A DNA stretch of 63,698 nucleotides, taken from Candidatus Daviesbacteria bacterium. Its GTDB lineage: Bacteria; Patescibacteriota; Microgenomatia; Daviesbacterales; UBA10151. Shown one piece after another: positions 1 through 63,698 of the stretch. Within the stretch, counting starts at the first letter, position 1. Every line of letters begins with the position of its first letter. The notes beneath the pieces are model-generated. The model worked only from the letters and a program-made list of their open reading frames with translations, did no database searches and was not told where the DNA came from. The stretch is taken from positions 1-63,698 of the forward strand of contig JAUSHE010000024.1 in the NCBI GenBank assembly GCA_030648435.1. Reading direction: 5' to 3'. Both the position numbers and the translations under genes were made by a program.

Positions 1-844
1 AAATAACTATATTAGCCTCATTTTTGGCAAAAATCGCCGCCAGTTTGATTGCTTTCAAGAATTCCTCTTTTTCTACCATAGCTCTGGCAACAATTTTTTG
101 GGGGATAATCTTACCCCAAGCCGGGAACTGGCCTTCAATCAGTCTCGACGAAACCTGGGTGGTACCTAAAGTAAACACAATCTGATTCTGGTTCTCGCTG
201 GTGGCAATTCCTACTTCTTCCAAATCTTGTTCTGCTATCAACCTCAACACCTCTTCAAAGGTCTTTCTCGGTATCAGGCTCTTAAATTGGACACTAGCTT
301 TGGGTAATTCCAGCCGGCGGTGAGCAAGTCTAAAACCATCGGTTGCCACAAAATCCAGTTTATCACCGGAGATATCTGTTAAGATACCAGTTAAAACCGG
401 CCTGCCTTCGTCGACAGCTGAGGCAAACAGAATCTGGGCAGAAGTTAAAAATGCTTCTTTAGGCAGACTAATGCCGGAGGAAGAAGATAGGGGAATAGCC
501 GGGAATTCTGCCGCGGCAATACCATTAATTGTTGCTTTAAATTTGCCTGATTCTACCGTTAAAATTTCTTCTTTCAGCTCCAAGCCGATTTTGTTTGGCC
601 CCAAGCCGGAGATAAGTTCAACCAAAGTTTTGGCAGGAACCGTAATTTCTCCCGGAACTTCTACTTCTACATTCAAATACTCAATAACGCCTATTTCCAG
701 GTTAGTGGCGGCGATCTTAAGTTTCGACCCTTCGGCCGAGAGTAAAATATTATCCAGTACAGGGAGAGTTGATCTGATCCCGACTGATCTGGCAACTGAT
801 TGCAATAAAGGCAGCAAATCTTGTTGTAAACAAAAAAATTTCAT
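1..844 (-). CDS. dnaN: DNA polymerase III beta sliding clamp, 5' part (3' end leaves the window)
   Basis: Own minus-strand translation from ATG at 842-844: MKFFCLQQDLLPLLQSVARSVGIRSTLPVLDNILLSAEGSKLKIAATNLEIGV...ATDGFRLAHRRLEL, open to position 1. Missing from the ORF track because it is open-ended. Lies downstream of dnaA. Confidence 0.9.
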   Translation of the reverse strand, partial: MKFFCLQQDLLPLLQSVARSVGIRSTLPVLDNILLSAEGSKLKIAATNLEIGVIEYLNVEVEVPGEITVPAKTLVELISGLGPNKIGLELKEEILTVESGKFKATINGIAAAEFPAIPLSSSSGISLPKEAFLTSAQILFASAVDEGRPVLTGILTDISGDKLDFVATDGFRLAHRRLELPKASVQFKSLIPRKTFEEVLRLIAEQDLEEVGIATSENQNQIVFTLGTTQVSSRLIEGQFPAWGKIIPQKIVARAMVEKEEFLKAIKLAAIFAKNEANIVI

Positions 845-854
845 AAGACGAAAA

Positions 855-1310
855 TTATTCTCCTTTCTTACTAGACACAAACCGCTGAATTTCTTCCTCA
901 GTAACTTTAATTAAACGGAAATTAACCCGTCCGGCGGTAATTAGGTTTTTAATGTGTTTTTCCTCATCTGTCAAGAGGTGACTCACGCCGGACTTCACTT
1001 CTATAAAATCAATACGCATGTTATTTTTGATACCGATGAAATCAATTGGCCAGCCAAGGGGAATAATCCGGTCGTAATCATAACGCAGTTCGGCATAAAT
1101 CAAAAGCTCTGCCATTTTTCCTTTTTGAGGGTTAATTGAGCCCTGGATAGTTTGCAATACTCGCGCAGGTAAATCCTGAACTCCTTTGTATAAATCTATT
1201 AAATCTGTTGGAATATCTGTTGGTTTTCTGCCATGTAACCTACCGATTAAATAAGCTACCAGTAAAAGTAAAATAAATACTCCAGTAAACGTCCAGTTGA
1301 AGTTGTCCAC
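855..1310 (-). CDS. membrane-anchored PD-(D/E)XK (Hjc/YraN-like) endonuclease-fold protein
   Basis: N-terminal TM helix (FTGVFILLLLVAYLIG). E / D / E-x-K pattern: MAELLIYAEL, PIDFIGI, DFIEVKSG. Confidence 0.5.
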   Translation of the reverse strand: MDNFNWTFTGVFILLLLVAYLIGRLHGRKPTDIPTDLIDLYKGVQDLPARVLQTIQGSINPQKGKMAELLIYAELRYDYDRIIPLGWPIDFIGIKNNMRIDFIEVKSGVSHLLTDEEKHIKNLITAGRVNFRLIKVTEEEIQRFVSSKKGE

Positions 1311-1366
1311 AAGTATGTTCGATTATACTATATTAGTTAATAAACAGTAGTAGTATTAGTATACTC

Positions 1367-1481
1367 TGTGGATATGTGGGGAAGTAAGTTTACCGATCTT
1401 GAGTTTCGCTAAATATTTGTGTTGACAGGAGGTTTATTCTTGGTGGATAAGTTGTGGATAATTAAACTTTTTTGTGAATAA
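1367..1481. promoter_or_regulatory. DnaA-box cluster, candidate oriC core, next to AT-rich tract 1311-1366
   Basis: TGTGGATAA (reverse complement of TTATCCACA) is perfect at 1453-1461. 8/9 matches at 1367-1375 (TGTGGATAT), 1442-1450 (GGTGGATAA) and 1473-1481 (TGTGAATAA). Confidence 0.65.
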
Positions 1482-1490
1482 CAATACTTT

Positions 1491-1522
1491 GTCATCCTGA
1501 GGAGTCCTCGGCGAAGGATCTC
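1491..1522. repeat. family-B GC-rich short element, copy 1
   Basis: GTCATCCTGAGGAGTCCTCGGCGAAGGATCTC abuts the dnaA stop codon. Shares CATCCTGAG...CGAAGGATCT with 61563-61594 and CCTGAG...TCGAAGG with 32572-32591. Confidence 0.6.
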
Positions 1523-2844
1523 TAGAAAGCTGTCAGCTTTTGTTTTATCTCAATTAACATCCGCTGTACTTCCCGGTCCTGGTTAATAAGTTTTTTAATC
1601 TTGTCCCTTCCGTGCATTACTGTGGTGTGGTCCCTTTTGCCCAAAATAAACCCAATTCTCTCCACGGTTAAATTCAGATGTTCACTTAGAATAAACATGG
1701 CAATATGTCTTGGTAAGACTAACTCTTTTTGCCTTTTCGCTCCGATCAACTCTTTTTGATTTAAATTGAAGTATCCGCAGATAGTTGCTAAAACTTGTTC
1801 CGGTCCGACTTTAAAACCATTTTTGGGAGTAGTTTGTAAGTATTGACTGATGTTTTCGGTAGTTGGGGGTAAGTTTTGGGTTTGGAGGAGTTGTAGTATC
1901 CGGACAAGTTGTCCCTCCAGCTCTCTAATATTGGTTTCAAAAGAAGCTGCCAGCATCTTCAATGTTTCTTCCGTCAGGACTACTTTTTGCTCCAGGCATT
2001 TTGACCGCAGGATAGCGACCCTGGTATCAAAGTCAGGCGGTTGGATGTCAATCATTAGCCCACCCGCAAACCGGGACTTGAGTCTGTCTTCCAGTTTGGC
2101 TATTTCGTGGGGAGACCTGTCAGATGTAAGAACTATCTGGCAGTTTTTACTCATCAATTCATTAAATGTGTGGAAAAATTCTTCCTGTGTTCCCTCTCTG
2201 CCTGAAAAAAATTGAATATCGTCTATAAGTAGAATATCCGGCGAGCGGTATTTGGTTCTAAGTTGAGTCATTTTATGGTTTTGGATTGCTTCAACATAAT
2301 CATTCATAAATTTTTCTGAAGGAGAATAAATGATTTTTGCGTGTGGCTTTTTATTAAGAAGGGCATTGCCGATTCCCAGCATTAGATGGGTTTTTCCCAC
2401 CCCGGTGCCGCCGTAGATGAATAAAGGGTTATACGAAGTACCTGGGTTTTGAATTATTGCCTGGGCCGCAGCATAAGCCACATTATTTGATGGTCCGACC
2501 ACGAAGTTTTCCAAAGTATATTTAGGATTAAGGATGGTGGTGACTGTTTGGATTGGTTGGAAGAAATCCTCTTCCTCCGGTTCTCCGTTTGGCGCTTCGG
2601 TTTCTTTAACAATAAATTCTATCTGGATTTTCTTGCCGGTCAGTTTTTCAAAGTTATTCTCAATTAATAACAAGTATTTTTGGTTTAACGTTTCTTTGAT
2701 AAAAGCATGAGGGGTGGAAAGAATCGCTTTTCCGTCAGCAAAGCTTTTTAAAGATGTTTTTAAAAACCAGGCTTTGTAGTTAGCTGGGCCAACTTGGGGT
2801 TTTATAATTTCTAAAAATTTATGCCAAAGACGTAAATTGTCCAT
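1522..2844 (-). CDS. dnaA: chromosomal replication initiator protein DnaA
   Basis: Walker A GGTGVGKTHL, Walker B LLIDDIQF, SDRSP box, C-terminal DNA-binding DHTTVMH. Confidence 0.97.
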   Translation of the reverse strand: MDNLRLWHKFLEIIKPQVGPANYKAWFLKTSLKSFADGKAILSTPHAFIKETLNQKYLLLIENNFEKLTGKKIQIEFIVKETEAPNGEPEEEDFFQPIQTVTTILNPKYTLENFVVGPSNNVAYAAAQAIIQNPGTSYNPLFIYGGTGVGKTHLMLGIGNALLNKKPHAKIIYSPSEKFMNDYVEAIQNHKMTQLRTKYRSPDILLIDDIQFFSGREGTQEEFFHTFNELMSKNCQIVLTSDRSPHEIAKLEDRLKSRFAGGLMIDIQPPDFDTRVAILRSKCLEQKVVLTEETLKMLAASFETNIRELEGQLVRILQLLQTQNLPPTTENISQYLQTTPKNGFKVGPEQVLATICGYFNLNQKELIGAKRQKELVLPRHIAMFILSEHLNLTVERIGFILGKRDHTTVMHGRDKIKKLINQDREVQRMLIEIKQKLTAF

Positions 2845-2862
2845 GTGAATAAGTTATCCACA
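2844..2862. promoter_or_regulatory. two DnaA boxes upstream of dnaA (autoregulation or second oriC half)
   Basis: TGTGAATAA at 2844-2852 (8/9). TTATCCACA perfect at 2854-2862. Confidence 0.6.
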
Positions 2863-2923
2863 ATTTAATCTATCGGGTTGAGTACTTACAATATAGAGAA
2901 ACTATTAAGAACTAGATCAGTTA

Positions 2924-2932
2924 TGGTATACT
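2924..2932 (+). promoter_or_regulatory. extended -10 (TGGTATACT) for rpmH operon, probably a leaderless transcript
   Basis: TGnTATACT ends 7 nt before the rpmH ATG. No Shine-Dalgarno in between. Confidence 0.45.
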
Positions 2933-2939
2933 CTTCGAT

Positions 2940-3077
2940 ATGCCGAAGCGGACATATCAACCCAAAAAATTAAAAAGAGTTAGAAAACACGGATTTCGGG
3001 CCAGGACTGCAACTGCCGGTGGAAGAAAAGTGTTAAAAAGAAGAAGAGCGCAAGGAAGGGTTAGACTGACAGTCTAA
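2940..3077 (+). CDS. rpmH: 50S ribosomal protein L34
   Basis: Own translation [45 protein letters not shown]. Below the ORF-track length cut-off. Stop overlaps the rnpA ATG. Confidence 0.95.
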
Positions 3078-3415
3078 TGCTTCCAAAACACCAGCGCTTG
3101 AATTTAAAAAAAGATTTCAAATGGGTAGCAGCTGGAAAAAAACTGGAATCAAGATATTTAAAACTATTTGTCAAACCCGGAGACAATGAAATGCCCCGTG
3201 TGGGGATTGCTGTTTCATCGCAAACTTTTAAGAAGGCAACAGAACGTAATCGTGCCCGAAGGCTTACTTCTTCAGCTTTTGAAACTCTTTATGCAAAATT
3301 GCCAAATAATATTAATATAGTGGCTCTTCCCAAAGCAGGGGTAACTGGTGTAAAATCAGGTCTGGTGCTTTTGGATTTGGAGACAGTTTTAAAAAATGCA
3401 AAGATTATTAATTAG
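3077..3415 (+). CDS. rnpA: ribonuclease P protein component
   Basis: RNR-type motif KKATERNRARR. Position after rpmH. Confidence 0.9.
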   Translation: MLPKHQRLNLKKDFKWVAAGKKLESRYLKLFVKPGDNEMPRVGIAVSSQTFKKATERNRARRLTSSAFETLYAKLPNNINIVALPKAGVTGVKSGLVLLDLETVLKNAKIIN

Positions 3416-3596
3416 TTTAATAAATTTTTATCAGACTTTTCTGTCTTTTGACAAAGGAGTCTTGGCTGTTTTTGCACCGGGTGGCGCCTGCAAACAGGAA
3501 ATCAGTTGTTCGGAGTATGCTAAACGCGTGATCGGAGAATTCGGGGTGTTCAGGGGAAGCAGGCTTGGCCTAAAAAGAATCTGGAGCTGCAGATGA
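3396..3596 (+). CDS. yidD: membrane protein insertion efficiency factor YidD
   Basis: Cys motif GGACKQEISCSEYAK. Synteny rnpA-yidD-yidC. Confidence 0.85.
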   Translation: MQRLLISLINFYQTFLSFDKGVLAVFAPGGACKQEISCSEYAKRVIGEFGVFRGSRLGLKRIWSCR

Positions 3597-4441
3597 GTGG
3601 AATAATTGCTATTTTTGATACTTTATTTTTCGGCCCCGTTGTTAATTTGTTGGTGCTGATTTTCTCCGGACTGCAGGCAATTCATATACCGGGAGCTTTA
3701 GGTTTTTCCATTGTGATTTTGACTGTTGCAATAAGAATACTGGTTTGGCCTTTTATGGCTGCACAGATTAAAGCCACCAAAAAAATGGCAGAGTTAAAGC
3801 CTCATCTTGATGAATTAAAGGTCAAGCACAAGGGGGATAAGCAGGCTATGGCGCAAGCGCAAATGGCGCTTTACAAAGAACATGGCGTTAATCCGGCGGG
3901 CGGTTGTTTGCCGGCTGTAATTCAGATTCCGGTTTTTATTGCCCTTTATCAGTCAATCATTAATATTTTACCCGGAGCAGGTGGACACATTGATAAAATA
4001 AACTCACTCCTGTACTTCCCACAATTGAAACTAGCCGCTAATTTAGATCCCAATTTTTTCGGCCTTAATTTAGGTATTAAGCCATCGGATTTTGGTAAGT
4101 ATGGAGTTTTACTATTACTGATTCCCCTGGTAACTGCGCTGTTAACTTTTGTTCAGTCAAAAATGGCTTTGCCGAAACCGGTCAAAAAATACCCGTCCGA
4201 TTCCCCTAAAGAAACTAAAGAAAAAGCGGGCATGGAAGAAAGTATGGGGCAGGTACAGTCCCAAATGGTATATATGATGCCGGTAATGATTGGTTATTTT
4301 GCTTTCTCTTTTCCGGTAGGGCTCGCAATTTATTGGAATACATATACAATATTGGGGATTTTGCAGCAGCATAGAGTAGCCGGCTGGGGCGGAATGGCTG
4401 ATTTAATAAATAAAATTAAAAATGGAAAATCAACTAAGTGA
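3593..4441 (+). CDS. yidC: membrane protein insertase YidC (short form)
   Basis: Multi-TM 60-kDa-insertase core (GCLPAVIQIPVFIALY, YWNTYTILGILQQ). Synteny. Confidence 0.9.
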   Translation: MSGIIAIFDTLFFGPVVNLLVLIFSGLQAIHIPGALGFSIVILTVAIRILVWPFMAAQIKATKKMAELKPHLDELKVKHKGDKQAMAQAQMALYKEHGVNPAGGCLPAVIQIPVFIALYQSIINILPGAGGHIDKINSLLYFPQLKLAANLDPNFFGLNLGIKPSDFGKYGVLLLLIPLVTALLTFVQSKMALPKPVKKYPSDSPKETKEKAGMEESMGQVQSQMVYMMPVMIGYFAFSFPVGLAIYWNTYTILGILQQHRVAGWGGMADLINKIKNGKSTK

Positions 4442-4895
4442 AATATTAGACAATTTATTAGGCATGCTACTTCTTGAGGGAAGTTATGAGATTGAAGAAC
4501 AAGATGAGAGTTTTACAGTCTCGATTGAAACCAAAGATGCAGGAAGATTAATTGGATCCAGAGGTGAATCTCTGGACGGTTTGCAACTTTTAGTTAATCA
4601 AATGGTGTTTAGAAAAATGGAAACAGCCGAAGGTCAAAAGAGAATCGTCATTGATGTTGAGGGGTGGAGAAAACAAAAAGAGGAAGAGTTGGCAAGCAGT
4701 GCCAAAAGCTGGGGCGCACAAGTGCTGGAGAGTAAAAGCGAATTAGAGCTTGAACCGATGTCTCCATGGCAGAGAAGAATTGTTCATATGGTAATTTCCG
4801 AGATGCCGGGGCTCTCGAGTGAAAGTGCAGGAGAAGGTAGGGACAGGCATATTGTCATTAAGATTAAAACAGATGCCGAAGTTAAGAAAGATTGA
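4422..4895 (+). CDS. jag: Jag/KhpB-like RNA-binding protein (KH + R3H)
   Basis: R3H-type SPWQRRIVHM. Follows yidC. Confidence 0.85.
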   Translation: MENQLSEILDNLLGMLLLEGSYEIEEQDESFTVSIETKDAGRLIGSRGESLDGLQLLVNQMVFRKMETAEGQKRIVIDVEGWRKQKEEELASSAKSWGAQVLESKSELELEPMSPWQRRIVHMVISEMPGLSSESAGEGRDRHIVIKIKTDAEVKKD

Positions 4896-6018
4896 AGACA
4901 CTTTTCTTTTTTTAACCCTGCTTTTTTTACCAACCCAATTAGGCCGCCATTTCTGGCCTGATTTTTCTTATATTTATTCTCTAAAAATTGATTATTTATC
5001 ACCCACTATATATTTTTGGGACATGCTAGTAACAGGACTGCTTGCGGTGTGGCTTCTCCAAAAGCCTAAAATAAATAAACTGGCTTTAAATCTTCTTTTA
5101 TTTTTTTTGTTTACTCAGGTTGTATCGTTATTTGGAGCGGCTAATATTGGAGCGGGTTTGGTGCGTTTGGAGCAATATACGATTGCCGGATTGTTTGGAT
5201 TATATCTTGCGTCACTTCAGGATAAAAAAGCTATTTACCTGCCGCTATTGCTGGGGGTTATTGGAGAATCTTTGATTGCTGTTTTACAATTTTTGAAAGG
5301 TTCAACCCTTGGACTTTGGGTATTGGGTGAAAGAACCTTTGGCATTACGACTCCCGGGATTGCTAAGTTTGATTTTTTTGGGATGCAGTTTTTAAGGCCT
5401 TATGGCACTTTTCCTCATCCTAATGTTTTAGCAGGATATTTACTGATAGTAAGCGTTTTAGTAATCAGAAAGCCTTTTGTTTTAATGCTGACATCTTTGG
5501 CAATTTTGCTTACTATGTCGCGGACTGTGATTCTCTCCGGTTTTTTACTGCTTTTGTTTTTCAGGAAGAAGTGGCTAATTTTGTTAATTATTTTGGTTGC
5601 TCCTATTTTATTTGTCAGGTTTTTTAGTATTTTGAATTTTGATAATTTGGCGCTAGTACGGAGGGAGGAATTGATTAGTAGTGCATGGCAGATTTTTTTG
5701 AAAGAACCTTTTTTTGGTGTTGGATTGAATAATTTTATTCCGGCTTTAGCAGATAGTCTTATCAGCGGCCCCAGCCGTTTTTTGCAGCCGGTTCATAATA
5801 TTTTTCTTTTAGCGCTTTCAGAAACGGGATTGATAGGCCTCATCGGACTAATAAGTTTGATAATCTGGTCAATAATTAAAAGAGTAAACTTATTTCCTTG
5901 GCTGGTTATTATTTTTTTGGGAATGTTTGATCATTATTTTTTGGCCCTGCCCCAGGGCTACAGATTATTATTTTTGGTATGGGGTCTGTCTCTGTCCCGT
6001 GTTAAAATTATTCCGTGA
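4873..6018 (+). CDS. O-antigen ligase/polymerase-like (Wzy_C family) membrane protein
   Basis: About 10 TM helices with a central loop, LTMSRTV...; start trimmed to ATG 4873 (the ORF-track start at 4819 overlaps jag). Confidence 0.6.
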   Translation: MPKLRKIEDTFLFLTLLFLPTQLGRHFWPDFSYIYSLKIDYLSPTIYFWDMLVTGLLAVWLLQKPKINKLALNLLLFFLFTQVVSLFGAANIGAGLVRLEQYTIAGLFGLYLASLQDKKAIYLPLLLGVIGESLIAVLQFLKGSTLGLWVLGERTFGITTPGIAKFDFFGMQFLRPYGTFPHPNVLAGYLLIVSVLVIRKPFVLMLTSLAILLTMSRTVILSGFLLLLFFRKKWLILLIILVAPILFVRFFSILNFDNLALVRREELISSAWQIFLKEPFFGVGLNNFIPALADSLISGPSRFLQPVHNIFLLALSETGLIGLIGLISLIIWSIIKRVNLFPWLVIIFLGMFDHYFLALPQGYRLLFLVWGLSLSRVKIIP

Positions 6019-7190
6019 GTCATTTCTCTAAAATTTTTAAACAAACGGGGTGGCAGATGGCGGGGAAGATTGTCACGTCTGTCTCTACTTTTATTATTCT
6101 CGGACTGGTGGCGAGAAATTATGGCACAAGCGGAACGGGAATTTTTACACTGGCACTAACCTACTTGGCCATATTTTATATGTTGGCGGATTTTGGCTTT
6201 AATGCTCATGTTTTAAAGAAGAGAGACATTGAGTGGAATAAATTACTGGGAGCAAGATTAATTTGGTCCGGGTTATTGGTAATTTTAGCAGTTGGACTAC
6301 TGCCATTTTTGCCGTTTACTACCCCTCTTTTTTCAAGCGCTGTATTATTTGGAGCTTTGGCAATTTTTGGATCTTCTGTTTTTACAACCTGCAATTTAAT
6401 ATTTCAAAAGAAATTGCGGTATGACCTGTCGGTGTTGGCATCAAGCATTGGCACATTAGTGAGTTTGGCAGTTTTTTATTTTCTGGTTTTACAAAAATTA
6501 CCAGTCTCTTTTTTATTACTTGCTCATTTCTTTGGTTGGCTGGTAATAGCTTTATCAGCACTGTTTTTACTTCGTAGACTTATCTTAAAAATAATTCCGA
6601 TATTCGATCTACGATATACGATTAACCTATTCAAGTCTTCCTGGCCCATTGCCGCCACACTTGCCTTAAATGTCATTTATTTCCGGGCTGATTCATTTAT
6701 GATTGCTTATTTCAAAAATGCTGCTGATGTTGGAGTTTACAATATTGCCTACTCTATTTTTCAAACTGCGTTGGTTCTGCCAACATTTATTATGAATGCT
6801 TATTATCCTTTGATGCTTAAATCTCTGGAAAAAATTAAACTTATTGGTTCGGGACTCCTGGGTTTATCCCTGGCAGGTACTATTTTTACAATTATTTTTT
6901 CCCCTATTATGATTCGAATTTTAACCGGAGGGGGATTTGAAGGTTCTGTCCAAAGCCTGCAGATTTTATCCCTAGGGTTTCCTGCCTATTTTTTATCGGC
7001 ACTACTGATGTGGGTTCTGATAACCAGGGGGCAGTACAAAAAAATGCTTATAATTTACACATCCGGGCTCGTTTTTAATTTTGTGCTTAATATAATTTAT
7101 ATACCGCAGTATTCCTATATTGCCGCATCCTGGACAACAGTTATTTCCGAGTACTTGATTTTAATCCTACAAATCCTTATCCTAAGATAA
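6015..7190 (+). CDS. polysaccharide flippase (MOP/Wzx family)
   Basis: 12-14 TM protein, ATGA overlap with the preceding ligase-like gene. Confidence 0.6.
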   Translation: MSHFSKIFKQTGWQMAGKIVTSVSTFIILGLVARNYGTSGTGIFTLALTYLAIFYMLADFGFNAHVLKKRDIEWNKLLGARLIWSGLLVILAVGLLPFLPFTTPLFSSAVLFGALAIFGSSVFTTCNLIFQKKLRYDLSVLASSIGTLVSLAVFYFLVLQKLPVSFLLLAHFFGWLVIALSALFLLRRLILKIIPIFDLRYTINLFKSSWPIAATLALNVIYFRADSFMIAYFKNAADVGVYNIAYSIFQTALVLPTFIMNAYYPLMLKSLEKIKLIGSGLLGLSLAGTIFTIIFSPIMIRILTGGGFEGSVQSLQILSLGFPAYFLSALLMWVLITRGQYKKMLIIYTSGLVFNFVLNIIYIPQYSYIAASWTTVISEYLILILQILILR

Positions 7191-7601
7191 GTGAAACTTA
7201 TTATTTATACAGACGGCGCTTCGCGCGGAAACCCCGGACATGCCAGTTATGGTTTTACTATTTCCGGCGAAAAAGGAAAATTACTTTATCAGGAAGGCAA
7301 ATATATAGGTATAGCCACAAATAATGTGGCTGAATATATGGCCGTTTTAGAGGCCCTGAAATATGTTAAAAAAAATCTTAACAGGGAGTCCTTACAGATA
7401 GAGCTTTTTGCAGATTCAAGACTTGTGGTCGAGCAATTGTCCGGCAGATTCAAAGTGAAAAGCCCGCATTTAAAACCCTTAATCGGGCAGATACAGATAT
7501 TAAAGATGCAACTTGGTGGTGCAATTTACAATCACGTGCCTAGAGAGAAAAATTCAGCGGCAGATAGATTAGCAAATTTAGCACTGGATTCCCACATTTA
7601 A
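7191..7601 (+). CDS. rnhA: ribonuclease HI
   Basis: YTDGASRGNPG, NNVAEY, C-terminal D in EKNSAADRLAN. GTG start. Confidence 0.85.
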   Translation: MKLIIYTDGASRGNPGHASYGFTISGEKGKLLYQEGKYIGIATNNVAEYMAVLEALKYVKKNLNRESLQIELFADSRLVVEQLSGRFKVKSPHLKPLIGQIQILKMQLGGAIYNHVPREKNSAADRLANLALDSHI

Positions 7602-7679
7602 TCCCCGAGGCTTAAAATGACATAGAAAGTTGTGTTTTATCTATATTGATTTTGCGGGCAGTGGTGTTACGATTTACGC

Positions 7680-10469
7680 GTGGACGAATCAGACGAACCT
7701 ATCATTAATAAAAATAGTATTTTGCTTTCGCGAAACAAGCCCGTTGCTTTGGTCGTGGGGGCTGCGGGATTTTTAGGCTCTCATTTAGTTGATCAGCTTC
7801 TCGATAAAGATATTCAGGTAATTGGAGTAGATAGCAAAAAAGAGAACTTAAGGGAAGCTGCCGGAAACCGCAATTTTCATCTAATTTTAGAATCTGCCAA
7901 AAATTTAAACTTTCAGCCGGAGCGGCTTGATTACCTGTTTCTTATCGACTCCGGTCAGGAAGATCTGGAGAAAATTCTTGCAATATTTAAGAAGACTAAA
8001 TGCCGCTGCCTGCTTGTGTCGTCAATTGATCTTTATGATAAGGAAAACTTAAATGAAAGCTTAAAAAGAACGAAGCAAATGGAAGCAAAAATTGCAGGGT
8101 TTGCAGCTGATTTTAGCTTAAATGCCCGGGTTCTAAGACTGGGCTCTGTTTTTGGGCCCAGAATGAATTTTGACGGTCATGATCCGCTTATTAAACTGCT
8201 AAAGCAGTCCTTAACGGGCAAGCTGCAGCAGGATGTTTCCCTGGAGTTTTCCACAAGGGCTTTATTTGTGGAAGATGCTGTCGAGCTGATGATTAAAACA
8301 ATTTTTGCCGGTTCAACATCACAGAAAATCTTTGACGGTGTCAGCCCGAAACCCCTCAAGGTGGCGGAAATTAAGCAAGTACTGCTGGATCCCGTTTGGT
8401 ATGAAAGCCGGGATTTTGTTTTTTCTGAACTGCCGCCTTGGCAAACACCTAACTTAGAAAAAACTATTAAATTTTTAAACTGGCGTCCCAAAGTCAAGAT
8501 GTTTTCAGCTTTAAGGCAGACGCTCAGGTTTTTCAAGGATAACGAAATAGAAATACCTGATAAAAAGGAGGAAGATGTTGAGTTACCTCAGGAAAAGAAA
8601 ACAGAGTTGGAAGAGTTTAGAAAAGAGGATAGGAGAGCTCACGATCCTAAATTTAAGATACCTTTTTCAAAAATATATTTATCTATTTTAATTGCTTTGG
8701 TGACATATGCGCTGATTTGGCCCGTGCTGATTTTCGGGTGGGGAGTTTTTACCTTCAAATCTGGACTTGAGTCGGCAATGGTAAATTTACAAAAAGGAGA
8801 GTTTGAAAAAAGTTTGCAAAATATAGACAGAGCCAGCTCCGGTGTTCAGGCAGTAAAGTCTATAAGCGGGTTAGGCGTAAATCAGTTAGAAGTTATGCGG
8901 AAGCTAACTAATATATCTGATTTCTGGTTGGGTTCAGCAAAAAGTACTATTGTGGGGGCCCAGCAGCTTTTGCTGGGTATGAAGGCAGTGACAGGGGAGT
9001 TGTCTGCATCTCCCGCTGCTTATTTTAGCTCAGCTCAGGTGGAGTTAAGCTCAGCCGGTAATGCGTTCTCAAGGGCAGACGCACTTTTAGGGAGCAACGA
9101 TTTTGAAAAGGGCATGCCGGGTGCGGTAGCAGGGGAGATCAATAAATTGGCAGGCAAGCTGTCTCTTTACCGGAATTTCATCGGTAGAGTTAGGTCTTTA
9201 TCTGTGCTGCTACCAAATCTGGTTGCAGTGGACGGCAGCAAAAATTATCTTATTTTACTCCAGAACAATATGGAACTCCGGCCGGCCGGTGGTTTCATTG
9301 GCTCTTTTGCAAAAATTTCTTTTGAAGGGGGGAAATTAAAGAAATTAACAGTAAATGATATTTATGCAATTGATGGGGCTCTCCCGCTTCATGTCGAGCC
9401 TCCTAAAGAAATTAAAGAGGATTTAGGTCAGAAAAATTGGTATTTACGGGATTCAAATTGGGAAAGTGATTTTCCAACGAGCGCCCGGCAGGCGGAATGG
9501 TTTTATACCAAGGAAACAGGGGAGACTGTTGAGGGTGTGATAGCAATGGATGTGTCTGCTATGGAGAAGTTGCTGGAAGCGATTGGACCATTAAATCTGC
9601 CGGATTATAATGAAAAAATTACCTCAGAAAATCTTTTTGAAAAGGCAGTGTCGCATGCGGAAATGAGTTTTTTCCCCGGCTCTCAGGCGAAAAAAAGTTT
9701 TCTGACAGCTCTAGCAAATGAAGCTTTTAATAAGATCTTCTTTCTTCCGCAAAATAACTGGCCGGGAGTAATTACGGCTCTAAGTAAATCTCTGGATGAA
9801 AAACATATCAGTATTTATATAAATGACAATAAACTACTTTCTTATGCAGACTCGCTGGGATGGACGCATGCTTTTCCGAGAGCTTCCAAAAATAGTGAGA
9901 ACCAGGATTTTCTAAGTTTGGTAGAGGCAAACCTGGGAGCCAACAAGGCCAATTATTATCTGGACAGAAGCTATAATTTAGAAACTGTGGTTGGTAAGGA
10001 GGGCGAAATTAAGCACAGGCTCAGGATAAGTTACATCAACAGAAGCCCTTCAGATACTTTTCCCGGGGGAAAGTATAAAAACAGAATGCGGATATATCTG
10101 CCTTTCGGAAGTAAAATAACAAGAGTACTTTGGGGAGAAACTAACAAAACCGGCGAAATCTCCGGTTTTGTGGATTATGGCAGGGCAGGCTATTCAATTC
10201 TACTGGAGCTTAATCCAAAAGAACAGAAGACTCTGGTGCTGGATTACACGGTGCCGGTCAGTCTGAAGTTTGAAAATGGGCAAGCCGGTTATAAGTTAAA
10301 TGTGGTAAAACAGGCGGGGACCTTAAAGGATCCGTTTAATTGGACGATTACTTATCCGATTAACTATCAATTAATTTCAGACAAAACCAAAAAGATCGGC
10401 CCGCAAGAGCAAACTATTTCTACGGATTTATCGGTTGATAGAAGCTTTGAGGTAGAGTTTAAAAAGTGA
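7680..10469 (+). CDS. fusion protein: NAD-dependent epimerase/dehydratase domain - TM - DUF4012 domain
   Basis: Rossmann VVGAAGFLGSHLVDQLL at the N-terminus. TM LSILIALVTYALIWPVLIFGWGVF. DUF4012-like LLQNNMELRPAGGFIGSFA. Confidence 0.7.
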   Translation: MDESDEPIINKNSILLSRNKPVALVVGAAGFLGSHLVDQLLDKDIQVIGVDSKKENLREAAGNRNFHLILESAKNLNFQPERLDYLFLIDSGQEDLEKILAIFKKTKCRCLLVSSIDLYDKENLNESLKRTKQMEAKIAGFAADFSLNARVLRLGSVFGPRMNFDGHDPLIKLLKQSLTGKLQQDVSLEFSTRALFVEDAVELMIKTIFAGSTSQKIFDGVSPKPLKVAEIKQVLLDPVWYESRDFVFSELPPWQTPNLEKTIKFLNWRPKVKMFSALRQTLRFFKDNEIEIPDKKEEDVELPQEKKTELEEFRKEDRRAHDPKFKIPFSKIYLSILIALVTYALIWPVLIFGWGVFTFKSGLESAMVNLQKGEFEKSLQNIDRASSGVQAVKSISGLGVNQLEVMRKLTNISDFWLGSAKSTIVGAQQLLLGMKAVTGELSASPAAYFSSAQVELSSAGNAFSRADALLGSNDFEKGMPGAVAGEINKLAGKLSLYRNFIGRVRSLSVLLPNLVAVDGSKNYLILLQNNMELRPAGGFIGSFAKISFEGGKLKKLTVNDIYAIDGALPLHVEPPKEIKEDLGQKNWYLRDSNWESDFPTSARQAEWFYTKETGETVEGVIAMDVSAMEKLLEAIGPLNLPDYNEKITSENLFEKAVSHAEMSFFPGSQAKKSFLTALANEAFNKIFFLPQNNWPGVITALSKSLDEKHISIYINDNKLLSYADSLGWTHAFPRASKNSENQDFLSLVEANLGANKANYYLDRSYNLETVVGKEGEIKHRLRISYINRSPSDTFPGGKYKNRMRIYLPFGSKITRVLWGETNKTGEISGFVDYGRAGYSILLELNPKEQKTLVLDYTVPVSLKFENGQAGYKLNVVKQAGTLKDPFNWTITYPINYQLISDKTKKIGPQEQTISTDLSVDRSFEVEFKK

Positions 10470-10581
10470 TACACTATTCTTCTGGTTCTGAATTTGTTAA
10501 TTTTGTATCTCAAGATTAGACACGGATAAGCAGGCTCTTGCCCATTGAGCCCGAATATGATAAATTACCCTAGTAAAAAAT

Positions 10582-11319
10582 ATGGACAGATTAAGTTTAC
10601 AAGCCGAAGAAAGAATAATCCTAGGTAAAAAAGTTAAGAATTTAAGAAAAGACGGAAAGTTACCCGGCCATGTGTTTGGCAAGGGTTTGGAAACAGAACA
10701 TGTTTCAGTTGACGGCAAAACATTCCTTAAAACTTTCAAAGAAGCAGGGGAAACCGGCTTGATTGATCTAAAGATTGGTACAGAAAAAGTGCGGCCGGTT
10801 ATGATTAAGGGAGTTCAATACAATCCTGTTTCCGGCCAACCCATTCACATTGATTTTTATCAGGTTAATATGTCAGAGAAGGTTAAAGTTCCGGTGCCTT
10901 TGGTGCTGATAGGAGATGAGCCGGAATCCGTCAAGCTGGGGGAGACGATTGTACTGCAAACCTTAAATGAAATTGAGGTAGAAGCTTTGCCCGCTGATCT
11001 GATTGAAAAAATTGAAGTTGATATTACACCTCTTAAAAATATTGATGACACTATTACTGTCGGACAATTGAATTTTGACAGAAGTAAGCTAACCGTCAGC
11101 GCTCCTGAGGAAGAAATCGTTGTTAAACTGGCTCCGGCTATTACCGAGGAGATGAAGAAGCAAATGGAAGAAGAAACAGCAGCCGCAGCTGCAGCAGTGG
11201 CTGAAGCAGTCCCGCCGGTTGAGGGCGCAGCGGCAGAAGGTGCAGAGGGCGAACAGCCTCAAGGTGAAGCCGCCTCCGCTGAAAGCTCCGGCGAGCCAAA
11301 GGAAGCTCCTAAAGAATAA
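10582..11319 (+). CDS. rplY: 50S ribosomal protein L25/general stress protein Ctc, with an Ala/Glu-rich tail
   Basis: LPGHVFGKG...HIDFYQV core. Low-complexity acidic C-terminus. Confidence 0.9.
   Translation: MDRLSLQAEERIILGKKVKNLRKDGKLPGHVFGKGLETEHVSVDGKTFLKTFKEAGETGLIDLKIGTEKVRPVMIKGVQYNPVSGQPIHIDFYQVNMSEKVKVPVPLVLIGDEPESVKLGETIVLQTLNEIEVEALPADLIEKIEVDITPLKNIDDTITVGQLNFDRSKLTVSAPEEEIVVKLAPAITEEMKKQMEEETAAAAAAVAEAVPPVEGAAAEGAEGEQPQGEAASAESSGEPKEAPKE
11251..11305. repeat. 55-nt module shared with the dnaK 3' end (32 nt identical)
   Basis: GAAGCCGCCTCCGCTGAAAGCTCCGGCGAGCC at 11266-11297 is identical to 63421-63452. Flanks are similar. Confidence 0.9.
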
Positions 11320-11323
11320 AAGT

Positions 11324-11367
11324 TTGCGTCAATTCTGCGTTAATTTTGCGGTTATTCGTGCCTAAAT
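11324..11367. repeat. degenerate 11-bp tandem repeat x4 in the convergent rplY/valS spacer
   Basis: TTGCGTCAATT CTGCGTTAATT TTGCGGTTATT CGTGCCTAAAT. Confidence 0.6.
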
Positions 11368-13434
11368 CACTTTTTCAGGCCATTTACTTACCATTATAGA
11401 CTCTTCTTTATGGGGTAGTTTTTGCCATAATTCCTCCGTAATAAAGGGCATAAAGGGATGCAATAGTTCTAAACAGGTTCGGAAAACATATTCCAAAACC
11501 GGCTGAGCTTCTGCTCTTCTATTTTTTGTACTTTCAATATATTTATCAGCAAATTCATGCCAAATAAATTCATATAAACTACCGCTGGCATCATGAAATC
11601 TGTAAGTATCCAGTGCTTTGGTAGCTGCCGCAGTTGTTTTATTCAGTTGATTTAGAATATCTTGATCGTCTTCGTGCTTACTTATTTCTGAGGCAGCGTC
11701 TTCCGGCTTAAAATCAATAATAAACCGGCCGATGTTCCAAAGCTTATTGGTAAAATTCCGCATGGCTTGCAGTTTTGAGTGAGACAGCGCCTGGTCGTGT
11801 CCAAAAGCATTGCCGTACATTAAGGCCATCCTTAAAGCATCTGCCCCGTATTGATTAGCAATCTCAATTGGGTCAACCACATTGCCCTTACTTTTACTCA
11901 TTTTCTTGCCCAGGGGATCTAATATTTTGCCGTGTAGCAAAACATCTTTAAAAGGAATTTTGCCTGTTACAAAATTTCCTACCATAATCATTCTGATCAC
12001 CCAAAAAGGCAGAATATCATAGCCTGTTTCCATAACAGAAGTAGGGTAAAACTTATCAAAATCTCCCGGTTGACCTGCCTGAAGCGTTGCGAAGGGCCAT
12101 TGAGCAGAAGAAAACCAGGTATCAAAGACATCAGGATCCTGCTCCCAATCTGGTCCATCCGGGGCTTCTCCCTCGGTCACTTGCCACTGCCCTGTTTTTT
12201 TATTCTTCCAGGCCGGGATTTGCATACCCCAGACAATTTGCCGGGAGATATTCCAGTCTTTAAGTTTTTCCAGCCAATGGAAATAAGTGACTTCCCAGTT
12301 TTTTGGATAAATTTTAATTTCACCTTTTTTAACATTCTCGACAGCCTGCTTGGCAAGGGTAGCAACCTTGATAAACCATTGCTCCATTGGCAGCGGTTCA
12401 ATTACTGTGCCGCACTTATAGCAAACTCCCACCCGGTTTTGGTAATTTTCATCTATTTTTTCGATCAAACCCTTTTCCAGCATTTCTTTAGCAATTGCAA
12501 CCCTGGCTTCTTTAACCCGTAACCCGGCGAATTTACCGGCTTTTTCGTTTAATTTGCCGTCAAATCCAATTACCTGGCGGATTTCCAAATCGTGCCGCTC
12601 TCCTATTTCAAAATCCACCATGGCATGGGCAGGGGTAACTTTAATTACCCCGGTTCCAAACTCCGGGTCAACTGCCTTGTCTGCGATCACTTTAATTTTG
12701 GCAGGGCCTAAAACTGTTTCAATATCTAAAGTTTGGCCAATATATTTTTGGTAGCGGCTGTCTCCCGGATGAACTGCTACGGCTGTGTCGCCAAATTTAG
12801 TTTCCAGCCTGGTGGTAGCTAAAATCAGTGGTCCGTATTTGATGTAATAAAGCGGGGTGGTCCGGTCTTCATATAAAACTTCCAAATCAGAAAAAGAGGT
12901 GCCGTGCCTGGTGCAGTAATTGACCAGTCTTAAGCCCCGGTAAGCCAAACCCGCATCAAACATTTGTTTAAAAGTTTTATAGACAATTTTAACGATTTCA
13001 GGATCAAGGGTAAATTTTTGCCTGGACCAATCCAGGGAAAAGCCTAATTTGCGGAGTTGCCCCTCCATAGTGCCTTTATTGTTCTGGACAAAATCCCAAA
13101 TCATCTGGTATAAAGTCTTCCTGTCAAAGTCAAAACGTGACTTACCCTCTTTTTCCAGTTGTTTTTCAAAAACCACTTGGGTTTCAAAGCCGGCATGATC
13201 TGAACCGGGCAGCCATAAGCTAGCTTCACCTTTCATGCGGTGATATCTGATTAAAATATCTTCTACCGTATACATGGCATGGCCAAAATGCAGGGCTCCA
13301 TTGGCATTAGGCGGAGGAAGGATAATAGTGTAGGGTTTGCCGTCAGGATTTACTTCAGGCTTAAAAAAGCCTTTCTCTTCCCAAAATTTGTACCACTTTG
13401 CTTCAACTTTTGTCTGGTCATAAGTTTTATCCAT
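11362..13434 (-). CDS. valS: valine--tRNA ligase (short form, no C-terminal coiled coil)
   Basis: PPPNANGALHFGHA (HIGH), KMSKSKGN, editing-domain TRLETKFGDTAVAVHP. Confidence 0.9.
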   Translation of the reverse strand: MDKTYDQTKVEAKWYKFWEEKGFFKPEVNPDGKPYTIILPPPNANGALHFGHAMYTVEDILIRYHRMKGEASLWLPGSDHAGFETQVVFEKQLEKEGKSRFDFDRKTLYQMIWDFVQNNKGTMEGQLRKLGFSLDWSRQKFTLDPEIVKIVYKTFKQMFDAGLAYRGLRLVNYCTRHGTSFSDLEVLYEDRTTPLYYIKYGPLILATTRLETKFGDTAVAVHPGDSRYQKYIGQTLDIETVLGPAKIKVIADKAVDPEFGTGVIKVTPAHAMVDFEIGERHDLEIRQVIGFDGKLNEKAGKFAGLRVKEARVAIAKEMLEKGLIEKIDENYQNRVGVCYKCGTVIEPLPMEQWFIKVATLAKQAVENVKKGEIKIYPKNWEVTYFHWLEKLKDWNISRQIVWGMQIPAWKNKKTGQWQVTEGEAPDGPDWEQDPDVFDTWFSSAQWPFATLQAGQPGDFDKFYPTSVMETGYDILPFWVIRMIMVGNFVTGKIPFKDVLLHGKILDPLGKKMSKSKGNVVDPIEIANQYGADALRMALMYGNAFGHDQALSHSKLQAMRNFTNKLWNIGRFIIDFKPEDAASEISKHEDDQDILNQLNKTTAAATKALDTYRFHDASGSLYEFIWHEFADKYIESTKNRRAEAQPVLEYVFRTCLELLHPFMPFITEELWQKLPHKEESIMVSKWPEKVI

Positions 13435-13452
13435 GGAGTTAGTATATTGGCT

Positions 13453-14475
13453 TTAAGTTACGAGTGCAAGGTTTGGATCAGCTTGAAGAGACAAAGGATT
13501 TTTAAGGGCTTTTTGGAAAAAGGCTGCAGAGGCTATCATGGCTCCGTTATCTGTACAAAGTTCCGGTGGTGGTACAAAGAGTCTGATAGCTGAAGACTGA
13601 CAGCTGACAGCTAATTCTGAAACCAGTTTCTGATTGGCGGCCACTCCGCCGGCGACTATTAAGTTTTTAACCTGATATTTTTCAACCGCTTGAATACTTT
13701 TTTTAACCAGAACATCAACAATAGCTTGTTGAATTGAAGCAGCAAGGTCAGCGACCTTACTTTTATCTGTTATATTAGCTACTGCTGTTTTTAAACCTGA
13801 AAAAGAGAAGTCAAAATCTTTGGAATTTATCATTGGTCTGGGTAATTTAAAAGCTTTTGGGTTACCCTCTTGTGCTAGTTTGGAAATAATAGGACCACCA
13901 GGGTAGGGCAGTCCCAGGAGCCTGGCGCATTTATCAAAGCATTCTCCTGCCGCATCATCCCGGGTTCCGCCCAGATATTTATATTTACCATGATCTGTAA
14001 ACAGAACTAAATCCGTATGCCCACCGGAAACAAGCAGGCCAATACAAGGGAAGCTCGGTACACCTTCCAGGTGGGCTTTGACTCCTGGAAGGTGAGTGGG
14101 AGTAATCCAATTAGCATAAAAATGTCCAAGCAGGTGATTAACTGGGATTAGTGGTTTATTCCAGATTAATGCCAGGGTTTTGGCAGTTTCTACCCCCACT
14201 AAAAGTGAACCTATTAGTCCGGGTCCATAGGTGACTGCAATAGCGTCAATTTCCTGTTGCCTGTGGCCTGAAGCCTGTAAACTTTCTTCTATCACCGGAA
14301 TGATTGATTTTATCTGTTCCCGTGCCGCCTGTTCAGGAATTATCCCTCCGTATTTAGCCTGCAGCAAGGCTGATGAAGCCACAATATTGGATAATATCGT
14401 TATTCGTTTATCGTTATTCGTCAAGATAGCGCAAGCTGTTTCATCGCAGGATGTTTCTATTCCCAGAATAATCAT
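13453..14475 (-). CDS. tsaD: tRNA N6-adenosine threonylcarbamoyltransferase TsaD
   Basis: GIETSCDETA, GPGLIGSLLVG, LLVSGGHT, CTDNGAMIA. Confidence 0.95.
   Translation of the reverse strand: MIILGIETSCDETACAILTNNDKRITILSNIVASSALLQAKYGGIIPEQAAREQIKSIIPVIEESLQASGHRQQEIDAIAVTYGPGLIGSLLVGVETAKTLALIWNKPLIPVNHLLGHFYANWITPTHLPGVKAHLEGVPSFPCIGLLVSGGHTDLVLFTDHGKYKYLGGTRDDAAGECFDKCARLLGLPYPGGPIISKLAQEGNPKAFKLPRPMINSKDFDFSFSGLKTAVANITDKSKVADLAASIQQAIVDVLVKKSIQAVEKYQVKNLIVAGGVAANQKLVSELAVSCQSSAIRLFVPPPELCTDNGAMIASAAFFQKALKNPLSLQADPNLALVT
13583..13617. repeat. heptamer patch (5 units) inside tsaD
   Basis: CTGATAG CTGAAGA CTGACAG CTGACAG CTAATTC. Confidence 0.6.
14061..14094. repeat. family-A 34-nt perfect hairpin element, copy 1 (inside tsaD)
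   Basis: CACCTTCCAGG TGGGCTTTGACT CCTGGAAGGTG; 11-bp stem, 12-nt loop. Confidence 0.9.
14395..14422. repeat. heptamer/14-mer patch inside the tsaD 5' region
   Basis: TATCGTT ATTCGTT TATCGTT ATTCGTC. Shares the 10-mer TCGTTTATCG with 18645-18654 and the reverse complement of 18752-18761. Confidence 0.6.
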
Positions 14476-14517
14476 GCATCTATTTTAACAGAATAAAGAA
14501 GAGTTAACTTTAGATAG

Positions 14518-14545
14518 TTGACAATTTGCGAAACTATGCTAAAAT
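14518..14545 (+). promoter_or_regulatory. sigma70-type promoter of the toxin-antitoxin operon
   Basis: TTGACA-N16-TAAAAT, followed by AAGGAG SD 6 nt before ATG 14588. Confidence 0.6.
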
Positions 14546-14587
14546 ATATAGCAGATATACAATTTGGCATATATCAAGGAGAAAGAT

Positions 14588-14863
14588 ATGCAAACAACGC
14601 AAGACAGAGTGCAAAAACTAGTAACATTTTCCCCAAAACTATATAACAGTGCCGTAGCCAGAGCCAATAGCCTGGGTATTCCCTTTGCTGAATATGTCAG
14701 ACATACACTTGTTAAAGATGTTGAGGAAGGCAATAAAAACTTGCCAATGGTTGATGCCGAAACAGAGAAAAGAATTGGTCAAAGTCTCAAAGATCTTGAA
14801 GAGGGACGATACACAATCATCAGGAATAAAAAAGAACTAAGCGCTCACTTGGGTAGACTCTAA
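14588..14863 (+). CDS. ribbon-helix-helix (CopG/Arc-type) antitoxin
   Basis: RHH-like KLVTFSPKLYNSAVARANSLGIPFAEYVRHTLV. Start trimmed to the SD-preceded ATG. 8 nt upstream of the toxin gene. Confidence 0.65.
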   Translation: MQTTQDRVQKLVTFSPKLYNSAVARANSLGIPFAEYVRHTLVKDVEEGNKNLPMVDAETEKRIGQSLKDLEEGRYTIIRNKKELSAHLGRL

Positions 14864-14871
14864 GAGTTGCT

Positions 14872-15162
14872 ATGTTTACACTTGTTTTTACAAAGCATTT
14901 TGATGAAACATACGCTTTAAATACCAAAGAAAATAAAGAGATAGAAAAGAAAATCAGAAAAGCGTTACATTTCTTAGAACAAAATCCGTCTTATCCATCT
15001 CTTAAAACACATAAAGTTACAACAAAAAACTACGGAGAAAAATGGAGTAGCGGGGTAACAGGAGATATTCGTATTATTTGGGATTATGACAGCGAAGGTA
15101 GATCAATCATTCTTCTTTTGGATATTGGTGGCCATAGCGGAACTCACAAAGTATATAAATAA
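14872..15162 (+). CDS. RelE/ParE-superfamily toxin
   Basis: Typical C-terminal pattern GDIRIIWDYD...IILLLDIGGHSGTHKVY. Confidence 0.65.
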   Translation: MFTLVFTKHFDETYALNTKENKEIEKKIRKALHFLEQNPSYPSLKTHKVTTKNYGEKWSSGVTGDIRIIWDYDSEGRSIILLLDIGGHSGTHKVYK

Positions 15163-15164
15163 CT

Positions 15165-16004
15165 ATGATCCCTAAGCAAAAACATGAATTTATTAAAGAC
15201 GCTTTGTGGGTTTCTTATACGGCTTTAAAAGATTTTTTGAAGTGTCCCCGAAGTTATTATTTAAAAAATATCTACAAAGACCCAAAGACCGGTTTTAGAC
15301 TGCAGATTGCCTCGCCCTATTTAACTTTAGGGTCAACCGTACATGACAGCGTCAAATGGTATTTGGATATGCAGGGCCAGGTTACAAGCGGGCAGCTAAT
15401 ACAAAAATACCGTAATTTTTGGCTTAAATATAGGGGCAAAAAAGGCGGATTTAGCTCTTTGGAAGAAGAGGCAACTTTTGGCAAAAGGGGCCTGAAGATG
15501 CTGGATAATTTCTTAGATAATGCAAAAGTATTGGAGAAAACTGCGCCGCCGGTAACTTTTCCTAAGTATAATTTAGTGGAGGATGTGATATTAATCGGTA
15601 ACTTTGATTTTGTGGGGGAGATGCCGGGGGGGACTTTGCATATTGTGGATTTTAAAACTGGGGCAAATGACGAAGAAGATACTCTGCAGCTTTATATTTA
15701 TGCCATACTCGCAGAGGCAAACTTAAGTAAACCGGTATCCAAAGCCTCGTTTTGGTATTTAGATAGGGAAGATGCGCCGAGGGAGATTGTTTTGGATGCT
15801 TTAGAACCCAAGCTGGATTGGTTAAGAGAGAAGGCTTTGGAACTTAAAAAAGCCATTAAAGGAGGGAACTGGGTTTGTATTAAAGGGGATCAGCTTTGTC
15901 GGGACTGTAAGGATTACCAGGCTATCATTGATGGTAAAGGGCAGTTCCAGTTCTCTGATTACCGCTATAAAAAGGATATTTATTATCTATCTAAATCCGC
16001 TTAA
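15165..16004 (+). CDS. Cas4/RecB-like PD-(D/E)XK nuclease with Fe-S cysteines
   Basis: N-terminal Cys (FLKCPRSYYL), D...DFKTG (IGNFDFVGE...LHIVDFKTG), QLYIYAIL, C-terminal CIKGDQLCRDC. Confidence 0.7.
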   Translation: MIPKQKHEFIKDALWVSYTALKDFLKCPRSYYLKNIYKDPKTGFRLQIASPYLTLGSTVHDSVKWYLDMQGQVTSGQLIQKYRNFWLKYRGKKGGFSSLEEEATFGKRGLKMLDNFLDNAKVLEKTAPPVTFPKYNLVEDVILIGNFDFVGEMPGGTLHIVDFKTGANDEEDTLQLYIYAILAEANLSKPVSKASFWYLDREDAPREIVLDALEPKLDWLREKALELKKAIKGGNWVCIKGDQLCRDCKDYQAIIDGKGQFQFSDYRYKKDIYYLSKSA

Positions 16005-16010
16005 TTTCTG

Positions 16011-17267
16011 TCAAGTTCCTTCATGCCAGGAGGCTAAATACTTTTTTTGTTCCTCAGTTAAAGTATCTATGGAAATGCCCAAGGATTTAAGTTTTAACTG
16101 GGCAATCATATCATCTAACTCCTTTGGCACAGTATAAACACCTGGTTTTAGTTTGCCTTTATTTTTCACCAGAAACTCTGCTGCCAAAGCCTGGTTGGCA
16201 AAGGACATATCCATGACATCAGGCGGATGACCTTCTGCTGAGGCTAAGTTAATCAGCCTGCCTTCACCTAAAACAAAGATCTTTTTGTTATCCTCCAAAG
16301 TTATTTCTTCCAGATTATCCCGCAGGGTTCTTCTATTTTTGGCAATCTTGATTAGGCCTTCATAGTCAAATTCCACATTAAAGTGTCCTGTATTGGCTAC
16401 AATCGCGCCATTTTTCATTTTTTGAAAATGAGCAACAGATATAACTGTTTTATTACCGGTGGCAGTACAGATTATATCGGCAATTTTGACTGCCTGGTCT
16501 ATGGGCATAACATCAAACCCGTCCATGGTAGCTTCCAAAGCCTTGAGCGGGTTTACTTCTGTGACTATCACTAAAGATCCCATGCCCCTAGCCCGCTGAG
16601 CCAAGCCCCTGCCGCACCAGCCATATCCTACTACCACGAATTTTTTTCCTGCCAAAAGTACATTAGTAGCTCTGATTATTCCGTCAATGGTGGATTGGCC
16701 TGTGCCGTATCTATTGTCAAACATATGCTTGGTAGGCGAATCATTGACTGCCATCACCGGAATTTTGAGTGTCCCGTCTTTTAACATGGCCCGAAGCCGG
16801 ATAACCCCTGTGGTTGTTTCCTCTGATGAGCCGATTACGTCTTTAAGCTGGGAGACTTTTTCTGTGTGGAGTAAAGTGACCAGGTCTGCCCCGTCATCCA
16901 TGGTGATTTGCGGGTGAAAATCCATGACAGTGTTGAGGTGTTTATAATATGTATCTTTATCTTCGCCGCGGATAGCAAAAGTGGGGATCCCAAAATCTTC
17001 TATCAGGGAGGCAGCCACATCGTCCTGGGTGGAGAGAGGGTTAGAGGCACAAAGAGCCAAATTTGCTCCCCCTGCTTTTAAGGTAGTCATAAGATTGGCA
17101 GTTTCAGAGGTGACATGTAAACAAGCTCCGAGGGTAATTCCTTCAAGCGGTTTTTCTATGGCAAAACGTCTCTTAATTAGTTCCAAAACTTTCATTTGGG
17201 AACCTGCCCATTCAATTTTTAATTTGCCCTTAGGTGCCAAATTTTTATCCTTAATATCAGATTTCAT
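16011..17267 (-). CDS. ahcY: adenosylhomocysteinase
   Basis: [17 protein letters not shown] site [18 protein letters not shown]. Confidence 0.95.
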
Positions 17268-18193
17268 ACTTTTAGTTCTTCTCCAAAATTTTCCTTATAT
17301 CTTTTACAAAAACCTTCAACAGTAAAAGTGTGACTAGTTGTACCATATTTTTCAACGGCGTAGCAAGCAGCAGCCGACCCCATTTGTCCGCATGTTTTTA
17401 GGTCTAAACTCTTTAAAAAGCCGGTCAAAAATCCGGCTCGATAAGCATCACCCGCACCCGTCGGGTCAACCGCTTGGATTACTTTTCCGGCATTAATTTG
17501 TAGATTTTGATCTTTAGTTTGTATCGTTGATCCCTTTTCTCCCAAAGTAGTGATTAAAATTCCAACATTTTCCAATAGTTTGTCACTTGTTTCTTGTATC
17601 TTGTCTCTTAATAGCGCTATCTCATAATCATTACCAATTAAAATATCTGCATCTTTTACCATATTTTTTAAATCATCAGAACTGAGTGAGGGTAGCTGCA
17701 TGCCAGGGTCAAGCATATACTTAATGCTTTTATCCTGACATTGTTTGGTAAATTTAACCATGGCCTCAGGGTTATTGGGGGAGATAACTGCCAAATCAGT
17801 TTTAATATTATCCAGTGATAAAGAAGGAGCTTCATTCATGGCTCCCGGATGAAAAGCTGTGATCTGGTTATCAGCTTTATCAGTCATAATGTAAGCGGAA
17901 GAGGTAGAATCCTCAGAGATTTTGATTTGAGAGGTATCTACACCTGCTTGTTGTAAAAACTTCCCATATTCTGAAAAATCAGGGCCGGCAATCCCTAAAA
18001 TTGCCACCGGATTTTTTAACAGGGCTAAATTATAGGCAATGTTGCCGGCAGTACCGCCTCTTTGTTTTTTTAAGGTATTTACCAAAAAAGAGAGGTTTAT
18101 CTGGTGGATTTTATCCGGCATGATATGGTCTGCAAAAAGACCGGGAAAGTCCATAATATGATCAAAAGCCAAAGATCCTGTAACTGTTATCAT
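17264..18193 (-). CDS. PfkB-family kinase, probably adenosine kinase
   Basis: [10 protein letters not shown] and [17 protein letters not shown] overlap with ahcY. Start trimmed to MITVTGS; the upstream 18 codons are heptamer-repeat read-through. Confidence 0.75.
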
Positions 18194-18201
18194 TTTAAAT
18201 C

Positions 18202-18232
18202 TAGTATATCGTATATGGTTTATCGTGTATCG
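18202..18232. repeat. left direct repeat flanking the four-helix-bundle gene
   Basis: TAGTATATCGTATATGGTTTATCGTGTATCG; 28/31 identical to 18624-18654. Built of ATCG-type heptamers. Confidence 0.85.
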
Positions 18233-18256
18233 TAAAGAGCGAATCAACCCTACTTA

Positions 18257-18616
18257 TCATTTATCGGATTTCAAGAATTTTTTATATGATCGTATTTTAC
18301 GAATTATTTTTTCAGCTTCTTCATAGAGTTGATTCCGGATAGTTTCATCTAAATAATTTAGCTCAAATGCTATCTGTGTTTCTGAAGTAGTTTCAAGAGC
18401 TGATTTAATTGCAATATCTAAATAATGCAGTTTATCATTAAGGCTACTAGCTCCCGAACCCTCTGCAATATTAGCTGAGACTGATACAGCAGCTCTACGT
18501 AGCTGATTAGTTAGTCCGTAAATTTCAGACTTTGGAAATTTATCAGTTACTTTATAAACAGTACGAGCGTATTCTATAGCGAGTTTCCAAATATCGAGTG
18601 ATTCGTAAGCGAACAT
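18257..18616 (-). CDS. four-helix-bundle protein (23S rRNA IVS / S23 / Avd-like family)
   Basis: Signature FPKSEIYGLTNQLRRAAVSVSANIAEG. Start trimmed to MFAYESLDIWK. Confidence 0.8.
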   Translation of the reverse strand: MFAYESLDIWKLAIEYARTVYKVTDKFPKSEIYGLTNQLRRAAVSVSANIAEGSGASSLNDKLHYLDIAIKSALETTSETQIAFELNYLDETIRNQLYEEAEKIIRKIRSYKKFLKSDK

Positions 18617-18623
18617 CAAATAA

Positions 18624-18654
18624 TAGTATATCGTATATTGATTATCGTTTATCG
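18624..18654. repeat. right direct repeat flanking the four-helix-bundle gene
   Basis: TAGTATATCGTATATTGATTATCGTTTATCG. Confidence 0.85.
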
Positions 18655-18696
18655 GGTAATGAAAATGTAGCAATCCAATATTCGAAAAATGAAATG

Positions 18697-18762
18697 TTAC
18701 GATGTGCGATTTACAATTTACGATATTCGATATACGAAGAACGAAGTATTACGATAAACGAT
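18697..18762. repeat. degenerate heptamer array (about 9 units, NNNCGAW)
   Basis: TTACGAT GTGCGAT TTACAAT TTACGAT ATTCGAT ATACGAA GAACGAA (gta) TTACGAT AAACGAT. Confidence 0.8.
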
Positions 18763-20483
18763 TATTGTGTTCCTACCAGATATACTGCCTGCCAGGGTTT
18801 ATAGGCAGATCTCCAGGTTTCATTGATTAAAGTTTCACCACCTCTGGTAACTGTTCTTCTAAATGAAACAGTTGCTCCCCAGGCTGCCCAGTCCACTTGT
18901 TTAACTGTACCTTTTGGTAAGGTTGGGTCATCTTGCCTAAGTTCCGGAGGCGGAGGAGTTTGATTGCTTACTACTGGCTTACTTAAAGATACAGTCCTGC
19001 CATCAGAGGTACCATAGAGATCAACATATAGAGTGATTCCTGAGGTATAGGCCTGGATTAAAATATGGGCTGAGGTATCATTTTTAAACTTAAAATCCAC
19101 ACTTGGGTAAAAAACAGTGGCATCCAGCCCCGGAGGAAAGCCCTGCTCATAATAACCTACCCTGTAGGCATGGGCGGTTCTCGCCACCACCGGCAGTCCG
19201 GCATTTAACACTGCCCTAAATAAAGTAGTGGAATCCTGGCAAACACCGCCTCCGTCATCTAAAACAGTCCTGCCTTCTTTAATCACATATGCTTGTTTAT
19301 AACCGGTGGCTGCAGACACGTCACCGATGGTTTGATTAAAAGAGAATATCTCTCCCGGCGGGACCAGTACTCCGTTAATTCTTGAAGCAGTAAGCACTAC
19401 GTTGTAAATTCTATTGGGGATCGAACCGGCAAAATTGGAAATACCCTGGCCCAGCAGCTCTTTGATTCCTAAGGAATTTACATCAGATGTTAATATTTTT
19501 GGTTTAATAATCTCAACCGGTAAAGGAATAGTTTTAGAAGAAGGATTAGTTAGTGTATCAGAGATAAGATCAATGGTTTTTTGGACGTCTAATTTCTGGC
19601 CATCCCGGGACGGTTTAAAAGCCGCCACTCTTTTAGTTTGAGGATTAAATTCAAATAAACCTTCCTGGACATCCTGATCTATTCCGGAGGCAATATTTTT
19701 TAAATAAGCTATAGTTTGGTCTTCATCCAGAAGTAAACCCTCTCCTTTAGTTAAATCAAGTAAAGTCAGTAGTTGTTTGGTATCCAAAACCCAGGTATTT
19801 TCACTAAAAGTCAATTTAATGGGTTCTTTAGTAATAGCTTCCAAAGCTGCTTTGGCACGCACTACAAAAGCAGTGGTTATTTTGGGTGGGGCAATTTTTA
19901 GAGATAACCAACGGTTATATTTGCCGGTTAAAAGATAGTCTGCAATTTGGCTTTTGACGGCCTCTTTATCAAGCATTAATCCGTCTACTCCCTCTTTGAT
20001 CTGAATTCTGGCTGATCCGGTACTTTCATCAAAAAAAAGCTGGGCATTTTCAGGTTGTCTGTTTACGGTAGAGGCTATTTTTTCCAGTTGCTTATCTAAA
20101 GATAGGCTCACCTTTGGGCGGATATTTGATTTGGAAAAAAAAGTGGAAAACCCTCTGTGGCTATTATCAAAATCTGCAGTGATAGCAGAATAATCTAATG
20201 CAGCAGAAGCAGTGGCTAGATCCAAAGCCATAGAGTCCTGGGCGTAGTCAAAGGATATTTTTTGACCGGCTCTTTGTTGAAAAGTTGACTCCACAGCTCT
20301 GATGGCTTGGCCACGGGTTAAAAAAGAAATGTTAATGCTGCCAACAAATGTGAGCGGGTAATATTTATCCAACATTATTACTTGATAAGTCACACCGAGT
20401 AATATCAACAGCAATATTGATAAAATAATTGGCAATAAAGCAAGTTTGTTGCTTCGCAATAAAGCAAGTTTGTTGCTTCGCAA
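18762..20483 (-). CDS. VanW-family protein with N-terminal TM anchor
   Basis: GGGVCQDSTTLFRAVLNAGLP VanW motif. Start uncertain: the ORF track gives 20573, but TTG at 20483 or 20459 avoids overlap with the divergent gene. Confidence 0.75.
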   Translation of the reverse strand: MRSNKLALLRSNKLALLPIILSILLLILLGVTYQVIMLDKYYPLTFVGSINISFLTRGQAIRAVESTFQQRAGQKISFDYAQDSMALDLATASAALDYSAITADFDNSHRGFSTFFSKSNIRPKVSLSLDKQLEKIASTVNRQPENAQLFFDESTGSARIQIKEGVDGLMLDKEAVKSQIADYLLTGKYNRWLSLKIAPPKITTAFVVRAKAALEAITKEPIKLTFSENTWVLDTKQLLTLLDLTKGEGLLLDEDQTIAYLKNIASGIDQDVQEGLFEFNPQTKRVAAFKPSRDGQKLDVQKTIDLISDTLTNPSSKTIPLPVEIIKPKILTSDVNSLGIKELLGQGISNFAGSIPNRIYNVVLTASRINGVLVPPGEIFSFNQTIGDVSAATGYKQAYVIKEGRTVLDDGGGVCQDSTTLFRAVLNAGLPVVARTAHAYRVGYYEQGFPPGLDATVFYPSVDFKFKNDTSAHILIQAYTSGITLYVDLYGTSDGRTVSLSKPVVSNQTPPPPELRQDDPTLPKGTVKQVDWAAWGATVSFRRTVTRGGETLINETWRSAYKPWQAVYLVGTQ

Positions 20484-20487
20484 TAAA
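20432..20487. repeat. 24-bp perfect tandem repeat x2.3
   Basis: GCAATAAAGCAAGTTTGTTGCTTC twice, then GCAATAAA. Each unit contains the AAGCAA/TTGCTT inverted repeat. Confidence 0.9.
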
Positions 20488-20535
20488 TCTCTTTTCTTCT
20501 TCGCTTTGGCCACGGTGGTATTGTACAATACTATC

Positions 20536-21843
20536 GTGAAGAAAATAATAATTATTGCTTTAAGTTTGGCCATTGTTTTAGGATTTATTTTTTGGAAGTT
20601 CGGACCTAATATCTCTTTCTTTAATAAACCTAAAGTTTCGGGACCAATAATTTTAACTTATTGGGGGCTGTGGGAGGATGATAATTTGATAAAGCCCGTA
20701 TTGGCCGAGTATCAAAAACTGCATCCTAATATCATTATTAATTATGAGCGTAAATCTTCTGTAAATTATAGAACCCGCGTCCAAACTCAAATTCGGGAAG
20801 GTGTGGGACCGGATATTTTCAGGATTCATAATTCCTGGTTGCCAATGTTTACATCAGAACTTGCTTCTTCTCCTGAGGATGTGTTTACGAGCGCAGATTT
20901 TAAAAGTATGTTTTATCCGGTCGCTGCCGATAGTTTTATTAAAGGAAGTCAAATTTACGGTGCGCCAATGGAAGTGGATGGGCTGGCGCTTTTCTATAAC
21001 GAAGATATGTTAAATGCAATTGGTGGTAAACCTCCCAAAAACTGGCAGGAATTCATAGATTTGGCCACAAAAATGACGGTCAAAGATGCGACAGGCATCA
21101 AAACAGCAGGCGCGGCAATGGGTACTGCCGGCAATGTTGACCATTGGTCTGATATCCTGGGACTTTTAATGCTGCAGCAGCCAAGTGTTGATGTAAGTAA
21201 TGTTGCCAGTCCGCAAATGGTGGAAGTGCTGCGGTTTTATACCGGTTTTGTAATAGATCCAAAGAAAAAAACATGGGACGCAAATTTACCGAAATCAACG
21301 GATATGTTTGCCCAAGGCAGGTTGGGATTTTATTTCGCTCCCTCCTGGCGGGCTCATGAATTACGTGTGGCAAACCCAAATTTAAAATTTAAAGTTACAC
21401 CGGTGCCGCAACTTTCCGGTAAGATTGTTAGTTGGGCCAGTTTCTGGGGAGAAGTGGTTTCTGCAAAATCAAAGAATCCCGCTGAAGCCTGGAAGTTTGT
21501 TAAATTTTTGACTTCTGCGGAAACTGAAAAATTACTCTTTCAGCAAGCTTCACAAGTCAGGCTGTTTGGTGAGCCATATTCACAAAAGAGCTTAGCTGGG
21601 GAACTGGTACAGGATCCTATCGTAGGGGCATTTGTCGCCCAGGGACCTGGTTATAAATTCTGGTATTTAGCATCGAATACTTTTGATAACGGGATAAACG
21701 ATGAAATGATTAAATATTTCGAAGACGGGATTAATGCAACACTGGCCGGAACCGATCCGGCAATGGCTCTGCAGACAGTTGATAAAGGCGTAAAACAGGT
21801 TTTGGATAAATATACCAGACCTCAATCGGTTAGTTCACCGTAA
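20536..21843 (+). CDS. extracellular solute-binding protein (ABC transporter, family 1, sugar-type)
   Basis: Signal/TM VKKIIIIALSLAIVLGF from GTG 20536. Periplasmic-binding-protein-like body. Confidence 0.7.
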   Translation: MKKIIIIALSLAIVLGFIFWKFGPNISFFNKPKVSGPIILTYWGLWEDDNLIKPVLAEYQKLHPNIIINYERKSSVNYRTRVQTQIREGVGPDIFRIHNSWLPMFTSELASSPEDVFTSADFKSMFYPVAADSFIKGSQIYGAPMEVDGLALFYNEDMLNAIGGKPPKNWQEFIDLATKMTVKDATGIKTAGAAMGTAGNVDHWSDILGLLMLQQPSVDVSNVASPQMVEVLRFYTGFVIDPKKKTWDANLPKSTDMFAQGRLGFYFAPSWRAHELRVANPNLKFKVTPVPQLSGKIVSWASFWGEVVSAKSKNPAEAWKFVKFLTSAETEKLLFQQASQVRLFGEPYSQKSLAGELVQDPIVGAFVAQGPGYKFWYLASNTFDNGINDEMIKYFEDGINATLAGTDPAMALQTVDKGVKQVLDKYTRPQSVSSP

Positions 21844-21846
21844 ATT

Positions 21847-22164
21847 ATGTTTAAAATTATCACTTTTGTGCCGGTTACTGATGCAGAGAAAGTAAGGATG
21901 GCTATGGGGGATGCAGGGGCAGGAGTTTTGGGAAATTACACCCATGCCAGCTTTTCTACCAAGGGTGTGGGAAGGTTTATTCCGAGTGAAGGAGCCCATC
22001 CTACGATTGGTCAAGTGGGGAAATTAGAAGAAGTAGAAGAAGAAAGGATTGAAGTAATTTGTGAGAAAGAAAATGTAACAGCTGTGGTGACAGCAATTAA
22101 AAAAGTCCATCCCTACGAAGAGGTTCCCCTGGAAATATATAATTTAGTTGAGGTCCCAAGGTAA
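21847..22164 (+). CDS. NIF3/YqfO-insert-like (PII-fold) small protein
   Basis: Pattern FVPVTDAEKVRMAMGDAGAG..GNYTHASF...G..HPTIG...EEERIEV recalls the YqfO cap domain. Confidence 0.45.
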   Translation: MFKIITFVPVTDAEKVRMAMGDAGAGVLGNYTHASFSTKGVGRFIPSEGAHPTIGQVGKLEEVEEERIEVICEKENVTAVVTAIKKVHPYEEVPLEIYNLVEVPR

Positions 22165-23064
22165 GTTAATCAGTTGGACTTCGGGGACAAGGGTGATGTC
22201 GTATTTTTCTTTGACTTTCTCTGCGTAAGTTTTAGCCAAATCATAAAAATCTTTGGCAGTCCCATTATCTTTATTTATAAATAAGTTGCCATGAATAGGT
22301 GAAATTTCTATGCCATTTAAAGATTGCCCTTTGGCTCCTACCTCTTCCAGCAATGCTCCGGCAGAAAGTTTGCCGTAGACAATTTTTTCTTGGGGGATAT
22401 TATTCAAGATTTCTTCCGGAATTTCAGAAGCAATTAAATTTTTGAAAAAACTACCCGGGCATTTAATTCCCGGGGGATATCTAACAGCTCTTTTAGATAA
22501 TACTTCTTCTGCTTCTTTTTTGAGTATGTCAGGATCACCTGGTTCCAGTTGAAAAGTTACTTCTAAGATAGGTTGCTTGGATTGTTTAAAAATGCTGTTT
22601 CTGTAACCAAAAGCACATCCAGACTTGTTTAATTGATCAACGGATACAATATGATCGGAAATTGATTGGCCATAAGCTCCGGCATTGCCATAAACTGCCC
22701 CTCCAACAGTACCGGGAATTCCGGTTAGTTTTTGTAATCCGGAAAGTCCATTTTGAATGGTGTAGTCAACAAGGTTTTGTAAAAGAGTTCCACTCTTAAC
22801 GCACACCTCGAAGGAGTCAGGGCCCACCTTCGAGGTGGACAAATCACAAATCTCATTTTTTATAACTAAGCCTTCGAATCCGTCATCACTGATTAATAAA
22901 TTACTACCTCCACCGATAATTAAATACGGCATCTGTTGGGATTTGGCATATTCTAATGCTTCTATTAACTCTTCCTCGGAAGATACAATTACAAACTTTT
23001 TAGCCGGCCCGCCTATAGATAATGTAGTTATTGTTTTTAACAAATAATTATCTTCAAATTGCAT
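22144..23064 (-). CDS. murB: UDP-N-acetylenolpyruvoylglucosamine reductase
   Basis: FAD-binding IIGGGSNLLISD, GIPGTVGGAVYGNAGAYG, SFFKN. Confidence 0.9.
   Translation of the reverse strand: MQFEDNYLLKTITTLSIGGPAKKFVIVSSEEELIEALEYAKSQQMPYLIIGGGSNLLISDDGFEGLVIKNEICDLSTSKVGPDSFEVCVKSGTLLQNLVDYTIQNGLSGLQKLTGIPGTVGGAVYGNAGAYGQSISDHIVSVDQLNKSGCAFGYRNSIFKQSKQPILEVTFQLEPGDPDILKKEAEEVLSKRAVRYPPGIKCPGSFFKNLIASEIPEEILNNIPQEKIVYGKLSAGALLEEVGAKGQSLNGIEISPIHGNLFINKDNGTAKDFYDLAKTYAEKVKEKYDITLVPEVQLINLPWDLN
22804..22837. repeat. family-A hairpin element, copy 2 (inside murB, loop inverted)
   Basis: CACCTCGAAGG AGTCAGGGCCCA CCTTCGAGGTG. Confidence 0.9.
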
Positions 23065-23094
23065 GTGGTTAATTATACATGGTAGATTAGCAGT

Positions 23095-23940
23095 ATGGAA
23101 AAAGCTATATTAAAAACCCTAATTTACGCTGATATTTTTGATTATCCGTTAAAGATTAATGAAATTCATAAATGGTTAATAGCTAAAAAGGCAACTCTTA
23201 GACAGATAGAGAAAGTGTTGAAGGGTTATAAGAAATATTATTTTTTACCAAAACGCGGGAATTTAGTTTTGCAAAGACTCCGTAAAGAAAAACAATCTGT
23301 TGTTTATTTTAGAAAAGCAAAAATTCTTTCGCAAATTTTAAAGTTAATTCCCTGGATAAAACTGGTTGGAATTTCCGGAGGGCTGGCTATTAATAATGCC
23401 GGGAAAAGTGATGATATTGATTTGTTTATTATCACAAGAAAAGACCGTTTGTGGCTTTGTCGATTGTTGTGTTTGGGGTTACTGTCACTAACCGGTCAAA
23501 GAAGGAAAGTTACAGATACAGGCAGAAAAATTGCCGGTAAGCTGTGCCTTAATATCTTATTGGAGGAAGATAAGCTGGAACAAAAGTATAAAGATATTTT
23601 TGTGGCGCATGAAGTATTGCAGATGAAAGTTTTATGGCAAAGGAATGGAATTTATTCAAAGTATTTGGCAGACAACAATTGGGCTTTCAAATTTTTACCT
23701 AATTGGATGGGAGCACAAGTTCAAAGTTCTTCACCAAAGGCGAATCATCCTCTGGATGAAAAATTCAAAATTATTGATTTTTTTGAGAACTTAGCTAAGA
23801 AATTTCAGCTCAAGATTATGCAGACACCAATGGGTTTAGAGAGGATCGAAGACGGCGCGCTCTATTTCCATCCTGATGATATCAGAGAGGAAATTTTAAA
23901 AAAATATAATCAGTCCTTGACAAGTAGTGCTAGTTTTTGA
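23095..23940 (+). CDS. nucleotidyltransferase-fold hypothetical protein
   Basis: GISGGLAINNAGKSDDIDLFII (GS...DxD pattern). Confidence 0.45.
   Translation: MEKAILKTLIYADIFDYPLKINEIHKWLIAKKATLRQIEKVLKGYKKYYFLPKRGNLVLQRLRKEKQSVVYFRKAKILSQILKLIPWIKLVGISGGLAINNAGKSDDIDLFIITRKDRLWLCRLLCLGLLSLTGQRRKVTDTGRKIAGKLCLNILLEEDKLEQKYKDIFVAHEVLQMKVLWQRNGIYSKYLADNNWAFKFLPNWMGAQVQSSSPKANHPLDEKFKIIDFFENLAKKFQLKIMQTPMGLERIEDGALYFHPDDIREEILKKYNQSLTSSASF
23907..23933 (+). promoter_or_regulatory. CIRCE-like operator variant upstream of groES
   Basis: TAATCAGTC-N9-TAGTGCTAG versus consensus TTAGCACTC-N9-GAGTGCTAA. Shares CAGTC-N9-TAGTGC with the hrcA site. Confidence 0.4.
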
Positions 23941-23946
23941 TATAAA
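23917..23946 (+). promoter_or_regulatory. groES-groEL promoter
   Basis: TTGACA-N17/18-(A)TATAA(A), 11 nt before the groES ATG. Confidence 0.55.
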
Positions 23947-23956
23947 CCATTCCCAT

Positions 23957-24277
23957 ATGGCAAAACAAAAAAATACGGAATCTAAAATAAGCGTCAAACC
24001 CTTAATGGGTTATGTGCTGGTTGAGCCTTCTGAGGCAGAGACTAAAACCTTATCCGGTATTATCCTGCCGGAATCAGCCCAGGAAAAACCGGCTCAGGGT
24101 AAAGTGGTAGCTTGCGGAGATGAAATGGTGATGGAAAACGGTAAGGTCGTGAAGTGTCCGGTTAAACTGGGAGATAAAGTGGTTTATAAAAAATGGGGCG
24201 GGGATGAAATAAAAGTTGACGGGAAAGAATTAAAACTTGTAAAATTCGACGACCTGATGGCAATTTTGGAAGGATAA
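23957..24277 (+). CDS. groES: co-chaperonin GroES
   Basis: VKPLMGYVLVEP...GIILPESAQEKPAQGKVVACG. Start trimmed to MAKQKN. Confidence 0.95.
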   Translation: MAKQKNTESKISVKPLMGYVLVEPSEAETKTLSGIILPESAQEKPAQGKVVACGDEMVMENGKVVKCPVKLGDKVVYKKWGGDEIKVDGKELKLVKFDDLMAILEG

Positions 24278-24281
24278 AAAT

Positions 24282-24497
24282 ATGACAGAAGCATTTAAAA
24301 AAATACAACCAGTTGATACAGTTGATAGAATAAATGCAGCAAAACGATCTTTAAGGATACTAGGGGAGATAGGAGGTAAGCCTTGGACTGCTCTTCCTCT
24401 GTTTTCGCCAGGTAGGATAATAGGAAGACGTTTAGCAGATGAGGTTGTAGAGCTGACTATTGCTCTCCGCGATAGGGAAGGAAAAATAAGTGGCTAA
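24282..24497 (+). CDS. hypothetical 71-aa protein inserted between groES and groEL
   Basis: ATG 4 nt after the groES stop, preceded by GGAAGGA. Its 3' end overlaps the groEL GTG by 8 nt. No recognisable motif. Confidence 0.4.
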
Positions 24498-26106
24498 GAT
24501 ATTAAAATTTGATTCTGAAGCAAGAGAGAAATTGTTAAAGGGGATAAATATCCTGACAGAGGCTGTGGCTACTACTTTGGGTCCAAAAGGTAGAAATGTA
24601 GCTTTGGATAAAAAGTGGGGAGCTCCTAATGTAGTCCACGACGGGGTAACTGTTGCCAAAGAAATAGACTTGGAAGACCCGTTTGAAAACATGGGAGCCC
24701 AACTTCTAAAAGAAGCAGCCAGCAAAACTTCCGATGTGGCAGGAGACGGTACCACTACCGCCACAATTTTAGCAAAAGCCATAGTCAGCGAAGGCTTAAA
24801 AAACATCCAAGCAGGCTCAAATCCCATGATTTTAAAGCACGGTATTGAAAAAGCAGTGGTAGTTTTGGTGGAAGAACTTAAGAAAATGAGCAAGAAAATT
24901 GTTTCGGAGGAAGAGGTGGCGCAGGTGGCCACAATCTCCGCCGCTGACAATCAGATTGGTAATCTGATTGCTGAATCCTTGCAAAAAGTGGGTAAAGACG
25001 GCGTGGTGACAGTGGAAGAAGGTAAAACCATGGAGATGAGTGTTGATTATAAAGAAGGAATGGAATTTGATAAAGGTTACGTCTCCCCTTATTTTGTAAC
25101 GGATACTGATAAAATGGAATCGTCTATTGAAGATCCTTATATTTTGATAACAGATAAAAAGATTTCTTCGGCTGCCGATCTGGTGCCTTTCCTGGAAAAA
25201 TTTGTCCAAGTTTCAAAAAGTTTGGTAATTATTGCAGATGAGGTTGAAGGTGAAGCATTAGCGCTTTTGGTTGTTAACAAACTGCGCAGCACTTTTAATG
25301 TCTTGGCAGTTAAGGCTCCCGGATTTGGCGATCGCAGGAAAGAGAGTTTAGAGGATATTGCCATTTTAACCGGCGGGACAGTTATTTCCGAGGATACAGG
25401 CAAGAAATTTGAGTCGGTAGAAATTACTGACTTGGGTAGGGCCGGCAGAGTTACTTCAGATAAAGATAATACCTTAATTGTTGACGGTAAGGGCATAAAA
25501 TCTAAAATTGAGGCCAGGATTGCCCAGATCAGACGCGAACTTACCGCTTCTGACAGCGAATTTGATAAAGAAAAATTGCAGGAAAGATTAGCTAAGCTAA
25601 CAGGCGGGGTAGCAGTAATCAATGTCGGAGCTGCCACTGAAGTAGAGCTGAAAGAGAAAAAAGAACGGGTGATTGATGCGGTGGCTGCTACAAAAGCCGC
25701 AATTTCAGAAGGGATTGTAGCCGGCGGAGAGGTGGCATTGCTTCGTGCCAGTAAAGCATTAGACGCCCTGAAGCTGGAAGGTGAAGAAAAGGTCGGCGTG
25801 GAGATTGTAAAAAAAGCACTGGAGCAGCCTTTCAGGATACTGGTGAAAAATGCCGGCATGGATGACGGAATCGCATTATCTAAAGTAATGGCTACAGCCG
25901 GCAATATAGGAGTTGATGTTCTAGATGGTGAAATTAAAGATTTGGTCAAAGCCGGTATTATTGATCCTGTCAAAGTTACTAGATCAGCTTTGCAGAATGC
26001 CGCATCTGTGGCAGTAATGGTCATGACAACAAACTGTCTAATTACCGACAAACCGGAACATACACCTCCTGCTCCTCCAATGCCCGGCGGCATGCCTGAA
26101 TATTAA
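24490..26106 (+). CDS. groEL: chaperonin GroEL
   Basis: [21 protein letters not shown]-terminal [13 protein letters not shown] start. Confidence 0.97.
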
Positions 26107-26152
26107 GCAGAGCGTGCGATCTAATCGATCTTAATCTGTTACAATAGCTTTA

Positions 26153-26746
26153 ATGGCTAAGTTTCATTATCGGGAGTCTCCTACTGAAAAGCAAAAAAAT
26201 TCTTTCAAAAGATATCTGTCAGAAGACGAAGAATTAGTTTTAGTAACAGGTTTTTCAAGGGCTTATATCCGGTCTAAATTTTTATTCAATGTTTTATTCC
26301 CGGGAATGTTATTTTTAGCATTAGGTTTGGGAGCAGGATGGTTTTTTAATTTGGATAAATTTCTAAGTCTAGGTTTAGGAATGACCGGAATGTTTTTGGT
26401 GGCGCTTGTGAGGACTCTGCATGCATATCATGCTAACAGATATTTATTAACAACCAGAAGAGTGGTGATTAAAAAAGGAGTTTTTGGAGTTAAACTAACA
26501 GCTGCACTGTTTGATAAAATTACCCATCTGGAAGTTGATCAGGGGATTGTCGACCGGCTACTTTTGCATCACGGGACTATTATTGTGAATACAGCGGGCC
26601 TGAATAAAGGGGAAATAGTGCTTAAATTTGTAGATTATCCTTTGGAACTTAAAAACTTACTGGAAAGATTGATCAATCGAGAAAGAGAGCAATTTGGACT
26701 TCGGGGGGCTACTTTAACAGAAGTTGAAGGAGAGATCATAGCTTAG
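26153..26746 (+). CDS. bacterial PH-domain (YdbS/YdbT-like) membrane protein
   Basis: Two TM helices followed by the bPH_2-like RVVIKKGVFGVKLTAALFDKITHLEVDQG. Confidence 0.55.
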   Translation: MAKFHYRESPTEKQKNSFKRYLSEDEELVLVTGFSRAYIRSKFLFNVLFPGMLFLALGLGAGWFFNLDKFLSLGLGMTGMFLVALVRTLHAYHANRYLLTTRRVVIKKGVFGVKLTAALFDKITHLEVDQGIVDRLLLHHGTIIVNTAGLNKGEIVLKFVDYPLELKNLLERLINREREQFGLRGATLTEVEGEIIA

Positions 26747-27383
26747 GCAGCTCGGGCAACAGTGTCTGAGGGTCAATGAATTTGTCATTTAAAGTAATTT
26801 CCAGATGGGTGTGAGGACCGGATGTGTGACCGGTTAAGCCTACTTCGCCTAGAATATTTTCTGGTGTAACTTTATCACCTTTTTTGACATAAATTTTACC
26901 CATATGGCCATATTTTGATTTAAAGCCTTTTTCATGAATAATTTCAACATAGTTTCCCAGCCCGAATAGGTCTCTGCCTACAGTTACAACTTCCCCGTCA
27001 ATAATAGGATGAATAGGCATCCCTAAACCTACTGCAATATCTATACCCGGGTGCCAATTGGAAAATTTAGTTGATAAATAGCCAGGATGAGGGAGAATCA
27101 AGGGTTTAGAGAAAGATTGGGCAATAATTTCTGCGCTTTGTTCTAATGCATTTGCCTGAACGTAAGATCTTTTGATAGGTGGGATAGCAAATGTTGGATA
27201 ATATCCCAACAGGGTTAGCGAAATAGCAACGATTATAGCAAGCTGTGTAAACCTCCTAAGGAACCTTAGCTTGATTTTCGATAATTTCCAAATTAGGGCG
27301 ACCCTGTTAAAAATTATCTTAGACAGTAGGTTTATGTTTTGAACTTTCAAAACGAGTGTGGATAATAACACTTCTGAGCTCAA
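26736..27383 (-). CDS. M23-family metallopeptidase
   Basis: HPGIDIAV and GLTGHTSGPHTHLEI. Confidence 0.85.
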   Translation of the reverse strand: MSSEVLLSTLVLKVQNINLLSKIIFNRVALIWKLSKIKLRFLRRFTQLAIIVAISLTLLGYYPTFAIPPIKRSYVQANALEQSAEIIAQSFSKPLILPHPGYLSTKFSNWHPGIDIAVGLGMPIHPIIDGEVVTVGRDLFGLGNYVEIIHEKGFKSKYGHMGKIYVKKGDKVTPENILGEVGLTGHTSGPHTHLEITLNDKFIDPQTLLPELPKL

Positions 27384-27417
27384 AAGTCAAACTTAAGGTA
27401 TAAGGTATAATTAAAGA

Positions 27418-28221
27418 GTGAAAAAAACTATTGTTTTGTTTTTAGTGCTGCTCAGTTTAATTGCTTTGATCTTGCGCTTTAATGCCAAATTTGCAGAAGT
27501 TTTTTTAGGATTTAAAGAATCAAGCGGGATTTCTATAGCATCTGATCCGACCGGCGCAACGGTTTTTCTTGACGGTCAGGAGGTCGGTAAAACTCCCTTA
27601 AACGTAAAAAATTTAAGCGTAAAAACTTACGAAATTAAGATTCAGAAAGAGAAACTAATTTGGCAAGTAAAAGTAACCCTCACACCCGGCACAGTGACTG
27701 TTATTAATAGGGATCTATCCGCCGATTTGGTTTCTTCTGCAGGCGAGATGTTAACCTTGGAAAAAGGCAAAGGTTTGACTATTGTTTCCAATCCAACAGA
27801 AGCTGATGTGGAAGTGGATGGCAAGCAGTTGGGTAAAACCCCAGTTACTACTGATGTGGAAAGCGGTGAACATACCATACTGATAAGCAGTACTAATTAT
27901 TTAAAAAGAAGTATCCGTGCTAATTTACCTGAAAGCTTTAATCTGACGATATCTGCTGACTTAAGTTTATCTGAAGCGGATTTAACAGCAGCTCCGGCTC
28001 CAGTTGTTACTCAAACGCCGGAGGTAGTAGTAAAGACTACGCCAACAGGATTTTTGCGGGTACGGGATAAACCGAGTTTGGCCGGTAAAGAGCTGGTACA
28101 GGTTAAGACAGGGGAAACATTGGTACTTCTGGAAGAGCAGGGGGCTTGGGATAAAGTCCGTTTGGTAAATGGCACAGAGGGTTTTGTTTCAGCAGTATAC
28201 GTGGAAAAGAAGAAACCTTAA
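27418..28221 (+). CDS. PEGA-domain (x2) / SH3b-domain surface protein
   Basis: DPTGATVFLDGQEVGKTPL and NPTEADVEVDGKQLGKTPV. C-terminal GFLRVRDKPSLAGKEL. Confidence 0.7.
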   Translation: MKKTIVLFLVLLSLIALILRFNAKFAEVFLGFKESSGISIASDPTGATVFLDGQEVGKTPLNVKNLSVKTYEIKIQKEKLIWQVKVTLTPGTVTVINRDLSADLVSSAGEMLTLEKGKGLTIVSNPTEADVEVDGKQLGKTPVTTDVESGEHTILISSTNYLKRSIRANLPESFNLTISADLSLSEADLTAAPAPVVTQTPEVVVKTTPTGFLRVRDKPSLAGKELVQVKTGETLVLLEEQGAWDKVRLVNGTEGFVSAVYVEKKKP

Positions 28222-29147
28222 CCGAGATAATAAATAATTCCCAAAACCAGAAGGCCCCAAATGACAACTGAAAAGAGTAACGGCCGATCTGTCAGGATAA
28301 CGCGCTCAGGAGATTCACCTTCTTTTTTCTCATAAATAATATACAAATATCTCATGACGGCATACAACATTACCGGTACAGTTATCATTAGGTATTTAGC
28401 TTCAGAAAATGGAGTTTCAAAACGGCTTAAAAATTTACCAAAAATATGGCTTGCCTGAACAGGCGGTTGCAAAAAGGCAAAGAAAGCATAAGTCAGCCAG
28501 GTTGAGGTGGCAGACAGAGCGGTTAAGCTATCTAGTAAACTTTCAGGGTAATGCAGTAGGGTTTCCCGGTGGCGGAAATCATGAGATTCCATAAGAGTCC
28601 GCTCAGATCTTCTTTTTCCGACTGCCAGGAAAAGCGCAAAGCTTGTGATAAAAAGCAAAAACCAGACGTTTAAATGAGCATCAATAGCCCAAACTCCGCC
28701 ATAAATCCGCAGGACAAAACCTGCTGCAATAACCAATACATCAATTAAAATGACCTGTTTTAGGTAAACAGAGTAACAGAGTTGTAATATCAGATATACA
28801 ACAACTGCAAAGAAAAAATTAGGGGATAAATTATATGCAAAGGGCAAGAAAATAATAATTGCGGCCAGAGCCAAACTAATAGCCAGCCAGACCGGCACCA
28901 CTCCTGAGGCAATGGGCCGTTTCTTTTTAAATGGGTGCAGTTTATCTCTTTCAATGTCAAAAACATCATTTAACAGATAAGTTGCAGAGGAAAAGATACA
29001 AAAAAGCGCAACAGCTTCAAGGGTTCTGATCTGGTTGGTATGGTCCAGTAAAGTGCCTGAAAAAATAAGGGCTGCAAAAATGCATAAATTTTTTATCCAT
29101 TGTCTGGGGCGCGACGCTTTGATAATGCCCCAAAAAAGTTTAACCAT
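28218..29147 (-). CDS. UbiA-family prenyltransferase, decaprenyl-phosphate phosphoribosyltransferase-like
   Basis: N-terminal SRPRQWIKN, NDVFDIERDKLHP motif, about 8 TM helices. Confidence 0.7.
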   Translation of the reverse strand: MVKLFWGIIKASRPRQWIKNLCIFAALIFSGTLLDHTNQIRTLEAVALFCIFSSATYLLNDVFDIERDKLHPFKKKRPIASGVVPVWLAISLALAAIIIFLPFAYNLSPNFFFAVVVYLILQLCYSVYLKQVILIDVLVIAAGFVLRIYGGVWAIDAHLNVWFLLFITSFALFLAVGKRRSERTLMESHDFRHRETLLHYPESLLDSLTALSATSTWLTYAFFAFLQPPVQASHIFGKFLSRFETPFSEAKYLMITVPVMLYAVMRYLYIIYEKKEGESPERVILTDRPLLFSVVIWGLLVLGIIYYLG

Positions 29148-30163
29148 AATATACCTCCTAAAATAACTGCTCCGACAAGCAATGCGGCAAATAACTTTCC
29201 TTGCGAGGATAAGCTAAGAGCTGTTGCCCCCAGGATAGCACTTCCTAAAATGTAAAACAAGGATATTTTTTGATGAGAAAACCCTTTCTCCAGTAATTTA
29301 TGATGCAAGTGTCCCCTGTCTCCCCAAACCGGTGATTTACCACTTAAAATTCTCCGGAAAAATGTATATGCAAAATCAGTTGCAGGAATTAAAAGTACCA
29401 AGCCGGCTGTAGCTAGCTTGGCACCTGAAAGAATAGAAAGCACTGCTATCATAAAACCTAAAATTGTTGAACCGGAAAAACCGGGAAAAATTTTGGCCGG
29501 ATACCAATTAAAGAGTAAAAACCCAAAAGCGCAACCGGCCGTAATAAAAGATAGTTTTGCAACATTAATTTGTGTCGGATCATTTAATATGCCAAGTTTT
29601 AATGATAAAAAGCCCAATATCAAAGCAGTGATAGTAATAATTCCCGGCATTTGACCGTCAACGCCTTTTGACCAATTGATCATATTCATGACCCAGACTA
29701 TCCAGATAATTGTTAAAAAATCAGCAAGTAGCATGATCTGAGGTGTGGTATCAAAGTGTAGGATCCCACCTAAAGGATTAGTAATAAAACTAATGCCTAT
29801 GCCGCTGCCAACTGCAATAATGGCTGCGGCAAATTGGGCAAACAGCCGGAAATAAGGCGAAAGATTATGATATTTATCATCTAAGAGTCCCACTATAAGT
29901 AATATTAAAATACCTATCAGTAAGCCGGCATATATTTTTGTGAAAGGTAGAAAAATTAAAGTAGCAACAGTGATTCCTAGAAAAATAGTCAGTCCACCGG
30001 CCCTGGGAACAGTCCGTTTTTGAATATGAGCCGGATGTGGTCTGGTTTGGGGGTTATCCAGCAACTTGAATCTCCTCGCAAGGTATATAGTGGGAAAAAC
30101 TGCAATGGTTGTTATCAAAAAAGAGACGAAGCCGGGCATCAAAAAATTCATATATTTAGGCAA
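29093..30163 (-). CDS. MraY/WecA-family polyprenyl-phosphate sugar-phosphate transferase (GT4)
   Basis: GLLDDKYNL-type motif (VGLLDDKYHNL), NMINWSKGVDG, 10-11 TM helices. Confidence 0.75.
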   Translation of the reverse strand: MPKYMNFLMPGFVSFLITTIAVFPTIYLARRFKLLDNPQTRPHPAHIQKRTVPRAGGLTIFLGITVATLIFLPFTKIYAGLLIGILILLIVGLLDDKYHNLSPYFRLFAQFAAAIIAVGSGIGISFITNPLGGILHFDTTPQIMLLADFLTIIWIVWVMNMINWSKGVDGQMPGIITITALILGFLSLKLGILNDPTQINVAKLSFITAGCAFGFLLFNWYPAKIFPGFSGSTILGFMIAVLSILSGAKLATAGLVLLIPATDFAYTFFRRILSGKSPVWGDRGHLHHKLLEKGFSHQKISLFYILGSAILGATALSLSSQGKLFAALLVGAVILGGILWLNFFGALSKRRAPDNG

Positions 30164-30527
30164 ACATCAGACTCACCTTAATAAAAGTAATAAGTAAAAT
30201 TAAAGTTACCGATAAAGACGCGATATAAAGAATATCTTTGAAAAATTTTTGGGAAAAGTGGAGTTGAGATGATACGACAAAATTAAGCAAAGTTATGAGG
30301 ATCATGACGCCCGGGATAATAAGGAACTCTTTTTGTGTTGCGAGTTGCCCCTCGCCCCAAGGCAGCGAGTAAAAAAGCGGTAATTTGACAGGTAAAAAGC
30401 GGAAAAGCAATAGAACTACAACAATAAGAATTGCACTTGTAATCAATGGTGCAAATTTTAACCAAAAAGTAAATTTTTTAATCATATCTTTAAGATTTTT
30501 CTGATAATCTCGCTTTGTTTGTAACAC
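30156..30527 (-). CDS. small integral membrane protein
   Basis: Four predicted TM helices. Overlaps both neighbours in an operon. Confidence 0.45.
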   Translation of the reverse strand: MLQTKRDYQKNLKDMIKKFTFWLKFAPLITSAILIVVVLLLFRFLPVKLPLFYSLPWGEGQLATQKEFLIIPGVMILITLLNFVVSSQLHFSQKFFKDILYIASLSVTLILLITFIKVSLMFA

Positions 30528-32265
30528 GGAATTCTAATTTTTTACCGAACATTAAGGATGTTTGAGCGTCAATTGCAGGGAGCGAAGAAATAGTAATGAT
30601 AATTAAAGGAATTAAGAGCCATTGCAGATAAGACCAAATTCTTTTAAAAAGCGACCAATTAGCCGGTCTTTTGGGGGCTATTTTTTCATGTACATAAATA
30701 GTGGCAAACAGCCCAAAAAAAGTAATTGTTAATATCCACGATGATACAATAGGCAAATTAACCGACATGACAGAAGCTCTAAAATTTGGATTAACCAGAG
30801 GGATAAACAAACTACCGAATGTTACAAAAATTGCCAAAAATCCCCATTTTAAATCCCCCCAAATTTTGAAAAGCACCCTGTCTGTTTTATTCCAGAAATC
30901 CATCTCTTTGGTAAAATATTGTTTGACAATAAACGGAATATGCTCAACTCCGTAGGCCCATCTTTTGATTTGCAGATATTGATTTTGAAAAGTTTTAAGT
31001 AAGGTCGTATCCTGGACGGCATCAGCAGAAATAGGTAGGAAATGAGGAATAACTTTATAATCGCCGCTAAAATGAAAATAAGCTTTCCAGTAGAATCCGT
31101 TATCATCATTAACTTTGTCAGGTATCCAGCCGCCAATATCCAAAAGAGCTTTTAAAGAAATTGACATGGAAGAATAATTCATGTATTTATCTGATCCGAC
31201 CATTTCAGCCAGTTGCCATAGCGATGTACCGGTTGCCATAAGCCTCATTGGTGTAGGTGTTTGCCAGTAGTTATTATGGTAGAGAAAAACTCCGGTAAAG
31301 GTTCTTTTGTCCCTTTCCTCCGGAGGTTGAGATAAATATTTATGTAGCGCTCCTGATAAAAAATGATGGCTGAGAACAAAATCAGCATCCAAGGTAGTGA
31401 CAAAAACATTATCCGTATTAATTCCTCTTTTTCCAAGCTCAGGGACAATATGCTTGATCATCCAGTTTTTGTTTGACCCTTGACCTGCTACTTCACCGGG
31501 CAGATTGTATGGGTGAATGGTGGTAAAAGCTCCGGCAACTTTCTTTTCAATTTTTCGCAGATAATCCTTTGTTTCGTTAATTTTTTCAGGATCATCCCGC
31601 TCTTCAAATCCTACTGCAATAAGTATTTTATTTTTGGGATAGCTTGAATTCACAATTGCGTCAAAAGTGGGTTGCAAAATATACAATGCTTCTTTGTAAG
31701 TAGGCACTAGTATCAACTGATAATATTTGCCCCACTCTCCGGGAAAGTCGTTTTGTAGCATTTTTTGCCAGTTGATACTCTTGGCCTGTTCCATTTTTTT
31801 ATAGCCAATTAAGATTAAAACAGCAATTCTAAGTGCGGTTAGCAGCCAATAAACATCAGCAATTAAGATCAAATAAGCTACAGCATAAGGCAGAGCCAAA
31901 GAAAGCCAAATAGGCGAAGTTAGAGCAAGCCAGGTTAATGCGCCTGGTAGAATCTCCAGGCATCGTTCAAAAACATTTTCATGTTTTGAGACAAAATCCC
32001 TCTCAGTTTTTTCAAAAAAAATAAAACGTTGAGATAGAAGATGATGGATGATAATTCCGAGGCCCGCTCCGACAAGGGAAAAAGCAACTAAAACATTAAT
32101 GCCGCTCCCCAGAATCGATTGACCAAAAAAGCCGGTGATTAGTCCCAAAAAAGCAAAAATAACTCCTAAAAAACTATATCGTATACCTTTGACAATACGG
32201 TTTAGAACTTCCGCAAAATAAAAAAAGGATAAGAATCCGATTAAAAAGACCAGTAAAATCCGCAT
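30490..32265 (-). CDS. membrane-embedded processive GT2 glycosyltransferase
   Basis: TTLDADFV (DxD) and QIKRWAYG (QxxRW), flanked by multiple TM helices. Confidence 0.7.
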   Translation of the reverse strand: MRILLVFLIGFLSFFYFAEVLNRIVKGIRYSFLGVIFAFLGLITGFFGQSILGSGINVLVAFSLVGAGLGIIIHHLLSQRFIFFEKTERDFVSKHENVFERCLEILPGALTWLALTSPIWLSLALPYAVAYLILIADVYWLLTALRIAVLILIGYKKMEQAKSINWQKMLQNDFPGEWGKYYQLILVPTYKEALYILQPTFDAIVNSSYPKNKILIAVGFEERDDPEKINETKDYLRKIEKKVAGAFTTIHPYNLPGEVAGQGSNKNWMIKHIVPELGKRGINTDNVFVTTLDADFVLSHHFLSGALHKYLSQPPEERDKRTFTGVFLYHNNYWQTPTPMRLMATGTSLWQLAEMVGSDKYMNYSSMSISLKALLDIGGWIPDKVNDDNGFYWKAYFHFSGDYKVIPHFLPISADAVQDTTLLKTFQNQYLQIKRWAYGVEHIPFIVKQYFTKEMDFWNKTDRVLFKIWGDLKWGFLAIFVTFGSLFIPLVNPNFRASVMSVNLPIVSSWILTITFFGLFATIYVHEKIAPKRPANWSLFKRIWSYLQWLLIPLIIITISSLPAIDAQTSLMFGKKLEFRVTNKARLSEKS

Positions 32266-32295
32266 AATGTACCCCTAAGTGTACCTATTTCAGCC

Positions 32296-33162
32296 TCATA
32301 AAGCAACTTTAAAGACTGCCTTGGCATTGGCTGTGGTTTGATCAGCGACTTCTTCCAGAGAGATTCCTTTTAAATCAGCGATCAATTGGGCAATTTCCGC
32401 TACATTGGCCGGCTCATTTCTTTGACCTCTTTTGGATTGAGGAGCCAGGAATGGAGAATCTGTTTCCAGTAGAATTCTATCAAGGGGCAAAAGTTTGGCA
32501 GCCTGCCTTAGATACTCATTTTTTGGATAGGTAACATTGGCGGCAAAAGAAACAAGTAAGTTGGCAGAATGCCCTGAGCGTAGTCGAAGGGTAGTTTGGG
32601 CAAGACCGGAATAGCAATGGAGAATAGCAGGTTGATCTCCGATTAGTGCTAGTACTTTATCCCAAGCTTCACTATTTTGAGGATTTTTGGAACGATCATC
32701 ACGGCAATGAACAATTAAAGGTAAATTTAATTTTTTAGCTAAATCAATATGGGCTATAAAAAGTTTTATCTGTAAATCTTTTTGTTGCTCTATAGATAAG
32801 GAAGAAGGATTGTAGTCAGGATTATTATCAAAATAGAAGTCCAGTCCACACTCACCCATAGCCACCACTTTTTCTGAACCACCTTGATAAATTTGCTCTA
32901 ATTTGGCTATGTCATTTTGTAATGTTGTATCAGATTCATATTTGTTGGCTTCGTGTGGATGGATACCAATTGTGGAGTATATAGATAAACCTGCTGGCCA
33001 TTTTGTATTTATAATTTGGTCCAAGGCTGTTTGGCTTTTTTCTATATCAACCCCAACATTAATAATTGTTGACACTCCAGCATCTAGAGATCTTTTAATA
33101 ACCTCATCAAAATCTTGTTTAAATGATTCCCAATAAAGATGAGCGTGTGTATCAATTAACAT
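32296..33162 (-). CDS. tatD: TatD-family metal-dependent hydrolase/DNase
   Basis: IDTHAHL, GECGLDFY, HCYSG, ETDSPFLAP. Confidence 0.9.
   Translation of the reverse strand: MLIDTHAHLYWESFKQDFDEVIKRSLDAGVSTIINVGVDIEKSQTALDQIINTKWPAGLSIYSTIGIHPHEANKYESDTTLQNDIAKLEQIYQGGSEKVVAMGECGLDFYFDNNPDYNPSSLSIEQQKDLQIKLFIAHIDLAKKLNLPLIVHCRDDRSKNPQNSEAWDKVLALIGDQPAILHCYSGLAQTTLRLRSGHSANLLVSFAANVTYPKNEYLRQAAKLLPLDRILLETDSPFLAPQSKRGQRNEPANVAEIAQLIADLKGISLEEVADQTTANAKAVFKVAL
32572..32591. repeat. family-B element, short copy inside tatD
   Basis: CCCTGAGCGTAGTCGAAGGG, translated (minus strand) as TLRLRSGH. Confidence 0.5.
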
Positions 33163-33823
33163 TTTGTTGCCAACGATTCTTTGTATTTTGGGCTTCTATT
33201 TCTGGTTTGGAATGTCCGTCTTCTTTAACATGCATCTCTTTCCAGTTACCTCTTTCGGGTCTATTGAGAGCTACGGCAAATCTATCTCTAAAAAATCTAG
33301 GGGCAGTAAGATTTGTATCTACAACCCATTTATTATTTTCTATAGAGAAAAATAAATAACCGCCGTTTTTTTCAAACAAACCCTTGAGTTCAAATAAATC
33401 GCCTATCCTAGTTAATTTAGCTTCCCTTTCAGGGACTATTTCTATGGATGCACCTTTAAACGGGATAAAATGGACATGAGAGTGAAAGACAGTTTGACCG
33501 AACTTCCCGTGTTCAAATGAGCTAATAGAGCCGTATTTTTTAGACAAAAAGTCCGAGACTTTTTGGTAGAGAATCAGAAACTCGGTATAGATATCTTCAG
33601 GATACTCGCCAATACACGACAGATGATGTTTTGGAATAATTAATATGTGTCCTGCAGTAATCGGATGTGGGTCGCAGACTATAGAAAAGTTATCTGTTTT
33701 CTCCAGCAAGTATTTGTAGGCTTCGGAGTTAAGGTTACAATGGGGACAATGTTCCCTTATATATTTTTCAGATAACTCATCCTCTATATGATTTTGTTCG
33801 CTGTTGTTCTGAAATTTATTCAT
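33152..33823 (-). CDS. HIT-family protein with N-terminal Cys pair
   Basis: Histidine triad HSHVHFIP. CPHCN near the N-terminus. Confidence 0.7.
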   Translation of the reverse strand: MNKFQNNSEQNHIEDELSEKYIREHCPHCNLNSEAYKYLLEKTDNFSIVCDPHPITAGHILIIPKHHLSCIGEYPEDIYTEFLILYQKVSDFLSKKYGSISSFEHGKFGQTVFHSHVHFIPFKGASIEIVPEREAKLTRIGDLFELKGLFEKNGGYLFFSIENNKWVVDTNLTAPRFFRDRFAVALNRPERGNWKEMHVKEDGHSKPEIEAQNTKNRWQQNVN

Positions 33824-35236
33824 TTAGATTCTGGGAAATAAAGATGGAGCTGATTTAATTTCTCCTGAGAACTGTTTCAAAATTTTTTCTGCAGTTTGAG
33901 GTAAAAAGGGTTGTAAGTTAAAAGCTATAGTTTGAATTCTTTTAACTAAATCTTCTAAGACACTTTTTGCTTTTTCACCACTAAGTTCCCAAGGTTTCTC
34001 TTCATTTATCTTTTTATCAGCTTCAGTAATAAGTTGGCGTATAATTGCTATTGCTTCATTAAATTTAAACTCCTCAATAAATTTCTCCAAGCCAGCGCAC
34101 CAGACATTAGCTCCGCTTGAGGCCTCAATATTGTTTTGCTCACAAAGCTTGGCAATTCTGGAGACTAAATTTCCTAAACCATTTGCCATGTCTCCATTAT
34201 AAACTTCTTTAAATCTTTCATCAGTGAAATCGCCATCAGCATCAATCGGAATTTGTGAAAGCATGAAATACCGCAGAGATTCCAGCCCATACTTTTTTAC
34301 AATATCTTGAGGTAAGATGACATTGCCTGCTGATTTGCTGATTTTTTCTCCTTTTAAGTTAACAAAACCATGGATTAAGATTTGTTTCGGCAAGGGTAGC
34401 CCTGCCGATAAGAGCATAGCCGGCCAGTAAACCGTATGGAAGCGATTTATGTCTTTTCCGATAATGTGCAAGTCAGCCGGCCACCATTTCTTGAAGTTTT
34501 CTTCATTCCAACCAAAACCTATTCCTGTTAAATAAATTGCTAAAGCATCGTACCAAACATAAACTTTTTGGGTTGGGTCTTCGGGTACCGGCACACCGAT
34601 ACCTTTGGCGCGCTCATTTGACCTGGAAATACTAAAATCTTCCAAACCGGATTTAATAAAAGACAGAGCTTCCTGTCTTTTGTTTGCCGGAGCGATTTTT
34701 AATTCATTACTTTCGATGAGTGCGGTTAACTGTTTTTGATATTTTGATAACTTGAAAAAATAGTTTTCTTCTTTCACAAGATCAGGTTTTGTTTGGTGGA
34801 TGGAACAATGGCCGTCAACTAATTCCACTTCGGTTTTAAATGATTCACATCCGACACAATACAAACCTGCGTATTTATTTTTATAAATATCGCCGTTTCC
34901 CTTACAAAGCTTCCATAATTTTTGTACCCCGGGCCAGTGTTTTTCTTTGTCAGAACCTCGCTGGAAAACATCCAAGTGTACTCCCAAAAATTCATATGTG
35001 TCATGCCAGATTTTAGAGTTCCGGTCTAAAAATTCCTGTACAGGTAGACCTTCTTTTTCGGCTGCCTGTACATTTTTTAGCGCATTTTCATCCGCTCCGG
35101 ACAAAAGCAAAGTTTCATCTCCGTTTATCTGATGATATCTTCTGATGGTATCTGCCTGAAAATATTCAAGAGAATGCCCAACGTGCGGCAGGCCGTTAAC
35201 ATAAGGTATAGCTGTGGTTAAATAAAATTTTTTCAA
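33824..35236 (-). CDS. metG: methionine--tRNA ligase (core form)
   Basis: IPYVNGLPHVGHSLE, zinc knuckle CVGCESF...CSIH, KISKSAGN. Confidence 0.93.
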   Translation of the reverse strand: MKKFYLTTAIPYVNGLPHVGHSLEYFQADTIRRYHQINGDETLLLSGADENALKNVQAAEKEGLPVQEFLDRNSKIWHDTYEFLGVHLDVFQRGSDKEKHWPGVQKLWKLCKGNGDIYKNKYAGLYCVGCESFKTEVELVDGHCSIHQTKPDLVKEENYFFKLSKYQKQLTALIESNELKIAPANKRQEALSFIKSGLEDFSISRSNERAKGIGVPVPEDPTQKVYVWYDALAIYLTGIGFGWNEENFKKWWPADLHIIGKDINRFHTVYWPAMLLSAGLPLPKQILIHGFVNLKGEKISKSAGNVILPQDIVKKYGLESLRYFMLSQIPIDADGDFTDERFKEVYNGDMANGLGNLVSRIAKLCEQNNIEASSGANVWCAGLEKFIEEFKFNEAIAIIRQLITEADKKINEEKPWELSGEKAKSVLEDLVKRIQTIAFNLQPFLPQTAEKILKQFSGEIKSAPSLFPRI

Positions 35237-35604
35237 GGTTTATTCCTCCGTAAAGATGTTAGTTTAGGGATTTTTGATAGTTTAGTCAAATTGTGCCTTT
35301 TTGTTTTTCTAAAATAACTGGCCAGTAAGTAAGTAGCTACGGCAGTTAATATACCGGTTACGATGTTTAGAGAATCAAGAGCTTTTAAAATTAATAAAAA
35401 AATTAATCCTAAAGAGATGGCAAAAGAAATATAAAAGTTTCTTATGATTATGTTGAAAGTAAATATGAATGCCAGGAATAATGGGGTAAGAAATGAACTG
35501 ATTTGTATAAAATTTGCCTGTGTAAGAGTTTTGGGATAAGGGACCTGTAATATTACATAGATAAAAGTAACCCAAAAAAGTAAAACAGGAAGAATTCTAA
35601 TCAT
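35233..35604 (-). CDS. small integral membrane protein
   Basis: Four TM helices. ATGA-type overlap with metG. Confidence 0.45.
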   Translation of the reverse strand: MIRILPVLLFWVTFIYVILQVPYPKTLTQANFIQISSFLTPLFLAFIFTFNIIIRNFYISFAISLGLIFLLILKALDSLNIVTGILTAVATYLLASYFRKTKRHNLTKLSKIPKLTSLRRNKP

Positions 35605-35626
35605 AGCTTAATTGTAACTCAAATCG

Positions 35627-35635
35627 TGGTAGAAT
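35627..35635 (+). promoter_or_regulatory. extended -10 (TGGTAGAAT) for the DUF2130/helicase operon
   Basis: 12 nt upstream of ATG 35647. The ORF-track GTG start at 35626 lies in this element. Confidence 0.4.
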
Positions 35636-35646
35636 ATCGGCTGGTT

Positions 35647-36753
35647 ATGGATAATATTGCAACAAATTTCGTTTGCCCCAAATGTAAGGAAAAAATATCT
35701 ATAGACGAGGCTTTTAAATCTCAACTGGAAGATAAAATAAGGTTGGAGCTGCGCGGCGAATACAACGAAAAATGGCAAAACCTGCAAAAGGTGCAGAATG
35801 AGCAGTTGGAAAAACAAAAAAAAGAAATAGATACTTTCCGGGAAAATGAGTTGGCTCTAAGGAAAAAAACCCAGGAATTGGAAGAAAAAGAAAAAAATTT
35901 GGAGTTGGAAAAAGAGCGTCAGATAGATGAAGAAAGAAAAAAAATCAGAGAGAAAACAGAATTAGAAATGGAAGAAAAATATCATCTTAAGGAAAAAGAA
36001 TATGAGCAGAATATGGCAGCTATGAAGAAATCACTGGAAGATGCCCAAAGAAAAGCCAATCAGGGATCGCAGCAGATGCAGGGCGAAGTATTAGAGTTAG
36101 AACTGGAAGAAATATTAAAACGGGAGTTTCCGATTGATGATATTTTGCCCGTCGGTAAAGGCATAAAAGGAGCGGATGTTGTTCAGGTTATTAAAGACAA
36201 AATTGGTAAAGAAGCAGGGAAGATTGTCTGGGAAAGCAAAAGAACAAAGGCTTTTGGCGGTGATTGGATAGAAAAACTCAAAGAAGATATGAGGAGAGAA
36301 AAAGCAGAGATTGCCGTTTTAGTTTCTTCCGTATTACCAGCTGATATAAATATTTTTGGTTTCAAAGAGGGCGTTTATATCACAAGCTTTGAAAGTTTTT
36401 TATCGATCGCCCGGATTCTTAGAAAAAGCATTATCGATTTATCTGTAACGAAATCTTTATCTGTCGGTAAAAATGAAAAGATTGAAGCGCTTTATTCATA
36501 CATCACCAGTTCCGAGTTTGCCCATAAGATTGAATCAATGCTGGATACTTTTTCGAAAATGAAGTCGACACTGGATAAAGAGAGGCAGGTGATGGAGAGT
36601 CATTGGGCCCAGCGGGAAAAACAAATAGAGGTTTTACAAAAAAATACGCTAAATATTCACGGATCTTTTTCCGGGTTAATAGATAAACCTCTTACTCAAA
36701 TTGAAAGCATAGAATTTGAGGAGATAGAAATAACGCTAGATGATAACAAATGA
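35647..36753 (+). CDS. DUF2130-like protein (Zn-ribbon, long coiled coil, nuclease-like C-terminal domain)
   Basis: CPKCKEKISIDEAF, Glu/Lys coiled coil, GADVVQVI...IVWESKRTK (D...E-x-K). Confidence 0.6.
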   Translation: MDNIATNFVCPKCKEKISIDEAFKSQLEDKIRLELRGEYNEKWQNLQKVQNEQLEKQKKEIDTFRENELALRKKTQELEEKEKNLELEKERQIDEERKKIREKTELEMEEKYHLKEKEYEQNMAAMKKSLEDAQRKANQGSQQMQGEVLELELEEILKREFPIDDILPVGKGIKGADVVQVIKDKIGKEAGKIVWESKRTKAFGGDWIEKLKEDMRREKAEIAVLVSSVLPADINIFGFKEGVYITSFESFLSIARILRKSIIDLSVTKSLSVGKNEKIEALYSYITSSEFAHKIESMLDTFSKMKSTLDKERQVMESHWAQREKQIEVLQKNTLNIHGSFSGLIDKPLTQIESIEFEEIEITLDDNK

Positions 36754-39637
36754 GTTTAAGAGTTCGTATACAAGTTTAAATAAAGAACAAAAACAGGCCG
36801 TTGATATGATCGAGGGTCCGGTGATGGTGATTGCTGGTCCGGGAACCGGCAAGACCCAGATTTTAACCCTACGGATTGCCAATATTCTTCTTCAAACCCA
36901 AATTAACCCGGAAAATATTTTAGCTTTAACTTTCTCTGAGGCCGCCAGTTTTGAAATGAGAGAGAGGCTTTCAAGAATTATCGGGACACCGGCATATAGG
37001 GTGGAGATTTCAACTTTTCATTCATTTGCCAATAGCATCATCAAAAATTATCCTGATGAATTTCCCCATCTTTTATCCGCAGAATCTATCACCGAGATTG
37101 AGCAACTGGAATTGATTGAAAAATTATTAAATTCGCTGGACCTAAAAATCCTACAGCCTTTTGGCGATCCGCTTTATTATATCAGGGATATTTTATCTGT
37201 AATTAATGATTTAAAAAAAGAAGATATTTCGCCTCTTAATTTAGAAGATGCAATCAAAAAACAAGTGGATGATTTTGGAAATATAGATGATTTATATCAT
37301 GAAAAAGGTAAATACAAAGGAGAAATTAAAGGCAAATATCAGGATCTTAAAAAAGACATAGAAAAATTAAAAGAATTCTTTGTTGTGTTTATGGCTTATC
37401 AAAAAGCTTTAATAACAGAAAAAAAATATGATTTTAACGACATGCTGCTTGAAGTAATCAAAGTTCTAAAAACTAATAAATCACTGCTTCTTCGGGTTCA
37501 GGAAAAGTTTCAATATATATTAATTGATGAGCACCAAGATACCAATGCCGCCCAAAATAGATTAGTTGAATTAATTGCCGGCTTTTTTGAAATGCCAAAT
37601 TTATTTGTCGTAGGAGATGAAAAACAGGCGATTTACCGTTTTCAAGGAGCATCACTCGAGAATTTTTTATATTTTAAAAAAATTTACCCGCAGGCAAAAT
37701 TAATTAATTTAGCTAAAAATTACCGCTCGCATAAAACTATTTTAGATGCTTCCCAAAGTTTGATTGAAAAAAATATTAGCGCCAATATCCTGCCAAAACA
37801 GGACCTGATAACCGGCACAAAAATTAAAAAAGAAAAACTAAAAGTAGCTGCTTTTACAAGTTTTAATCTGGAGTATGAATATGTGGCAGCCGATATTCTC
37901 AAAAAAATAAAACATGGCCTGCCTTCTTCAGAAATGGCGGTTCTCGCCAGGCGCAATATGGATTTGCTGCCCCTCTCGCAATCTCTGGGAAGATTGGGTG
38001 TGAAATTTATTATTCAGGCTGACTTAAATATTTTAAACGATCTGCAGATTCAGAAATTATTGTTTATTTTTGAGGCAATTAATCATCCTTTTGATGAAGT
38101 TTATTTGACTCAGGCGATGCATGTAGATTTTAGCGGCATTGATCCGTTTGATATATATGAGGGCAAGGAGTCAAAAGCCATCAAAGATTTTAATTCAAAA
38201 TATAAAGGTTGGGTAAAGCTAAATAATAATATCCCGTTTGACGATTTTTTTGTGAAAGTAATTAATGAGTCCGGATTTAAGAAACACCTGCTGAAACTTG
38301 ATGCTAGGTATCAGGTATTAAATAAGTTGATTGGTTTGTTTGATGAAATTAAATTACAAGTAAATAAAGATCCTAAATTTAATCTGGATGTTTTTTTACG
38401 TCTACTGCAAACAGTTGAAAAGCATAAACTTTCCCTAAAAGCCAAAGTAGACCATTCTCTTGAAGAAGGGGTCAGACTTTTGACTGTTCATAAATCTAAG
38501 GGACTGGAGTTTAACTCGGTTTATATTTTAAATTGTTTTGACAGCAGATGGGGGAATTCCAGGAAAAGGGGGGCGAAAATTAAAATACCCTGGGAATATT
38601 TTGGTGAAAATATTAAAACTGATATATCTTTTGAAGAAATTGAGGATGAAAGACGGTTGTTTTATGTAGCGCTAACCAGGGCAAAAAGAGAAGTGATTCT
38701 TACGTATTCGAAATTTGGGATAGACGGCAAAGAACAGTTGCCAAGCCAATTTTTAGAAGAAATTGACAAAAAGTTTTTAGAAGAAATTGATACGGCCAAA
38801 TTTGAGAAAACTTTTGATCGTCTGAAATTACTTGATTCTCCTCAAAAAGTAAGTATCAATCCCAAAGATAAAAAGTATTTGCAGAGTTTGTTTTCTGAAA
38901 AAGGATTATCTGTGACAGGTCTTGAGAATTTTCTTGAGTGTCCCTGGAAATACTTTTTCAGGAATTTAGTGGCACTGCCGGATGTCAAAAATAAACACTT
39001 AATTTTTGGAACAGCTGTACATTTCGCCCTGGATTCCTTTATTAAATCAAGGCGTGTTAAAAAAATGGGGATTAATTTTTTGTTGGATAAATTTCATGAA
39101 TCTTTAAAGAAAGAAGCAATGACAGAAAAAGACCAAAAAGAAATTTCGGAAAAAGGGGAGAAAGTTTTAAAACTTTTCTATGAAACAGTCATTCCTACCT
39201 GGCCTGAAAAAATTCAAAGTGAATTAAGGGTAAGAGGAGTTAAGTTTGAGGAAGGTGTTATTCTTAACGGGAGAATCGATATGCTGGAAATGTTTTCCAG
39301 TGATAACTTGGTCAGGGTGCATGATTTCAAAACCGGTAAGATAAAGCCCCGCACCTATCCGGCTTACTTTAGACAACTTACTTTTTACAAGATACTCCTT
39401 GATAAATATAAAGAAGGTTTATTCAAAATGAAAGAAGGGGTGATTGACTTTGTAGAGCCGGATCCAAAAGGCAGATTTCGCAGTGAAGTGTTTATGATAA
39501 GTGATAATGATGTCAAAGAACTGGAAATAGTAATAAAATCCGTTGCGGCTCAAATTATAAACCTTTCATTCTGGGACCAAAAATGCGACGACAAAACTTG
39601 CGACTACTGCCGTCTAAAAGAAATGGTTTTTAATTAA
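36740..39637 (+). CDS. UvrD/PcrA-type helicase fused to a Cas4/RecB-like PD-(D/E)XK nuclease (AddA/AddB-like)
   Basis: AGPGTGKTQ, IDEHQDTN, VHKSKGLEF, YVALTRAK. C-terminal CPWKYF...GRIDML...VHDFKTG...QLTFYKILL...CDDKTCDYC. Confidence 0.8.
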   Translation: MITNEFKSSYTSLNKEQKQAVDMIEGPVMVIAGPGTGKTQILTLRIANILLQTQINPENILALTFSEAASFEMRERLSRIIGTPAYRVEISTFHSFANSIIKNYPDEFPHLLSAESITEIEQLELIEKLLNSLDLKILQPFGDPLYYIRDILSVINDLKKEDISPLNLEDAIKKQVDDFGNIDDLYHEKGKYKGEIKGKYQDLKKDIEKLKEFFVVFMAYQKALITEKKYDFNDMLLEVIKVLKTNKSLLLRVQEKFQYILIDEHQDTNAAQNRLVELIAGFFEMPNLFVVGDEKQAIYRFQGASLENFLYFKKIYPQAKLINLAKNYRSHKTILDASQSLIEKNISANILPKQDLITGTKIKKEKLKVAAFTSFNLEYEYVAADILKKIKHGLPSSEMAVLARRNMDLLPLSQSLGRLGVKFIIQADLNILNDLQIQKLLFIFEAINHPFDEVYLTQAMHVDFSGIDPFDIYEGKESKAIKDFNSKYKGWVKLNNNIPFDDFFVKVINESGFKKHLLKLDARYQVLNKLIGLFDEIKLQVNKDPKFNLDVFLRLLQTVEKHKLSLKAKVDHSLEEGVRLLTVHKSKGLEFNSVYILNCFDSRWGNSRKRGAKIKIPWEYFGENIKTDISFEEIEDERRLFYVALTRAKREVILTYSKFGIDGKEQLPSQFLEEIDKKFLEEIDTAKFEKTFDRLKLLDSPQKVSINPKDKKYLQSLFSEKGLSVTGLENFLECPWKYFFRNLVALPDVKNKHLIFGTAVHFALDSFIKSRRVKKMGINFLLDKFHESLKKEAMTEKDQKEISEKGEKVLKLFYETVIPTWPEKIQSELRVRGVKFEEGVILNGRIDMLEMFSSDNLVRVHDFKTGKIKPRTYPAYFRQLTFYKILLDKYKEGLFKMKEGVIDFVEPDPKGRFRSEVFMISDNDVKELEIVIKSVAAQIINLSFWDQKCDDKTCDYCRLKEMVFN

Positions 39638-39638
39638 A

Positions 39639-40673
39639 ATGTATAAATTAAGAATAAGTACATTGCAAAAAAAGTTAAAAGAAGAAAAATTGGATGCGGT
39701 TTTGGTGTCTTCTGTTTCTAATATTACTTATCTTTCAGGTTATGCGAATTTTTCCGAAAAAGAACGGGAAGCGTATATTTTCATCGGAGCCGATTTTGCT
39801 TATTTAATTTCCGATGCCAGATATATGGAAGAAATTAAAAGTAATGTTCCCCATTTAACTTTTTTTGAAAGAAGTCATAAAAATCCAATTGCTGATTTGT
39901 TTAAAAAACATAAAATAAAAAACTTAGGAATTGAAGAAAATAATTTAACAGTGAGCGAGTTTAAGTTGATAAAAAGGCATTTTAAAAACTTAAAACATTT
40001 TGAAATTTCAAGAAGTATCAAAACGAAAAAAGAAATCGACAAAATCGAAAAAGCCTGCAAAATTGGGGATATGGCTTTTGAATATATTTTGAAGAAATTT
40101 AAAGCTGGGGTTACTGAAAAGGAAATTGCAAAAGATATGGAAAACCTTGTGAGAGATAGAAGTGCAGAATTTTCTTTTCCTGCAATTGTAGCCTTTGGTA
40201 AAAATTCTGCGGTACCGCATCATCATACAGGAGAAACAGTGCTAAATGAAAATGAATTTGTTTTGCTTGATTTTGGTGTTAAGTTTGAGAATTATTGTTC
40301 AGATATGACAAGGACTTTCTTCTTTGGAAAACCAAATAAGAAACAGAAAAATATGTATCAAGCGGTTCTTAAAGCACAGCAAAAAGCAGTTGAAGCAATA
40401 GAGCAGGGAGAAAGAAAGGTGGCAAAAATTTTTAAGGCAGCAGGCCTTGCCATTCCTCATTCTTTGGGTCATGGCATTGGTCTGGAAGTTCATGAAGCTC
40501 CCCATATTTCACCAAAGAGTAAAGAGATATTAAAAGAGGGCATGGTGTTTTCTATAGAACCTGGCATTTATATTCCTAATTTTGGAGGAGTAAGGATAGA
40601 AGATTTATTTGTTTTAGAAAAGAATAGTTTAAGAAAATTAACCCATGCTTCGGTAGAGCCAAAAATTATCTAA
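39639..40673 (+). CDS. M24-family Xaa-Pro aminopeptidase
   Basis: Creatinase-like N-domain, then FVLLDFGVKFENYCSDMTRT, HSLGHGIGLEVHE, EPGIY...RIED. Confidence 0.85.
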   Translation: MYKLRISTLQKKLKEEKLDAVLVSSVSNITYLSGYANFSEKEREAYIFIGADFAYLISDARYMEEIKSNVPHLTFFERSHKNPIADLFKKHKIKNLGIEENNLTVSEFKLIKRHFKNLKHFEISRSIKTKKEIDKIEKACKIGDMAFEYILKKFKAGVTEKEIAKDMENLVRDRSAEFSFPAIVAFGKNSAVPHHHTGETVLNENEFVLLDFGVKFENYCSDMTRTFFFGKPNKKQKNMYQAVLKAQQKAVEAIEQGERKVAKIFKAAGLAIPHSLGHGIGLEVHEAPHISPKSKEILKEGMVFSIEPGIYIPNFGGVRIEDLFVLEKNSLRKLTHASVEPKII

Positions 40674-41147
40674 TTTTTTAAAAGGTTTCCAGACTGTAAA
40701 GTGATAAGTTTGAGTAATAACCATGGATCCTTTTTTTAATTCTTTCTGCAATTTTTCTTCCAATTTCTTTACGCCTTTGTGTAAAAGATAAATATAAACA
40801 ATGTCTGCATCTGAGTAAGATTTTGCAAAAATATTGTCGTGAATAAATTTAGCATTCCCAGACCTGGTCTGGGAGGCTAATTTGTAGCGGGAATAAAGGA
40901 CACGGAGCCATGATTGCTCAATACCGATAGAATCTGCACCAAGTTTTGCTCCTTCAAAAACGACCCGGCCATCTCCTGACCCTAATTCATAAAATTTCTT
41001 ACCCTTTTTTACGCCGGCCAGTTTTAAGACTTTTCTTATTTTGTCCATTTTGGTGGGGACATATGGGGCATCGGTCCCGGCAAACCAGGAAAGACCAATG
41101 ATGCAGCCAATTAAAATACCTCCTGCGATGATTAAAGTTAGATCCAT
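40638..41147 (-). CDS. class I SAM-dependent methyltransferase with N-terminal TM
   Basis: Motif I YELGSGDGRVV. Confidence 0.65.
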   Translation of the reverse strand: MDLTLIIAGGILIGCIIGLSWFAGTDAPYVPTKMDKIRKVLKLAGVKKGKKFYELGSGDGRVVFEGAKLGADSIGIEQSWLRVLYSRYKLASQTRSGNAKFIHDNIFAKSYSDADIVYIYLLHKGVKKLEEKLQKELKKGSMVITQTYHFTVWKPFKKLDNFWLYRSMG

Positions 41148-42170
41148 TTATTTCCCAAGCAACTTTAACAGAAAAATCTTAAGCGGGGTTAATTTATCTA
41201 TAGCAGTAAAAGTTAGATACACTGGCCAGTTAAATACTAAATCATAAGTTCCGATATATTCTACTAATTTTCCGCCATAACCCAGTTTAAATTTATGAAA
41301 CCCATACCAGGAGTCTTTTGCATCAGCATCCGGTCCCAGCGCTCCCCACATATCAAACTTTTTTAATCCCATTTTTTTGCCTAATTTTATTGCTTCCCAG
41401 GCTGTTAAATTATTTGCCATAACTTCAGAATGGGTTTTAGAAGAGCCGCCATAAGGATAGTAGAGTGTATCTTTGAAATTTAACAGCATCCAGGCGGTAA
41501 GAGGTTCATGGTTATTAGTTCGTGGTTCGTAGTAAGCAATAAGAAGACGCGCCATGCCGGCATCCCGAAGTGTCTTCCAAACTTTGCGGTGATAGTTTTT
41601 ATTGTGTCCATGGTAACCTTGTCTTTTTGTAGTTTCAAAATATAATTTTAAATAGATTTCAAAGGCTTCGTCATCAACTCTTTCTTCTGTTTTCACTCCA
41701 TGCTTTTGAGCAACTTTAATGTTATATCTTGTTTTCGGATGCATATTTTTTAACAAATCTTCCTCTGATTTTGTTAAATCCAGGACAAAGTTATATTTGG
41801 TAAAAAGGGGTTTAGGCGAGGGATGAAAGTCTGACGGTAGACGGTAGACGGTAGACGGTAGACAAATATCCGGTTCTAACTTAATAAACGCGCAATGATT
41901 TTCTTTGCCGATTTTTATTAAGGCTTCAGCTAGTTCTTTATCAGGCTTTGGTCCTTTTGGTAAGTAGCCGACATATTGATTAACAAATGGGATTTTATGC
42001 AAAGTTAACTGAAACGCTTTTGTTAATTGATTATTTTTGTATAATCCATATCGTAAAACCTGGGTGCCTAGGCACCTTCTAAACTTTCCCCACTCAAAAG
42101 ATTGAATCACATGAGTGACTAATTTATTGTATTGAGATTGCTGATTATTCGTAATTGGCCGTAAGTCCAT
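41148..42170 (-). CDS. FemAB-family peptidoglycan bridge-forming aminoacyltransferase
   Basis: FemAB-like LQSFEWGKF..., TLYYPYGGSS, FDMWGA. Confidence 0.75.
   Translation of the reverse strand: MDLRPITNNQQSQYNKLVTHVIQSFEWGKFRRCLGTQVLRYGLYKNNQLTKAFQLTLHKIPFVNQYVGYLPKGPKPDKELAEALIKIGKENHCAFIKLEPDICLPSTVYRLPSDFHPSPKPLFTKYNFVLDLTKSEEDLLKNMHPKTRYNIKVAQKHGVKTEERVDDEAFEIYLKLYFETTKRQGYHGHNKNYHRKVWKTLRDAGMARLLIAYYEPRTNNHEPLTAWMLLNFKDTLYYPYGGSSKTHSEVMANNLTAWEAIKLGKKMGLKKFDMWGALGPDADAKDSWYGFHKFKLGYGGKLVEYIGTYDLVFNWPVYLTFTAIDKLTPLKIFLLKLLGK
41503..41537. repeat. heptamer patch inside the femAB-like gene
   Basis: GGTTCAT GGTTATT AGTTCGT GGTTCGT AGTAAGC. Confidence 0.55.
41831..41865. repeat. near-perfect heptamer tandem repeat inside the femAB-like gene
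   Basis: CTGACGG TAGACGG TAGACGG TAGACGG TAGACAA, translated LPSTVYRLPS. Confidence 0.9.
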
Positions 42171-42182
42171 GCGACCATTATA

Positions 42183-42839
42183 CTAGAATATCTGGATTTT
42201 GGCTTTTTGGCGGAGGTCCTGGAATTTCTGGGAGAAAATTTGAGATAATTTCTGGTTTTTAATAGCATCCTCTGCTTCTTTTTCCTGTCCTGCTGAATCA
42301 GTGGCCTGCAGTTGAGCTTTATTTTGTTCTATGAATTGTGCAACCTCTTCTGCAGAAATTGTTGCTTCATTTGCGTAGAGCTTTTCAATAGTTGTTTGTA
42401 ATTTAATTTGTTGTCTAATACTTGATCTGGTTTGTCCTTGTTGAGAAAGCAATCCGTCCAAAGCTTGTGCTCCTCCTACATTTGCTTCTATTCCAGATAT
42501 TTTTTTATCAATATCACTTGCCGTTACGGCAACATTATTTTTAGTTGCTTCGCCGAGAATAATTTTTTCATTGATAAGAGAATTCAAGGTTTGAGTTCTA
42601 AATTGTTCATTTAAACGCATTTGCAATTCCAGATTTGAAACAGGTGAGCCGTTTACCGTTGCGGCTACAATCCAATTTTTCTTATATAGGACCAACAACA
42701 AAAGTCCCAGGGCAATTAAAACTATATAGAACATTTTTGAAGAACGGAATTTTTTAAAAGAGTCAAGTTTACCTAATAAAATATTAGTAGTTTTAAATGG
42801 AATAATGGATTGTGTTGTTGCAGGAGTTTTTTTAGCCAT
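42183..42839 (-). CDS. SurA-N/PpiC-chaperone-like secreted protein (no rotamase domain seen)
   Basis: TM anchor, then VNGSPVSNLELQMRLNEQ...INEKIILGEA. Start trimmed to MAKKTP. Confidence 0.45.
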   Translation of the reverse strand: MAKKTPATTQSIIPFKTTNILLGKLDSFKKFRSSKMFYIVLIALGLLLLVLYKKNWIVAATVNGSPVSNLELQMRLNEQFRTQTLNSLINEKIILGEATKNNVAVTASDIDKKISGIEANVGGAQALDGLLSQQGQTRSSIRQQIKLQTTIEKLYANEATISAEEVAQFIEQNKAQLQATDSAGQEKEAEDAIKNQKLSQIFSQKFQDLRQKAKIQIF

Positions 42840-42896
42840 TGACCGATGATAACAGAAGAAATTGTATTTTTGCAATAGTTAAATTATGATTGATAC

Positions 42897-43526
42897 ATGC
42901 AAAAGGGTACTGCCCAACTTTTATTGCTTCTTACAGTAGTGCTTCTTCTTGGGGTAGGTGTATATTTTTACAAGACTTCAAAAGAAAATGATTTACAAAC
43001 TGCGAAATTAACTGTCCAAAAACCATCAGAATTTATTGACTATGTAAATAAAGATTTTGGCTTTGAATTTAAGTATTCAAAGGAGTTGCAAGTGAAGGTT
43101 GATACAGAAGAAGAATTCAATAAACGGAGTAATGGGAATTTTAGGAAGAATTTTACAGGTTATGTAGGTTATGAACCGGGGCAGGTTTTAGGGGCAGTGG
43201 CAGTTTTAGACCAAAGCGGCTCTTTTGATAATAATCCTTTTTCTGTCTGGGTATTTGATAACCCTGATGGTTTAACAGTTAATGGTTGGTTTGATAAATA
43301 TTGGTATTACCCATTTTTATGGGGAGTATTTGACTATTTGTCAAAAAGTCACATTACTCCTGATACAGAAGCTACAATTAGCGGACAACTAACAAAATAT
43401 AAAATTGTTTCCTACCAACTAAGTTCCCCAAAATATCTTTATTTATCAAAAGAGAAGAAGATGTATTTATTTAGAGTTATCGGAGAGACCGGGGACAAAA
43501 TTTTATCCGGCTTTAAATTTCTATAA
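42897..43526 (+). CDS. hypothetical exported protein
   Basis: Signal/TM AQLLLLLTVVLLLGVGVYF. Aromatic-rich body. Confidence 0.4.
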   Translation: MQKGTAQLLLLLTVVLLLGVGVYFYKTSKENDLQTAKLTVQKPSEFIDYVNKDFGFEFKYSKELQVKVDTEEEFNKRSNGNFRKNFTGYVGYEPGQVLGAVAVLDQSGSFDNNPFSVWVFDNPDGLTVNGWFDKYWYYPFLWGVFDYLSKSHITPDTEATISGQLTKYKIVSYQLSSPKYLYLSKEKKMYLFRVIGETGDKILSGFKFL

Positions 43527-44261
43527 TAAATAAATATCTACAAATCTTGCGCTCCAGCCGGCGGTCTTGGCATCTTCAAAGCCCAGATCAATGATATTTC
43601 CTTTAATTGCTCCGCCAGTATCTCCGGCAATAGCCATGCCATATCCGGGTACATAAAGTTTGGTTCTATATTTAATAACTTTTGGATCAACAGCTATCAC
43701 ACCTTTGCCTTGTCTCATGCCGATCGAAGTCCACTCATCGCAGCCGGGACAGCGTGAATCATAGTGGGTGGCATAAACCCGCATCTTCTTCCAGTATTTA
43801 ATCTCGCCGTCAGGGGTTTGTAGGGTTTTCCAGACAATTTTTGTACCCCGTAAAATCTTTTTATCTTGGGCCGGAGTTGTTTCAACAGAAATAAGTTCTC
43901 TGGAATATTCTTCACCTTGGCTCACCTCGGAGGTGGGCTTTGACTCCTCCGAGGTGGTTGCCGGTTTGGAGTAGGTTATTTTATAAATCTTAATTTTTTT
44001 GCCGTCTGTTCCTTCTTCCAAGACTTTTTCTTCTCCTGCTTCTACCTCCGGATCATCCTGATAAATTGTTTTTCTTGGTAAACTTTCTATTTCTTCCCGG
44101 AGTTTTTCGGTAAACGAGGACTCGGTAGTAATAGGTTGGTTAATAGGTAATGTTTCTGTTGGAGAAAGCGTGGAATCACCTAAAACAGTAGGAGCCTGAA
44201 AGATACTTTTGGCAAAGAAAGTAAGCGCTATTATTAAGATAATCCCAAGATATTTTTCCAT
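43521..44261 (-). CDS. G5 + 3D-domain (MltA/RlpA-like barrel) cell-wall protein
   Basis: G5-like EEGTDGKKIKIYKITY. 3D-domain ATHYDSRCPGC...IAVDPKVIKYRTKLYVPGYGMAIAGDTGGAIKG. Confidence 0.7.
   Translation of the reverse strand: MEKYLGIILIIALTFFAKSIFQAPTVLGDSTLSPTETLPINQPITTESSFTEKLREEIESLPRKTIYQDDPEVEAGEEKVLEEGTDGKKIKIYKITYSKPATTSEESKPTSEVSQGEEYSRELISVETTPAQDKKILRGTKIVWKTLQTPDGEIKYWKKMRVYATHYDSRCPGCDEWTSIGMRQGKGVIAVDPKVIKYRTKLYVPGYGMAIAGDTGGAIKGNIIDLGFEDAKTAGWSARFVDIYLL
43923..43956. repeat. family-A hairpin element, copy 3 (inside the 3D-domain gene)
   Basis: CACCTCGGAGG TGGGCTTTGACT CCTCCGAGGTG. Confidence 0.9.
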
Positions 44262-44262
44262 C

Positions 44263-46080
44263 CTAATTTAGCCAATCCTTGTCATCTTTGTAAGCAGTAT
44301 TACTTGTCACCAATTCCTGGGGAATATCTGCTAAAAATCTGGAAACCAAATTATTACTTCTGGTACCAAAGTACAATCTTTGTCTGGCATAAGTCAAAAA
44401 AAGTTTAATCTTTGCTCTGGTAATTCCGACATAACATAATCTTCTTTCTTCTTCCAGTTCGTTAACATCCAGCATGGCCCTGGAATGCGGGAATAAACCT
44501 TCTTCCATGCCAACCATAAACACAACGGGAAACTCTAGTCCTTTTGCAGAATGTAAAGTCATTAGAGTAACTGCATCCTGTGGTTCGCGTTTTTGGCCGC
44601 GCATACTGCCACTTTCGACCAGAGCGACATTTTCTAAAAAGTCTATTAAATTTGGAAATTCTTCTGCAACCGAACGGAGTTCTTTGACATTTTCAACCCG
44701 CATTTTGCCTTCTTCGCTCCTGTCGTCAAGATAAGCCAAATAATCTGTCCGGGCGAGAATCAAATCCAGTAGATCCATGGTTAGATATTTATCCTGTTGT
44801 AAGGATACTTCCTGATAAAGCCCCATAATCTTAAGAAGGCGACCTTTGCCGATTTTTTCAGCCCGTTTTAGAGAAACCGAATCTTTGGGGTTTTGTAATA
44901 ATCTTAGGTACGAAAGGACATCTTTAATTTCTTTTCTTTGATAGAAACTAACACCGCCAATTAATTTATAAGGAATACCGGATTTTAAAAATTGTTCCTC
45001 TAAGGACCTTGATTGGGCATTAGTTCTGAAAAGAACGGCAAAATCAGAAAAAGGTTTGCTGATTTTTGAGAGAATTAATAAAGCTTCTTCTATTTCATTT
45101 CCGACTTCTGTAATTTCTATTTTTTCACCGCTTTCTTTTTCTGTCCAGAGTTTTAAAACGGGGTGAGATTTGTTTTTGGAAATAACGGCATGAGCCGTAT
45201 CTAAAATATTTTGAGTAGAACGGTAATTTTGTTCCAAATTAAAAACTTTTGTTCCGGGATAATCTTTTTGGAAATTTACTATATTTCTAAAATCAGCTCC
45301 CCTGAAGGAATATATCGATTGGCTGGCATCGCCCACAACGCAGATATTTTTATGACGGTTGCTTAAGTATTTTGAAATTAAGTATTGAGCGGGGTTAGTA
45401 TCCTGGTATTCGTCTATTAAAATATATCGGTACTGAATCTGATAACGGGTTAAAATGGCAGGTTCCCTTTGAAATAATTTAATAACATATAAAAGCAGGT
45501 CGTCAAAATCCAGAGCATGATTATGCTCCAAAATCTTTTGATATTCTATATAAATTTTGGCAACGATTTCCTGAAAATAACCCCGAGCATATTGGGGATA
45601 TTCCAGTGAAGAAATGAGCTCGTTTTTAGCGCCTGATATAGTAGCCCTGACGGAGTAAGGTTTGGTTTTTTCTGTGGGGATATTAAGATTTGCCATAGCT
45701 TCTTTGATAGCATCTAAGGAGTCTCCCTCATCATAAATTGCAAACCCGGGAGGCAAACCTAAAACTTTTCCCTCACGGCGGAGGATTTTGGCACAAAATG
45801 AATGGAAAGTTCCCATCATAGGAGTAGTTGGTAGTTTGTAGTTTGTAGTTTGTAGTAATTTGTTAATCCGCTCTATCATTTCACCGGCTGCTTTATTTGT
45901 AAAGGTCAGACAAAGGATATTTTCCGGCAGAATACTTTTTTCTTTAATCAGGTAAGCTACTTTATAAGTCAAAACCCGGGTTTTTCCGGAACCGGCCCCA
46001 GCTAAAATTAAGGTCGGACCTTCAGTTACCTGAACAGCTTTTTGCTGTGTGGGATTTAGATCATCTAAAAGAGGGGGCAT
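44263..46080 (-). CDS. pcrA: UvrD/PcrA-family DNA helicase (short)
   Basis: AGAGSGKTRVL, IDEYQDTN, TLHSAKGLEF, CYVGITRAK. Confidence 0.85.
   Translation of the reverse strand: MPPLLDDLNPTQQKAVQVTEGPTLILAGAGSGKTRVLTYKVAYLIKEKSILPENILCLTFTNKAAGEMIERINKLLQTTNYKLPTTPMMGTFHSFCAKILRREGKVLGLPPGFAIYDEGDSLDAIKEAMANLNIPTEKTKPYSVRATISGAKNELISSLEYPQYARGYFQEIVAKIYIEYQKILEHNHALDFDDLLLYVIKLFQREPAILTRYQIQYRYILIDEYQDTNPAQYLISKYLSNRHKNICVVGDASQSIYSFRGADFRNIVNFQKDYPGTKVFNLEQNYRSTQNILDTAHAVISKNKSHPVLKLWTEKESGEKIEITEVGNEIEEALLILSKISKPFSDFAVLFRTNAQSRSLEEQFLKSGIPYKLIGGVSFYQRKEIKDVLSYLRLLQNPKDSVSLKRAEKIGKGRLLKIMGLYQEVSLQQDKYLTMDLLDLILARTDYLAYLDDRSEEGKMRVENVKELRSVAEEFPNLIDFLENVALVESGSMRGQKREPQDAVTLMTLHSAKGLEFPVVFMVGMEEGLFPHSRAMLDVNELEEERRLCYVGITRAKIKLFLTYARQRLYFGTRSNNLVSRFLADIPQELVTSNTAYKDDKDWLN
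45824..45858. repeat. heptamer tandem patch inside pcrA/uvrD
   Basis: GTAGTTG GTAGTTT GTAGTTT GTAGTTT GTAGTAA, translated (minus strand) TTNYKLPTT. Confidence 0.9.
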
Positions 46081-46116
46081 GTGGGATATATTAGCACAAG
46101 TTATTTATAGGGGAAA

Positions 46117-46548
46117 TTAGATAATAAACTTAGGTAGATGATAATGGGGATCAGTCCAACCGATTGTACGGACTGCGGTTTGCACCAATACATTGTATAC
46201 AGCTTTAGTATTAGGGCCGAATACATCTCCATCCTGTTGAATAATATTATATGCTGATCGGAAGTTATCTTCAGACTCATGCAATCTACTGCTCATAGAA
46301 TGACCATTTACACCATAAACTTCTCTGAGTGCTGCTAATAACTTCGTTGTTAGACACACCCTTACGAATGTTCTCTTTATTTCGGAATCATCTTTTCCTG
46401 TGAGATCTCTTTTTACTAGTGTGCTGAATAAAGCCTGAAATTTACCTTCTACAACTGGTTCATTCTTACTTGGATCAATGTGCACTAGTAGAGGAATTAT
46501 CTCGACAACCCTTTGTTCGGCTTCAGCAATAAGCTGTTTATCATTCAA
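46117..46548 (-). CDS. hypothetical protein (143 aa)
   Basis: Clean ORF with no motif I recognise. Divergent from the Bro-N gene. Confidence 0.4.
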   Translation of the reverse strand: MNDKQLIAEAEQRVVEIIPLLVHIDPSKNEPVVEGKFQALFSTLVKRDLTGKDDSEIKRTFVRVCLTTKLLAALREVYGVNGHSMSSRLHESEDNFRSAYNIIQQDGDVFGPNTKAVYNVLVQTAVRTIGWTDPHYHLPKFII

Positions 46549-46676
46549 TCCATTAATTCTTTTGTCCTATCATCCATGAATTGATATTAACATATTTTAT
46601 AAGCATCATTGGATAAGCCCTTTCTCACCTGGGGGATGATTCAATAGGACGCCCGGGGTTTTTAGAATCTCCGGTC

Positions 46677-46705
46677 TTGACTTCGGGTTAAATTAGGAAT
46701 AATGT
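46677..46705 (+). promoter_or_regulatory. promoter of Bro-N paralogue 1 (leaderless geometry)
   Basis: TTGACT-N17-TAATGT-N6-ATG. Confidence 0.6.
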
Positions 46706-46711
46706 AAATTA

Positions 46712-47557
46712 ATGGCTACAAAATTGGCTATTTTTGAAGACAAAGAGATCCGCCGTCACTGGAATAAGAAACAAGAAAAATGGTATTTTTCGGTAGTGAA
46801 TATTATTCAAATATTAATTGATCAGTCAGATTATCAAAAAGCCAGAAAATATTGGAATAAGCTTGCTGAAAGACTACGCAAGGAAGGTAGTGAGTCGGTG
46901 ACAAAATGTCACCAGCTGAAATTAGAAGCTGCCGATGGAAAAAAATATCTCACAGATGTTGCAGATATTGAAACATTATTCCGCATAATTCAGTCCGTGC
47001 CAAGCCCTAAAGCCGAACCCCTTAAGCTCTGGTTGGCCAGAGTAGGATACGAGAGATTGCAGGAAATAGCTGATCCTGAAAAATCTATTAACAGAGGACG
47101 GAAAAATTGGGAAAGAATGGGCAGAAGTGGAAAGTGGATTCAGCAAAGAATGATGGGGCAGGAAATCCGCAACAAACTTACCGACTATTGGAAAAGCCAT
47201 GATGTAAAAAAACAAGACGAATATGCAATTCTGACAAATATTATTCATGAAGAATGGAGCGGTTTATCAGTAAAGAAGCATAAAAACCTAAAAGGATTAA
47301 AAACCGAAAATTTGCGGGATCATATGAGCGACGCGGAACTTGTCTTTACTGCCTTGGCAGAACTTTCCACCCGGCAAATTGCAGAGGTAGAGCAAACAAA
47401 GGGATTAGAAGAAAACAAGATTCCGGCCAAAAAAGGCGGACGGATTGCTAAGAATGCCAGGTTAGAATTGGAACAAAAAACCAGTAAGAAAGTTGTTTCC
47501 AGAGAAAATTTTAAGTTACCGGGAAAAAATACACCTTTAACTCTGGACAACTTGTAA
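46712..47557 (+). CDS. Bro-N-domain / DinD-like (DNA-damage-inducible protein D family) protein
   Basis: FEDKEIRRHWNKKQEKWYFSVVNIIQIL...SPKAEPLKLWLARVGYERLQE. Paralogue of 58636-59475. Confidence 0.7.
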   Translation: MATKLAIFEDKEIRRHWNKKQEKWYFSVVNIIQILIDQSDYQKARKYWNKLAERLRKEGSESVTKCHQLKLEAADGKKYLTDVADIETLFRIIQSVPSPKAEPLKLWLARVGYERLQEIADPEKSINRGRKNWERMGRSGKWIQQRMMGQEIRNKLTDYWKSHDVKKQDEYAILTNIIHEEWSGLSVKKHKNLKGLKTENLRDHMSDAELVFTALAELSTRQIAEVEQTKGLEENKIPAKKGGRIAKNARLELEQKTSKKVVSRENFKLPGKNTPLTLDNL

Positions 47558-47582
47558 AAGTATTGTTAATATCATAATCCTT

Positions 47583-47840
47583 ATGGTTAAACTCTTAGAT
47601 TTTTGGGCGCCGTGGTGTTTCCCATGCAAGACCATGACCCCTATTATTGAAGAATTAAAAAAGGAGTTAGACGGCAAGGTTGAGGTAGAAGAGATCAATG
47701 TTGATGAAAACCAAGACAAGGCATCAAAATATGGGGTGATGAGTATACCTACCTATATTGTTTTAAAAGACGGAAAAGAGGCCGGTAGGAAAATTGGCGT
47801 TACTTCTAAAGAAGACCTGCTTAACATGATAAACTTATGA
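47583..47840 (+). CDS. trxA: thioredoxin (85 aa, CFPC active site)
   Basis: DFWAPWCFPCK, MSIPT. Confidence 0.85.
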   Translation: MVKLLDFWAPWCFPCKTMTPIIEELKKELDGKVEVEEINVDENQDKASKYGVMSIPTYIVLKDGKEAGRKIGVTSKEDLLNMINL

Positions 47841-47844
47841 AAGT

Positions 47845-48504
47845 ATGTGGATTATTGCCAATTGGAAATCTAATAAAACTATAGCTGAAGCGCTGGATTG
47901 GATATCTCAGATTGGTCCGCAAATTCCTAAGTCAGAAAAATTAAGAGTAATAGTTTGTCCGACTTTTGATGCTTTATCAGAAGTAAAAAAAGCAATTATA
48001 GTAGGTAATTTCCCGCTTCTTGTGGGGGCACAGGATTTATCACCGTTTGGGACAGGTGCCTATACCGGAGAAGAGCCGGTGCAAACTTTAAGCCAATTCA
48101 TTGATTTTGTAATTGTAGGCCATAGTGAGCGAAGACAGAATTTTGGAGAAACAGACGAAATGATTGCAAAGAAAGTAGTACAGGCGCTGGACAATAATAT
48201 TACCCCGCTGGTCTGTGTTCAGGATGAGAATACCCCGGTACCGGAAGGATGTAAACTGGTAGTTTTCGAGCCTGTTTTCGCGATAGGAACAGGAAATCCA
48301 GATACACCTGAGAATGCTGATGAAATAGCAAAAAAACTTAAAGAAAAATATGGTGACGGCTTAGAAGTATTATACGGGGGCAGTGTTAATTCGCAAAATG
48401 TAAAAGGATTTATTAGTAAGCCGAATATTAGCGGTGTGCTGGTCGGCAATGCTTCCTTAGATGCGGAGGAGTTTGTTAAAATATGCAAAAATTGCGCCCT
48501 TTAA
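47845..48504 (+). CDS. tpiA: triosephosphate isomerase (short)
   Basis: ANWKSN, VGHSERR, FEPVFAIGTG. Confidence 0.88.
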   Translation: MWIIANWKSNKTIAEALDWISQIGPQIPKSEKLRVIVCPTFDALSEVKKAIIVGNFPLLVGAQDLSPFGTGAYTGEEPVQTLSQFIDFVIVGHSERRQNFGETDEMIAKKVVQALDNNITPLVCVQDENTPVPEGCKLVVFEPVFAIGTGNPDTPENADEIAKKLKEKYGDGLEVLYGGSVNSQNVKGFISKPNISGVLVGNASLDAEEFVKICKNCAL

Positions 48505-49664
48505 GATTGCGGAGAAGCGGAAAAAATACTTTCAAGAAACTTTTGCCGTTTCTAGTAAGCGCAGGTGTTTTAATTTTACTTGCTTTATTTATTATTACCC
48601 GCTCGGGGGCAAGTTCTTATGTAAATTCAATAATTTCCGGAATCTCGCTTCGCTCCAGCGATAACAGGGTAAATATTTTACTTTTAGGAATAGCCGGGGG
48701 CACTCATGATGGTACCAATCTGACAGATACGATTATGATTGCTTCGTATGATTTAACAACAAAAGATATGGTACTTTTTTCCGTACCGCGCGATTTATGG
48801 CTGCCGTCTTTAAAGAACAAAGCAAATGCCGCATATGAAATAGGTCTTTTACAGGGGAATGGTTTAGGGCTTGCGAAAACAGTAATTGGGAATATTTTAG
48901 GACTACCTATTCATTATGGTTTGCGGGTGGATTTTAGAGGTTTTGTTGCTGTCATTGATGCCATAAACGGAATAGAAATAGAAGTAGAAAAGCCTTTTGA
49001 TGATTATCTTTATCCAATACAGGGCAAAGAAAATGACCTTTGCGGAAATACGGAAAAAGAGATGGATTTTAACGAAGAAGATGCAAAAAAGTTGAATATA
49101 GACCCGGGCAGGAAAAAAGTTTTAATTACAGCCGAGGGGCAGATTGCAACTGATTCGGCGGAGGAGAATAAAGGGATAAAGTATTTTTCCTGCAGATATG
49201 AACATATCGGATTTGAAAAAGGTAAAATGCAAATGAGCGGAGCTGTGGCTTTGGCATTTGTGAGATCCAGGCATGGTACAAACGGTGAAGGGTCGGATTT
49301 TGCCAGATCAAAAAGACAGCAAAAAGTAATTGAAGGAGTAAGAAACAAATTGTTGTCACTCCAAACCTTGGCCAACCCGCAAAAAGTTACGGAACTGATT
49401 AATATTTTAGGTAAAAGCATAGATACCGATATATCTATCAAGGAAATGATAGAATTTTATAAATTATCCAAACAGTTGGATAAACTTAAGAATTTTGTCC
49501 TGGATGATTCCCTGTTAATACATCCTCCGTCTTCGGATTATGGAGGGGCTTATGTTTTGGTTTCACAGGATGATGACTTTTCTATTGTGCAGGAATATGT
49601 TAGAAAGGTGCTGACAGGAGAAATAACCGAATATGAAGCCACTGCTTCTGCACGGACCCGCTAA
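48483..49664 (+). CDS. LytR-CpsA-Psr (LCP) family cell-wall polymer transferase
   Basis: TM anchor; NILLLGIAGG...TDTIMIAS...SVPRDLW; RSRHG. Confidence 0.8.
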   Translation: MQKLRPLRLRRSGKNTFKKLLPFLVSAGVLILLALFIITRSGASSYVNSIISGISLRSSDNRVNILLLGIAGGTHDGTNLTDTIMIASYDLTTKDMVLFSVPRDLWLPSLKNKANAAYEIGLLQGNGLGLAKTVIGNILGLPIHYGLRVDFRGFVAVIDAINGIEIEVEKPFDDYLYPIQGKENDLCGNTEKEMDFNEEDAKKLNIDPGRKKVLITAEGQIATDSAEENKGIKYFSCRYEHIGFEKGKMQMSGAVALAFVRSRHGTNGEGSDFARSKRQQKVIEGVRNKLLSLQTLANPQKVTELINILGKSIDTDISIKEMIEFYKLSKQLDKLKNFVLDDSLLIHPPSSDYGGAYVLVSQDDDFSIVQEYVRKVLTGEITEYEATASARTR

Positions 49665-50310
49665 AGCTGCTTCTAGAATTAAGCTTCTAGAATTAAAACA
49701 GAAATTTTCCGCCAAAGGCGGACCATCCTTTGGATGGAATCCTAATAATATAGTGGTTCTTGAAGAAGGGACTGATTTGAAAATCATTAAAGAAACCTTA
49801 AGTGCGCAATCGCTTTTTTCGGATGAACAGTTAATTATTCTGGAAAACCCTCCTGAAGACTTTTTTGACTATGAACTACGAACTGTGAACTATGAACTAA
49901 TATTGTGGTTTGATCATAAAGTCGACCCAAAGGACTGGCATGGTTTTGAAGAGTTATTTTTTCCTGAGAGCAAAGAAGTTTCGGTCTTTCCGTTTTTAGA
50001 TTTATTGGCAGCTAAAGATACAAAAGCGTATTTGGAGTTTTATAAATTAAAAAATGCAGGTTTTGATATTTACTACTTATTAACAATGATTTTTTATCTA
50101 CTGAGGTCTTTGGCGGTAACGCCTAAAAAAGCTCCTGATTTTGTAAAAAAGAAATTAGACAGACAAAGAGCAAATTTTTCTAAAGAAAAAATAACCGACC
50201 TTTATAAAAATATGCTGGAAATTGATTTTAAAATCAAATCAGGTTTTCTGGAAAAGGATCATGCAGAATTTTTACTGGTTAATAAGTTTATTGGGAGCCT
50301 AGGGTTTTGA
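49633..50310 (+). CDS. holA: DNA polymerase III delta-subunit-like protein (short)
   Basis: N-terminal LLLHGP and C-terminal LEIDFKIKSG resemble HolA. Weak call. Confidence 0.4.
   Translation: MKPLLLHGPAKAASRIKLLELKQKFSAKGGPSFGWNPNNIVVLEEGTDLKIIKETLSAQSLFSDEQLIILENPPEDFFDYELRTVNYELILWFDHKVDPKDWHGFEELFFPESKEVSVFPFLDLLAAKDTKAYLEFYKLKNAGFDIYYLLTMIFYLLRSLAVTPKKAPDFVKKKLDRQRANFSKEKITDLYKNMLEIDFKIKSGFLEKDHAEFLLVNKFIGSLGF
49869..49903. repeat. heptamer patch inside the holA-like gene
   Basis: CTATGAA CTACGAA CTGTGAA CTATGAA CTAATAT, translated YELRTVNYEL. Confidence 0.85.
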
Positions 50311-51196
50311 GTTTTTGGGACATCAGATCCAAATCTTTCTGGTCCACTTTTCCGTCGCTATTTAGATCTATGTTAGGATCTTTAGGTTTTTTCCCGAAAT
50401 TTTGCAGGATGACGGCATTATCAGCAGCATTGATTTTCCCGTCACCGTTTAAATCGTATTGGGGAGTTTCTTCCGGAGCAGTCAGATCTGTATTCTGACC
50501 TAATTTTATAGGAGGAAGTGGCGGCATGTTAGCTTTTAGGTAAAACTGAATACCTGACTCTCCTTTACTGGAGCGGACGGTTAGCTTGGCAGGCATGTTA
50601 TCTGTTAGAGAAAATGCACCTGAAAGATCATCTTTGGCAATTTGTGACACAGGAATCAGAAAGTTTCCACCTTTTTTTATTAAAGCGGATTGTATTGTTG
50701 CTCCTGTAAAAGATAGATAAATAATGCCTTCGTCCAAGGGTGAATTGCCAGTTGATACAGACCCAATAACAGGGGTAAATTCATTTTGATTTGTCAGCGG
50801 TGCTGATGTTTCAAATTGTAGTGTTTCAGAAGTGTTCTTACCCGAAATAATACTAAATTGATATTTGGTTTTCGGGAGAAGTTTTTTAATTGTGACATAA
50901 TGAATTAAGTGAGGTTTTGGGGTTGTATCGCGGTCGTCTAAAATTGTTTGTTGCTGCAAACTGTTTGGGGAAAATGAAACAAAGGAAAAAACTGTGGAAT
51001 TTGTCTCCCATGAAACTACAGCTGAAGAATCGGTAATATTTGAAATTGTGATATTTTGAGGGATTAAATCAGGAGCCGCTTTTGAAAGAAATACTTGTTC
51101 CCGCAAAACCAAAAAAACCCCGCTGGCAAGCCCAAAAAAGATTAAACCCAATCCAAGTACGGTAGGTATTTTAAATTTATTGAGGATATTTTTCAT
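50288..51196 (-). CDS. TM-anchored FN3-like + dockerin-like (EF-hand repeat) protein
   Basis: ITISNITDSSAVVSWETN...YQFSIISG. DLNGDGKINAADNAVIL...DLNSDGKVDQKDLDLM. Confidence 0.55.
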   Translation of the reverse strand: MKNILNKFKIPTVLGLGLIFFGLASGVFLVLREQVFLSKAAPDLIPQNITISNITDSSAVVSWETNSTVFSFVSFSPNSLQQQTILDDRDTTPKPHLIHYVTIKKLLPKTKYQFSIISGKNTSETLQFETSAPLTNQNEFTPVIGSVSTGNSPLDEGIIYLSFTGATIQSALIKKGGNFLIPVSQIAKDDLSGAFSLTDNMPAKLTVRSSKGESGIQFYLKANMPPLPPIKLGQNTDLTAPEETPQYDLNGDGKINAADNAVILQNFGKKPKDPNIDLNSDGKVDQKDLDLMSQKLKTLGSQ

Positions 51197-51369
51197 GGTT
51201 GAGACTGAAATATCTGGGTATTAAAATTCGGATTTATCGGTTCAATTATCTCCTGAACTTTTTGCGAAACTTCAACTTTCGCTCCGGCATGCAAAACATC
51301 GAATATCATCCAAGCAACAATTGTTGTCAAAGTTAAGATTGCGGCAATAAGCCATTCTTTTTTAGTCAT
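51193..51369 (-). CDS. 58-aa single-TM protein (not in ORF track)
   Basis: Own translation MTKKEWLIAAILTLTTIVAWMIFDVLHAGAKVEVSQKVQEIIEPINPNFNTQIFQSQP*. ATGA overlaps with both neighbours. Confidence 0.45.
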   Translation of the reverse strand: MTKKEWLIAAILTLTTIVAWMIFDVLHAGAKVEVSQKVQEIIEPINPNFNTQIFQSQP

Positions 51370-51971
51370 TTAAGGTAATATGCCTTTCCGGATACAGACA
51401 TAATTAATGTTGTTCTCTCGCTTGTTTCAGACATTGATAAATTATCAATCGAGATTAACCTACTACTTCTTCTGATATCCTGCAAGAGAGAAACTAAATT
51501 TTGATAATTGCCTTCTGTATTAAAAACAAATGAAACTTCAGAAAGAATTCCTTGCTGATTTGTAGTTTTTGTATCAATAACAAGCGGTTGGATCTGTAAA
51601 GCTGAAACAGACGCTTCATGCATCTTGGCGCTTTGTTCGAGGATTGCAATAATAGATTTTAAATTTAGATTATCAGGTACTGCATCAGTGATTTGCCTCT
51701 TAATATCCTGATTGAGATTATCGTAATTTTTCTTACCCAAAGAAAGATCATTTGCTTTTTGGGTGATTTTTTGCAGAACTTCATTCTGACTTACGAGTTG
51801 TTTTTGTAAAACAAAGATTGTTTCAGTTGTCGGCTTGATGGCGAAGATTGTTAGAATAGACATCGTTAGAAGGGCAAATATAGTTGAACCATAGTATTTG
51901 ATAACCGGTGACTGTGTGAAGGGTTTAATATAGGTAAAATATCTGGAATATAAAGAAGTTTGGCTTTTCAT
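51366..51971 (-). CDS. PilO-like type IV pilus assembly protein
   Basis: N-terminal TM, coiled coil, then ferredoxin-like C-terminal part. Operon with the PilN-like gene. Confidence 0.5.
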   Translation of the reverse strand: MKSQTSLYSRYFTYIKPFTQSPVIKYYGSTIFALLTMSILTIFAIKPTTETIFVLQKQLVSQNEVLQKITQKANDLSLGKKNYDNLNQDIKRQITDAVPDNLNLKSIIAILEQSAKMHEASVSALQIQPLVIDTKTTNQQGILSEVSFVFNTEGNYQNLVSLLQDIRRSSRLISIDNLSMSETSERTTLIMSVSGKAYYLK

Positions 51972-52531
51972 ATTTTTTTCATTAATACGCTAATGGTAAA
52001 TTTAATAATTTCCTGATCAAAACCTATATCGGCAATGGAAACGTTATGCATAGTAGGCTCTTTCTTTAAACCGGTAATAAAACCATTTAAATCAGTATTA
52101 CTTTGGCTTTCTCCGGTTATATCTATTTTATTATCTCCTATATCTTTAACTATTTTAATGTTCGTTATTTTAACATTAGAGGGGGTTTGATCAGCGATTT
52201 TTTTAAAAATTTCCGGCCAGTCAGATGAATCTTTTGTAATATTTTCAATGGTGCTTAATTTAAGTTGGGTATTCCTTATGAGTATCTCATATGGCTTAAG
52301 ACTTTCAATATAAGGGATCTGTTCCTCAATAGCTTCTTTTTTGGAGGCTAAATCCGCATCCAGTTTAAATCTGGTAGCAAATGCGATTAAAACCAAAGCT
52401 TCTACAAAAACAAAAATGAAGCGACCGGAAGATAGTAACCAACGGATAAGTCTAACCAAAAGTTTTTCAGGATTGCTTTGGGGTTTAAGTAAATTTAAAT
52501 TAATCGCAAGAGGATTCTTCTTTTTGGGCAT
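51968..52531 (-). CDS. PilN-like type IV pilus assembly protein
   Basis: INLNLLKPQ N-terminus, TM, coiled coil, typical of the PilN/fimbrial assembly family. Confidence 0.55.
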   Translation of the reverse strand: MPKKKNPLAINLNLLKPQSNPEKLLVRLIRWLLSSGRFIFVFVEALVLIAFATRFKLDADLASKKEAIEEQIPYIESLKPYEILIRNTQLKLSTIENITKDSSDWPEIFKKIADQTPSNVKITNIKIVKDIGDNKIDITGESQSNTDLNGFITGLKKEPTMHNVSIADIGFDQEIIKFTISVLMKKI

Positions 52532-52558
52532 GGATTCATTATACTAAATATATAAATA

Positions 52559-52828
52559 TTATTTTTTAGGAGATTTTTTGACGGGAGCTTTCTTTTCTGT
52601 GACCCCTTTGGATAATCTGGATTTTAATCTGGCAGCTTTGTTGGGGTGGATTAAGTGTACTTTGGCAGCCTTGTCTAAGGCAGAAAAAACAGCTTGTAAG
52701 TCTTTGGCAGATTTGCTGGTTCTTACTTTTTTGATAAGTGACTTGTAGTTAATTTCCCGCTTTTTGTTGCGGGCTGTTCTTACCTTATCTTTTCTAACTT
52801 TTTTAATTGCTGAACGTATAATAGGCAT
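52559..52828 (-). CDS. rpsT: 30S ribosomal protein S20
   Basis: RSAIKKVRKDKVRTARNK...HPNKAARLKSRL. Confidence 0.93.
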   Translation of the reverse strand: MPIIRSAIKKVRKDKVRTARNKKREINYKSLIKKVRTSKSAKDLQAVFSALDKAAKVHLIHPNKAARLKSRLSKGVTEKKAPVKKSPKK

Positions 52829-52863
52829 GTGGGGTATGGTATCATAAATTAGTCTAAAACAAA

Positions 52864-61104: not shown

Positions 61105-61601
61105 GCAAAAAACAAGATACAAAATTACAAGATTTAGAACAAAAAATAATTGGGCTGGATAACCAGCTAAAAAGAGCAGTGGCTGATTATCAGAATTTGG
61201 AAAAAAGAATAGCTGAAGGAAGGTCGGAGCTTACTAAATGGGGTACAGGGGAATTATTGATAAAAATTCTGCCGGTATTAGATCATTTGGAAAAAGCAGT
61301 TTTAGGAGCCAGTGAGACTGAGAAACAATCTGCCTGGTACAAAGGAGTAGAAATGAGCATTAAGCAATTTAAAGATGTTTTAAAAAGTGAGGGGTTGGAG
61401 GAGATTGCAGTAGATGGAGAATTTAATCCTGCCTTGCATGAAGCAGTTGACACCAGAGAGGGTGAGGATAATAAAATATTAGAAGTGGTCAGGCGCGGGT
61501 ATACATTAAATGGTAAAATATTAAGACCGGCTCAAGTGGTCGTAGGACGACAGTCCGAAGACCATCCTGAGCAAGCGGAGCGAGTCGAAGGATCTATATA
61601 A
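61101..61601 (+). CDS. grpE: nucleotide exchange factor GrpE with element-derived C-terminal extension
   Basis: [28 protein letters not shown], then [17 protein letters not shown] from the GC-rich element. Confidence 0.92.
61563..61594. repeat. family-B element, copy 3 (forms the GrpE C-terminus)
   Basis: CATCCTGAGCAAGCGGAGCGAGTCGAAGGATC. Confidence 0.6.
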
Positions 61602-61602
61602 T

Positions 61603-63507
61603 ATGGGTAAAATAATTGGGATAGATTTAGGGACAACTAATAGCTGTGTTGCAGTAATGGAGGGCGGTAAGCCCAAAGTTATCCATTCGGCAGAAGGCGA
61701 AAATATTATCCCCTCGGTGGTTAATCCGCTTAAAAATGTTGTGGGGAGGGTGGCCAAGCGCCAGGCAATAGTTAACCCTAAAGAAACTATTTTTTCAATA
61801 AAGCGGTTAATGGGTCGCAAATTTAAAGATCCGGAAATTCAACGTGATTTGAAGTGGCTTCCCTACACCATTAAAGAAGGCCGTGAAGGTATGGCTGTGG
61901 TGGAAGTAGATGGTCATGACTATACTCCGCAGGAGATTTCTGCCCAAATTTTACAGAAAATTAAAGCAGATGCAGAAAGTTATTTGGGTGAAAAAGTAAC
62001 TGAAGCTGTGATTACTGTGCCTGCTTATTTTGATGATGCCCAGCGTCAAGCCACCAAGCAGGCAGGAGAAATCGCCGGCCTGGATGTTAAAAGAATTATT
62101 AATGAGCCGACTGCAGCAGCCTTGGCTTACGGCTTGGATAAATCCCATGCTCATACTATTGCTGTTTATGATTTAGGTGGAGGCACTTTTGATATTTCTA
62201 TTTTGGAGTTGGGTGACGGCGTGATTGAGGTTAAATCAACTAATGGCGATACTCACTTAGGCGGAGATGATTTTGATCAGGTAATTTTGGATTGGCTTGC
62301 TGAGGAGTTTAAAAAAGAACAGGGAATTGATCTAAAATCCGACAAGCAAGCTTTGCAGAGACTGCGTGACGGGGCTGAAAAAGCTAAGATCGAGCTCTCG
62401 TCTACTCAGGAAGCTTCAATATCCATCCCATTTGTGACAGCAGATGCGTCCGGCCCTAAACATTTAGAAATGAAATTATCCCGGGCCAAGCTGGAAGCAA
62501 TGGTCAAACCGTTAATTGATAAAACTTTTGATGCAGTCAAGGATGCCTTAAAAGATGCCAAACTGGAATCATCAAAAATAGATGAAGTGGTATTAGTCGG
62601 AGGCATGACCAGGATGCCCCTCTGTCAAAAGGTTGTCCGGGATTTCTTTGGCAAAGAGCCTCATAAAGGTATTAACCCGGATGAGGTGGTGGCTGTGGGA
62701 GCTGCCATACAAGGCGGTGTTTTGGGCGGGGAAGTCAAAGATGTTTTGCTTTTGGATGTGACTCCTTTAACTTTAGGGATTGAAACATTAGGTGGAGTGA
62801 GAACACCTTTGATTGTCAGGAATACCACCATTCCGTCTTCAAAATCAGAAACTTTCTCAACAGCGGCGGATAATCAGCCGGCAGTGGAAATTAATGTTCT
62901 TCAGGGTGAGCGGGAAATGGCCTCCGATAATAAATCTTTGGGTAGATTTACGCTGGATGGGATTCCGCCGGCTCCCAGAGGCGTGCCGCAAATTGAAGTT
63001 ACTTTTGATATTGACGCCAACGGTATTTTAAATGTCACAGCGCACGATAAAGCCACCGGCAAAAAGCAAAATATTACTATCACAGGTTCCACAGGGCTGT
63101 CTAAAGATGAAGTGGAGAGGATGACCAAAGAGGCAGAGGCCCATGCCGAGGAAGATAAGAAAAAGAAAGAAGGAATTGAGATTAAAAATCAGGCAGATAC
63201 GCTGGTTTATACGGCAGAAAAAAGTTTAAAAGATGCCGGGGATAAAGTATCTGCGGAAATTAGAACTGATGTGGAGCAAAAATTAAATGACTTAAAAGGT
63301 GTTATCCAGACAGCTTCACCGGAAGATCTAAAACCCAAAATGGAAGCTCTGTCAGATGCGTTGCAGAAAATAGGCGAGGCGATGTATAAAGATAAGGGTA
63401 CAGGTGAACAACCCAAAGGAGAAGCCGCCTCCGCTGAAAGCTCCGGCGAGCCGAAGGAAGAAGCGGTAGAAGGGGAAGTGGTAGAGGAAAATGGGAAGAA
63501 AGAATAA
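61603..63507 (+). CDS. dnaK: molecular chaperone DnaK
   Basis: [30 protein letters not shown]. Confidence 0.98.
63406..63460. repeat. 55-nt module shared with the rplY 3' end
   Basis: 63421-63452 is identical to 11266-11297. Confidence 0.9.
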
Positions 63508-63510
63508 TGG

Positions 63511-63698
63511 ATGGCCACAAAAAGAGACTACTACGAAATTTTAGGGGTTTCTAAAAACGCCCCTGAAGCGGAGATAAAATCTGCTTACCGGAAACTGGCC
63601 AGAAAACATCACCCTGATATAGATAAAACTGCCGGGGCTGATGTCAGATTTAAAGAGCTAGGGGAGGCTTACCAAGTTTTATCAGATCCGCAAAAGAA
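63511..63698 (+). CDS. dnaJ: molecular chaperone DnaJ, N-terminal J-domain (runs off the window)
   Basis: Own translation [39 protein letters not shown]... Confidence 0.93.

What the first reader, a model, noticed from the sequence alone, without database searches (positions are those of the whole stretch)
14061..14094. 34-nt perfect hairpin element translated inside tsaD (palindromic family A, copy 1)
CACCTTCCAGG-TGGGCTTTGACT-CCTGGAAGGTG has an 11-bp perfect stem and a 12-nt loop, and forms a GC-rich island. The same architecture recurs at 43923-43956 with an identical loop, and at 22804-22837 with the loop reverse-complemented. The central stem bases differ between copies (TTCCA, TCGGA, TCGAA), yet each copy stays perfectly self-complementary, which is compensatory change. 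The three copies are read in different frames and orientations: HLPGVKAHLEGV, TSEESKPTSEV and TSKVGPDSFEV. In TsaD the element sits between the LLGH motif and LLVSGGHT. That segment is about 11 residues longer than in my recollection of E. coli TsaD, consistent with an in-frame insertion of about 33 nt. This behaviour resembles Rickettsia palindromic elements. I am not aware of it being described for this kind of genome.
Basis: partly seen in the sequence, partly recalled or inferred. Interest (0 to 1): 0.75.

Follow-up and report, generated by a model that had tools for sequence, protein, structure and literature searches.

The report
Tiny mobile hairpins inside protein genes
The 34-base hairpin inside tsaD is one copy of a family of miniature palindromic repeats, built from paired REP sequences of the kind that flank a RAYT-type transposase in related genomes, and in these ultra-small Patescibacteria the repeats sit inside ordinary protein genes and are translated as short surface-loop inserts.

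Summary
Three perfect hairpins with an 11-bp stem and a 12-nt loop lie at 14061-14094, 22804-22837 and 43923-43956, inside tsaD, murB and a G5/3D-domain gene. They are the longest perfect hairpins in the window.

A truncated genome scan found at least 110 further 34-nt copies in 50 MAGs, mostly Ca. Daviesbacteria and Curtissbacteria and other Microgenomates. The copies sit in at least 55 unrelated gene families. They are read in five of six frames and never in the frame that carries TGA. The central stem triplet is complementary in 111 of 118 matches.

Each arm, CACCT-NNN-AGGTG, is itself a 13-nt palindrome. The same 13-mers flank IS200-like Y1 (HUH) transposase genes whose closest solved structure is the E. 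coli REP-associated tyrosine transposase (RAYT).

The elements are therefore best read as REP doublets (REPIN-like) of a RAYT clade in Patescibacteria. They differ from classical REPINs in being miniaturised, lacking a GTAG tag, and being no rarer inside genes than random placement predicts.

Orthologues show empty, solo-arm and doublet states at the same protein loops. The TsaD insert is modelled as a low-confidence coil.

The link to a transposase is new. Mobilisation by the RAYT is inferred, and the window itself holds no RAYT.

The parts
14061..14094 (+). 34-nt REP doublet (hairpin), copy 1. The arms are CACCTTCCAGGTG (14061-14073) and CTCCTGGAAGGTG (14082-14094), with the spacer GGCTTTGA between them. 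It is translated on the minus strand as HLPGVKAHLEGV, TsaD residues 128-139.
   Evidence: It falls in an 11-12-residue gap against solved TsaD structures. Close orthologues have an empty site. The AF2 model shows coil with pLDDT below 50 at residues 132-134.
22804..22837 (-). 34-nt REP doublet, copy 2. The loop lies in the opposite orientation on the + strand and carries TT->CC. The central triplets are CGA/TCG. It is translated as TSKVGPDSFEV in MurB.
   Evidence: The same element sits at the same MurB site in four other genomes. MurB orthologues show empty and solo-arm states at this site.
43923..43956 (+). 34-nt REP doublet, copy 3. The central triplets are CGG/CCG. It is translated as TSEESKPTSEV inside the G5 domain of a G5+3D protein.
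   Evidence: Three other genomes have the element at the same site, two with the loop flipped and one with the triplets swapped.
57895..57913 (.). Solo REP, TCCCACCTCCGAGGTGGGA, with an 8-bp stem and a 3-nt loop. It is intergenic, between a HAD-type hydrolase gene and a Nudix-like gene.
   Evidence: and 72 (-7.9 kcal/mol, z -4.6). It is of the same type as the REPs flanking the RAYT in L235.
13453..14475 (-). Host gene tsaD (340 aa).
   Evidence: Pfam PF00814, E 4e-92. Best PDB match 8iey, E 4e-84.
22144..23064 (-). Host gene murB (306 aa).
   Evidence: Pfam FAD_binding_4 plus MurB_C. PDB MurB matches.
43521..44261 (-). Host gene encoding a G5 + 3D domain protein (246 aa).
   Evidence: Pfam G5 covers residues 55-141 against 72 profile positions, and a 3D domain is also matched.

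Best explanation
The hairpin is a REP doublet, that is, a REPIN-like element. It consists of two copies of a 13-nt mini-palindrome, CACCT-NNN-AGGTG, in inverted orientation and separated by an 8-nt spacer, so that one DNA strand folds into a stem of 11-13 bp.

The same 13-mers flank the genes of a clade of IS200-like Y1/HUH transposases in Daviesbacteria and other Patescibacteria. These enzymes are most similar to REP-associated tyrosine transposases (RAYTs).

The proposed mechanism is inferred by analogy with E. coli TnpA-REP and IS200/IS605 elements. The RAYT would recognise the folded repeat on single-stranded DNA, cut it, and paste doublets elsewhere without a target-site duplication.

These genomes are about 91% open reading frame, so most insertions land in genes. 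The survivors are those that add a whole number of codons (a net gain of 33 nt), fall in a stop-free frame, and sit in a tolerant surface loop. There they are translated as inserts of about 11 residues.

The perfect complementarity of the variable triplet would follow from the doublet's origin as an inverted duplication, and from a requirement for a hairpin if the element is to be copied.

What is shown: the anatomy, the family, its location inside genes and its translation, presence/absence among orthologues, and the physical association of the arms with RAYT genes. What is inferred: that the RAYT moves the doublets, and that the genome this window comes from has such a RAYT.
For: Family and covariation:
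- 111 of 118 matches have complementary central triplets, in 11 different ordered pairs.
- A control scan of viral contigs gave 36 two-arm matches, none with complementary triplets.

Translation:
- 99 of 113 copies lie in open frames of at least 100 codons.
- The frame counts are A0 29, S1 29, A1 25, A2 13, S2 3 and S0 0. S0 is the only frame with a stop, the TGA in the loop.
- The copies sit in at least 55 host-gene clusters.
- 132 of 134 doublets have a length of 1 mod 3.

Insertion:
- Empty sites are seen in orthologues of TsaD, MurB and many other hosts.
- Comparison of the window with the empty orthologue L240 fits a net gain of 33 nt.
- No target-site duplication is detectable.

Conservation:
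- The element is identical or differs by 2 nt in TsaD orthologues that share only 70-72% protein identity and were fetched by protein, not by the pattern.
- An identical 34-mer occurs in host proteins that are 29-78% identical to each other.

Link to a RAYT:
- L138 5484-6131 is a Y1_Tnp protein at 29.9 bits, above the gathering threshold of 23.
- Its best NCBIfam family is REP_Tyr_transpos, E 3e-11.
- It is flanked by CACCTCGGAGGTG on one side and CACCTCCGAGGTG on the other.
- Of 80 homologues from metagenomes, 17 have exact arms on both flanks and 7 on one flank. 41 of the 48 arms in 411 kb lie in the 5% of sequence that flanks these genes. 39 loci share a palindrome of the same 5+3+5 design on both flanks.
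- All four Daviesbacteria homologues that were looked up are flanked in the same way.
- The AF2 model of the protein matches 4ER8, the E. coli RAYT bound to a REP, best (E 8e-6), followed by the IS608 and ISDra2 transposases. A profile search of PDB sequences also ranks 4ER8 first, weakly at E 0.03.

Published REPINs are REP doublets that form hairpins, with common compensatory changes and adjacent RAYT genes (PMC3116915).
Against: - No RAYT gene is present in the 63.7-kb window. The rest of that genome could not be examined, so co-occurrence in this organism is not shown.
- The NCBIfam RAYT match, at 43 bits, is well below the equivalog cut-off of 80. The protein is a divergent relative, not a certified RAYT.
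- The arms carry no conserved 5' GTAG or CGTC tetranucleotide. In E. coli that tag is required for binding and cleavage (PMC3479197).
- In the one genome where a cognate RAYT and doublets were seen together (JACPKP01), the triplets flanking the RAYT are CGG/CCG while the two recovered doublets have TCC/GGA.
- No orientation bias relative to local GC skew was detected (44 against 62, p 0.10). A lagging-strand single-strand mechanism might predict such a bias.
- Repeated occupancy of the same loops in different frames could also reflect old insertions that were later remodelled, rather than ongoing transposition.
- Conservation measured on the pattern-retrieved copies is inflated, because 23 of the 34 positions were fixed by the search pattern.
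Confidence: 0.75

Rival explanations
1. The element is a selfish palindrome that spreads or is maintained without any RAYT. Candidate routes are template switching or snap-back synthesis during replication, gene conversion among copies, or a different and unidentified transposase. On this reading the resemblance of its arms to RAYT-flanking REPs reflects shared ancestry only.
For: There is no RAYT in the window. There is no GTAG-type guide next to the doublets. The triplets of doublets and of RAYT-flanking arms differ in the one genome where both were seen. Template-switch 'correction' of quasi-palindromes would by itself generate perfect arms. The loop flip and the triplet swap seen at one orthologous site fit recombination or template switching within the palindrome.
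Against: 41 of 48 exact arms in 411 kb of unselected RAYT loci sit directly beside the transposase gene. That pattern is the defining signature of a REP-RAYT pair. The element keeps an identical sequence across host proteins only 29% identical to each other, which suggests recognition by a conserved factor acting in trans.
Confidence: 0.13
2. The hairpin is a host-selected structural signal in DNA or mRNA, for example a pause site, an RNase site, a protein-binding site or a recombination site. On this reading it is kept inside genes for a cellular function, and mobility is incidental or extinct.
For: The nucleotide sequence is far better conserved than its coding flanks: 97-100% against about 66-68% at the MurB site and the second TsaD site (subject to the ascertainment caveat). 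Some solo arms lie between -35-like and -10-like hexamers upstream of the RAYT gene, so the 13-mer may also be a protein-binding operator. The base pair just outside the stem is avoided (7 of 111 against 32 expected), which points to constraint on stem length.
Against: The copies occur in at least 55 unrelated genes, with no common position or functional class. They occur in both orientations relative to transcription. They are present or absent among close orthologues of essential genes. Only Watson-Crick covariation is seen, with almost no G-T intermediates, which argues for a DNA-level or two-strand constraint rather than an RNA one. No Rfam family matches anywhere in the window.
Confidence: 0.09
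3. The segment is a protein-level motif, for example a pair of histidines (HLxG...HLxG) next to the metal-binding HxxxH of TsaD, and the hairpin is a by-product.
For: In TsaD the insert follows the HLLGH metal-binding motif and adds two histidines. The HLPG...HLEGV peptide recurs in several TsaD orthologues.
Against: The same DNA is read as TSxVGxDSxEV, TSxESKPTSEV, SPSRSQSPPGRW and PPRRWALTPSRC in other proteins. Close TsaD orthologues lack the insert entirely. The insert is modelled as a low-confidence coil.
Confidence: 0.01

Closest known systems
REPIN-RAYT systems: REP doublets forming hairpins together with REP-associated tyrosine transposases, as in Pseudomonas fluorescens SBW25 and E. 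coli (PMC3116915, PMC3479197, PMC5581495)
   Same: Both have two inverted REPs forming one long hairpin, with compensatory changes across the stem. In both, the transposase gene is flanked by the same repeats. The enzyme has the HUH/Y1 fold and matches 4ER8 best. Solo REPs occur alongside doublets, and there is no target-site duplication.
   Different: The REP here is only 13 nt and the doublet 34 nt, against published REPs of 20-40 bp and P. fluorescens doublets spaced 71 or 110 bp apart. There is no GTAG or CGTC tag. About 88% of copies are inside ORFs, which matches random placement, whereas classical REPINs are confined to extragenic space. The host is Patescibacteria/CPR. The enzyme is about 215 aa and scores below the NCBIfam RAYT cut-off.
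Rickettsia palindromic elements (RPEs)
   Same: Both are palindromic repeats inserted in frame into many unrelated and often essential genes. Both are translated and are thought to be tolerated at protein surfaces. Both occur in a small, gene-dense genome.
   Different: RPEs are about 100-150 bp (PMC10969869), against 34 nt here. They have no established transposase. They occur in a different phylum, and they share neither length nor consensus with this family.
Intragenic GTAG/CGTC REPs of Opitutus terrae, Rickettsia conorii and other species (Di Nocera et al. 2013, PMC3733652)
   Same: In both cases REP monomers and dimers lie within ORFs and encode extra residues. In both, some families are linked to RAYTs.
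   Different: In those genomes the intragenic copies are a minority of a mainly extragenic family, and the repeats carry a tetranucleotide tag. Here intragenic copies are the rule and no tag is seen.
Very small dispersed repeats (SDR) of cyanobacteria
   Same: Both are mobile-looking hairpin repeats of a few tens of nucleotides that can sit within genes.
   Different: No RAYT association is known to me for the SDRs. The sequences and hosts differ.
Mitochondrial GC-cluster or 'byp' hairpins in yeast protein genes (recalled from memory)
   Same: Both are short GC-rich palindromes inserted in coding sequence.
   Different: The mitochondrial elements are skipped by the ribosome. The elements here are translated, because the one frame with a stop codon is never used.

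Membership tests
REP/REPIN-RAYT system | A Y1 (HUH) transposase of the RAYT type is encoded in the lineage. | tested here: met
   L138 5484-6131 matches Pfam Y1_Tnp at 29.9 bits, above the threshold of 23. It has HUH (PNHFH) and Y (RYIHLNP) motifs. Its best NCBIfam family is REP_Tyr_transpos, E 3e-11, but below the equivalog cut-off. Its best structural match is 4ER8, the RAYT-REP complex, E 8e-6. Thousands of homologues exist, and the closest are labelled Daviesbacteria, Microgenomates or Patescibacteria.
REP/REPIN-RAYT system | The transposase gene is flanked by copies of the same repeat that is dispersed in the genome. | tested here: met
   L138 has CACCTCGGAGGTG on one flank and CACCTCCGAGGTG on the other. 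Of 80 metagenomic homologues, 17 have exact arms on both flanks and 7 on one. The four Daviesbacteria homologues looked up (loci L231-L238) are all flanked.
REP/REPIN-RAYT system | The dispersed unit is a pair of inverted REPs that folds into a hairpin, with compensatory change. | tested here: met
   Anatomy. 111 of 118 matches have complementary triplets, in 11 ordered pairs. Folding z-scores are -4.0 to -4.5.
REP/REPIN-RAYT system | The repeats are over-represented relative to chance. | tested here: met
   3 matches against 0.03 expected in the window. 162 exact arms against 0.5 expected in 941 kb of loci, although those loci were selected by the pattern.
REP/REPIN-RAYT system | The repeats are located in extragenic space. 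| tested here: not met
   99 of 113 copies (88%) lie in open frames of at least 100 codons. 91% of all bases in the same loci meet that criterion.
REP/REPIN-RAYT system | A conserved 5' tetranucleotide (GTAG or CGTC) sits at the foot of the hairpin. | tested here: not met
   The bases flanking 111 copies show no conserved tetranucleotide. The arms begin with CACC. RAYT-flanking copies are preceded by TGTTA or TGTAA, which in some cases is part of a longer stem.
REP/REPIN-RAYT system | The cognate RAYT is present in the same genome as the dispersed copies. | tested here: inconclusive
   This is met for Daviesbacteria JACPKP01, where L138 holds both and L109 holds a doublet. The window has no RAYT, and its other contigs could not be reached.
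REP/REPIN-RAYT system | The RAYT binds and cleaves the repeat, or mobility has been demonstrated. | not testable with these tools
   This needs biochemistry or population sequencing.
Rickettsia palindromic elements (RPE) | Membership of the Rickettsia RPE consensus families of about 100-150 bp. | tested here: not met
   The element is 34 nt. The copies found are in Patescibacteria MAGs.
Rickettsia palindromic elements (RPE) | In-frame, translated insertion into unrelated ORFs at tolerant sites. | tested here: met
   This is a shared behaviour and does not establish membership.
MITE (TIR element moved by a DDE transposase) | A target-site duplication flanks the element. | tested here: not met
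   Direct repeats of 1-4 nt at the flanks are not clearly above shuffled expectation. For k=2 there are 18 against 12.2 +/- 2.9, and for k=3 there is 1 against 2.3.

The most novel reading that the evidence does not exclude
This may be a REPIN lineage that has adapted to living inside genes. Three features would reflect that adaptation:
- Its unit length is fixed so that every insertion adds whole codons (33 nt net, with 132 of 134 doublets at 1 mod 3).
- It is stop-free in five frames.
- It repeatedly re-occupies the same protein loops, possibly by homing to hairpins already resident there.

If so, a domesticated RAYT would be continuously remodelling surface loops of essential proteins such as TsaD and MurB across a whole class of CPR bacteria.
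Probability: 0.3. Interest if true: 0.8.

Novelty: new variant of a known kind. Interest (0 to 1): 0.6.

Why it matters
REPINs and their RAYT transposases have been described mainly in Proteobacteria, as strictly extragenic residents that are inherited vertically for long periods. This finding matters for four reasons.

- It extends the system to the Candidate Phyla Radiation. My literature searches found nothing on it there.
- It shows what happens when such elements live in a genome with almost no intergenic space. They persist inside essential genes as translated inserts of about 11 residues.
- It explains part of the length variation and the odd low-complexity loops in Patescibacteria proteins. 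It also gives annotators a simple signature to recognise, such as HLxGVKAHLxGV or TSxVGxDSxEV.
- The very small substrate, a 13-nt arm, together with a protein of about 215 aa, makes a compact pair for testing how HUH enzymes recognise hairpins without a GTAG guide.

Tried and rejected
- Phage origin. A scan of viral contigs with the general two-arm pattern gave 34 loci, none with complementary triplets.
- Known RNA family. There is no Rfam match at gathering thresholds anywhere in the window, and no tRNA gene.
- Target-site duplication or MITE. No flanking direct repeat is clearly above shuffled expectation; only the 2-nt class shows a slight excess.
- Strand bias relative to local GC skew, as a test of lagging-strand targeting. 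The result was 44 against 62, not significant.
- Exact insertion boundaries. Most filled and empty pairs are too diverged in the loop to align. Only the window-L240 pair was informative.
- Source of the window. The window's TsaD is not in the contig index, so no other contigs of this genome could be examined.
- Sequence search of the RAYT against PDB. A single-sequence search found nothing. A profile search and a structure search were needed.
- Literature. Searches for the element's DNA or peptides, and for RAYT, REPIN or palindromic elements in CPR, found nothing relevant. The 16-mer hits were to an unrelated human primer.
- Conservation contrast. The element-against-flank identities are partly inflated by the search pattern and by ungapped flanks. 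Only the MurB site, the second TsaD site and the protein-fetched loci are reliable.
Full report
**Observation.** The window carries CACCTTCCAGG-TGGGCTTTGACT-CCTGGAAGGTG at 14061-14094. Sister copies lie at 43923-43956, with the same loop, and at 22804-22837, where the loop is inverted and carries two substitutions. The degenerate pattern matches three times against 0.03 expected. These are the three longest perfect hairpins in the window. As single-stranded DNA they fold at -12 to -15 kcal/mol, with z-scores near -4. All three lie in minus-strand ORFs: TsaD, MurB and a G5+3D-domain protein. The window has about 39% G+C and the element about 59%. Solved TsaD structures align with an 11-12-residue gap exactly at HLPGVKAHLEG(V).

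**Finer anatomy.** Each arm extends to a 13-mer, CACCT-NNN-AGGTG, which is itself an interrupted palindrome. In the 34-nt family one arm reads CTCCT instead of CACCT. A fourth, single-arm copy is intergenic at 57895-57913, TCCCACCTCCGAGGTGGGA.

**Family and distribution.**
- One scan of 185,579 species-representative genomes used the pattern CACCTNNNAGGTGGGC-N(0-20)-CTCCTNNNAGGTG.
- The 34-nt form accounts for 110 copies in 50 assemblies. These are labelled Daviesbacteria (44), Curtissbacteria (11), Gottesmanbacteria, Levyibacteriota, Microgenomates and 'Patescibacteria group'. A further 43 copies are in third-party MAGs titled 'uncultured Gammaproteobacteria', whose genes are Daviesbacteria-like.
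- Of 118 matches, 111 have perfectly complementary central triplets, in 11 ordered pairs. The commonest are CGA/TCG (35), CCG/CGG (28), TCC/GGA (19), GGA/TCC (11) and CGG/CCG (7).
- In a control scan of viral contigs, none of 36 two-arm matches had complementary triplets.
- The loop is GGGC-[TTTGA, TCTGA, CCTGA or CTTGA]-CTCC.

**The elements are inside genes and are translated.**
- 99 of 113 copies lie in open frames of at least 100 codons. 91% of all bases in those loci meet the same criterion, so the elements neither avoid nor prefer genes.
- Five of the six frames are used. These are HLxGVKAHLxGV (29), TSxVGxDSxEV (29), TSxESKPTSEV (25), SPSRSQSPPGRW (13) and PPRRWALTPSRC (3).
- The sixth frame, which contains the loop's TGA, is never used. 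The chance of that is (5/6)^99 if copies are treated as independent, and still about 4e-5 if only the 55 host clusters are counted.
- The hosts fall into at least 55 unrelated clusters.
- Doublet lengths are 34, 37, 40, 43, 49, 52, 55 or 64 nt in 132 of 134 cases, that is, 1 mod 3.

**Insertion and presence/absence.**
- TsaD. Among Patescibacteria TsaD orthologues, the stretch between HLxGHFYANWI and FPCIGLLVSGGHT takes several forms. It is short in many, including the window's closest relatives at 77-78% identity. It carries HLPGV..AHLEGV or HLRGE..HLGGE (the CCG/CGG stem variant) in others. It carries unrelated palindrome-like peptides in others again.
- TsaD orthologues fetched by protein. 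Two such orthologues, at 70-72% identity, hold the same hairpin with an identical stem. One of them has a second doublet, 40 nt long, elsewhere in TsaD.
- Empty TsaD sites. DNA of three close orthologues shows two empty sites and one solo REP, ATATCACACCCCGGGGGTGTGATAT, at the same place. The window-L240 comparison reads ACTC|TACC against ACT-CACCT...AGGTG-TACC, a net gain of 33 nt.
- Both outermost bases, C1 and G34, belong to the conserved element. One terminal base is therefore apparently shared with the target.
- MurB. Orthologues show the same range of states: empty, solo-arm-like (SHLGGV, SHPGGV), doublets in three frames, and nested inserts.
- Other hosts. Many show empty sites, usually with gaps of 11-13 residues. 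The window itself is empty at sites that are filled elsewhere.
- Frame differences. In one host gene the identical 34-mer sits in the same loop in four genomes but is read in different frames, in proteins 29-78% identical to each other.
- G5/3D site. The loop occurs in both orientations, and the triplets are swapped independently of the loop.
- Flanks. There is no target-site duplication. The base pair just outside the stem is complementary in only 7 of 111 copies against 32 expected. This last point is unexplained.

**Structure.** An AlphaFold2 model of the window's TsaD has a mean pLDDT of 88. It places residues 128-139 in a coil between helix 114-123 and strand 144-149, and pLDDT falls below 50 at residues 132-134. 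This fits a surface loop.

**Link to a transposase.**
- While listing solitary arms, I found two that bracket an ORF in a Daviesbacteria locus (L138 5484-6131). The flanks read ATAACTTGTTA-CACCTCGGAGGTG-TGATATA upstream and ATAACTTGTTA-CACCTCCGAGGTG-TGATATA downstream.
- The ORF is an IS200-like Y1 transposase by Pfam, above threshold. Its best NCBIfam family is REP-associated tyrosine transposase, although the score is below the equivalog cut-off. It has PNHFH and RYIHLNP motifs.
- Its AlphaFold2 model (pLDDT 84.5) matches 4ER8, the E. coli RAYT bound to a REP hairpin, best (E 8e-6), ahead of the IS608 and ISDra2 transposases. A profile search of PDB sequences also ranks 4ER8 first, weakly at E 0.03.
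- The family is large. The closest members are annotated as transposases of Daviesbacteria, Microgenomates or Patescibacteria.
- In 80 homologous loci fetched from metagenomes by protein similarity alone, 17 have exact CACCT-NNN-AGGTG arms on both flanks and 7 on one. 41 of the 48 exact arms in 411 kb lie in the 5% of sequence flanking these genes. 39 loci share a 5+3+5 mini-palindrome with the same half-site on both flanks.
- All four Daviesbacteria homologues that were looked up individually are flanked in the same way, some by longer hairpins such as TGTAACACCTCCGAGGTGTTACA.
- A second, 40%-identical RAYT in a Curtissbacteria locus has a different REP at both flanks and twice inside its own ORF. 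This shows that RAYT-REP pairs have diversified in this group.

**Interpretation.** The anatomy matches the published definition of REPINs: two inverted REPs forming one hairpin, compensatory change, solo REPs alongside doublets, and the same repeats flanking a RAYT-type gene (PMC3116915). The likely mechanism is that of HUH/Y1 enzymes acting on folded single-stranded DNA (PMC3479197). That step is inferred, not shown.

Three defining features of classical REPs are not met:
- the copies are not extragenic;
- there is no GTAG or CGTC tag;
- the sizes are much smaller.

The window has no RAYT, and its genome could not be explored further. I therefore describe the element as working like, and probably descended from, a REP/REPIN-RAYT system, as a new variant rather than a typical member.

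**Comparison with what is known.** It is not a family relationship, since RPEs are about 100-150 bp. Intragenic REPs have been reported as a minority in Opitutus, Rickettsia and other genera (PMC3733652), so a REP inside a gene is not new in itself. Searches for RAYT, REPIN or palindromic elements in CPR/Patescibacteria, and for the element's own sequences, found no description.

**Rivals.** The alternatives are a RAYT-independent palindrome spread by template switching or conversion, a host-selected DNA or RNA signal, and a protein motif. They are weighed in the structured fields. The protein-motif reading is excluded by the use of five frames. The other two remain possible at low probability.

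**Verdict.** This is a real, non-chance, dispersed family. I rate it a new variant of a known kind, of moderate to high interest.

Noticed in passing
L065:1568-2308 (Ca. Curtissbacteria MFBZ01000002.1): A second RAYT-like gene (1607-2278, 40% identical to the L138 protein) has a different REP, ACTACGAGGTCCGACCTCG, at both flanks. Two more copies lie inside its own ORF (1756, 2061), one of them read as TTRSDLV.
   Followed up: partly
TsaD orthologues P0087, P0037, P0013, P0112, P0010 (alignment A1, the loop equivalent to window 14040-14110): The same TsaD loop carries other palindrome-like peptides in other Patescibacteria, such as VIPAKAGI..SGMTD, VVPSERSSRGNL..LLPRNDN and SQTDYRL..RQKTED. This suggests that several unrelated repeat families use this site.
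   Followed up: no
flanks of the 34-nt copies in L038-L150 and the window: The bases immediately outside the stem (-1 and +35) are Watson-Crick complementary in only 7 of 111 copies, against 32 expected. The end of the stem is sharper than chance, and I have no explanation.
   Followed up: partly
L001:10723-10762, L041:204-243, L084:1276-1315, L131:2202-2241, L147:1144-1184: A second doublet family has perfect 13-bp arms and an A-rich loop of 14-15 nt (for example AAAAAAAGAAGCTA). It recurs at a second TsaD site (near residue 240 of the window protein) that is empty in the window.
   Followed up: partly
L138:5445-5480 and 6128-6165: The solo arms next to the RAYT gene lie between TTGTTA and TGATATAAT or TGATATAGG. 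This looks like a -35 and extended -10 pair with the palindrome as the spacer, so the arm may also serve as an operator for the transposase gene.
   Followed up: no
L141:1910-1973, L051:2727-2781; MurB orthologue P0299: Some doublets have another palindrome inserted in their loop (nested insertions). This hints that resident hairpins are themselves insertion targets.
   Followed up: no
L038, L039, L044, L046, L048 and about 40 other loci (CAZ*/CAY* accessions): Third-party MAGs titled 'uncultured Gammaproteobacteria' (binchicken and SRP/ERP co-assemblies) carry Daviesbacteria-like TsaD and MurB genes and the repeat family. The taxonomic label in the record title looks wrong.
   Followed up: partly
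window 10144-10171: A separate perfect 10-bp hairpin, ACAAAACCGG-CGAAATCT-CCGGTTTTGT, lies inside the ORF at 7680-10469 (peptide NKTGEISGFV). It is unrelated in sequence to the CACCT family.
   Followed up: no
L234 and L235 (GCA_043803605.1): One Daviesbacteria assembly encodes two RAYT homologues with different REP flavours, TGTAACACCT..AGGTGTTACA and TCCCACC..GGTGGGA.
   Followed up: no
window 1-63698: Cumulative GC skew rises almost monotonically across the whole contig. No tRNA gene and no Rfam family were detected in 63.7 kb.
   Followed up: no

Follow-up and report, generated by a model that had tools for sequence, protein, structure and literature searches.

The DNA analysed here (the window; 63,698 nt, the forward strand of contig JAUSHE010000024.1, positions 1 to 63,698, of a Candidatus Daviesbacteria bacterium) contains at 18194-18761 a 568-bp insertion cassette, which lies exactly in the stop/start junction of two co-oriented minus-strand genes. 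The upstream host gene (18762-20573, minus strand, 603 aa, stop codon TAA at 18764-18762) encodes a VanW-domain protein with matches to PF04294 (E 3e-44) and PG_binding_4, and its orthologs adjoin the kinase gene in relatives. The downstream host gene (17264-18193, minus strand, 309 aa) encodes a PfkB-family kinase (PF00294, E 1e-45), the start of which was fixed at the ATG at 18193 by alignment with relatives. The kinase is followed by ahcY (16011-17267, AdoHcyase match). Between the arms of the cassette, the sole ORF is a four-helix-bundle (4HB) gene of 119 aa (18257-18616, minus strand).

In the direction of transcription, the cassette opens with arm A (18696-18761, minus strand), which consists of about 9.5 units of the heptamer NTATCGT starting from the first base past the VanW stop codon, and within which tandem-repeat calling (TRF) located an array at 18698-18737. 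A non-repetitive spacer of 41 nt (18655-18695, minus strand) forms the loop between arm A and copy B (18624-18654, minus strand), the latter comprising 4.4 ACGATAN units oriented like those of the downstream arm and including a -10-like TATACT at 18630-18625. Downstream of the 4HB gene lies arm B′ (18202-18240, minus strand), which is inverted in respect to arm A and is composed of the repeat at 18202-18232 and a conserved lead-in, GCTCTTTA; its TATACT is at 18208-18203. Copies B and B′ end 7 and 8 nt 5′ of an ATG, that of the 4HB gene (18616) and that of the PfkB kinase (18193), respectively.

The product of the gene at 18616-18257 had originally been assigned to the 4HB family and described as carrying a signature motif, which is present in the 119-aa sequence. 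The assignment was borne out by PF05635 (E 3.9e-33, 114.3 bits in reference to a cut-off of 33.8, model positions 1-105 of 106 covered) and by TIGR02436 (E 1.4e-31, 109 bits, cut-off 24). Homologues in the PDB were 2GSC (XCC0516, E 1.3e-17), which is a pentameric four-helix-bundle protein deposited with five chains, and 2RLD (E 4e-4). The accompanying statement that neither rRNA nor reverse transcriptase (RT) is encoded nearby was correct and applies more widely, as no Rfam family reached its threshold anywhere in the window, and the RVT_1 profile returned no match in the whole genome (92.6% complete). The arms produced no credible match to a known RNA family in Rfam even at E ≤1, and no transposase or recombinase gene was present inside the element.

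The original prediction described the locus as a gene bracketed by 31-bp direct repeats at 18202-18232 and 18624-18654, and the repeats were confirmed as 28/31 identical, 422 bp apart from start to start, and enclosing only the 119-codon gene. In first-order Markov simulations of the window (n=20), the best 31-nt matches at offsets of ≤1000 reached 22-24/31 and never ≥28, and the observed match is beyond chance. It is the only array-type pair of such quality within the window. A search for further copies, suggested together with the prediction, gave no third copy upon BLAST of either repeat against the 784-kb genome, the next best match being 18/20. Each 31-nt copy is a tandem array of ca. 4.4 units of the heptamer ACGATAN; B and B′ share a terminal TATACTA, and arm A, the third and longer array (18696-18761, directly 3′ of the VanW stop codon), is made of the reverse-complement heptamer and is the reverse complement of both B and B′. 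The direct repeats are two of three heptamer arrays framing the 4HB gene, and not a transposon footprint; the defining pair is that of the inverted arms, upstream A with downstream B′.

The VanW-kinase junction was read in the relatives after locating the kinase gene in 24/41 related genomes. Empty sites, for which the original prediction recommended a search, were present in two genomes of the same genus (G016 and G008), in which the VanW stop codon abuts the kinase start as TAAATG (…AATAAATGATT…) with neither a 4HB gene nor an array. The cassette was found at the same site in a genome of the sister genus (G024), with a 4HB protein of 80% aa identity, an upstream arm of the NTATCGT type only which includes a GC-rich hairpin, a downstream arm nearly identical to B′, and no copy B. 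It was also found at this site in a Candidatus Daviesbacteria MAG (L026; 4HB 88% aa identity), where an upstream arm corresponding to the outer half of A is followed by no more than the proximal ca. 18 nt of B. Two further genomes (G007 and G014) had no 4HB gene and retained a degenerate B′-like stretch directly before the kinase ATG, and the remaining relatives had unrelated inserts at the junction or a VanW gene that does not adjoin the kinase. A 72%-identical 4HB relative with related arms was located directly after ahcY in G015, that is, in a different junction of the same operon.

As no copy of the repeated sequence is present at the empty sites, the repeat is not a target-site duplication. 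The states of the junction in the relatives indicate that the site is polymorphic and that the direct repeat of 31 bp is an elaboration, at this locus, of a cassette with inverted arms. The outer half of arm A (18728-18761) is common to the Daviesbacteria ortholog, and the inner half (18696-18727) occurs only in this genome. The inner half, the spacer and the distal part of B make up a segment of ca. 86 nt (18642-18727), which is missing from the Daviesbacteria ortholog, is unique in the genome, and lies at the apex of a small hairpin. No second copy of this block was found in the genome or in the fetched loci, and the idea of a dispersed miniature element was abandoned. Copy B is a younger, lineage-specific second copy of the start-codon-proximal part of B′, placed before the ATG of the cassette itself, where, together with the inner half of arm A, it also closes a hairpin. 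In the kinase+AhcY tree, G024 and the Daviesbacteria MAG are sister to the genus and this genome is placed near the base of the genus, which would favour an old presence of the cassette followed by losses, with a later gain as the alternative.

Comparison of the 4HB gene with its two orthologs gave dN/dS values of 0.060/1.49 (ratio 0.04) and 0.124/1.21 (0.10), when for VanW, kinase and AhcY dN was near 0.2 and dS 1.7-3.0. The 4HB protein is under strong purifying selection, and the comparison with its neighbours indicates that it is functional and more constrained than these housekeeping products. The cassette at the VanW-kinase site is old; recent horizontal transfer was rejected, as the dS of 1.2-1.5 is only slightly under that of the neighbours. 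In three lineages whose genes have dS >1.2, 36/37 bases of arm B′ and its lead-in (18204-18240) are identical, and the stretch between the 4HB stop codon and arm B′ has diverged. The downstream arm is conserved far more than the flanking genes.

The genome contains nine credible PF05635 genes, found by the search for additional 4HB genes that the original prediction had called for, and period-7 arrays were present near both ends of 9/9 of these paralogs. The heptamer differed at almost every locus and the two sides were usually inverted. One of the paralog cassettes is located between tuf and rpsJ, and two others flank pyrG. Among 40 relatives, the number of PF05635 copies ranged from 0 to 14 per genome. 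When 80 further loci from 24 genomes of the bacterial family were included, a set of 91 distinct cassettes was obtained, with period-7 arrays upstream in 77/91, downstream in 76/91 and on both sides in 71/91. The upstream unit matched the reverse-complemented downstream unit with ≤1 mismatch in 32/71 cassettes, and the downstream unit in direct orientation in only 6/71. In 69/85 cassettes the upstream neighbour was co-oriented with the 4HB gene; from its stop codon to the 4HB start, the gap had a median of 36 nt.

By a stricter score, flanks of the 4HB genes of the family carried a period-7 array in 32/82 cases upstream and 28/82 downstream, as compared to 7/641 and 18/647 for the flanks of control ORFs in this genome, and arrays of any other period were seen on at most one flank per side in the family set. 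With the same score, 25/82 upstream and 28/82 downstream flanks were positive among 82 PF05635 loci from many phyla. We use the term heptamer-armed 4HB cassette for this working class, which is not in print. The element at the VanW-kinase junction has a PF05635 gene, inverted period-7 arrays on both sides and an intergenic location, as the class is defined, and differs from it by an additional, third array that is directly oriented.

The gene and its arms are copied to new junctions as one unit, and the target is not duplicated in the process. Two paralogs (on contigs C12 and C13) were 79% identical over 474 nt, from outer arm edge to outer arm edge, with 41/43 matching bases in their upstream arms. 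Arm 8-mers were shared, even between different sites, in 14/14 pairs (100%) at ≥80% aa identity, in 53% at 60-80% and in 27% at 45-60%, with a background of 15% below this, the sharing for near-identical genes being inflated by the 15-25 nt of coding sequence that the test windows took in. Mapping of the homology boundaries, which is free of this inflation, placed them 20-45 nt upstream of the 4HB start and 15-70 nt downstream of the stop codon. When the cassette sites of the relatives were mapped onto this genome, six distinct sites were filled here too, about 11 were empty and array-free, and one had gene-less arrays of another heptamer. The empty junctions typically consisted of overlapping or abutting stop and start codons (ATGA, TAAATG, TAGATG), and no target duplication was found at the filled sites of filled/empty pairs. 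One junction was occupied by two cassette lineages with different arms in G004 and G017. Of 29 genomes, only this one and G018 had a cassette at the tuf-rpsJ junction, and its divergence equalled that of its flanks; two other genomes had gene-less arrays of a different heptamer at this junction. Neither a recombinase nor another mobility enzyme was identified.

Heptamers dominate the short tandem repeats of the whole genome, with 218 arrays of period 7 against 93 of period 9 and 59 of period 6. The lengths of the period-7 arrays had a sharp mode at 30-33 nt, or ca. 4.5 units, at which 54/203 arrays were found and beyond which very few were longer, when arrays of other periods showed a plain decay with length. 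The 31 bp of the originally predicted repeat correspond to the standard array length. The original prediction had itself anticipated that the repeats might be just two of many random heptamer arrays, with no empty-site evidence and with the gene syntenic in all relatives; the arrays are indeed many, yet they are not random, empty sites do exist, and the gene is not syntenic throughout the relatives. Several genomes of the genus contained many arrays of the AATGTAC type, outside the family there were hardly any, and a few were found in a genome with no PF05635 gene (G003). That gene-less arrays would be the cognates of particular 4HB lineages was not supported, although the negative result is a weak one: over 40 genomes, the AATGTAC arrays did not track the AATGTAC-armed gene. 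Many of the period-7 arrays were located inside long ORFs.

The predicted duplexes of the arms were strong, at -24.7 kcal/mol for A:B′ and -20.4 kcal/mol for A:B, and 0/500 shuffles reached either value. Both the MFE and the centroid fold of the 591-nt transcript paired A with B′ around the 4HB gene, and A paired with B when the upstream part was folded alone; the whole-region fold was not better than that of shuffled sequence (z = -1.3). Over 54 cassettes, pairing of the arms amounted to -22.0 kcal/mol, against -9.9 kcal/mol for shuffled sequence. Arms in which the heptamer units had been permuted paired as well as the actual ones (-23.0 versus -22.0 kcal/mol), which indicates that the precise register of the stem is not what is conserved, and selection of the arms for a precise stem was discarded as an explanation. 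A consensus scan detected no -35/-10 pair of a sigma-70 promoter at either repeat copy, only the -10-like TATACT, and a promoter of this type at the repeats was likewise rejected.

The explanation that we consider probable, with some reserve, is that the locus is an inverted-arm 4HB insertion cassette built like the intervening sequences (IVSs) of 23S rRNA. The reserve stems from the permutation result and from the strict sequence conservation of B′, which are as compatible with a protein-binding array as with an RNA stem. Within this explanation, we hold the classification with high confidence, and put forward the RNA-processing step tentatively. The cassette would be transcribed together with the host operon, and the inverted arms would pair (at about -25 to -31 kcal/mol), with the 4HB frame looped out between them, in the manner of the terminal stem of an ORF-bearing 23S IVS. 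RNase III genes are present in the genome, and the enzyme may cut the stem and so uncouple the two host cistrons, after which each ATG would keep a very short leader. The array beside each ATG would then constitute its start context, either through the -10-like TATACT or as a binding site for a factor, for which the 4HB pentamer is a conceivable candidate. This working model, the most likely one, follows that worked out for ORF-bearing 23S rRNA IVSs, the only relatives so far studied.

That the arrays instead bind a factor which recognizes their sequence, possibly the 4HB pentamer, seems to us rather unlikely. B and B′ would in that case be one operator set before two start codons, the 4HB gene and kinase/ahcY would be controlled together, and the inverted upstream array would serve as a third site or as a pairing competitor. 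Such a role is consistent with the equal distance of B and B′ from an ATG, with the conservation of B′ in its actual sequence (36/37) and not by covariation, with the irrelevance of unit order to pairing, and with a 30-33 nt mode that equals five core copies when the 2GSC homologue was deposited as five chains. On the other hand, genomes that lack a matching armed 4HB gene have abundant gene-less arrays of one family, such arrays being present even in G003, and the kinase of cassette-free relatives has no such array, so that the kinase itself needs none; we also know of no binding data in the 4HB family outside the Avd protein of diversity-generating retroelements (DGRs), and count this against the proposal. 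Still less probable is the more specific view that 4HB pentamers are sequence-specific readers to which arrays of ~31-33 nt offer five 7-nt-spaced cores, one for each of the five subunits. If it were true, the gene-less arrays would be sites for RNA/DNA processing or translation control by the 4HB family, the 23S rRNA IVSs would be the special case that was seen first, and B and B′ would put the 4HB gene and kinase/ahcY under one reader.

The arms might also be portable DNA homology, with recombination, gene conversion or replication slippage between arrays of one heptamer family accounting for the spread or loss of cassettes, and with copy B derived from an unequal exchange between arrays. 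The observed lack of both an enzyme and target duplication, the end of homology at the outer arm edges, the arrays of 30-33 nt of the same families scattered over the genome, the ~86-nt block at a hairpin apex by which the upstream regions of the orthologs differ, and the existence of single-arm remnants all point in this direction. We nevertheless judge this improbable as the overall explanation, as it covers movement but not the strong conservation of the protein and of arm B′. Moreover, two lineages with different arms share one junction in G004 and G017, and the orthologous empty junctions here are array-free in about 11 cases against one with arrays of a different heptamer, which indicates that pre-existing landing pads are not the rule; landing of cassettes in pre-existing hairpins of the same heptamer was accordingly dropped. 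In the original prediction, the locus was viewed as a discrete insertion between the VanW gene and the kinase, of which the direct repeats were the footprint or the recombination sites. The former part is supported by the empty TAAATG sites and by the 0 to 14 PF05635 copies per genome. The latter, i.e. a target-site duplication or recombination sites of an inserted element, would agree with repeats that bracket just the gene and form the best local repeat in the window, but we find it very improbable, since the empty sites are without any copy of the 31-mer, the upstream copy is absent in G024 and partial in the Daviesbacteria ortholog, other filled/empty pairs show no duplication, and the arms are inverted family-wide (32/71 inverted, 6/71 direct). 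Finally, the 4HB gene could in principle be a DGR remnant, an Avd gene that has lost the RT and the template and variable repeats. The Avd family binds nucleic acid and an RT, and the cassette protein has the same four-helix-bundle fold with distant sequence similarity, matching the Avd equivalog model NF033474 weakly (E 1e-4). The match of 22.5 bits is, however, far under the model cut-off of 80, the genome (92.6% complete) has no RT, flanking heptamer arrays are not a DGR feature, and the nine paralogs share one non-DGR architecture, which leaves this origin with a negligible probability.

Returning to the probable IVS-like organization, the nearest printed precedent for the cassette is the ORF-bearing 23S rRNA IVS of Coxiella, and a full-text search for literature pairing the PF05635/TIGR02436 family names with heptamers retrieved the Coxiella paper only. 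In this bacterium, RNase III excises the IVS, the terminal stem of which is 28 bp long, and the start codon of S23p is preceded by heptamers in tandem, namely three copies of GACAGAT (PMC4990558). The ORF-bearing 23S IVSs of Coxiella burnetii and Leptospira resemble the cassette in having the same protein family as the sole ORF and a length of 400-600 nt (PMC4990558). Further likenesses are terminal inverted sequences able to enclose the ORF in a stem, tandem heptamers just before the ATG in numbers that vary between strains, and a location inside a transcription unit without a mobility gene. The two differ in that the IVS occupies a helix of 23S rRNA and the cassette a stop/start junction of protein-coding genes (VanW and PfkB kinase), and in that both cassette arms are wholly heptamer arrays. 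Whereas the cassette gene is under strong purifying selection, the ORF of Coxiella is reported to be in decay and probably unexpressed (Warrier et al. 2016, PMC4990558). Cleavage by RNase III has been shown for the 23S IVS, and for the cassette it is suggested by analogy. Being outside rRNA and in a window with no Rfam family, the cassette is not a 23S IVS proper; neither is it a DGR, a transposon with target duplication, or an integron cassette. With REP/REPIN elements and their RAYT genes, and with integron attC cassettes, it has in common that small units bounded by hairpin repeats lie between genes, and that gene-less derivatives outnumber gene-bearing ones. Unlike in those systems, no Y1 transposase or integrase gene adjoined the cassettes examined, the 4HB cassettes are not in cassette arrays, and the arms are periodic heptamers in place of a conserved palindrome.

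PF05635/TIGR02436 proteins are very widespread, usually with several copies per genome, and to our knowledge no function has been assigned to them in the decades since their discovery inside rRNA intervening sequences. In this lineage, nearly every 4HB gene forms a package with inverted heptamer arrays, which is acquired and lost where genes of an operon adjoin. This package, together with the conserved protein and arm, offers a concrete candidate ligand for the family, namely the array, as RNA or as DNA. The cyanobacterial STRR is another dispersed heptamer tandem repeat without a known partner. Heptamer repeats of TAACTGA are dispersed in Beggiatoaceae and cyanobacteria (PMC4679880), and heptanucleotide elements of 4x and 5x occur in Geobacter metallireducens (PMC2700814). 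Like the arrays described here, these (PMC4679880, PMC2700814) come in arrays of 2-6, often directly 5′ of start codons, sometimes as hairpins, both between and inside genes, and with function unknown. Neither four-helix-bundle nor S23-type genes are mentioned in PMC4679880 or PMC2700814, and the present genome differs in having many heptamer families within one small genome, framing a specific gene family. The cassettes thereby link three observations printed separately, the 23S rRNA IVSs, the dispersed heptamers of cyanobacteria, Beggiatoaceae and Geobacter, and the multi-copy 4HB genes. For annotation, they account for many of the unusual small genes by which conserved operons of Patescibacteria are interrupted.

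The genome that holds the window (G000) contained two divergent paralogs of the four-helix-bundle (4HB) gene, at C12:30959-31516 and C13:3430-3900, which on the basis of sequence comparison are duplicates of a single cassette, i.e. of a 4HB gene together with its framing heptamer arrays (arms). The two cassettes were 79% identical over 474 nt, in an alignment whose limits coincided with the outer edges of the arms, and their upstream arms matched at 41 of 43 positions, being more conserved than the coding part.

At G000 C22:2529-5308, a cluster of small genes for membrane proteins that look pilin-like on visual inspection is arranged in tandem, with tight junctions and without a cassette. In nine relatives (loci L118, L121, L130, L141, L107, L178, L174, L180 and L179) the same cluster carried 4HB cassettes of differing lineages and arms; the cluster may be an insertion hot spot. 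The tuf-rpsJ junction was occupied by a 4HB cassette in G000 and in the related genome G018, and the tuf-rpsJ spacers of two further relatives, G020 (L210) and G017 (L202), contained GTAGTTN arrays without the gene. In the G020 spacer, an inverted AACTNNN array was present across a terminator and promoter from the GTAGTTN array.

Period-7 arrays of other heptamers were identified in the window at 6598-6622, 13583-13612, 14253-14279, 14395-14421, 41503-41533, 41833-41863, 45824-45856, 49868-49899, 54684-54713 and 56366-56391, including GACGGTA (4.4 copies) and GTAGTTT (4.7 copies). All ten were contained in long ORFs, tsaD among them, and none was intergenic. Genome-wide, array length had a sharp mode at 30-33 nt. 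Apparently in-frame arrays were likewise found in housekeeping genes at G000 C31:6426-6478 and C1:2889-2912; one of these sites was an inverted pair of AGGCAAC and CTACCGC (three copies each) within a putative polA, and the other an AGTGCTA array within a putative pyrG, both genes being assigned by eye. Other local direct repeats of the window (57138-57190/58536-58590, 58565-58620/59554-59610, and 58437/59630) had 27-29 of 31 bases identical, were not heptamer arrays, and probably reflect adjacent paralogous genes.

In the related genome G007, the ortholog of the kinase gene (L021/L025, G007:C16:27321-28243) gave two separate matches, one to residues 1-94 and the other to 94-308, a pattern suggestive of a frameshifted or split gene; this ortholog adjoins the decayed arm remnant, a degenerate stretch before the kinase start codon that lacks the 4HB gene. 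RNase III returned two matches with near-identical scores in G000 (C32:9979-10362 and C5:18141-18530), which reflect either a genuine duplication or the binning together of two strains; the genome is 784 kb in size with an estimated contamination of 3%.

Among the other genes of the window, VanW contained in its 5′-terminal part a 24-bp unit in perfect tandem duplication (20432-20487, 2.3 copies), which yields …LLRSNKLALLRSNKLALL… and also overlaps the start of a divergent solute-binding-protein ORF (20446-21843). Three plus-strand genes were located at 14564-16004 between the minus-strand tsaD and ahcY. Two of these, small ORFs of 99 and 96 amino acids, had no Pfam match and might, as guessed from their size and arrangement, form a toxin-antitoxin pair, and the third encoded a PD-(D/E)XK nuclease (PF12705, E-value 1e-20).

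Follow-up and report, generated by a model that had tools for sequence, protein, structure and literature searches.

A palindromic repeat translated within murB of a Candidatus Daviesbacteria genome: a probable REP/REPIN-type element linked to RAYT-like genes

The window analysed here is a 63,698-nt stretch of a Candidatus Daviesbacteria genome and is contig C29 of a 784-kb assembly with 48 contigs and 38% GC. Its murB gene contains a 34-nt hairpin at 22804-22837, CACCTCGAAGG-AGTCAGGGCCCA-CCTTCGAGGTG, with an 11-bp stem and a 12-nt loop (Table 1). The arms are complementary at 11/11 positions, in agreement with the perfect stem claimed in a preliminary description of this DNA. The hairpin is one of three window copies of an element termed family A, and the other two lie in tsaD and in a gene for a G5/3D-domain protein. 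On the murB-sense strand the loop, TGGGCCCTGACT, differs from the family consensus TGGGCTTTGACT in having CC in place of TT. Comparison of AGTCAGGGCCCA with AGTCAAAGCCCA also confirms that the loop is the reverse complement of the loops in copies 1 and 3 save for 2 nt.

Table 1. Positions in the window of the murB hairpin, its host gene and related repeats.
Feature	Position	Strand	Remarks
murB (UDP-N-acetylenolpyruvoylglucosamine reductase, 306 aa)	22144..23064	-	Pfam FAD_binding_4 and MurB_C; PDB matches 4pyt and 1mbb
Hairpin arm CACCTCGAAGG (plus-strand letters)	22804..22814	-	11/11 complementary to 22827-22837
Hairpin loop	22815..22826	-	Minus (murB-sense) strand reads TGGGCCCTGACT
Other hairpin arm CCTTCGAGGTG (plus-strand letters)	22827..22837	-	Pairs with 22804..22814
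Family-A copy 1, in tsaD (13453..14475, minus strand)	14061..14094	+	Read as HLPGVKAHLEGV
Family-A copy 3, in G5/3D-domain gene (43521..44261, minus strand)	43923..43956	+	Read as TTSEESKPTSEV
Intergenic repeat of the RAYT-flanking type, AGGTG-TAGCTTCATTC-CCACCTCCGAGGTGG	57880..57911	+	Same build as the 51 flanking repeats

None of 100 dinucleotide shuffles of the window yields such a palindrome, which argues against a chance coding feature, and the pattern CACCT-N3-AGG-N12-CCT-N3-AGGTG has three window matches (14061, 22804 and 43923) against 0.01 expected. The hairpin is predicted to fold at -12 kcal/mol as single-stranded DNA (z = -3.9) and at -23 kcal/mol as RNA (z = -3.4). Rfam gives no match at gathering thresholds anywhere in the window, and the hairpin falls in no curated structured-RNA family. 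The stem ends, invariant in all copies (e.g. 22827-22837), read AGGTG/GGAGGTG, which resembles a Shine-Dalgarno sequence, and CACCT/CACCTCC at the opposite end, which is identical to the anti-Shine-Dalgarno end of 16S rRNA. The two ends would mask each other in the folded hairpin.

A genome-wide pattern search, as proposed in the preliminary description, recovers 15 copies of CACCT-N4-GG / TGGGCTTTGACT / CC-N4-AGGTG in the 784 kb, including the three in the window. All 15 have perfect 11-bp stems, which comprise six compensated stem variants. Among the 12 distinct copies, 132/132 pair cells are Watson-Crick and four pairs covary, with 15 double changes and zero single changes; the absence of G-U pairs from the stems holds for this genome only. 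There is no target-site duplication and no conserved flank around the 15 copies.

Fourteen of these 15 copies lie in frame inside long ORFs. The host proteins include TsaD, MurB, the G5/3D-domain protein, release factor RF-1, HMG-CoA reductase, a GHMP kinase, a pseudouridine synthase, a ChlI/ComM-like ATPase and an ATP-grasp ligase. Three reading phases occur, giving HLEGVKAHLPGV, SPGRSQSPPSRW and TSEESKPTSEV, and the murB copy alone in this genome carries the loop TGGGCYYTGACT on the sense strand. The claim that the murB copy is read in a different frame holds against copy 1 (phase 0) and fails against copy 3, which shares its stem phase. Copy 3 reads TSE...SEV and the murB copy TSK...FEV, and only the loop comes from the other strand. 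A bias in orientation was considered, as 13/14 genic copies here carry an antisense loop, where stop codons would predict 3:2 (binomial p about 0.008). The bias disappeared in wider samples, at 18:11 and then 58:30, and was dropped.

A covariance model of the hairpin was searched in 96 genomes of the same bacterial family and matched in 59, from 38 of 63 genera. Matches per genome range from 0 to 46, with wide and patchy variation inside the genus. Across the class, 21/301 genomes match, with all non-singleton matches in two families and single matches in three others. The loci fetched supplied 94 distinct copies, a pool in which low-scoring copies were deliberately enriched and in which 71 stems are nonetheless perfect. 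Among 58 distinct sequences from relatives there are 87 double changes and 97% of cells are paired, a percentage (not the covariation) biased by a filter of at least 8/11 pairs. A pair inside the nominal loop, at positions 13 and 22, covaries from G-C to A-T in three sequences. One genome (G008, C2:108660-111791, locus L156) has at least two family-A copies with the same CTCCT stem-end variant in a single 885-aa ORF, with a third covariance-model match nearby at 111058; this arrangement points to spread through duplication, within the ORF, of a repeated protein segment.

Translation of the element is general in the pooled set, where 88/94 copies (94%) lie in frame inside ORFs of at least 120 aa. 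Family A is read in five of the six frames across unrelated genes, and no copy occupies the orientation-phase combination that contains a stop codon. The loop has the same orientation as the gene in 30 copies and the opposite in 58, near the 2:3 ratio expected if only the stop-containing frame is forbidden. The configuration found in murB is tied with one other as the commonest among the 88 genic copies. Among same-orientation copies, phase 2 (TSxVGFDSxEV, as in murB) is found more often than phase 1, at 28:2, which shows that selection acts on the encoded peptide. These observations bear on a reading in which the 34 nt go untranslated, being cut out of the mRNA or jumped by the ribosome in the manner of mitochondrial byp elements. 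A stable GC-rich hairpin in a 38% GC genome does bear a superficial likeness to byp elements and mitochondrial GC clusters. The host frame is nevertheless open and continuous across the element in 14/14 genic copies here and 88/94 overall, and a skipped element would escape both the ban on the stop-containing combination and the peptide-level selection seen in the phase skew, so that bypass is highly improbable.

In MurB, the element encodes residues 76-87, STSKVGPDSFEV, of the 306-aa protein, in accord with the earlier statement that it is translated there. An AlphaFold2 model of the protein has a mean pLDDT of 92.9 and a pTM of 0.87. Residues 75-81 and 84-90 are modelled as the two strands of a beta-hairpin at pLDDT 96-97, and the segment is therefore predicted to be a regular beta-hairpin rather than a disordered loop. 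Solved MurB structures carry a beta-hairpin of similar length at this site, e.g. IEIHDEPDAWYLHV in E. coli.

MurB sequences from 23 genomes of the genus and family were aligned. Nine orthologues have only a short turn of 4-6 residues, e.g. GIVQNGTEITVKSG, with no trace of the STSKVGPDSFEV peptide. The same element in the same orientation, with stem CGAA, is present in this genome, in G013 and G006, and in G102 from another genus. In three orthologues, a family-A element occupies this same nucleotide position and phase and has other stems and its loop flipped; one of these loops holds 24 additional nt. A different hairpin made from the same 13-mers (described below) occurs in another phase in four orthologues, a doublet of 13-mer-like palindromes in one, and a solo 13-mer palindrome in three. 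The presence of several kinds of insert at one place makes the MurB site a hot spot with at least two independent occupations. In the orthologue with extra sequence (G007, locus L012), the nested 24 nt give AGTC-TCCCTCGACTTCGCTCGGGACAAG-AAAGCCCA with the frame kept and may be a nested insertion.

Because palindrome-less MurBs lack the peptide, STSKVGPDSFEV is not a conserved MurB protein motif. The preliminary description had argued for a structure-constrained element rather than a peptide motif, and had named conservation of the peptide in palindrome-less orthologues as the finding that would count against it. The nine orthologues without the peptide, the reading of the element in several frames and the Watson-Crick covariation of the stems all uphold that argument. 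A conserved motif would accord with the high-confidence, regular beta-hairpin of the model. It is contradicted by those nine orthologues, by the different hairpins that others carry at the same place and by the reading of the same DNA in other frames in unrelated proteins; such a motif, or a chance palindrome, is therefore extremely improbable.

A second MurB loop (alignment columns 201-270) has unrelated inserts of 15-60 residues in five relatives (G013, G017, G018, G006 and G019), e.g. VIPAKAGIYTNNLYGSRIKYG, with CPESDSG...LTRMT in two genomes. These inserts look like other translated repeat families. About 10 residues are missing at this loop in the MurB of this genome and of G010.

Each hairpin arm together with two loop bases forms the 13-mer CACCYNNNRGGTG, of which the arm itself holds 11/13 bases. 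The genome contains 45 CACCNNNNNGGTG 13-mers, where about 4 would be expected, and these form several hairpin families. Three genes of this genome match Pfam Y1_Tnp, as do genes in 18/19 genomes of the genus. One of the three (C2:12407-13084) has HUH (MPNHFH) and tyrosine (SRYIHLNP) motifs and is flanked by 13-mers at -53 and +29. Its homologues across the family (n = 30, 52-100% identity) are flanked in 29/30 cases, by 51 repeats in all. The flanking repeat is AGGTG-(T/C)CAAGCTAat-CCACCYNNNRGGTGG and occurs as inverted pairs, about 55 nt upstream and 25-45 nt downstream. Its spacer GTCAAGCTAATC is similar to AGTCAAAGCC, the opposite-strand reading of the family-A loop, and family A may be a compact derivative of this repeat. 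The 34-nt family-A form itself was found beside no RAYT gene, and the link consists of the shared 13-mer and the similar spacer.

The protein encoded by the C2 gene is RAYT-like. It scores 34 bits against Pfam Y1_Tnp (cut-off 23), and its sole NCBIfam match, REP_Tyr_transpos, reaches 43 bits, below the cut-off of 80; a PDB sequence search with it gave no match. Across the family, genomes bearing and lacking the hairpin number 56 and 25 where a RAYT-like gene is present and 3 and 12 where it is absent (Fisher p = 8e-4, ignoring phylogeny). The number of hairpins also rises with the number of RAYT-like genes (Spearman rho 0.52, again without phylogenetic correction). Within this assembly (92.6% complete), no RAYT-flanking repeat matches the CGA stem variant of the murB copy. 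Because its arms contain the 13-mer core of the repeat that flanks 29/30 RAYT-like genes, the murB hairpin is probably, at roughly 70%, one copy of a REP/REPIN-type miniature palindromic repeat, linked to RAYT-like genes and surviving inside genes.

Several other features of these genes and repeats were observed. The two other Y1_Tnp genes of this genome carry their own, different hairpins: TTCCCACT-cgtca-AGTGGGAA is found before, inside and after one (C25:26306-27007), and TGCAAGG-cgtcc-CCTTGCA just after the other (C12:22053-22793). Family-wide, RAYT-like paralogues are unusually many for genomes of this small size, reaching 12 in one of 1 Mb. Their flanking 13-mers differ between paralogues in the central NNN (TCC/GGA, CGA/TCG, GGG/CCC, CGG/CCG), which suggests paralogue-specific repeats. 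The intergenic repeat of the window (Table 1) lies between ORFs 57231..57881 and 57930..58463 with no RAYT gene adjoining.

The site of copy 3 in the G5/3D gene is empty in 12 genus members (Y-SKDG-EEY) and filled at one position in 10 relatives. The filled alleles show both loop orientations between identical stems, TSE-ESKP-TSEV and TSE-VGFD-SSEV, and the ten include at least six stem variants and eight perfect stems. MurB likewise has either loop orientation at the same nucleotide position and phase among relatives, and the flip is also present in a 700-aa protein. In a perfect palindrome, inversion of the loop and inversion of the whole element give identical sequences. Given the identical position and phase in both orientations, the opposite orientation of the murB copy is best explained as an in-place loop flip at an inherited site, and is therefore weak evidence of a separate insertion. 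The preliminary description was right that the orientation is opposite, and its interpretation is supported, with the refinement that opposite orientation need not stand for an independent insertion, as both loops occur at one site. The case for mobility is indirect and draws on the patchy occurrence of the element and on its connection with RAYT genes; the alleles and copies compared include no transposition event.

At both the MurB and the G5/3D site, filled alleles replace a few codons and are not plain additions of 34-36 nt. Filled G5/3D alleles share extra flanking codons across genera, and the nearest relative, G010, is empty; together these hint at allele exchange or incomplete sorting. 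Protein trees of MurB and of the G5/3D protein, built for counts of gain, loss and flip, were both star-like, with moderate support only for pairing this genome (G000) with G010, which is empty at both sites.

The codon-replacing alleles and the flips in place would also suit local origin or renewal of copies by template-switch or gene conversion on short palindromes, with the RAYT association incidental. So would the loop change GGGCTT to GGGCCC, which turns a quasi-palindrome into a perfect one and recurs in unrelated copies, and hairpin-templated correction could make perfect stems. Such a process cannot account for an identical 12-nt loop and stem ends that recur across dozens of unrelated genes and two bacterial families. 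It also leaves aside the core 13-mer at fixed distances from 29/30 RAYT-like genes and the correlation of hairpin counts with RAYT-like gene counts, and local renewal is accordingly quite improbable.

Under the REP/REPIN-type reading, a RAYT-like enzyme would recognise and cut the hairpin on single-stranded DNA and spread its copies, a role suggested by the sequence relationships above. In a gene-dense 0.8-Mb genome, the surviving copies would be those that are in frame, free of stops and accommodated by surface hairpins or linkers tolerant of insertion, and they would be translated there. For MurB, the 34 nt with 2 flanking nt would supply 12 residues, modelled as a beta-hairpin where other MurBs have one. 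A resident copy would then be inherited, with its mid-stem bases changing only in compensated pairs. The loop could flip in place through the hairpin as a minute inversion, the likely source of the opposite orientation of the murB copy.

The conservation of resident copies counts against this reading. In the MurB genes of four species, the 12 element codons are identical at 32-36/36 nt. The rest of the same genes is 66-69% identical, and fourfold sites, at 0.32-0.42 identity, are saturated. Nucleotide conservation in MurB ends exactly at the hairpin ends. A selfish insert is expected to decay once resident, and its decay at saturated divergence fails to explain the 32-36/36 identity, which remains unexplained. 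Homogenisation to a genome-specific master copy is not supported, as stem and loop variants of family A track the locus and not the genome, with CGAA in all four same-orientation MurB copies. Hairpin-templated repair could keep the stems paired and could not keep the loop constant. The options that remain are host-level selection, a maintenance process specific to hairpins, or repeated precise re-insertion.

One form of host-level selection would be purifying selection on a nucleic-acid role of the hairpin, either as an mRNA pause or processing structure or as a protein-bound DNA landmark. This explanation draws on the near-identity of the element codons in four species, one from another genus, on the sharp limits of that conservation, on stem variants that follow the locus and on the predicted stability of the RNA hairpin (-23 kcal/mol). 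Single mismatches in genic copies, counted on the sense strand, also lean towards G.T over A.C (14 vs 6, or 11 vs 3 without the terminal pair). As a test between RNA- and DNA-level selection the mismatch types were set aside, since 14:6 is not significant and is confounded by strand-biased mutation, such as C-to-T change. Many close relatives lack the element at the same sites, Rfam finds no family in the window, and the loop is kept in both orientations at numbers near the stop-codon expectation. A sequence-specific function of an RNA loop is unlikely because conservation of the loop is seen at the DNA level whichever way it faces relative to transcription, and a host nucleic-acid role as a whole is unlikely too.

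A tentative and rather unlikely proposal is that the hairpins, far from being passive debris, are long-lived residents actively kept intact at inherited intragenic sites, by host selection on the DNA hairpin or by RAYT-dependent proofreading of hairpins that the enzyme recognises. If so, compensated pair changes would accumulate in the mid-stem, and the loop could turn over in place, with no other change in the loop or the stem ends. The elements would then supply ready-made beta-hairpin or linker modules to essential CPR proteins.

REP and REPIN systems with RAYT (TnpA_REP) genes are reportedly the subject of work by Nunvar in 2010, Bertels and Rainey in 2011 and Ton-Hoang in 2012. Family A resembles them as a short palindromic repeat in many dispersed copies (here 34 nt, with 15 copies in 784 kb), as do the Y1/HUH transposase-like gene flanked by an inverted repeat pair (here with a 13-mer core) and the coexistence in one genome of several repeat families, each paired with a separate Y1 gene. 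Doublets that fold into longer hairpins and a patchy presence among close relatives are further likenesses. Unlike those repeats, family A is 94% intragenic and translated rather than extragenic, and it has no GTAG or CGTC tag, ending instead in CACCT and AGGTG with flanks that are not conserved. Family-A copies number in the tens and not the hundreds, with up to 12 RAYT-like paralogues per 1-Mb genome; the protein falls under the NCBIfam RAYT cut-off, and the family-A hairpin is not the flanking repeat itself. Among the hits listed by a literature search, none connects RAYT or REPIN with CPR bacteria. Classification as a MITE does not fit, as there is no target-site duplication at the 15 copies, the alleles replace codons and no parent IS was seen.

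A review of REP/RAYT systems (PMC3733652) also covers intragenic REPs and the Rickettsia palindromic elements (RPE; Ogata 2000, cited therein), which lie in frame in proteins that still function. Xanthomonas recB orthologues carry different REPs at about the same site (PMC3733652). The present elements are similar as in-frame palindromes that are translated, with different repeats at about the same orthologous site, and similarity in sequence is not expected. They differ in lineage (Patescibacteria/CPR) and in that intragenic placement is the rule here, whereas RPE-1 is longer and, in those genomes, most members of the repeat family are intergenic and few lie in genes.

Minute inversions at hairpin loops are said to have been described in chloroplast non-coding DNA by Kelchner and Wendel in 1996, and template-switch mutation at quasi-palindromes is reportedly due to Ripley in 1982. 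As in minute inversions, the loop here flips between unchanged perfect inverted repeats, at two orthologous sites. Unlike those of chloroplasts, the flip lies within coding sequence and exchanges four residues, VG[FP]D for ESKP, with the frame intact. Mitochondrial genes of Nematomorpha contain translated coding palindromes with perfect inverted repeats; these differ in being up to 284 bp long, mitochondrial and without a reported link to a transposase (PMC6649704).

REP/RAYT repeats are usually described as extragenic; in these bacteria there is almost no intergenic space, and repeats of this kind live almost entirely in genes, including that of the cell-wall enzyme MurB, and are translated. 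They amount to a natural collection of 12-residue insertions that essential proteins tolerate, and offer a case of a protein segment altered by inversion of a DNA loop. The conservation puzzle bears on whether hosts maintain REPINs as partners or carry them as parasites, and hairpins of this type can introduce errors into the alignments, gene trees and annotation of CPR genomes. Translated, in-frame intragenic REPs and RPEs have already been described, and the present system is distinct in being almost wholly intragenic, without a tag, low in copy number and rich in RAYT-like paralogues. To these known systems, the present analysis adds the evidence for loop flips at orthologous sites, the refutation of an orientation bias, the placement of the element in the MurB structure and the measurement of its conservation.

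What the first reader, a model, noticed from the sequence alone, without database searches (positions are those of the whole stretch)
43923..43956. Family-A hairpin element inside the G5/3D-domain gene (copy 3)
CACCTCGGAGG-TGGGCTTTGACT-CCTCCGAGGTG has a loop identical to copy 1. The stem differs at 3 positions per arm, all compensated. It is translated as TTSEESKPTSEVSQ in a low-complexity linker between the G5-like and 3D domains, in a different reading frame from copy 1.
Basis: seen in the sequence. Interest (0 to 1): 0.65.

Follow-up and report, generated by a model that had tools for sequence, protein, structure and literature searches.

The report
Translated mini-REPIN hairpin in G5 domain
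The 34-base hairpin is one copy of a small selfish DNA repeat (a REP doublet linked to a RAYT-type tyrosine transposase) that in these tiny-genome Daviesbacteria sits in frame inside ordinary genes and is translated as a floppy surface loop; this is a known kind of element in a lineage where the papers I searched do not describe it.

Summary
The sequence is as described: a perfect 11-bp stem and a 12-nt loop at 43923-43956. The loop is identical to copy 1, and three stem positions per arm differ and are compensated. It is translated as TTSEESKPTSEVSQ.

One detail is wrong. The insert is not in a linker between domains. It sits at the tip of a beta-hairpin inside the G5 domain.

The 34-mer is an inverted doublet of a 13-nt mini-palindrome, CACCT-NNN-AGGTG. 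This genome has 16 such doublets and 15 solo units. I counted 146 distinct copies in the sequence I held. A scan of 185,579 species genomes found the commonest form only in records titled Daviesbacteria, Microgenomates or Patescibacteria group, or in generically labelled bins.

The same unit brackets a Y1/HUH transposase gene in 28 of 30 loci examined. The model of that protein best matches the E. coli REP-associated transposase (4ER8).

Orientation and frame use fit simple filtering against stop codons, not an RNA function.

At this site 9 orthologues carry the hairpin and 13 do not. The loop is flipped between species, and the arms stay complementary. A short patch around the insert shows recombination between species.

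Verdict: a REPIN/RAYT-type element, intragenic and translated, and a new member of a known kind.

The parts
43923..43956 (-). 34-nt hairpin, a mini-REPIN. On the coding (-) strand it reads CACCTCGGAGG AGTCAAAGCCCA CCTCCGAGGTG: an 11-bp perfect stem with a 12-nt loop.
43944..43956 (-). REP-like unit 1 of the doublet, CACCT-CGG-AGGaG. It departs from the palindrome CACCT-NNN-AGGTG at one position.
   Evidence: Read directly from the sequence. Unit defined from solo copies and the transposase flanks.
43936..43943 (-). 8-nt spacer TCAAAGCC between the two units. It is the core of the 12-nt 'loop'.
   Evidence: The spacer varies between copies (AGTCAGGGCCCA, AGCCAGGGCTCA and others).
43923..43935 (-). 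REP-like unit 2, CACCT-CCG-AGGTG. It is a perfect 5-bp mini-palindrome whose central triplet is inverted relative to unit 1.
   Evidence: There are 15 solo units of this form elsewhere in the genome against 0.35 expected from base composition.
43917..43964 (-). The 48 nt (CCGGCAAC + hairpin + AGCCAA on the coding strand) that replace a single codon (GAY, Asp) of orthologues with an empty site. Net gain is 15 codons.
   Evidence: DNA comparison of 22 orthologues.
43521..44261 (-). Host gene: a 246-aa protein with an N-terminal membrane anchor or signal, a G5 domain and a 3D domain. It is probably a secreted cell-wall-acting protein.
43839..44099 (-). G5 domain (residues 55-141). The hairpin insert lies inside it, at the K-D-G turn between two strands.
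   Evidence: Pfam PF07501, 48 bits. AlphaFold strands 87-99 and 117-129 with a disordered loop between them.
43524..43700 (-). 3D domain (residues 188-246).
   Evidence: Pfam PF06725, 54 bits.
14061..14094 (-). Family copy 1 (TCC sub-type) inside tsaD, read as HLPGVKAHLEG.
22804..22837 (+). Family copy 2 (CGA sub-type, loop AGTCAGGGCCCA on the + strand) inside murB, which is on the - strand. It is therefore read in the opposite orientation, as TSKVGPDSFEV.
57897..57909 (.). Solo 13-nt unit CACCTCCGAGGTG of the same family.

Best explanation
**What it is (shown).** The hairpin is a miniature REPIN: two inverted copies of a 13-nt REP-like palindrome (CACCT-NNN-AGGTG) separated by 8 nt. It belongs to a repeat family of Candidatus Daviesbacteria and other Microgenomates. 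The unit of this family brackets a RAYT-type Y1/HUH tyrosine transposase gene.

**How it spreads (inferred).** That enzyme, acting on single-stranded DNA hairpins, is what spreads and possibly maintains the family.

**Why it sits in genes.** These genomes have almost no intergenic space, so copies land in genes. Only copies that keep the frame open and fall in tolerant surface loops survive. Here the insert sits at the tip of a beta-hairpin inside the G5 domain of a G5-3D cell-wall protein. It is most likely translated as a disordered loop of about 15 residues with no function of its own.

**History of this copy.**
- It is an old allele rather than a recent jump in this genome. The same site is filled in 9 of 22 orthologues from three genera.
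- Its CGG sub-type differs from the GGA/TCC sub-type that flanks this genome's own transposase gene.
- The filled allele appears to move between species by short-patch homologous recombination.
- The loop has been inverted in place in some lineages.

**Stem maintenance (inferred).** The arms stay complementary. The most likely cause is a DNA-level process, either palindrome correction by template switching or conversion from other copies. Selection on an RNA is less likely.
For: **Family and anatomy**
- The genome has 16 doublets, 15 solo units against 0.35 expected, and doublets with longer spacers.
- I found 146 distinct copies in 1.9 Mb of related DNA, and 133 of them have perfect stems.
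- The exact major form occurs in 77 stretches among 185,579 species genomes. Their titles are Daviesbacteria, Curtissbacteria, Gottesmanbacteria, Microgenomates or Patescibacteria group, or generic bin labels.
- In the 61 genomes searched (the window's own plus 60 relatives), the family occurs in 22, all in the window's own taxonomic family, and in none of the 24 genomes from other families.

**Transposase link**
- G000 has three Y1_Tnp genes. Only the one on contig C2 is flanked by family-A units: CCACCCTCCAGGTGG lies about 56 nt before the start, and CCACCTGGAAGGTGG about 30 nt after the stop.
- 28 of 30 homologous loci from many genera have such a unit on both sides. In the closest orthologues the unit is preceded by (G/C)TA(A/G)TC.
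- The protein scores 34 bits on Pfam Y1_Tnp (cut-off 23).
- All 30 homologues keep H90, H92 and Y150, which I take to be the HUH motif and the catalytic tyrosine.
- The AlphaFold model has pLDDT 91.8. Its best PDB match is 4ER8, the REP-associated tyrosine transposase bound to a REP hairpin (E 5e-7).
- Within the genus, 14 of 15 genomes with at least 2 homologues have doublets. None of the 3 genomes with 0 or 1 homologue has any (Fisher p about 0.005, my arithmetic).
- G003 has no homologue and carries a decayed copy at this very site.

**Translation filter**
- Of 78 copies with an assigned coding strand, 61 are sense and 17 antisense.
- In the T-S-E frame, which is open in both orientations, the split is 17 to 15.
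- The antisense frame 0 contains TGA and is used only once, by a copy whose loop variant lacks it.

**Position in the protein:**

**History of the site**
- Filled and empty alleles, flipped loops, compensated arm changes and nested inserts are seen.
- Monophyly of the filled alleles is rejected (AU p 0.004).
- G013 is 88-100% identical to the empty G008 allele through most of the gene's central part (columns about 30-270 and 360-510 of 711). From about -31 to +45 nt around the site it matches filled alleles instead.
- A maximum chi-square scan, run blind to the site, places the best donor-type segment on the site: p 0.003-0.004 for G013 and 0.03 for G012.
Against: - No enzymology, and no read-level evidence of movement or excision.
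- The transposase scores only 43 bits on NCBIfam's RAYT model against a cut-off of 80. It has no sequence-level PDB hit.
- The classic GTAG tag is only approximately present. In dispersed doublets it is reduced to RRTY.
- Many genomes with homologous transposases have no doublet of this exact form (G019, G037).
- The recombination signal is not significant for G000 itself (p 0.23).
- At the murB site different genomes carry different sub-types. Re-insertion or overwriting at hot spots therefore also occurs and could contribute at the G5 site.
- Transition mismatches lean towards G.U on the mRNA strand (9 against 4). An RNA-level constraint is not fully excluded.
Confidence: 0.78

Rival explanations
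1. The hairpin is a functional RNA structure in the mRNA, for example a pause, stability or regulatory element. The stem would be kept by selection on RNA pairing.
For: - Stems co-vary between paralogues and between orthologues.
- 91% of 146 copies have perfect stems.
- The RNA fold is strong, -28 kcal/mol with z -5.2.
- Transition mismatches favour G.U on the mRNA strand, 9 against 4.
Against: - In the one frame that is open both ways, the two orientations are equally common, 17 to 15.
- At this very site the loop is flipped between species.
- 13 of 22 orthologues do without the hairpin.
- The same element sits in unrelated genes, in loops of no common position.
- There is no Rfam match and no terminator.
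- The 9-to-4 split is not significant, and a strand-biased C-to-T mutation pressure would give the same lean.
Confidence: 0.07
2. The element is mobilised by something other than the flanked Y1 enzyme, such as another transposase or purely replication or recombination processes. The association with the Y1 gene would be incidental or historical.
For: - Several genomes with Y1 homologues lack this doublet form.
- Spread of this copy by homologous recombination needs no transposase.
- The NCBIfam RAYT score is below the cut-off.
Against: - 28 of 30 Y1 loci are bracketed by the unit at conserved distances.
- The three genus members with 0 or 1 homologue have no intact doublets.
- The protein model best matches a REP-bound RAYT.
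Confidence: 0.1
3. The inserted peptide is a selected protein module, a functional loop or linker of the G5-3D protein. The hairpin would be a by-product of its coding sequence.
For: - The insert is kept in frame in 9 orthologues.
- It is hydrophilic, T/S/E/K/P-rich.
Against: - The same DNA is read in three frames and both orientations in other genes, giving unrelated peptides: HLEGVKAHLPG, TSEESKPTSEV, PPGRSQSPPSR, TSEVGFDSSEV.
- At this site, orthologues encode different peptides from the flipped loop.
- The loop is predicted to be disordered.
- 13 orthologues lack the insert.
Confidence: 0.03
4. The hairpin is a chance or locally generated palindrome, created de novo by template switching and unrelated to a repeat family.
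For: Template switching can create perfect inverted repeats (established knowledge; not tested here).
Against: The arms and the 12-nt loop are identical or nearly so in more than 140 copies across many genomes. The expected chance count is about 0.015 per window.
Confidence: 0.01

Closest known systems
REPINs (REP doublets forming hairpins) with RAYT transposases; Bertels and Rainey 2011 (PMC3116915), E. coli TnpA_REP structure 4ER8
   Same: - A short palindromic unit occurs as singlets and as inverted doublets that fold into a longer hairpin.
- The unit flanks a Y1/HUH transposase gene, and there is one cognate gene in this genome.
- The family is confined to one lineage.
- The protein model is closest to 4ER8.
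   Different: - The doublet is only 34 nt, made of 13-nt units and an 8-nt spacer. This is much smaller than the REPINs I know of (from memory, not checked here).
- About 9 in 10 copies lie inside genes and are translated.
- The 5' tag is (G/C)TA(A/G)TC next to the transposase gene and only RRTY at dispersed copies.
- The protein has a C-terminal extension of about 70 residues and falls below NCBIfam's RAYT cut-off.
Intragenic GTAG/CGTC-tagged REPs (Di Nocera et al. 2013, PMC3733652), including Rickettsia RPE-4/RPE-6 and Opitutus terrae
   Same: - REP singlets and dimers are inserted in frame inside known genes, often repeatedly in the same gene families.
- They are interpreted as tolerated selfish insertions.
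   Different: - In those species intragenic copies are the minority of a mainly intergenic population. Here they are the rule.
- The dimers there encode 20-30 residues; here they encode 11-15.
- That paper does not report orthologous-site comparison showing loop flips and inter-species patch recombination.
Rickettsia palindromic elements (RPE-1 type)
   Same: Palindromic repeats inserted in frame in protein genes and expressed as part of the protein.
   Different: RPE-1 elements are roughly 100-150 bp, have no associated transposase gene in the genome, and are unrelated in sequence (from my own knowledge).
Quasi-palindrome correction and hairpin-loop inversion by intramolecular template switching (established from E. 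coli mutagenesis and plastid hairpins; my own knowledge)
   Same: This process explains arms that change in step and loops that flip while the flanks stay put, as seen among the 9 orthologous copies.
   Different: It is a mutational process, not an element family. It is inferred here, not shown.

Membership tests
REP/REPIN-RAYT system | A short palindromic unit repeated many times in the genome, as singlets and doublets. | tested here: met
   16 doublets and 15 solo units against 0.35 expected. 146 distinct copies in related DNA.
REP/REPIN-RAYT system | A REPIN is two REP units in inverted orientation that fold into one hairpin. | tested here: met
   [CACCTCGGAGGaG] TCAAAGCC [CACCTCCGAGGTG] with a perfect 11-bp stem.
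REP/REPIN-RAYT system | The same unit flanks a Y1/HUH transposase gene (a REPtron). | tested here: met
   The G000 C2 gene is flanked on both sides. 28 of 30 homologous loci are likewise flanked.
REP/REPIN-RAYT system | The enzyme belongs to the RAYT branch of Y1 transposases, with an HUH motif and a catalytic Tyr. | tested here: inconclusive
   - Pfam Y1_Tnp scores 34 bits, above the cut-off.
- H90, H92 and Y150 are invariant in 30 homologues.
- The best fold match is 4ER8.
- NCBIfam NF047646 scores only 43 bits against a cut-off of 80, and phmmer finds no PDB hit.
REP/REPIN-RAYT system | A conserved 5' GTAG tetranucleotide next to the stem. | tested here: inconclusive
   - Next to the transposase gene the flanks read GTAGTC, CTAGTC or GTAATC before CACC.
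- Dispersed doublets keep only RRTY at -4 to -1.
- An RRYY tetranucleotide lies on the loop-sense side in 32 of 87 copies, against a background frequency of 6.7%.
REP/REPIN-RAYT system | The repeats are extragenic. | tested here: not met
   15 of 16 copies in G000 and about 78 of 89 rows in 17 genomes lie inside long open ORFs. Intragenic REPs are, however, already on record (PMC3733652).
REP/REPIN-RAYT system | The repeat family co-occurs with its transposase. | tested here: met
   Within the genus, 14 of 15 genomes with at least 2 homologues have doublets, and 0 of 3 with 0 or 1 homologue do. The test is loose because paralogues serving other palindrome families are counted too.
REP/REPIN-RAYT system | The enzyme binds and cleaves the repeat, or mobilises it. 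| not testable with these tools
   This needs biochemistry or population read data.
Rickettsia palindromic elements (RPE-1) | A palindromic repeat of about 100-150 bp inserted in frame, with no transposase. | tested here: not met
   In-frame insertion is met. Size (34 nt) and the presence of a cognate Y1 gene do not fit.
Curated structured RNA family (Rfam) | A match to a covariance model. | tested here: not met
   No match at E up to 1 in 43700-44200.

The most novel reading that the evidence does not exclude
In Daviesbacteria and related Microgenomates, REP hairpins might live as heritable alleles of protein loops, not only as parasites. On this reading, a site that has acquired a hairpin becomes a landing pad. 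The hairpin-bearing patch of about 50-130 nt is passed between species by homologous recombination. The palindrome is kept perfect, and occasionally flipped or swapped for another sub-type, by the RAYT enzyme or by replication template switching. The system would then continuously generate length and sequence variation in surface loops of essential and cell-envelope proteins.
Probability: 0.25. Interest if true: 0.6.

Novelty: new member of a known kind. Interest (0 to 1): 0.38.

Why it matters
**Annotation.** It explains a recurrent 11-15 residue 'low-complexity' insert in Daviesbacteria proteins. It also warns that such inserts are selfish DNA and not domain features.

**Biology.**
- A REP/RAYT system can persist in a genome of under 1 Mb with almost no intergenic space, by living inside protein loops.
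- The orthologous series at this site has filled and empty alleles, flipped loops, arms that change in step, nested inserts, and a decayed copy in a genome without the transposase. It is a compact natural data set for asking how palindromes are maintained and exchanged.

**Limits.** It does not open a new category. Intragenic REPs and RAYTs are published, and this scan already holds many notes on the same phenomenon.

Tried and rejected
- **Strand-specific RNA or transcription-linked function.** All 14 copies in G000 whose coding strand and loop orientation could both be assigned, bar one, looked 'sense'. With 78 copies the bias is accounted for by a TGA in one antisense frame, and the frame open both ways is split 17 to 15.
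- **G.U against A.C mismatches as a test of RNA selection.** The count is 9 against 4, not significant. The first four cases I saw were all G.U, which was misleading.
- **CCGGCAA 5' of the hairpin as part of the mobile unit.** It recurs in three copies, but in GAPDH it encodes the conserved SAPAK motif. Its offsets and frames also differ, so I treat it as coincidence.
- **A single origin of filled alleles on the gene tree.** Rejected (AU p 0.004). The concatenated helicase + G5 tree was too poorly resolved to help.
- **A simple filled-versus-empty identity scan.** It gave only a small local excess, +0.07 in the first 45 nt. The pairwise backbone/donor analysis was more informative.
- **Terminator and Rfam checks.** Both negative.
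- **phmmer against PDB for the transposase.** Negative.
- **The look-up of sequencing runs.** Closed, so no read-level or RNA evidence could be obtained.
- **My degenerate-doublet regex.** It was one base too long and missed known copies. One search replaced it.

Full report
**1. The observation**

Window 43923-43956 reads CACCTCGGAGG TGGGCTTTGACT CCTCCGAGGTG. This is a perfect 11-bp stem with a 12-nt loop.
- The loop has only two exact matches in the window, here and at 14072 in copy 1.
- The arms differ from copy 1 (CACCTTCCAGG) at positions 6-8, and each change is mirrored in the other arm.
- The - strand ORF 43521-44261 reads through the hairpin as ...KPATTSEESKPTSEVSQGEE.... Copy 1 is read in another frame, as HLPGVKAHLEGV.
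- As single-stranded DNA the region folds at -13.7 to -15 kcal/mol, and as RNA at -28 to -30 kcal/mol. None of 200 shuffles folds as well.
- A perfect 11-bp inverted repeat at fixed spacing is expected about 0.015 times per window (my arithmetic).

**2. The family**

- The genome is 784 kb in 48 contigs with 38% G+C. It holds 16 copies of CACCT-NNN-AGG / 12 nt / CCT-NNN-AGGTG.
- The middle triplet is TCC, GGA, CGA, CCG or CGG; one further copy (C37) also changes the AGG that follows (CGG-GGG). It is always complementary between the arms.
- The loop is mostly AGTCAAAGCCCA (as read on the strand I call sense). Variants include AGTCAGGGCCCA and AGCCAGGGCTCA.
- The same pattern occurs in 22 of 61 genomes searched (the window's own plus 60 relatives). 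All 22 are in the window's own taxonomic family, and none of the 24 genomes from other families of the class has it.
- An exact-pattern scan of one genome per 185,579 species found 77 stretches. All their titles read Candidatus Daviesbacteria, Curtissbacteria, Gottesmanbacteria, Microgenomates or 'Patescibacteria group', or carry generic labels.

**3. Anatomy**

The 34-mer is an inverted doublet of a 13-nt mini-palindrome. On the coding strand it reads [CACCT-CGG-AGGaG] TCAAAGCC [CACCT-CCG-AGGTG].
- Solo units CACCT-NNN-AGGTG occur 15 more times in the genome, against 0.35 expected from composition. Doublets with 15-17-nt spacers also exist.
A doublet built from one unit is complementary by construction.

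**4. Link to a transposase**

- The genome has three Y1_Tnp (PF01797) genes. Only the one at C2:12407-13084 is bracketed by family-A units. CCACCCTCCAGGTGG lies about 56 nt before the start and CCACCTGGAAGGTGG about 30 nt after the stop, with the middle triplet inverted.
- Among 30 loci holding homologues of this gene, from many genera and a few other families, 28 have a CACC-N5-GGTG unit on both sides at similar distances. In the closest orthologues the unit is preceded by (G/C)TA(A/G)TC.
- The protein passes Pfam's cut-off. It scores 43 bits on NCBIfam's RAYT model, below the cut-off of 80. It has no PDB hit by sequence.
- All 30 homologues keep H90, H92 and Y150, which I take to be the HUH motif and the catalytic tyrosine.
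- The model has pLDDT 91.8. Its best structural match is 4ER8, the E. coli REP-associated tyrosine transposase bound to a REP hairpin. IS608 and ISDra2 TnpA follow.
- Within the genus, 14 of 15 genomes with at least two homologues have doublets, and none of the three with 0 or 1 does.
- G003 has no homologue and carries a decayed copy at the G5 site, CACACCGGGGG...CCCCTGGTGTG.

**5. Coding context**

I fetched the surroundings of 71 copies from 16 relatives and added the copies of G000.
- Of 78 copies with an assignable coding strand, 61 are sense: 33 read as H-L-x-G-V-K-A-H-L-x-G, 17 as T-S-E-E-S-K-P-T-S-E-V, and 11 as P-x-R-S-Q-S-P-P. The other 17 are antisense, 15 of them in the T-S-E frame.
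- The antisense strand has TGA in frame 0. In the frame that is open both ways the split is 17 to 15.
- The orientation bias is therefore what purifying selection against stop codons would produce. It does not argue for a strand-specific RNA role.
- Oriented by the loop, the four bases 5' of the element are R-R-T-Y. T is at -2 in 51 of 87 copies, G is at -1 in only 1, and the first 3' base is almost never C.
- An RRYY tetranucleotide lies on that side in 32 of 87 copies and on the far side in 9, against a background of 6.7%.

**6. Host protein**

- Pfam finds G5 at residues 55-141 and 3D at 188-246.
- The insert, at residues about 99-116, is inside the G5 match. Orthologues without it read ...KITY-SKDG-EEY....
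- In the AlphaFold model (22-sequence alignment, mean pLDDT 75), strands 87-99 and 117-129 are confident. Residues 104-113 between them have pLDDT below 50.
- The insert is therefore the tip of a beta-hairpin in the G5 domain, not an inter-domain linker.

**7. The orthologous series**

Orthologues were found in 22 relatives, next to the same helicase gene in the 19 whose locus held enough upstream sequence to judge. The 22 alleles compared below are the window's own plus 21 of these.
- Thirteen have the empty site and nine are filled: G000, G018, G001, G013, G012, G003 and G007, plus G024 and G021 from two other genera.
- In G000, 48 nt replace one codon.
- Among the filled alleles the arms differ but remain complementary in 7 of 9. 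The forms are CACCTCGGAGG, CACCTCGGGGG, CACCTCCGAGG, CACCCCGGGGG and CACCTCGGGAG.
- The loop is sense in G000, G001 and G003, and flipped in G018, G024, G021, G012 and G007.
- G007 and G013 carry extra DNA inside the loop. G003 has an extra truncated unit.
- In G000 the RRYY tag (GGCT) lies on the side opposite to its loop orientation. It lies on the same side as in the flipped-loop orthologues G018 (GGTC), G013 (GATC) and G024 (GGCT). This fits an in-place loop inversion in the G000 lineage.

**8. History of the site**

- On a tree of the gene without the insert columns, filled and empty alleles alternate as sisters: G000-G010, G018-G016, G012-G002 and G013-G008. Nine changes are needed and at least three are forced by well-supported branches. 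The AU test rejects one clade of filled alleles (p 0.004).
- The filled alleles nevertheless share similar flanks.
- G013 is 88-100% identical to the empty G008 allele in 60-nt windows through most of the central part of the gene (columns about 30-270 and 360-510 of 711). In the windows spanning the site its best matches are filled alleles. The differences there include third-codon positions.
- A maximum chi-square scan, blind to the site, places the best donor-type segment at -31 to +11 or +45 for G013 (p 0.003-0.004) and at -70 to +62 for G012 (p 0.03).
- For G000 and G018 the best segment adjoins the site but is not significant.
- The simplest reading is that a short patch carrying the hairpin has been exchanged between species by homologous recombination.
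- At the tsaD site, G000, G012 and G007 keep the same TCC sub-type. At the murB site, different genomes carry different sub-types. The tsaD loop holds unrelated inserts in other genomes. Re-insertion or replacement at hot-spot loops therefore also happens.

**9. How it most likely works**

Shown:
- The element is a REP-type doublet.
- Its unit brackets a RAYT-like gene.
- Copies sit in frame in protein loops.
- This copy is an old, exchanged allele with a flipped loop.

Inferred:
- The Y1 enzyme nicks and joins single-stranded hairpin DNA next to the RRTY/GTAG-like tag and so spreads the units.
- Insertions that close the frame or hit structured parts of a protein are lost.
- Perfect stems (133 of 146 copies) are kept by a DNA-level process, either template switching within the palindrome or conversion from other copies.

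RNA-level selection is the main rival. It is weakened by the equal use of both orientations, by the loop flips, and by a non-significant split of 9 G.U against 4 A.C among mismatches. There is no Rfam match and no terminator.

**10. Comparison with what is known**

- REPINs and RAYTs are established (PMC3116915; 4ER8).
- Di Nocera et al. 2013 already described intragenic, in-frame GTAG and CGTC REPs, often as dimers. Examples are in Opitutus terrae and in Rickettsia conorii as RPE-4/6 (PMC3733652).
- I found no paper that combines RAYT or REPIN with CPR, Patescibacteria or Microgenomates among the listed results of a full-text search.
- What differs here is degree and lineage. The doublet is very small, about nine in ten copies are inside genes, and the host is a CPR bacterium.
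- Earlier notes of this scan reach the same REP/RAYT reading for copy 1 and for other Daviesbacteria genomes. I used them as leads and re-derived the link from the sequence.

**11. Limits**

- Coding strands were assigned by longest spanning ORF, not by gene prediction.
- The co-occurrence test counts paralogues that may serve other palindrome families.
- The recombination inference rests on one gene of about 700 nt.

Noticed in passing
window 57897-57909; also G000 C21:1763: A solo family-A unit (CACCTCCGAGGTG in the window, CACCTCGGAGGTG on C21) sits within near-identical flanks (cctaggtgtagcttca[c/t]tcc ... gga) at two places in the genome. The window copy lies in the region another note of this scan describes as repeated 3' ends of the LD-carboxypeptidase gene.
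   Followed up: no
G000 C12:22053-22793 and C25 (hit 26519-26746, - strand): Two further Y1_Tnp genes have other palindromes after their stop codons: CCTTGCAAGGCGTCCCCTTGCAG and GTTCCCACTTGACGAGTGGGAAGCTAGAGTGGGAAGC. The genome probably runs three transposase/palindrome pairs.
   Followed up: partly
tsaD orthologues, loci L136-L159; window gene 13453-14475: tsaD open frames range from 334 to 448 codons among relatives. At least four loops hold lineage-specific inserts of unrelated sequence, for example QLSAISYQLS...RRLTTES and long R/K/S-rich stretches. The loop that carries copy 1 is one of these hot spots.
   Followed up: partly
L030 (G007) and L014 (G013), G5 site: The hairpin loop itself has taken up extra DNA while the arms stayed perfectly complementary. 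G007 has 27 nt containing the small palindrome GACCGTCAGGTC, and G013 has 15 nt.
   Followed up: no
L029 (G003), G5 site: G003 has no detectable Y1 homologue. It carries a degenerate doublet (CACACCGGGGG / CCCCTGGTGTG, with one G.T) plus a truncated extra unit upstream. This may be decay after loss of the enzyme.
   Followed up: partly
murB orthologues, loci L166, L175, L180, L186: At one and the same murB site different genomes carry different sub-types and orientations. G000 and G006 have CGA with an antisense loop, G001 has GGG sense, and G014 has CGGGG sense. This points to replacement or independent insertion at a hot spot.
   Followed up: partly
Genome contigs records such as CAZKCV010000001.1 and CAZFZP010000003.1 (L202, L224): Several third-party (TPA) bins titled 'uncultured Gammaproteobacteria' carry the element.
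   Followed up: no
window 43913-43966: In this copy the flanks extend the palindrome imperfectly: ACCGGC ... GCC..GGT pair outside the 34-mer in both the DNA and RNA folds. I could not tell whether this is chance or part of the original inserted piece.
   Followed up: no
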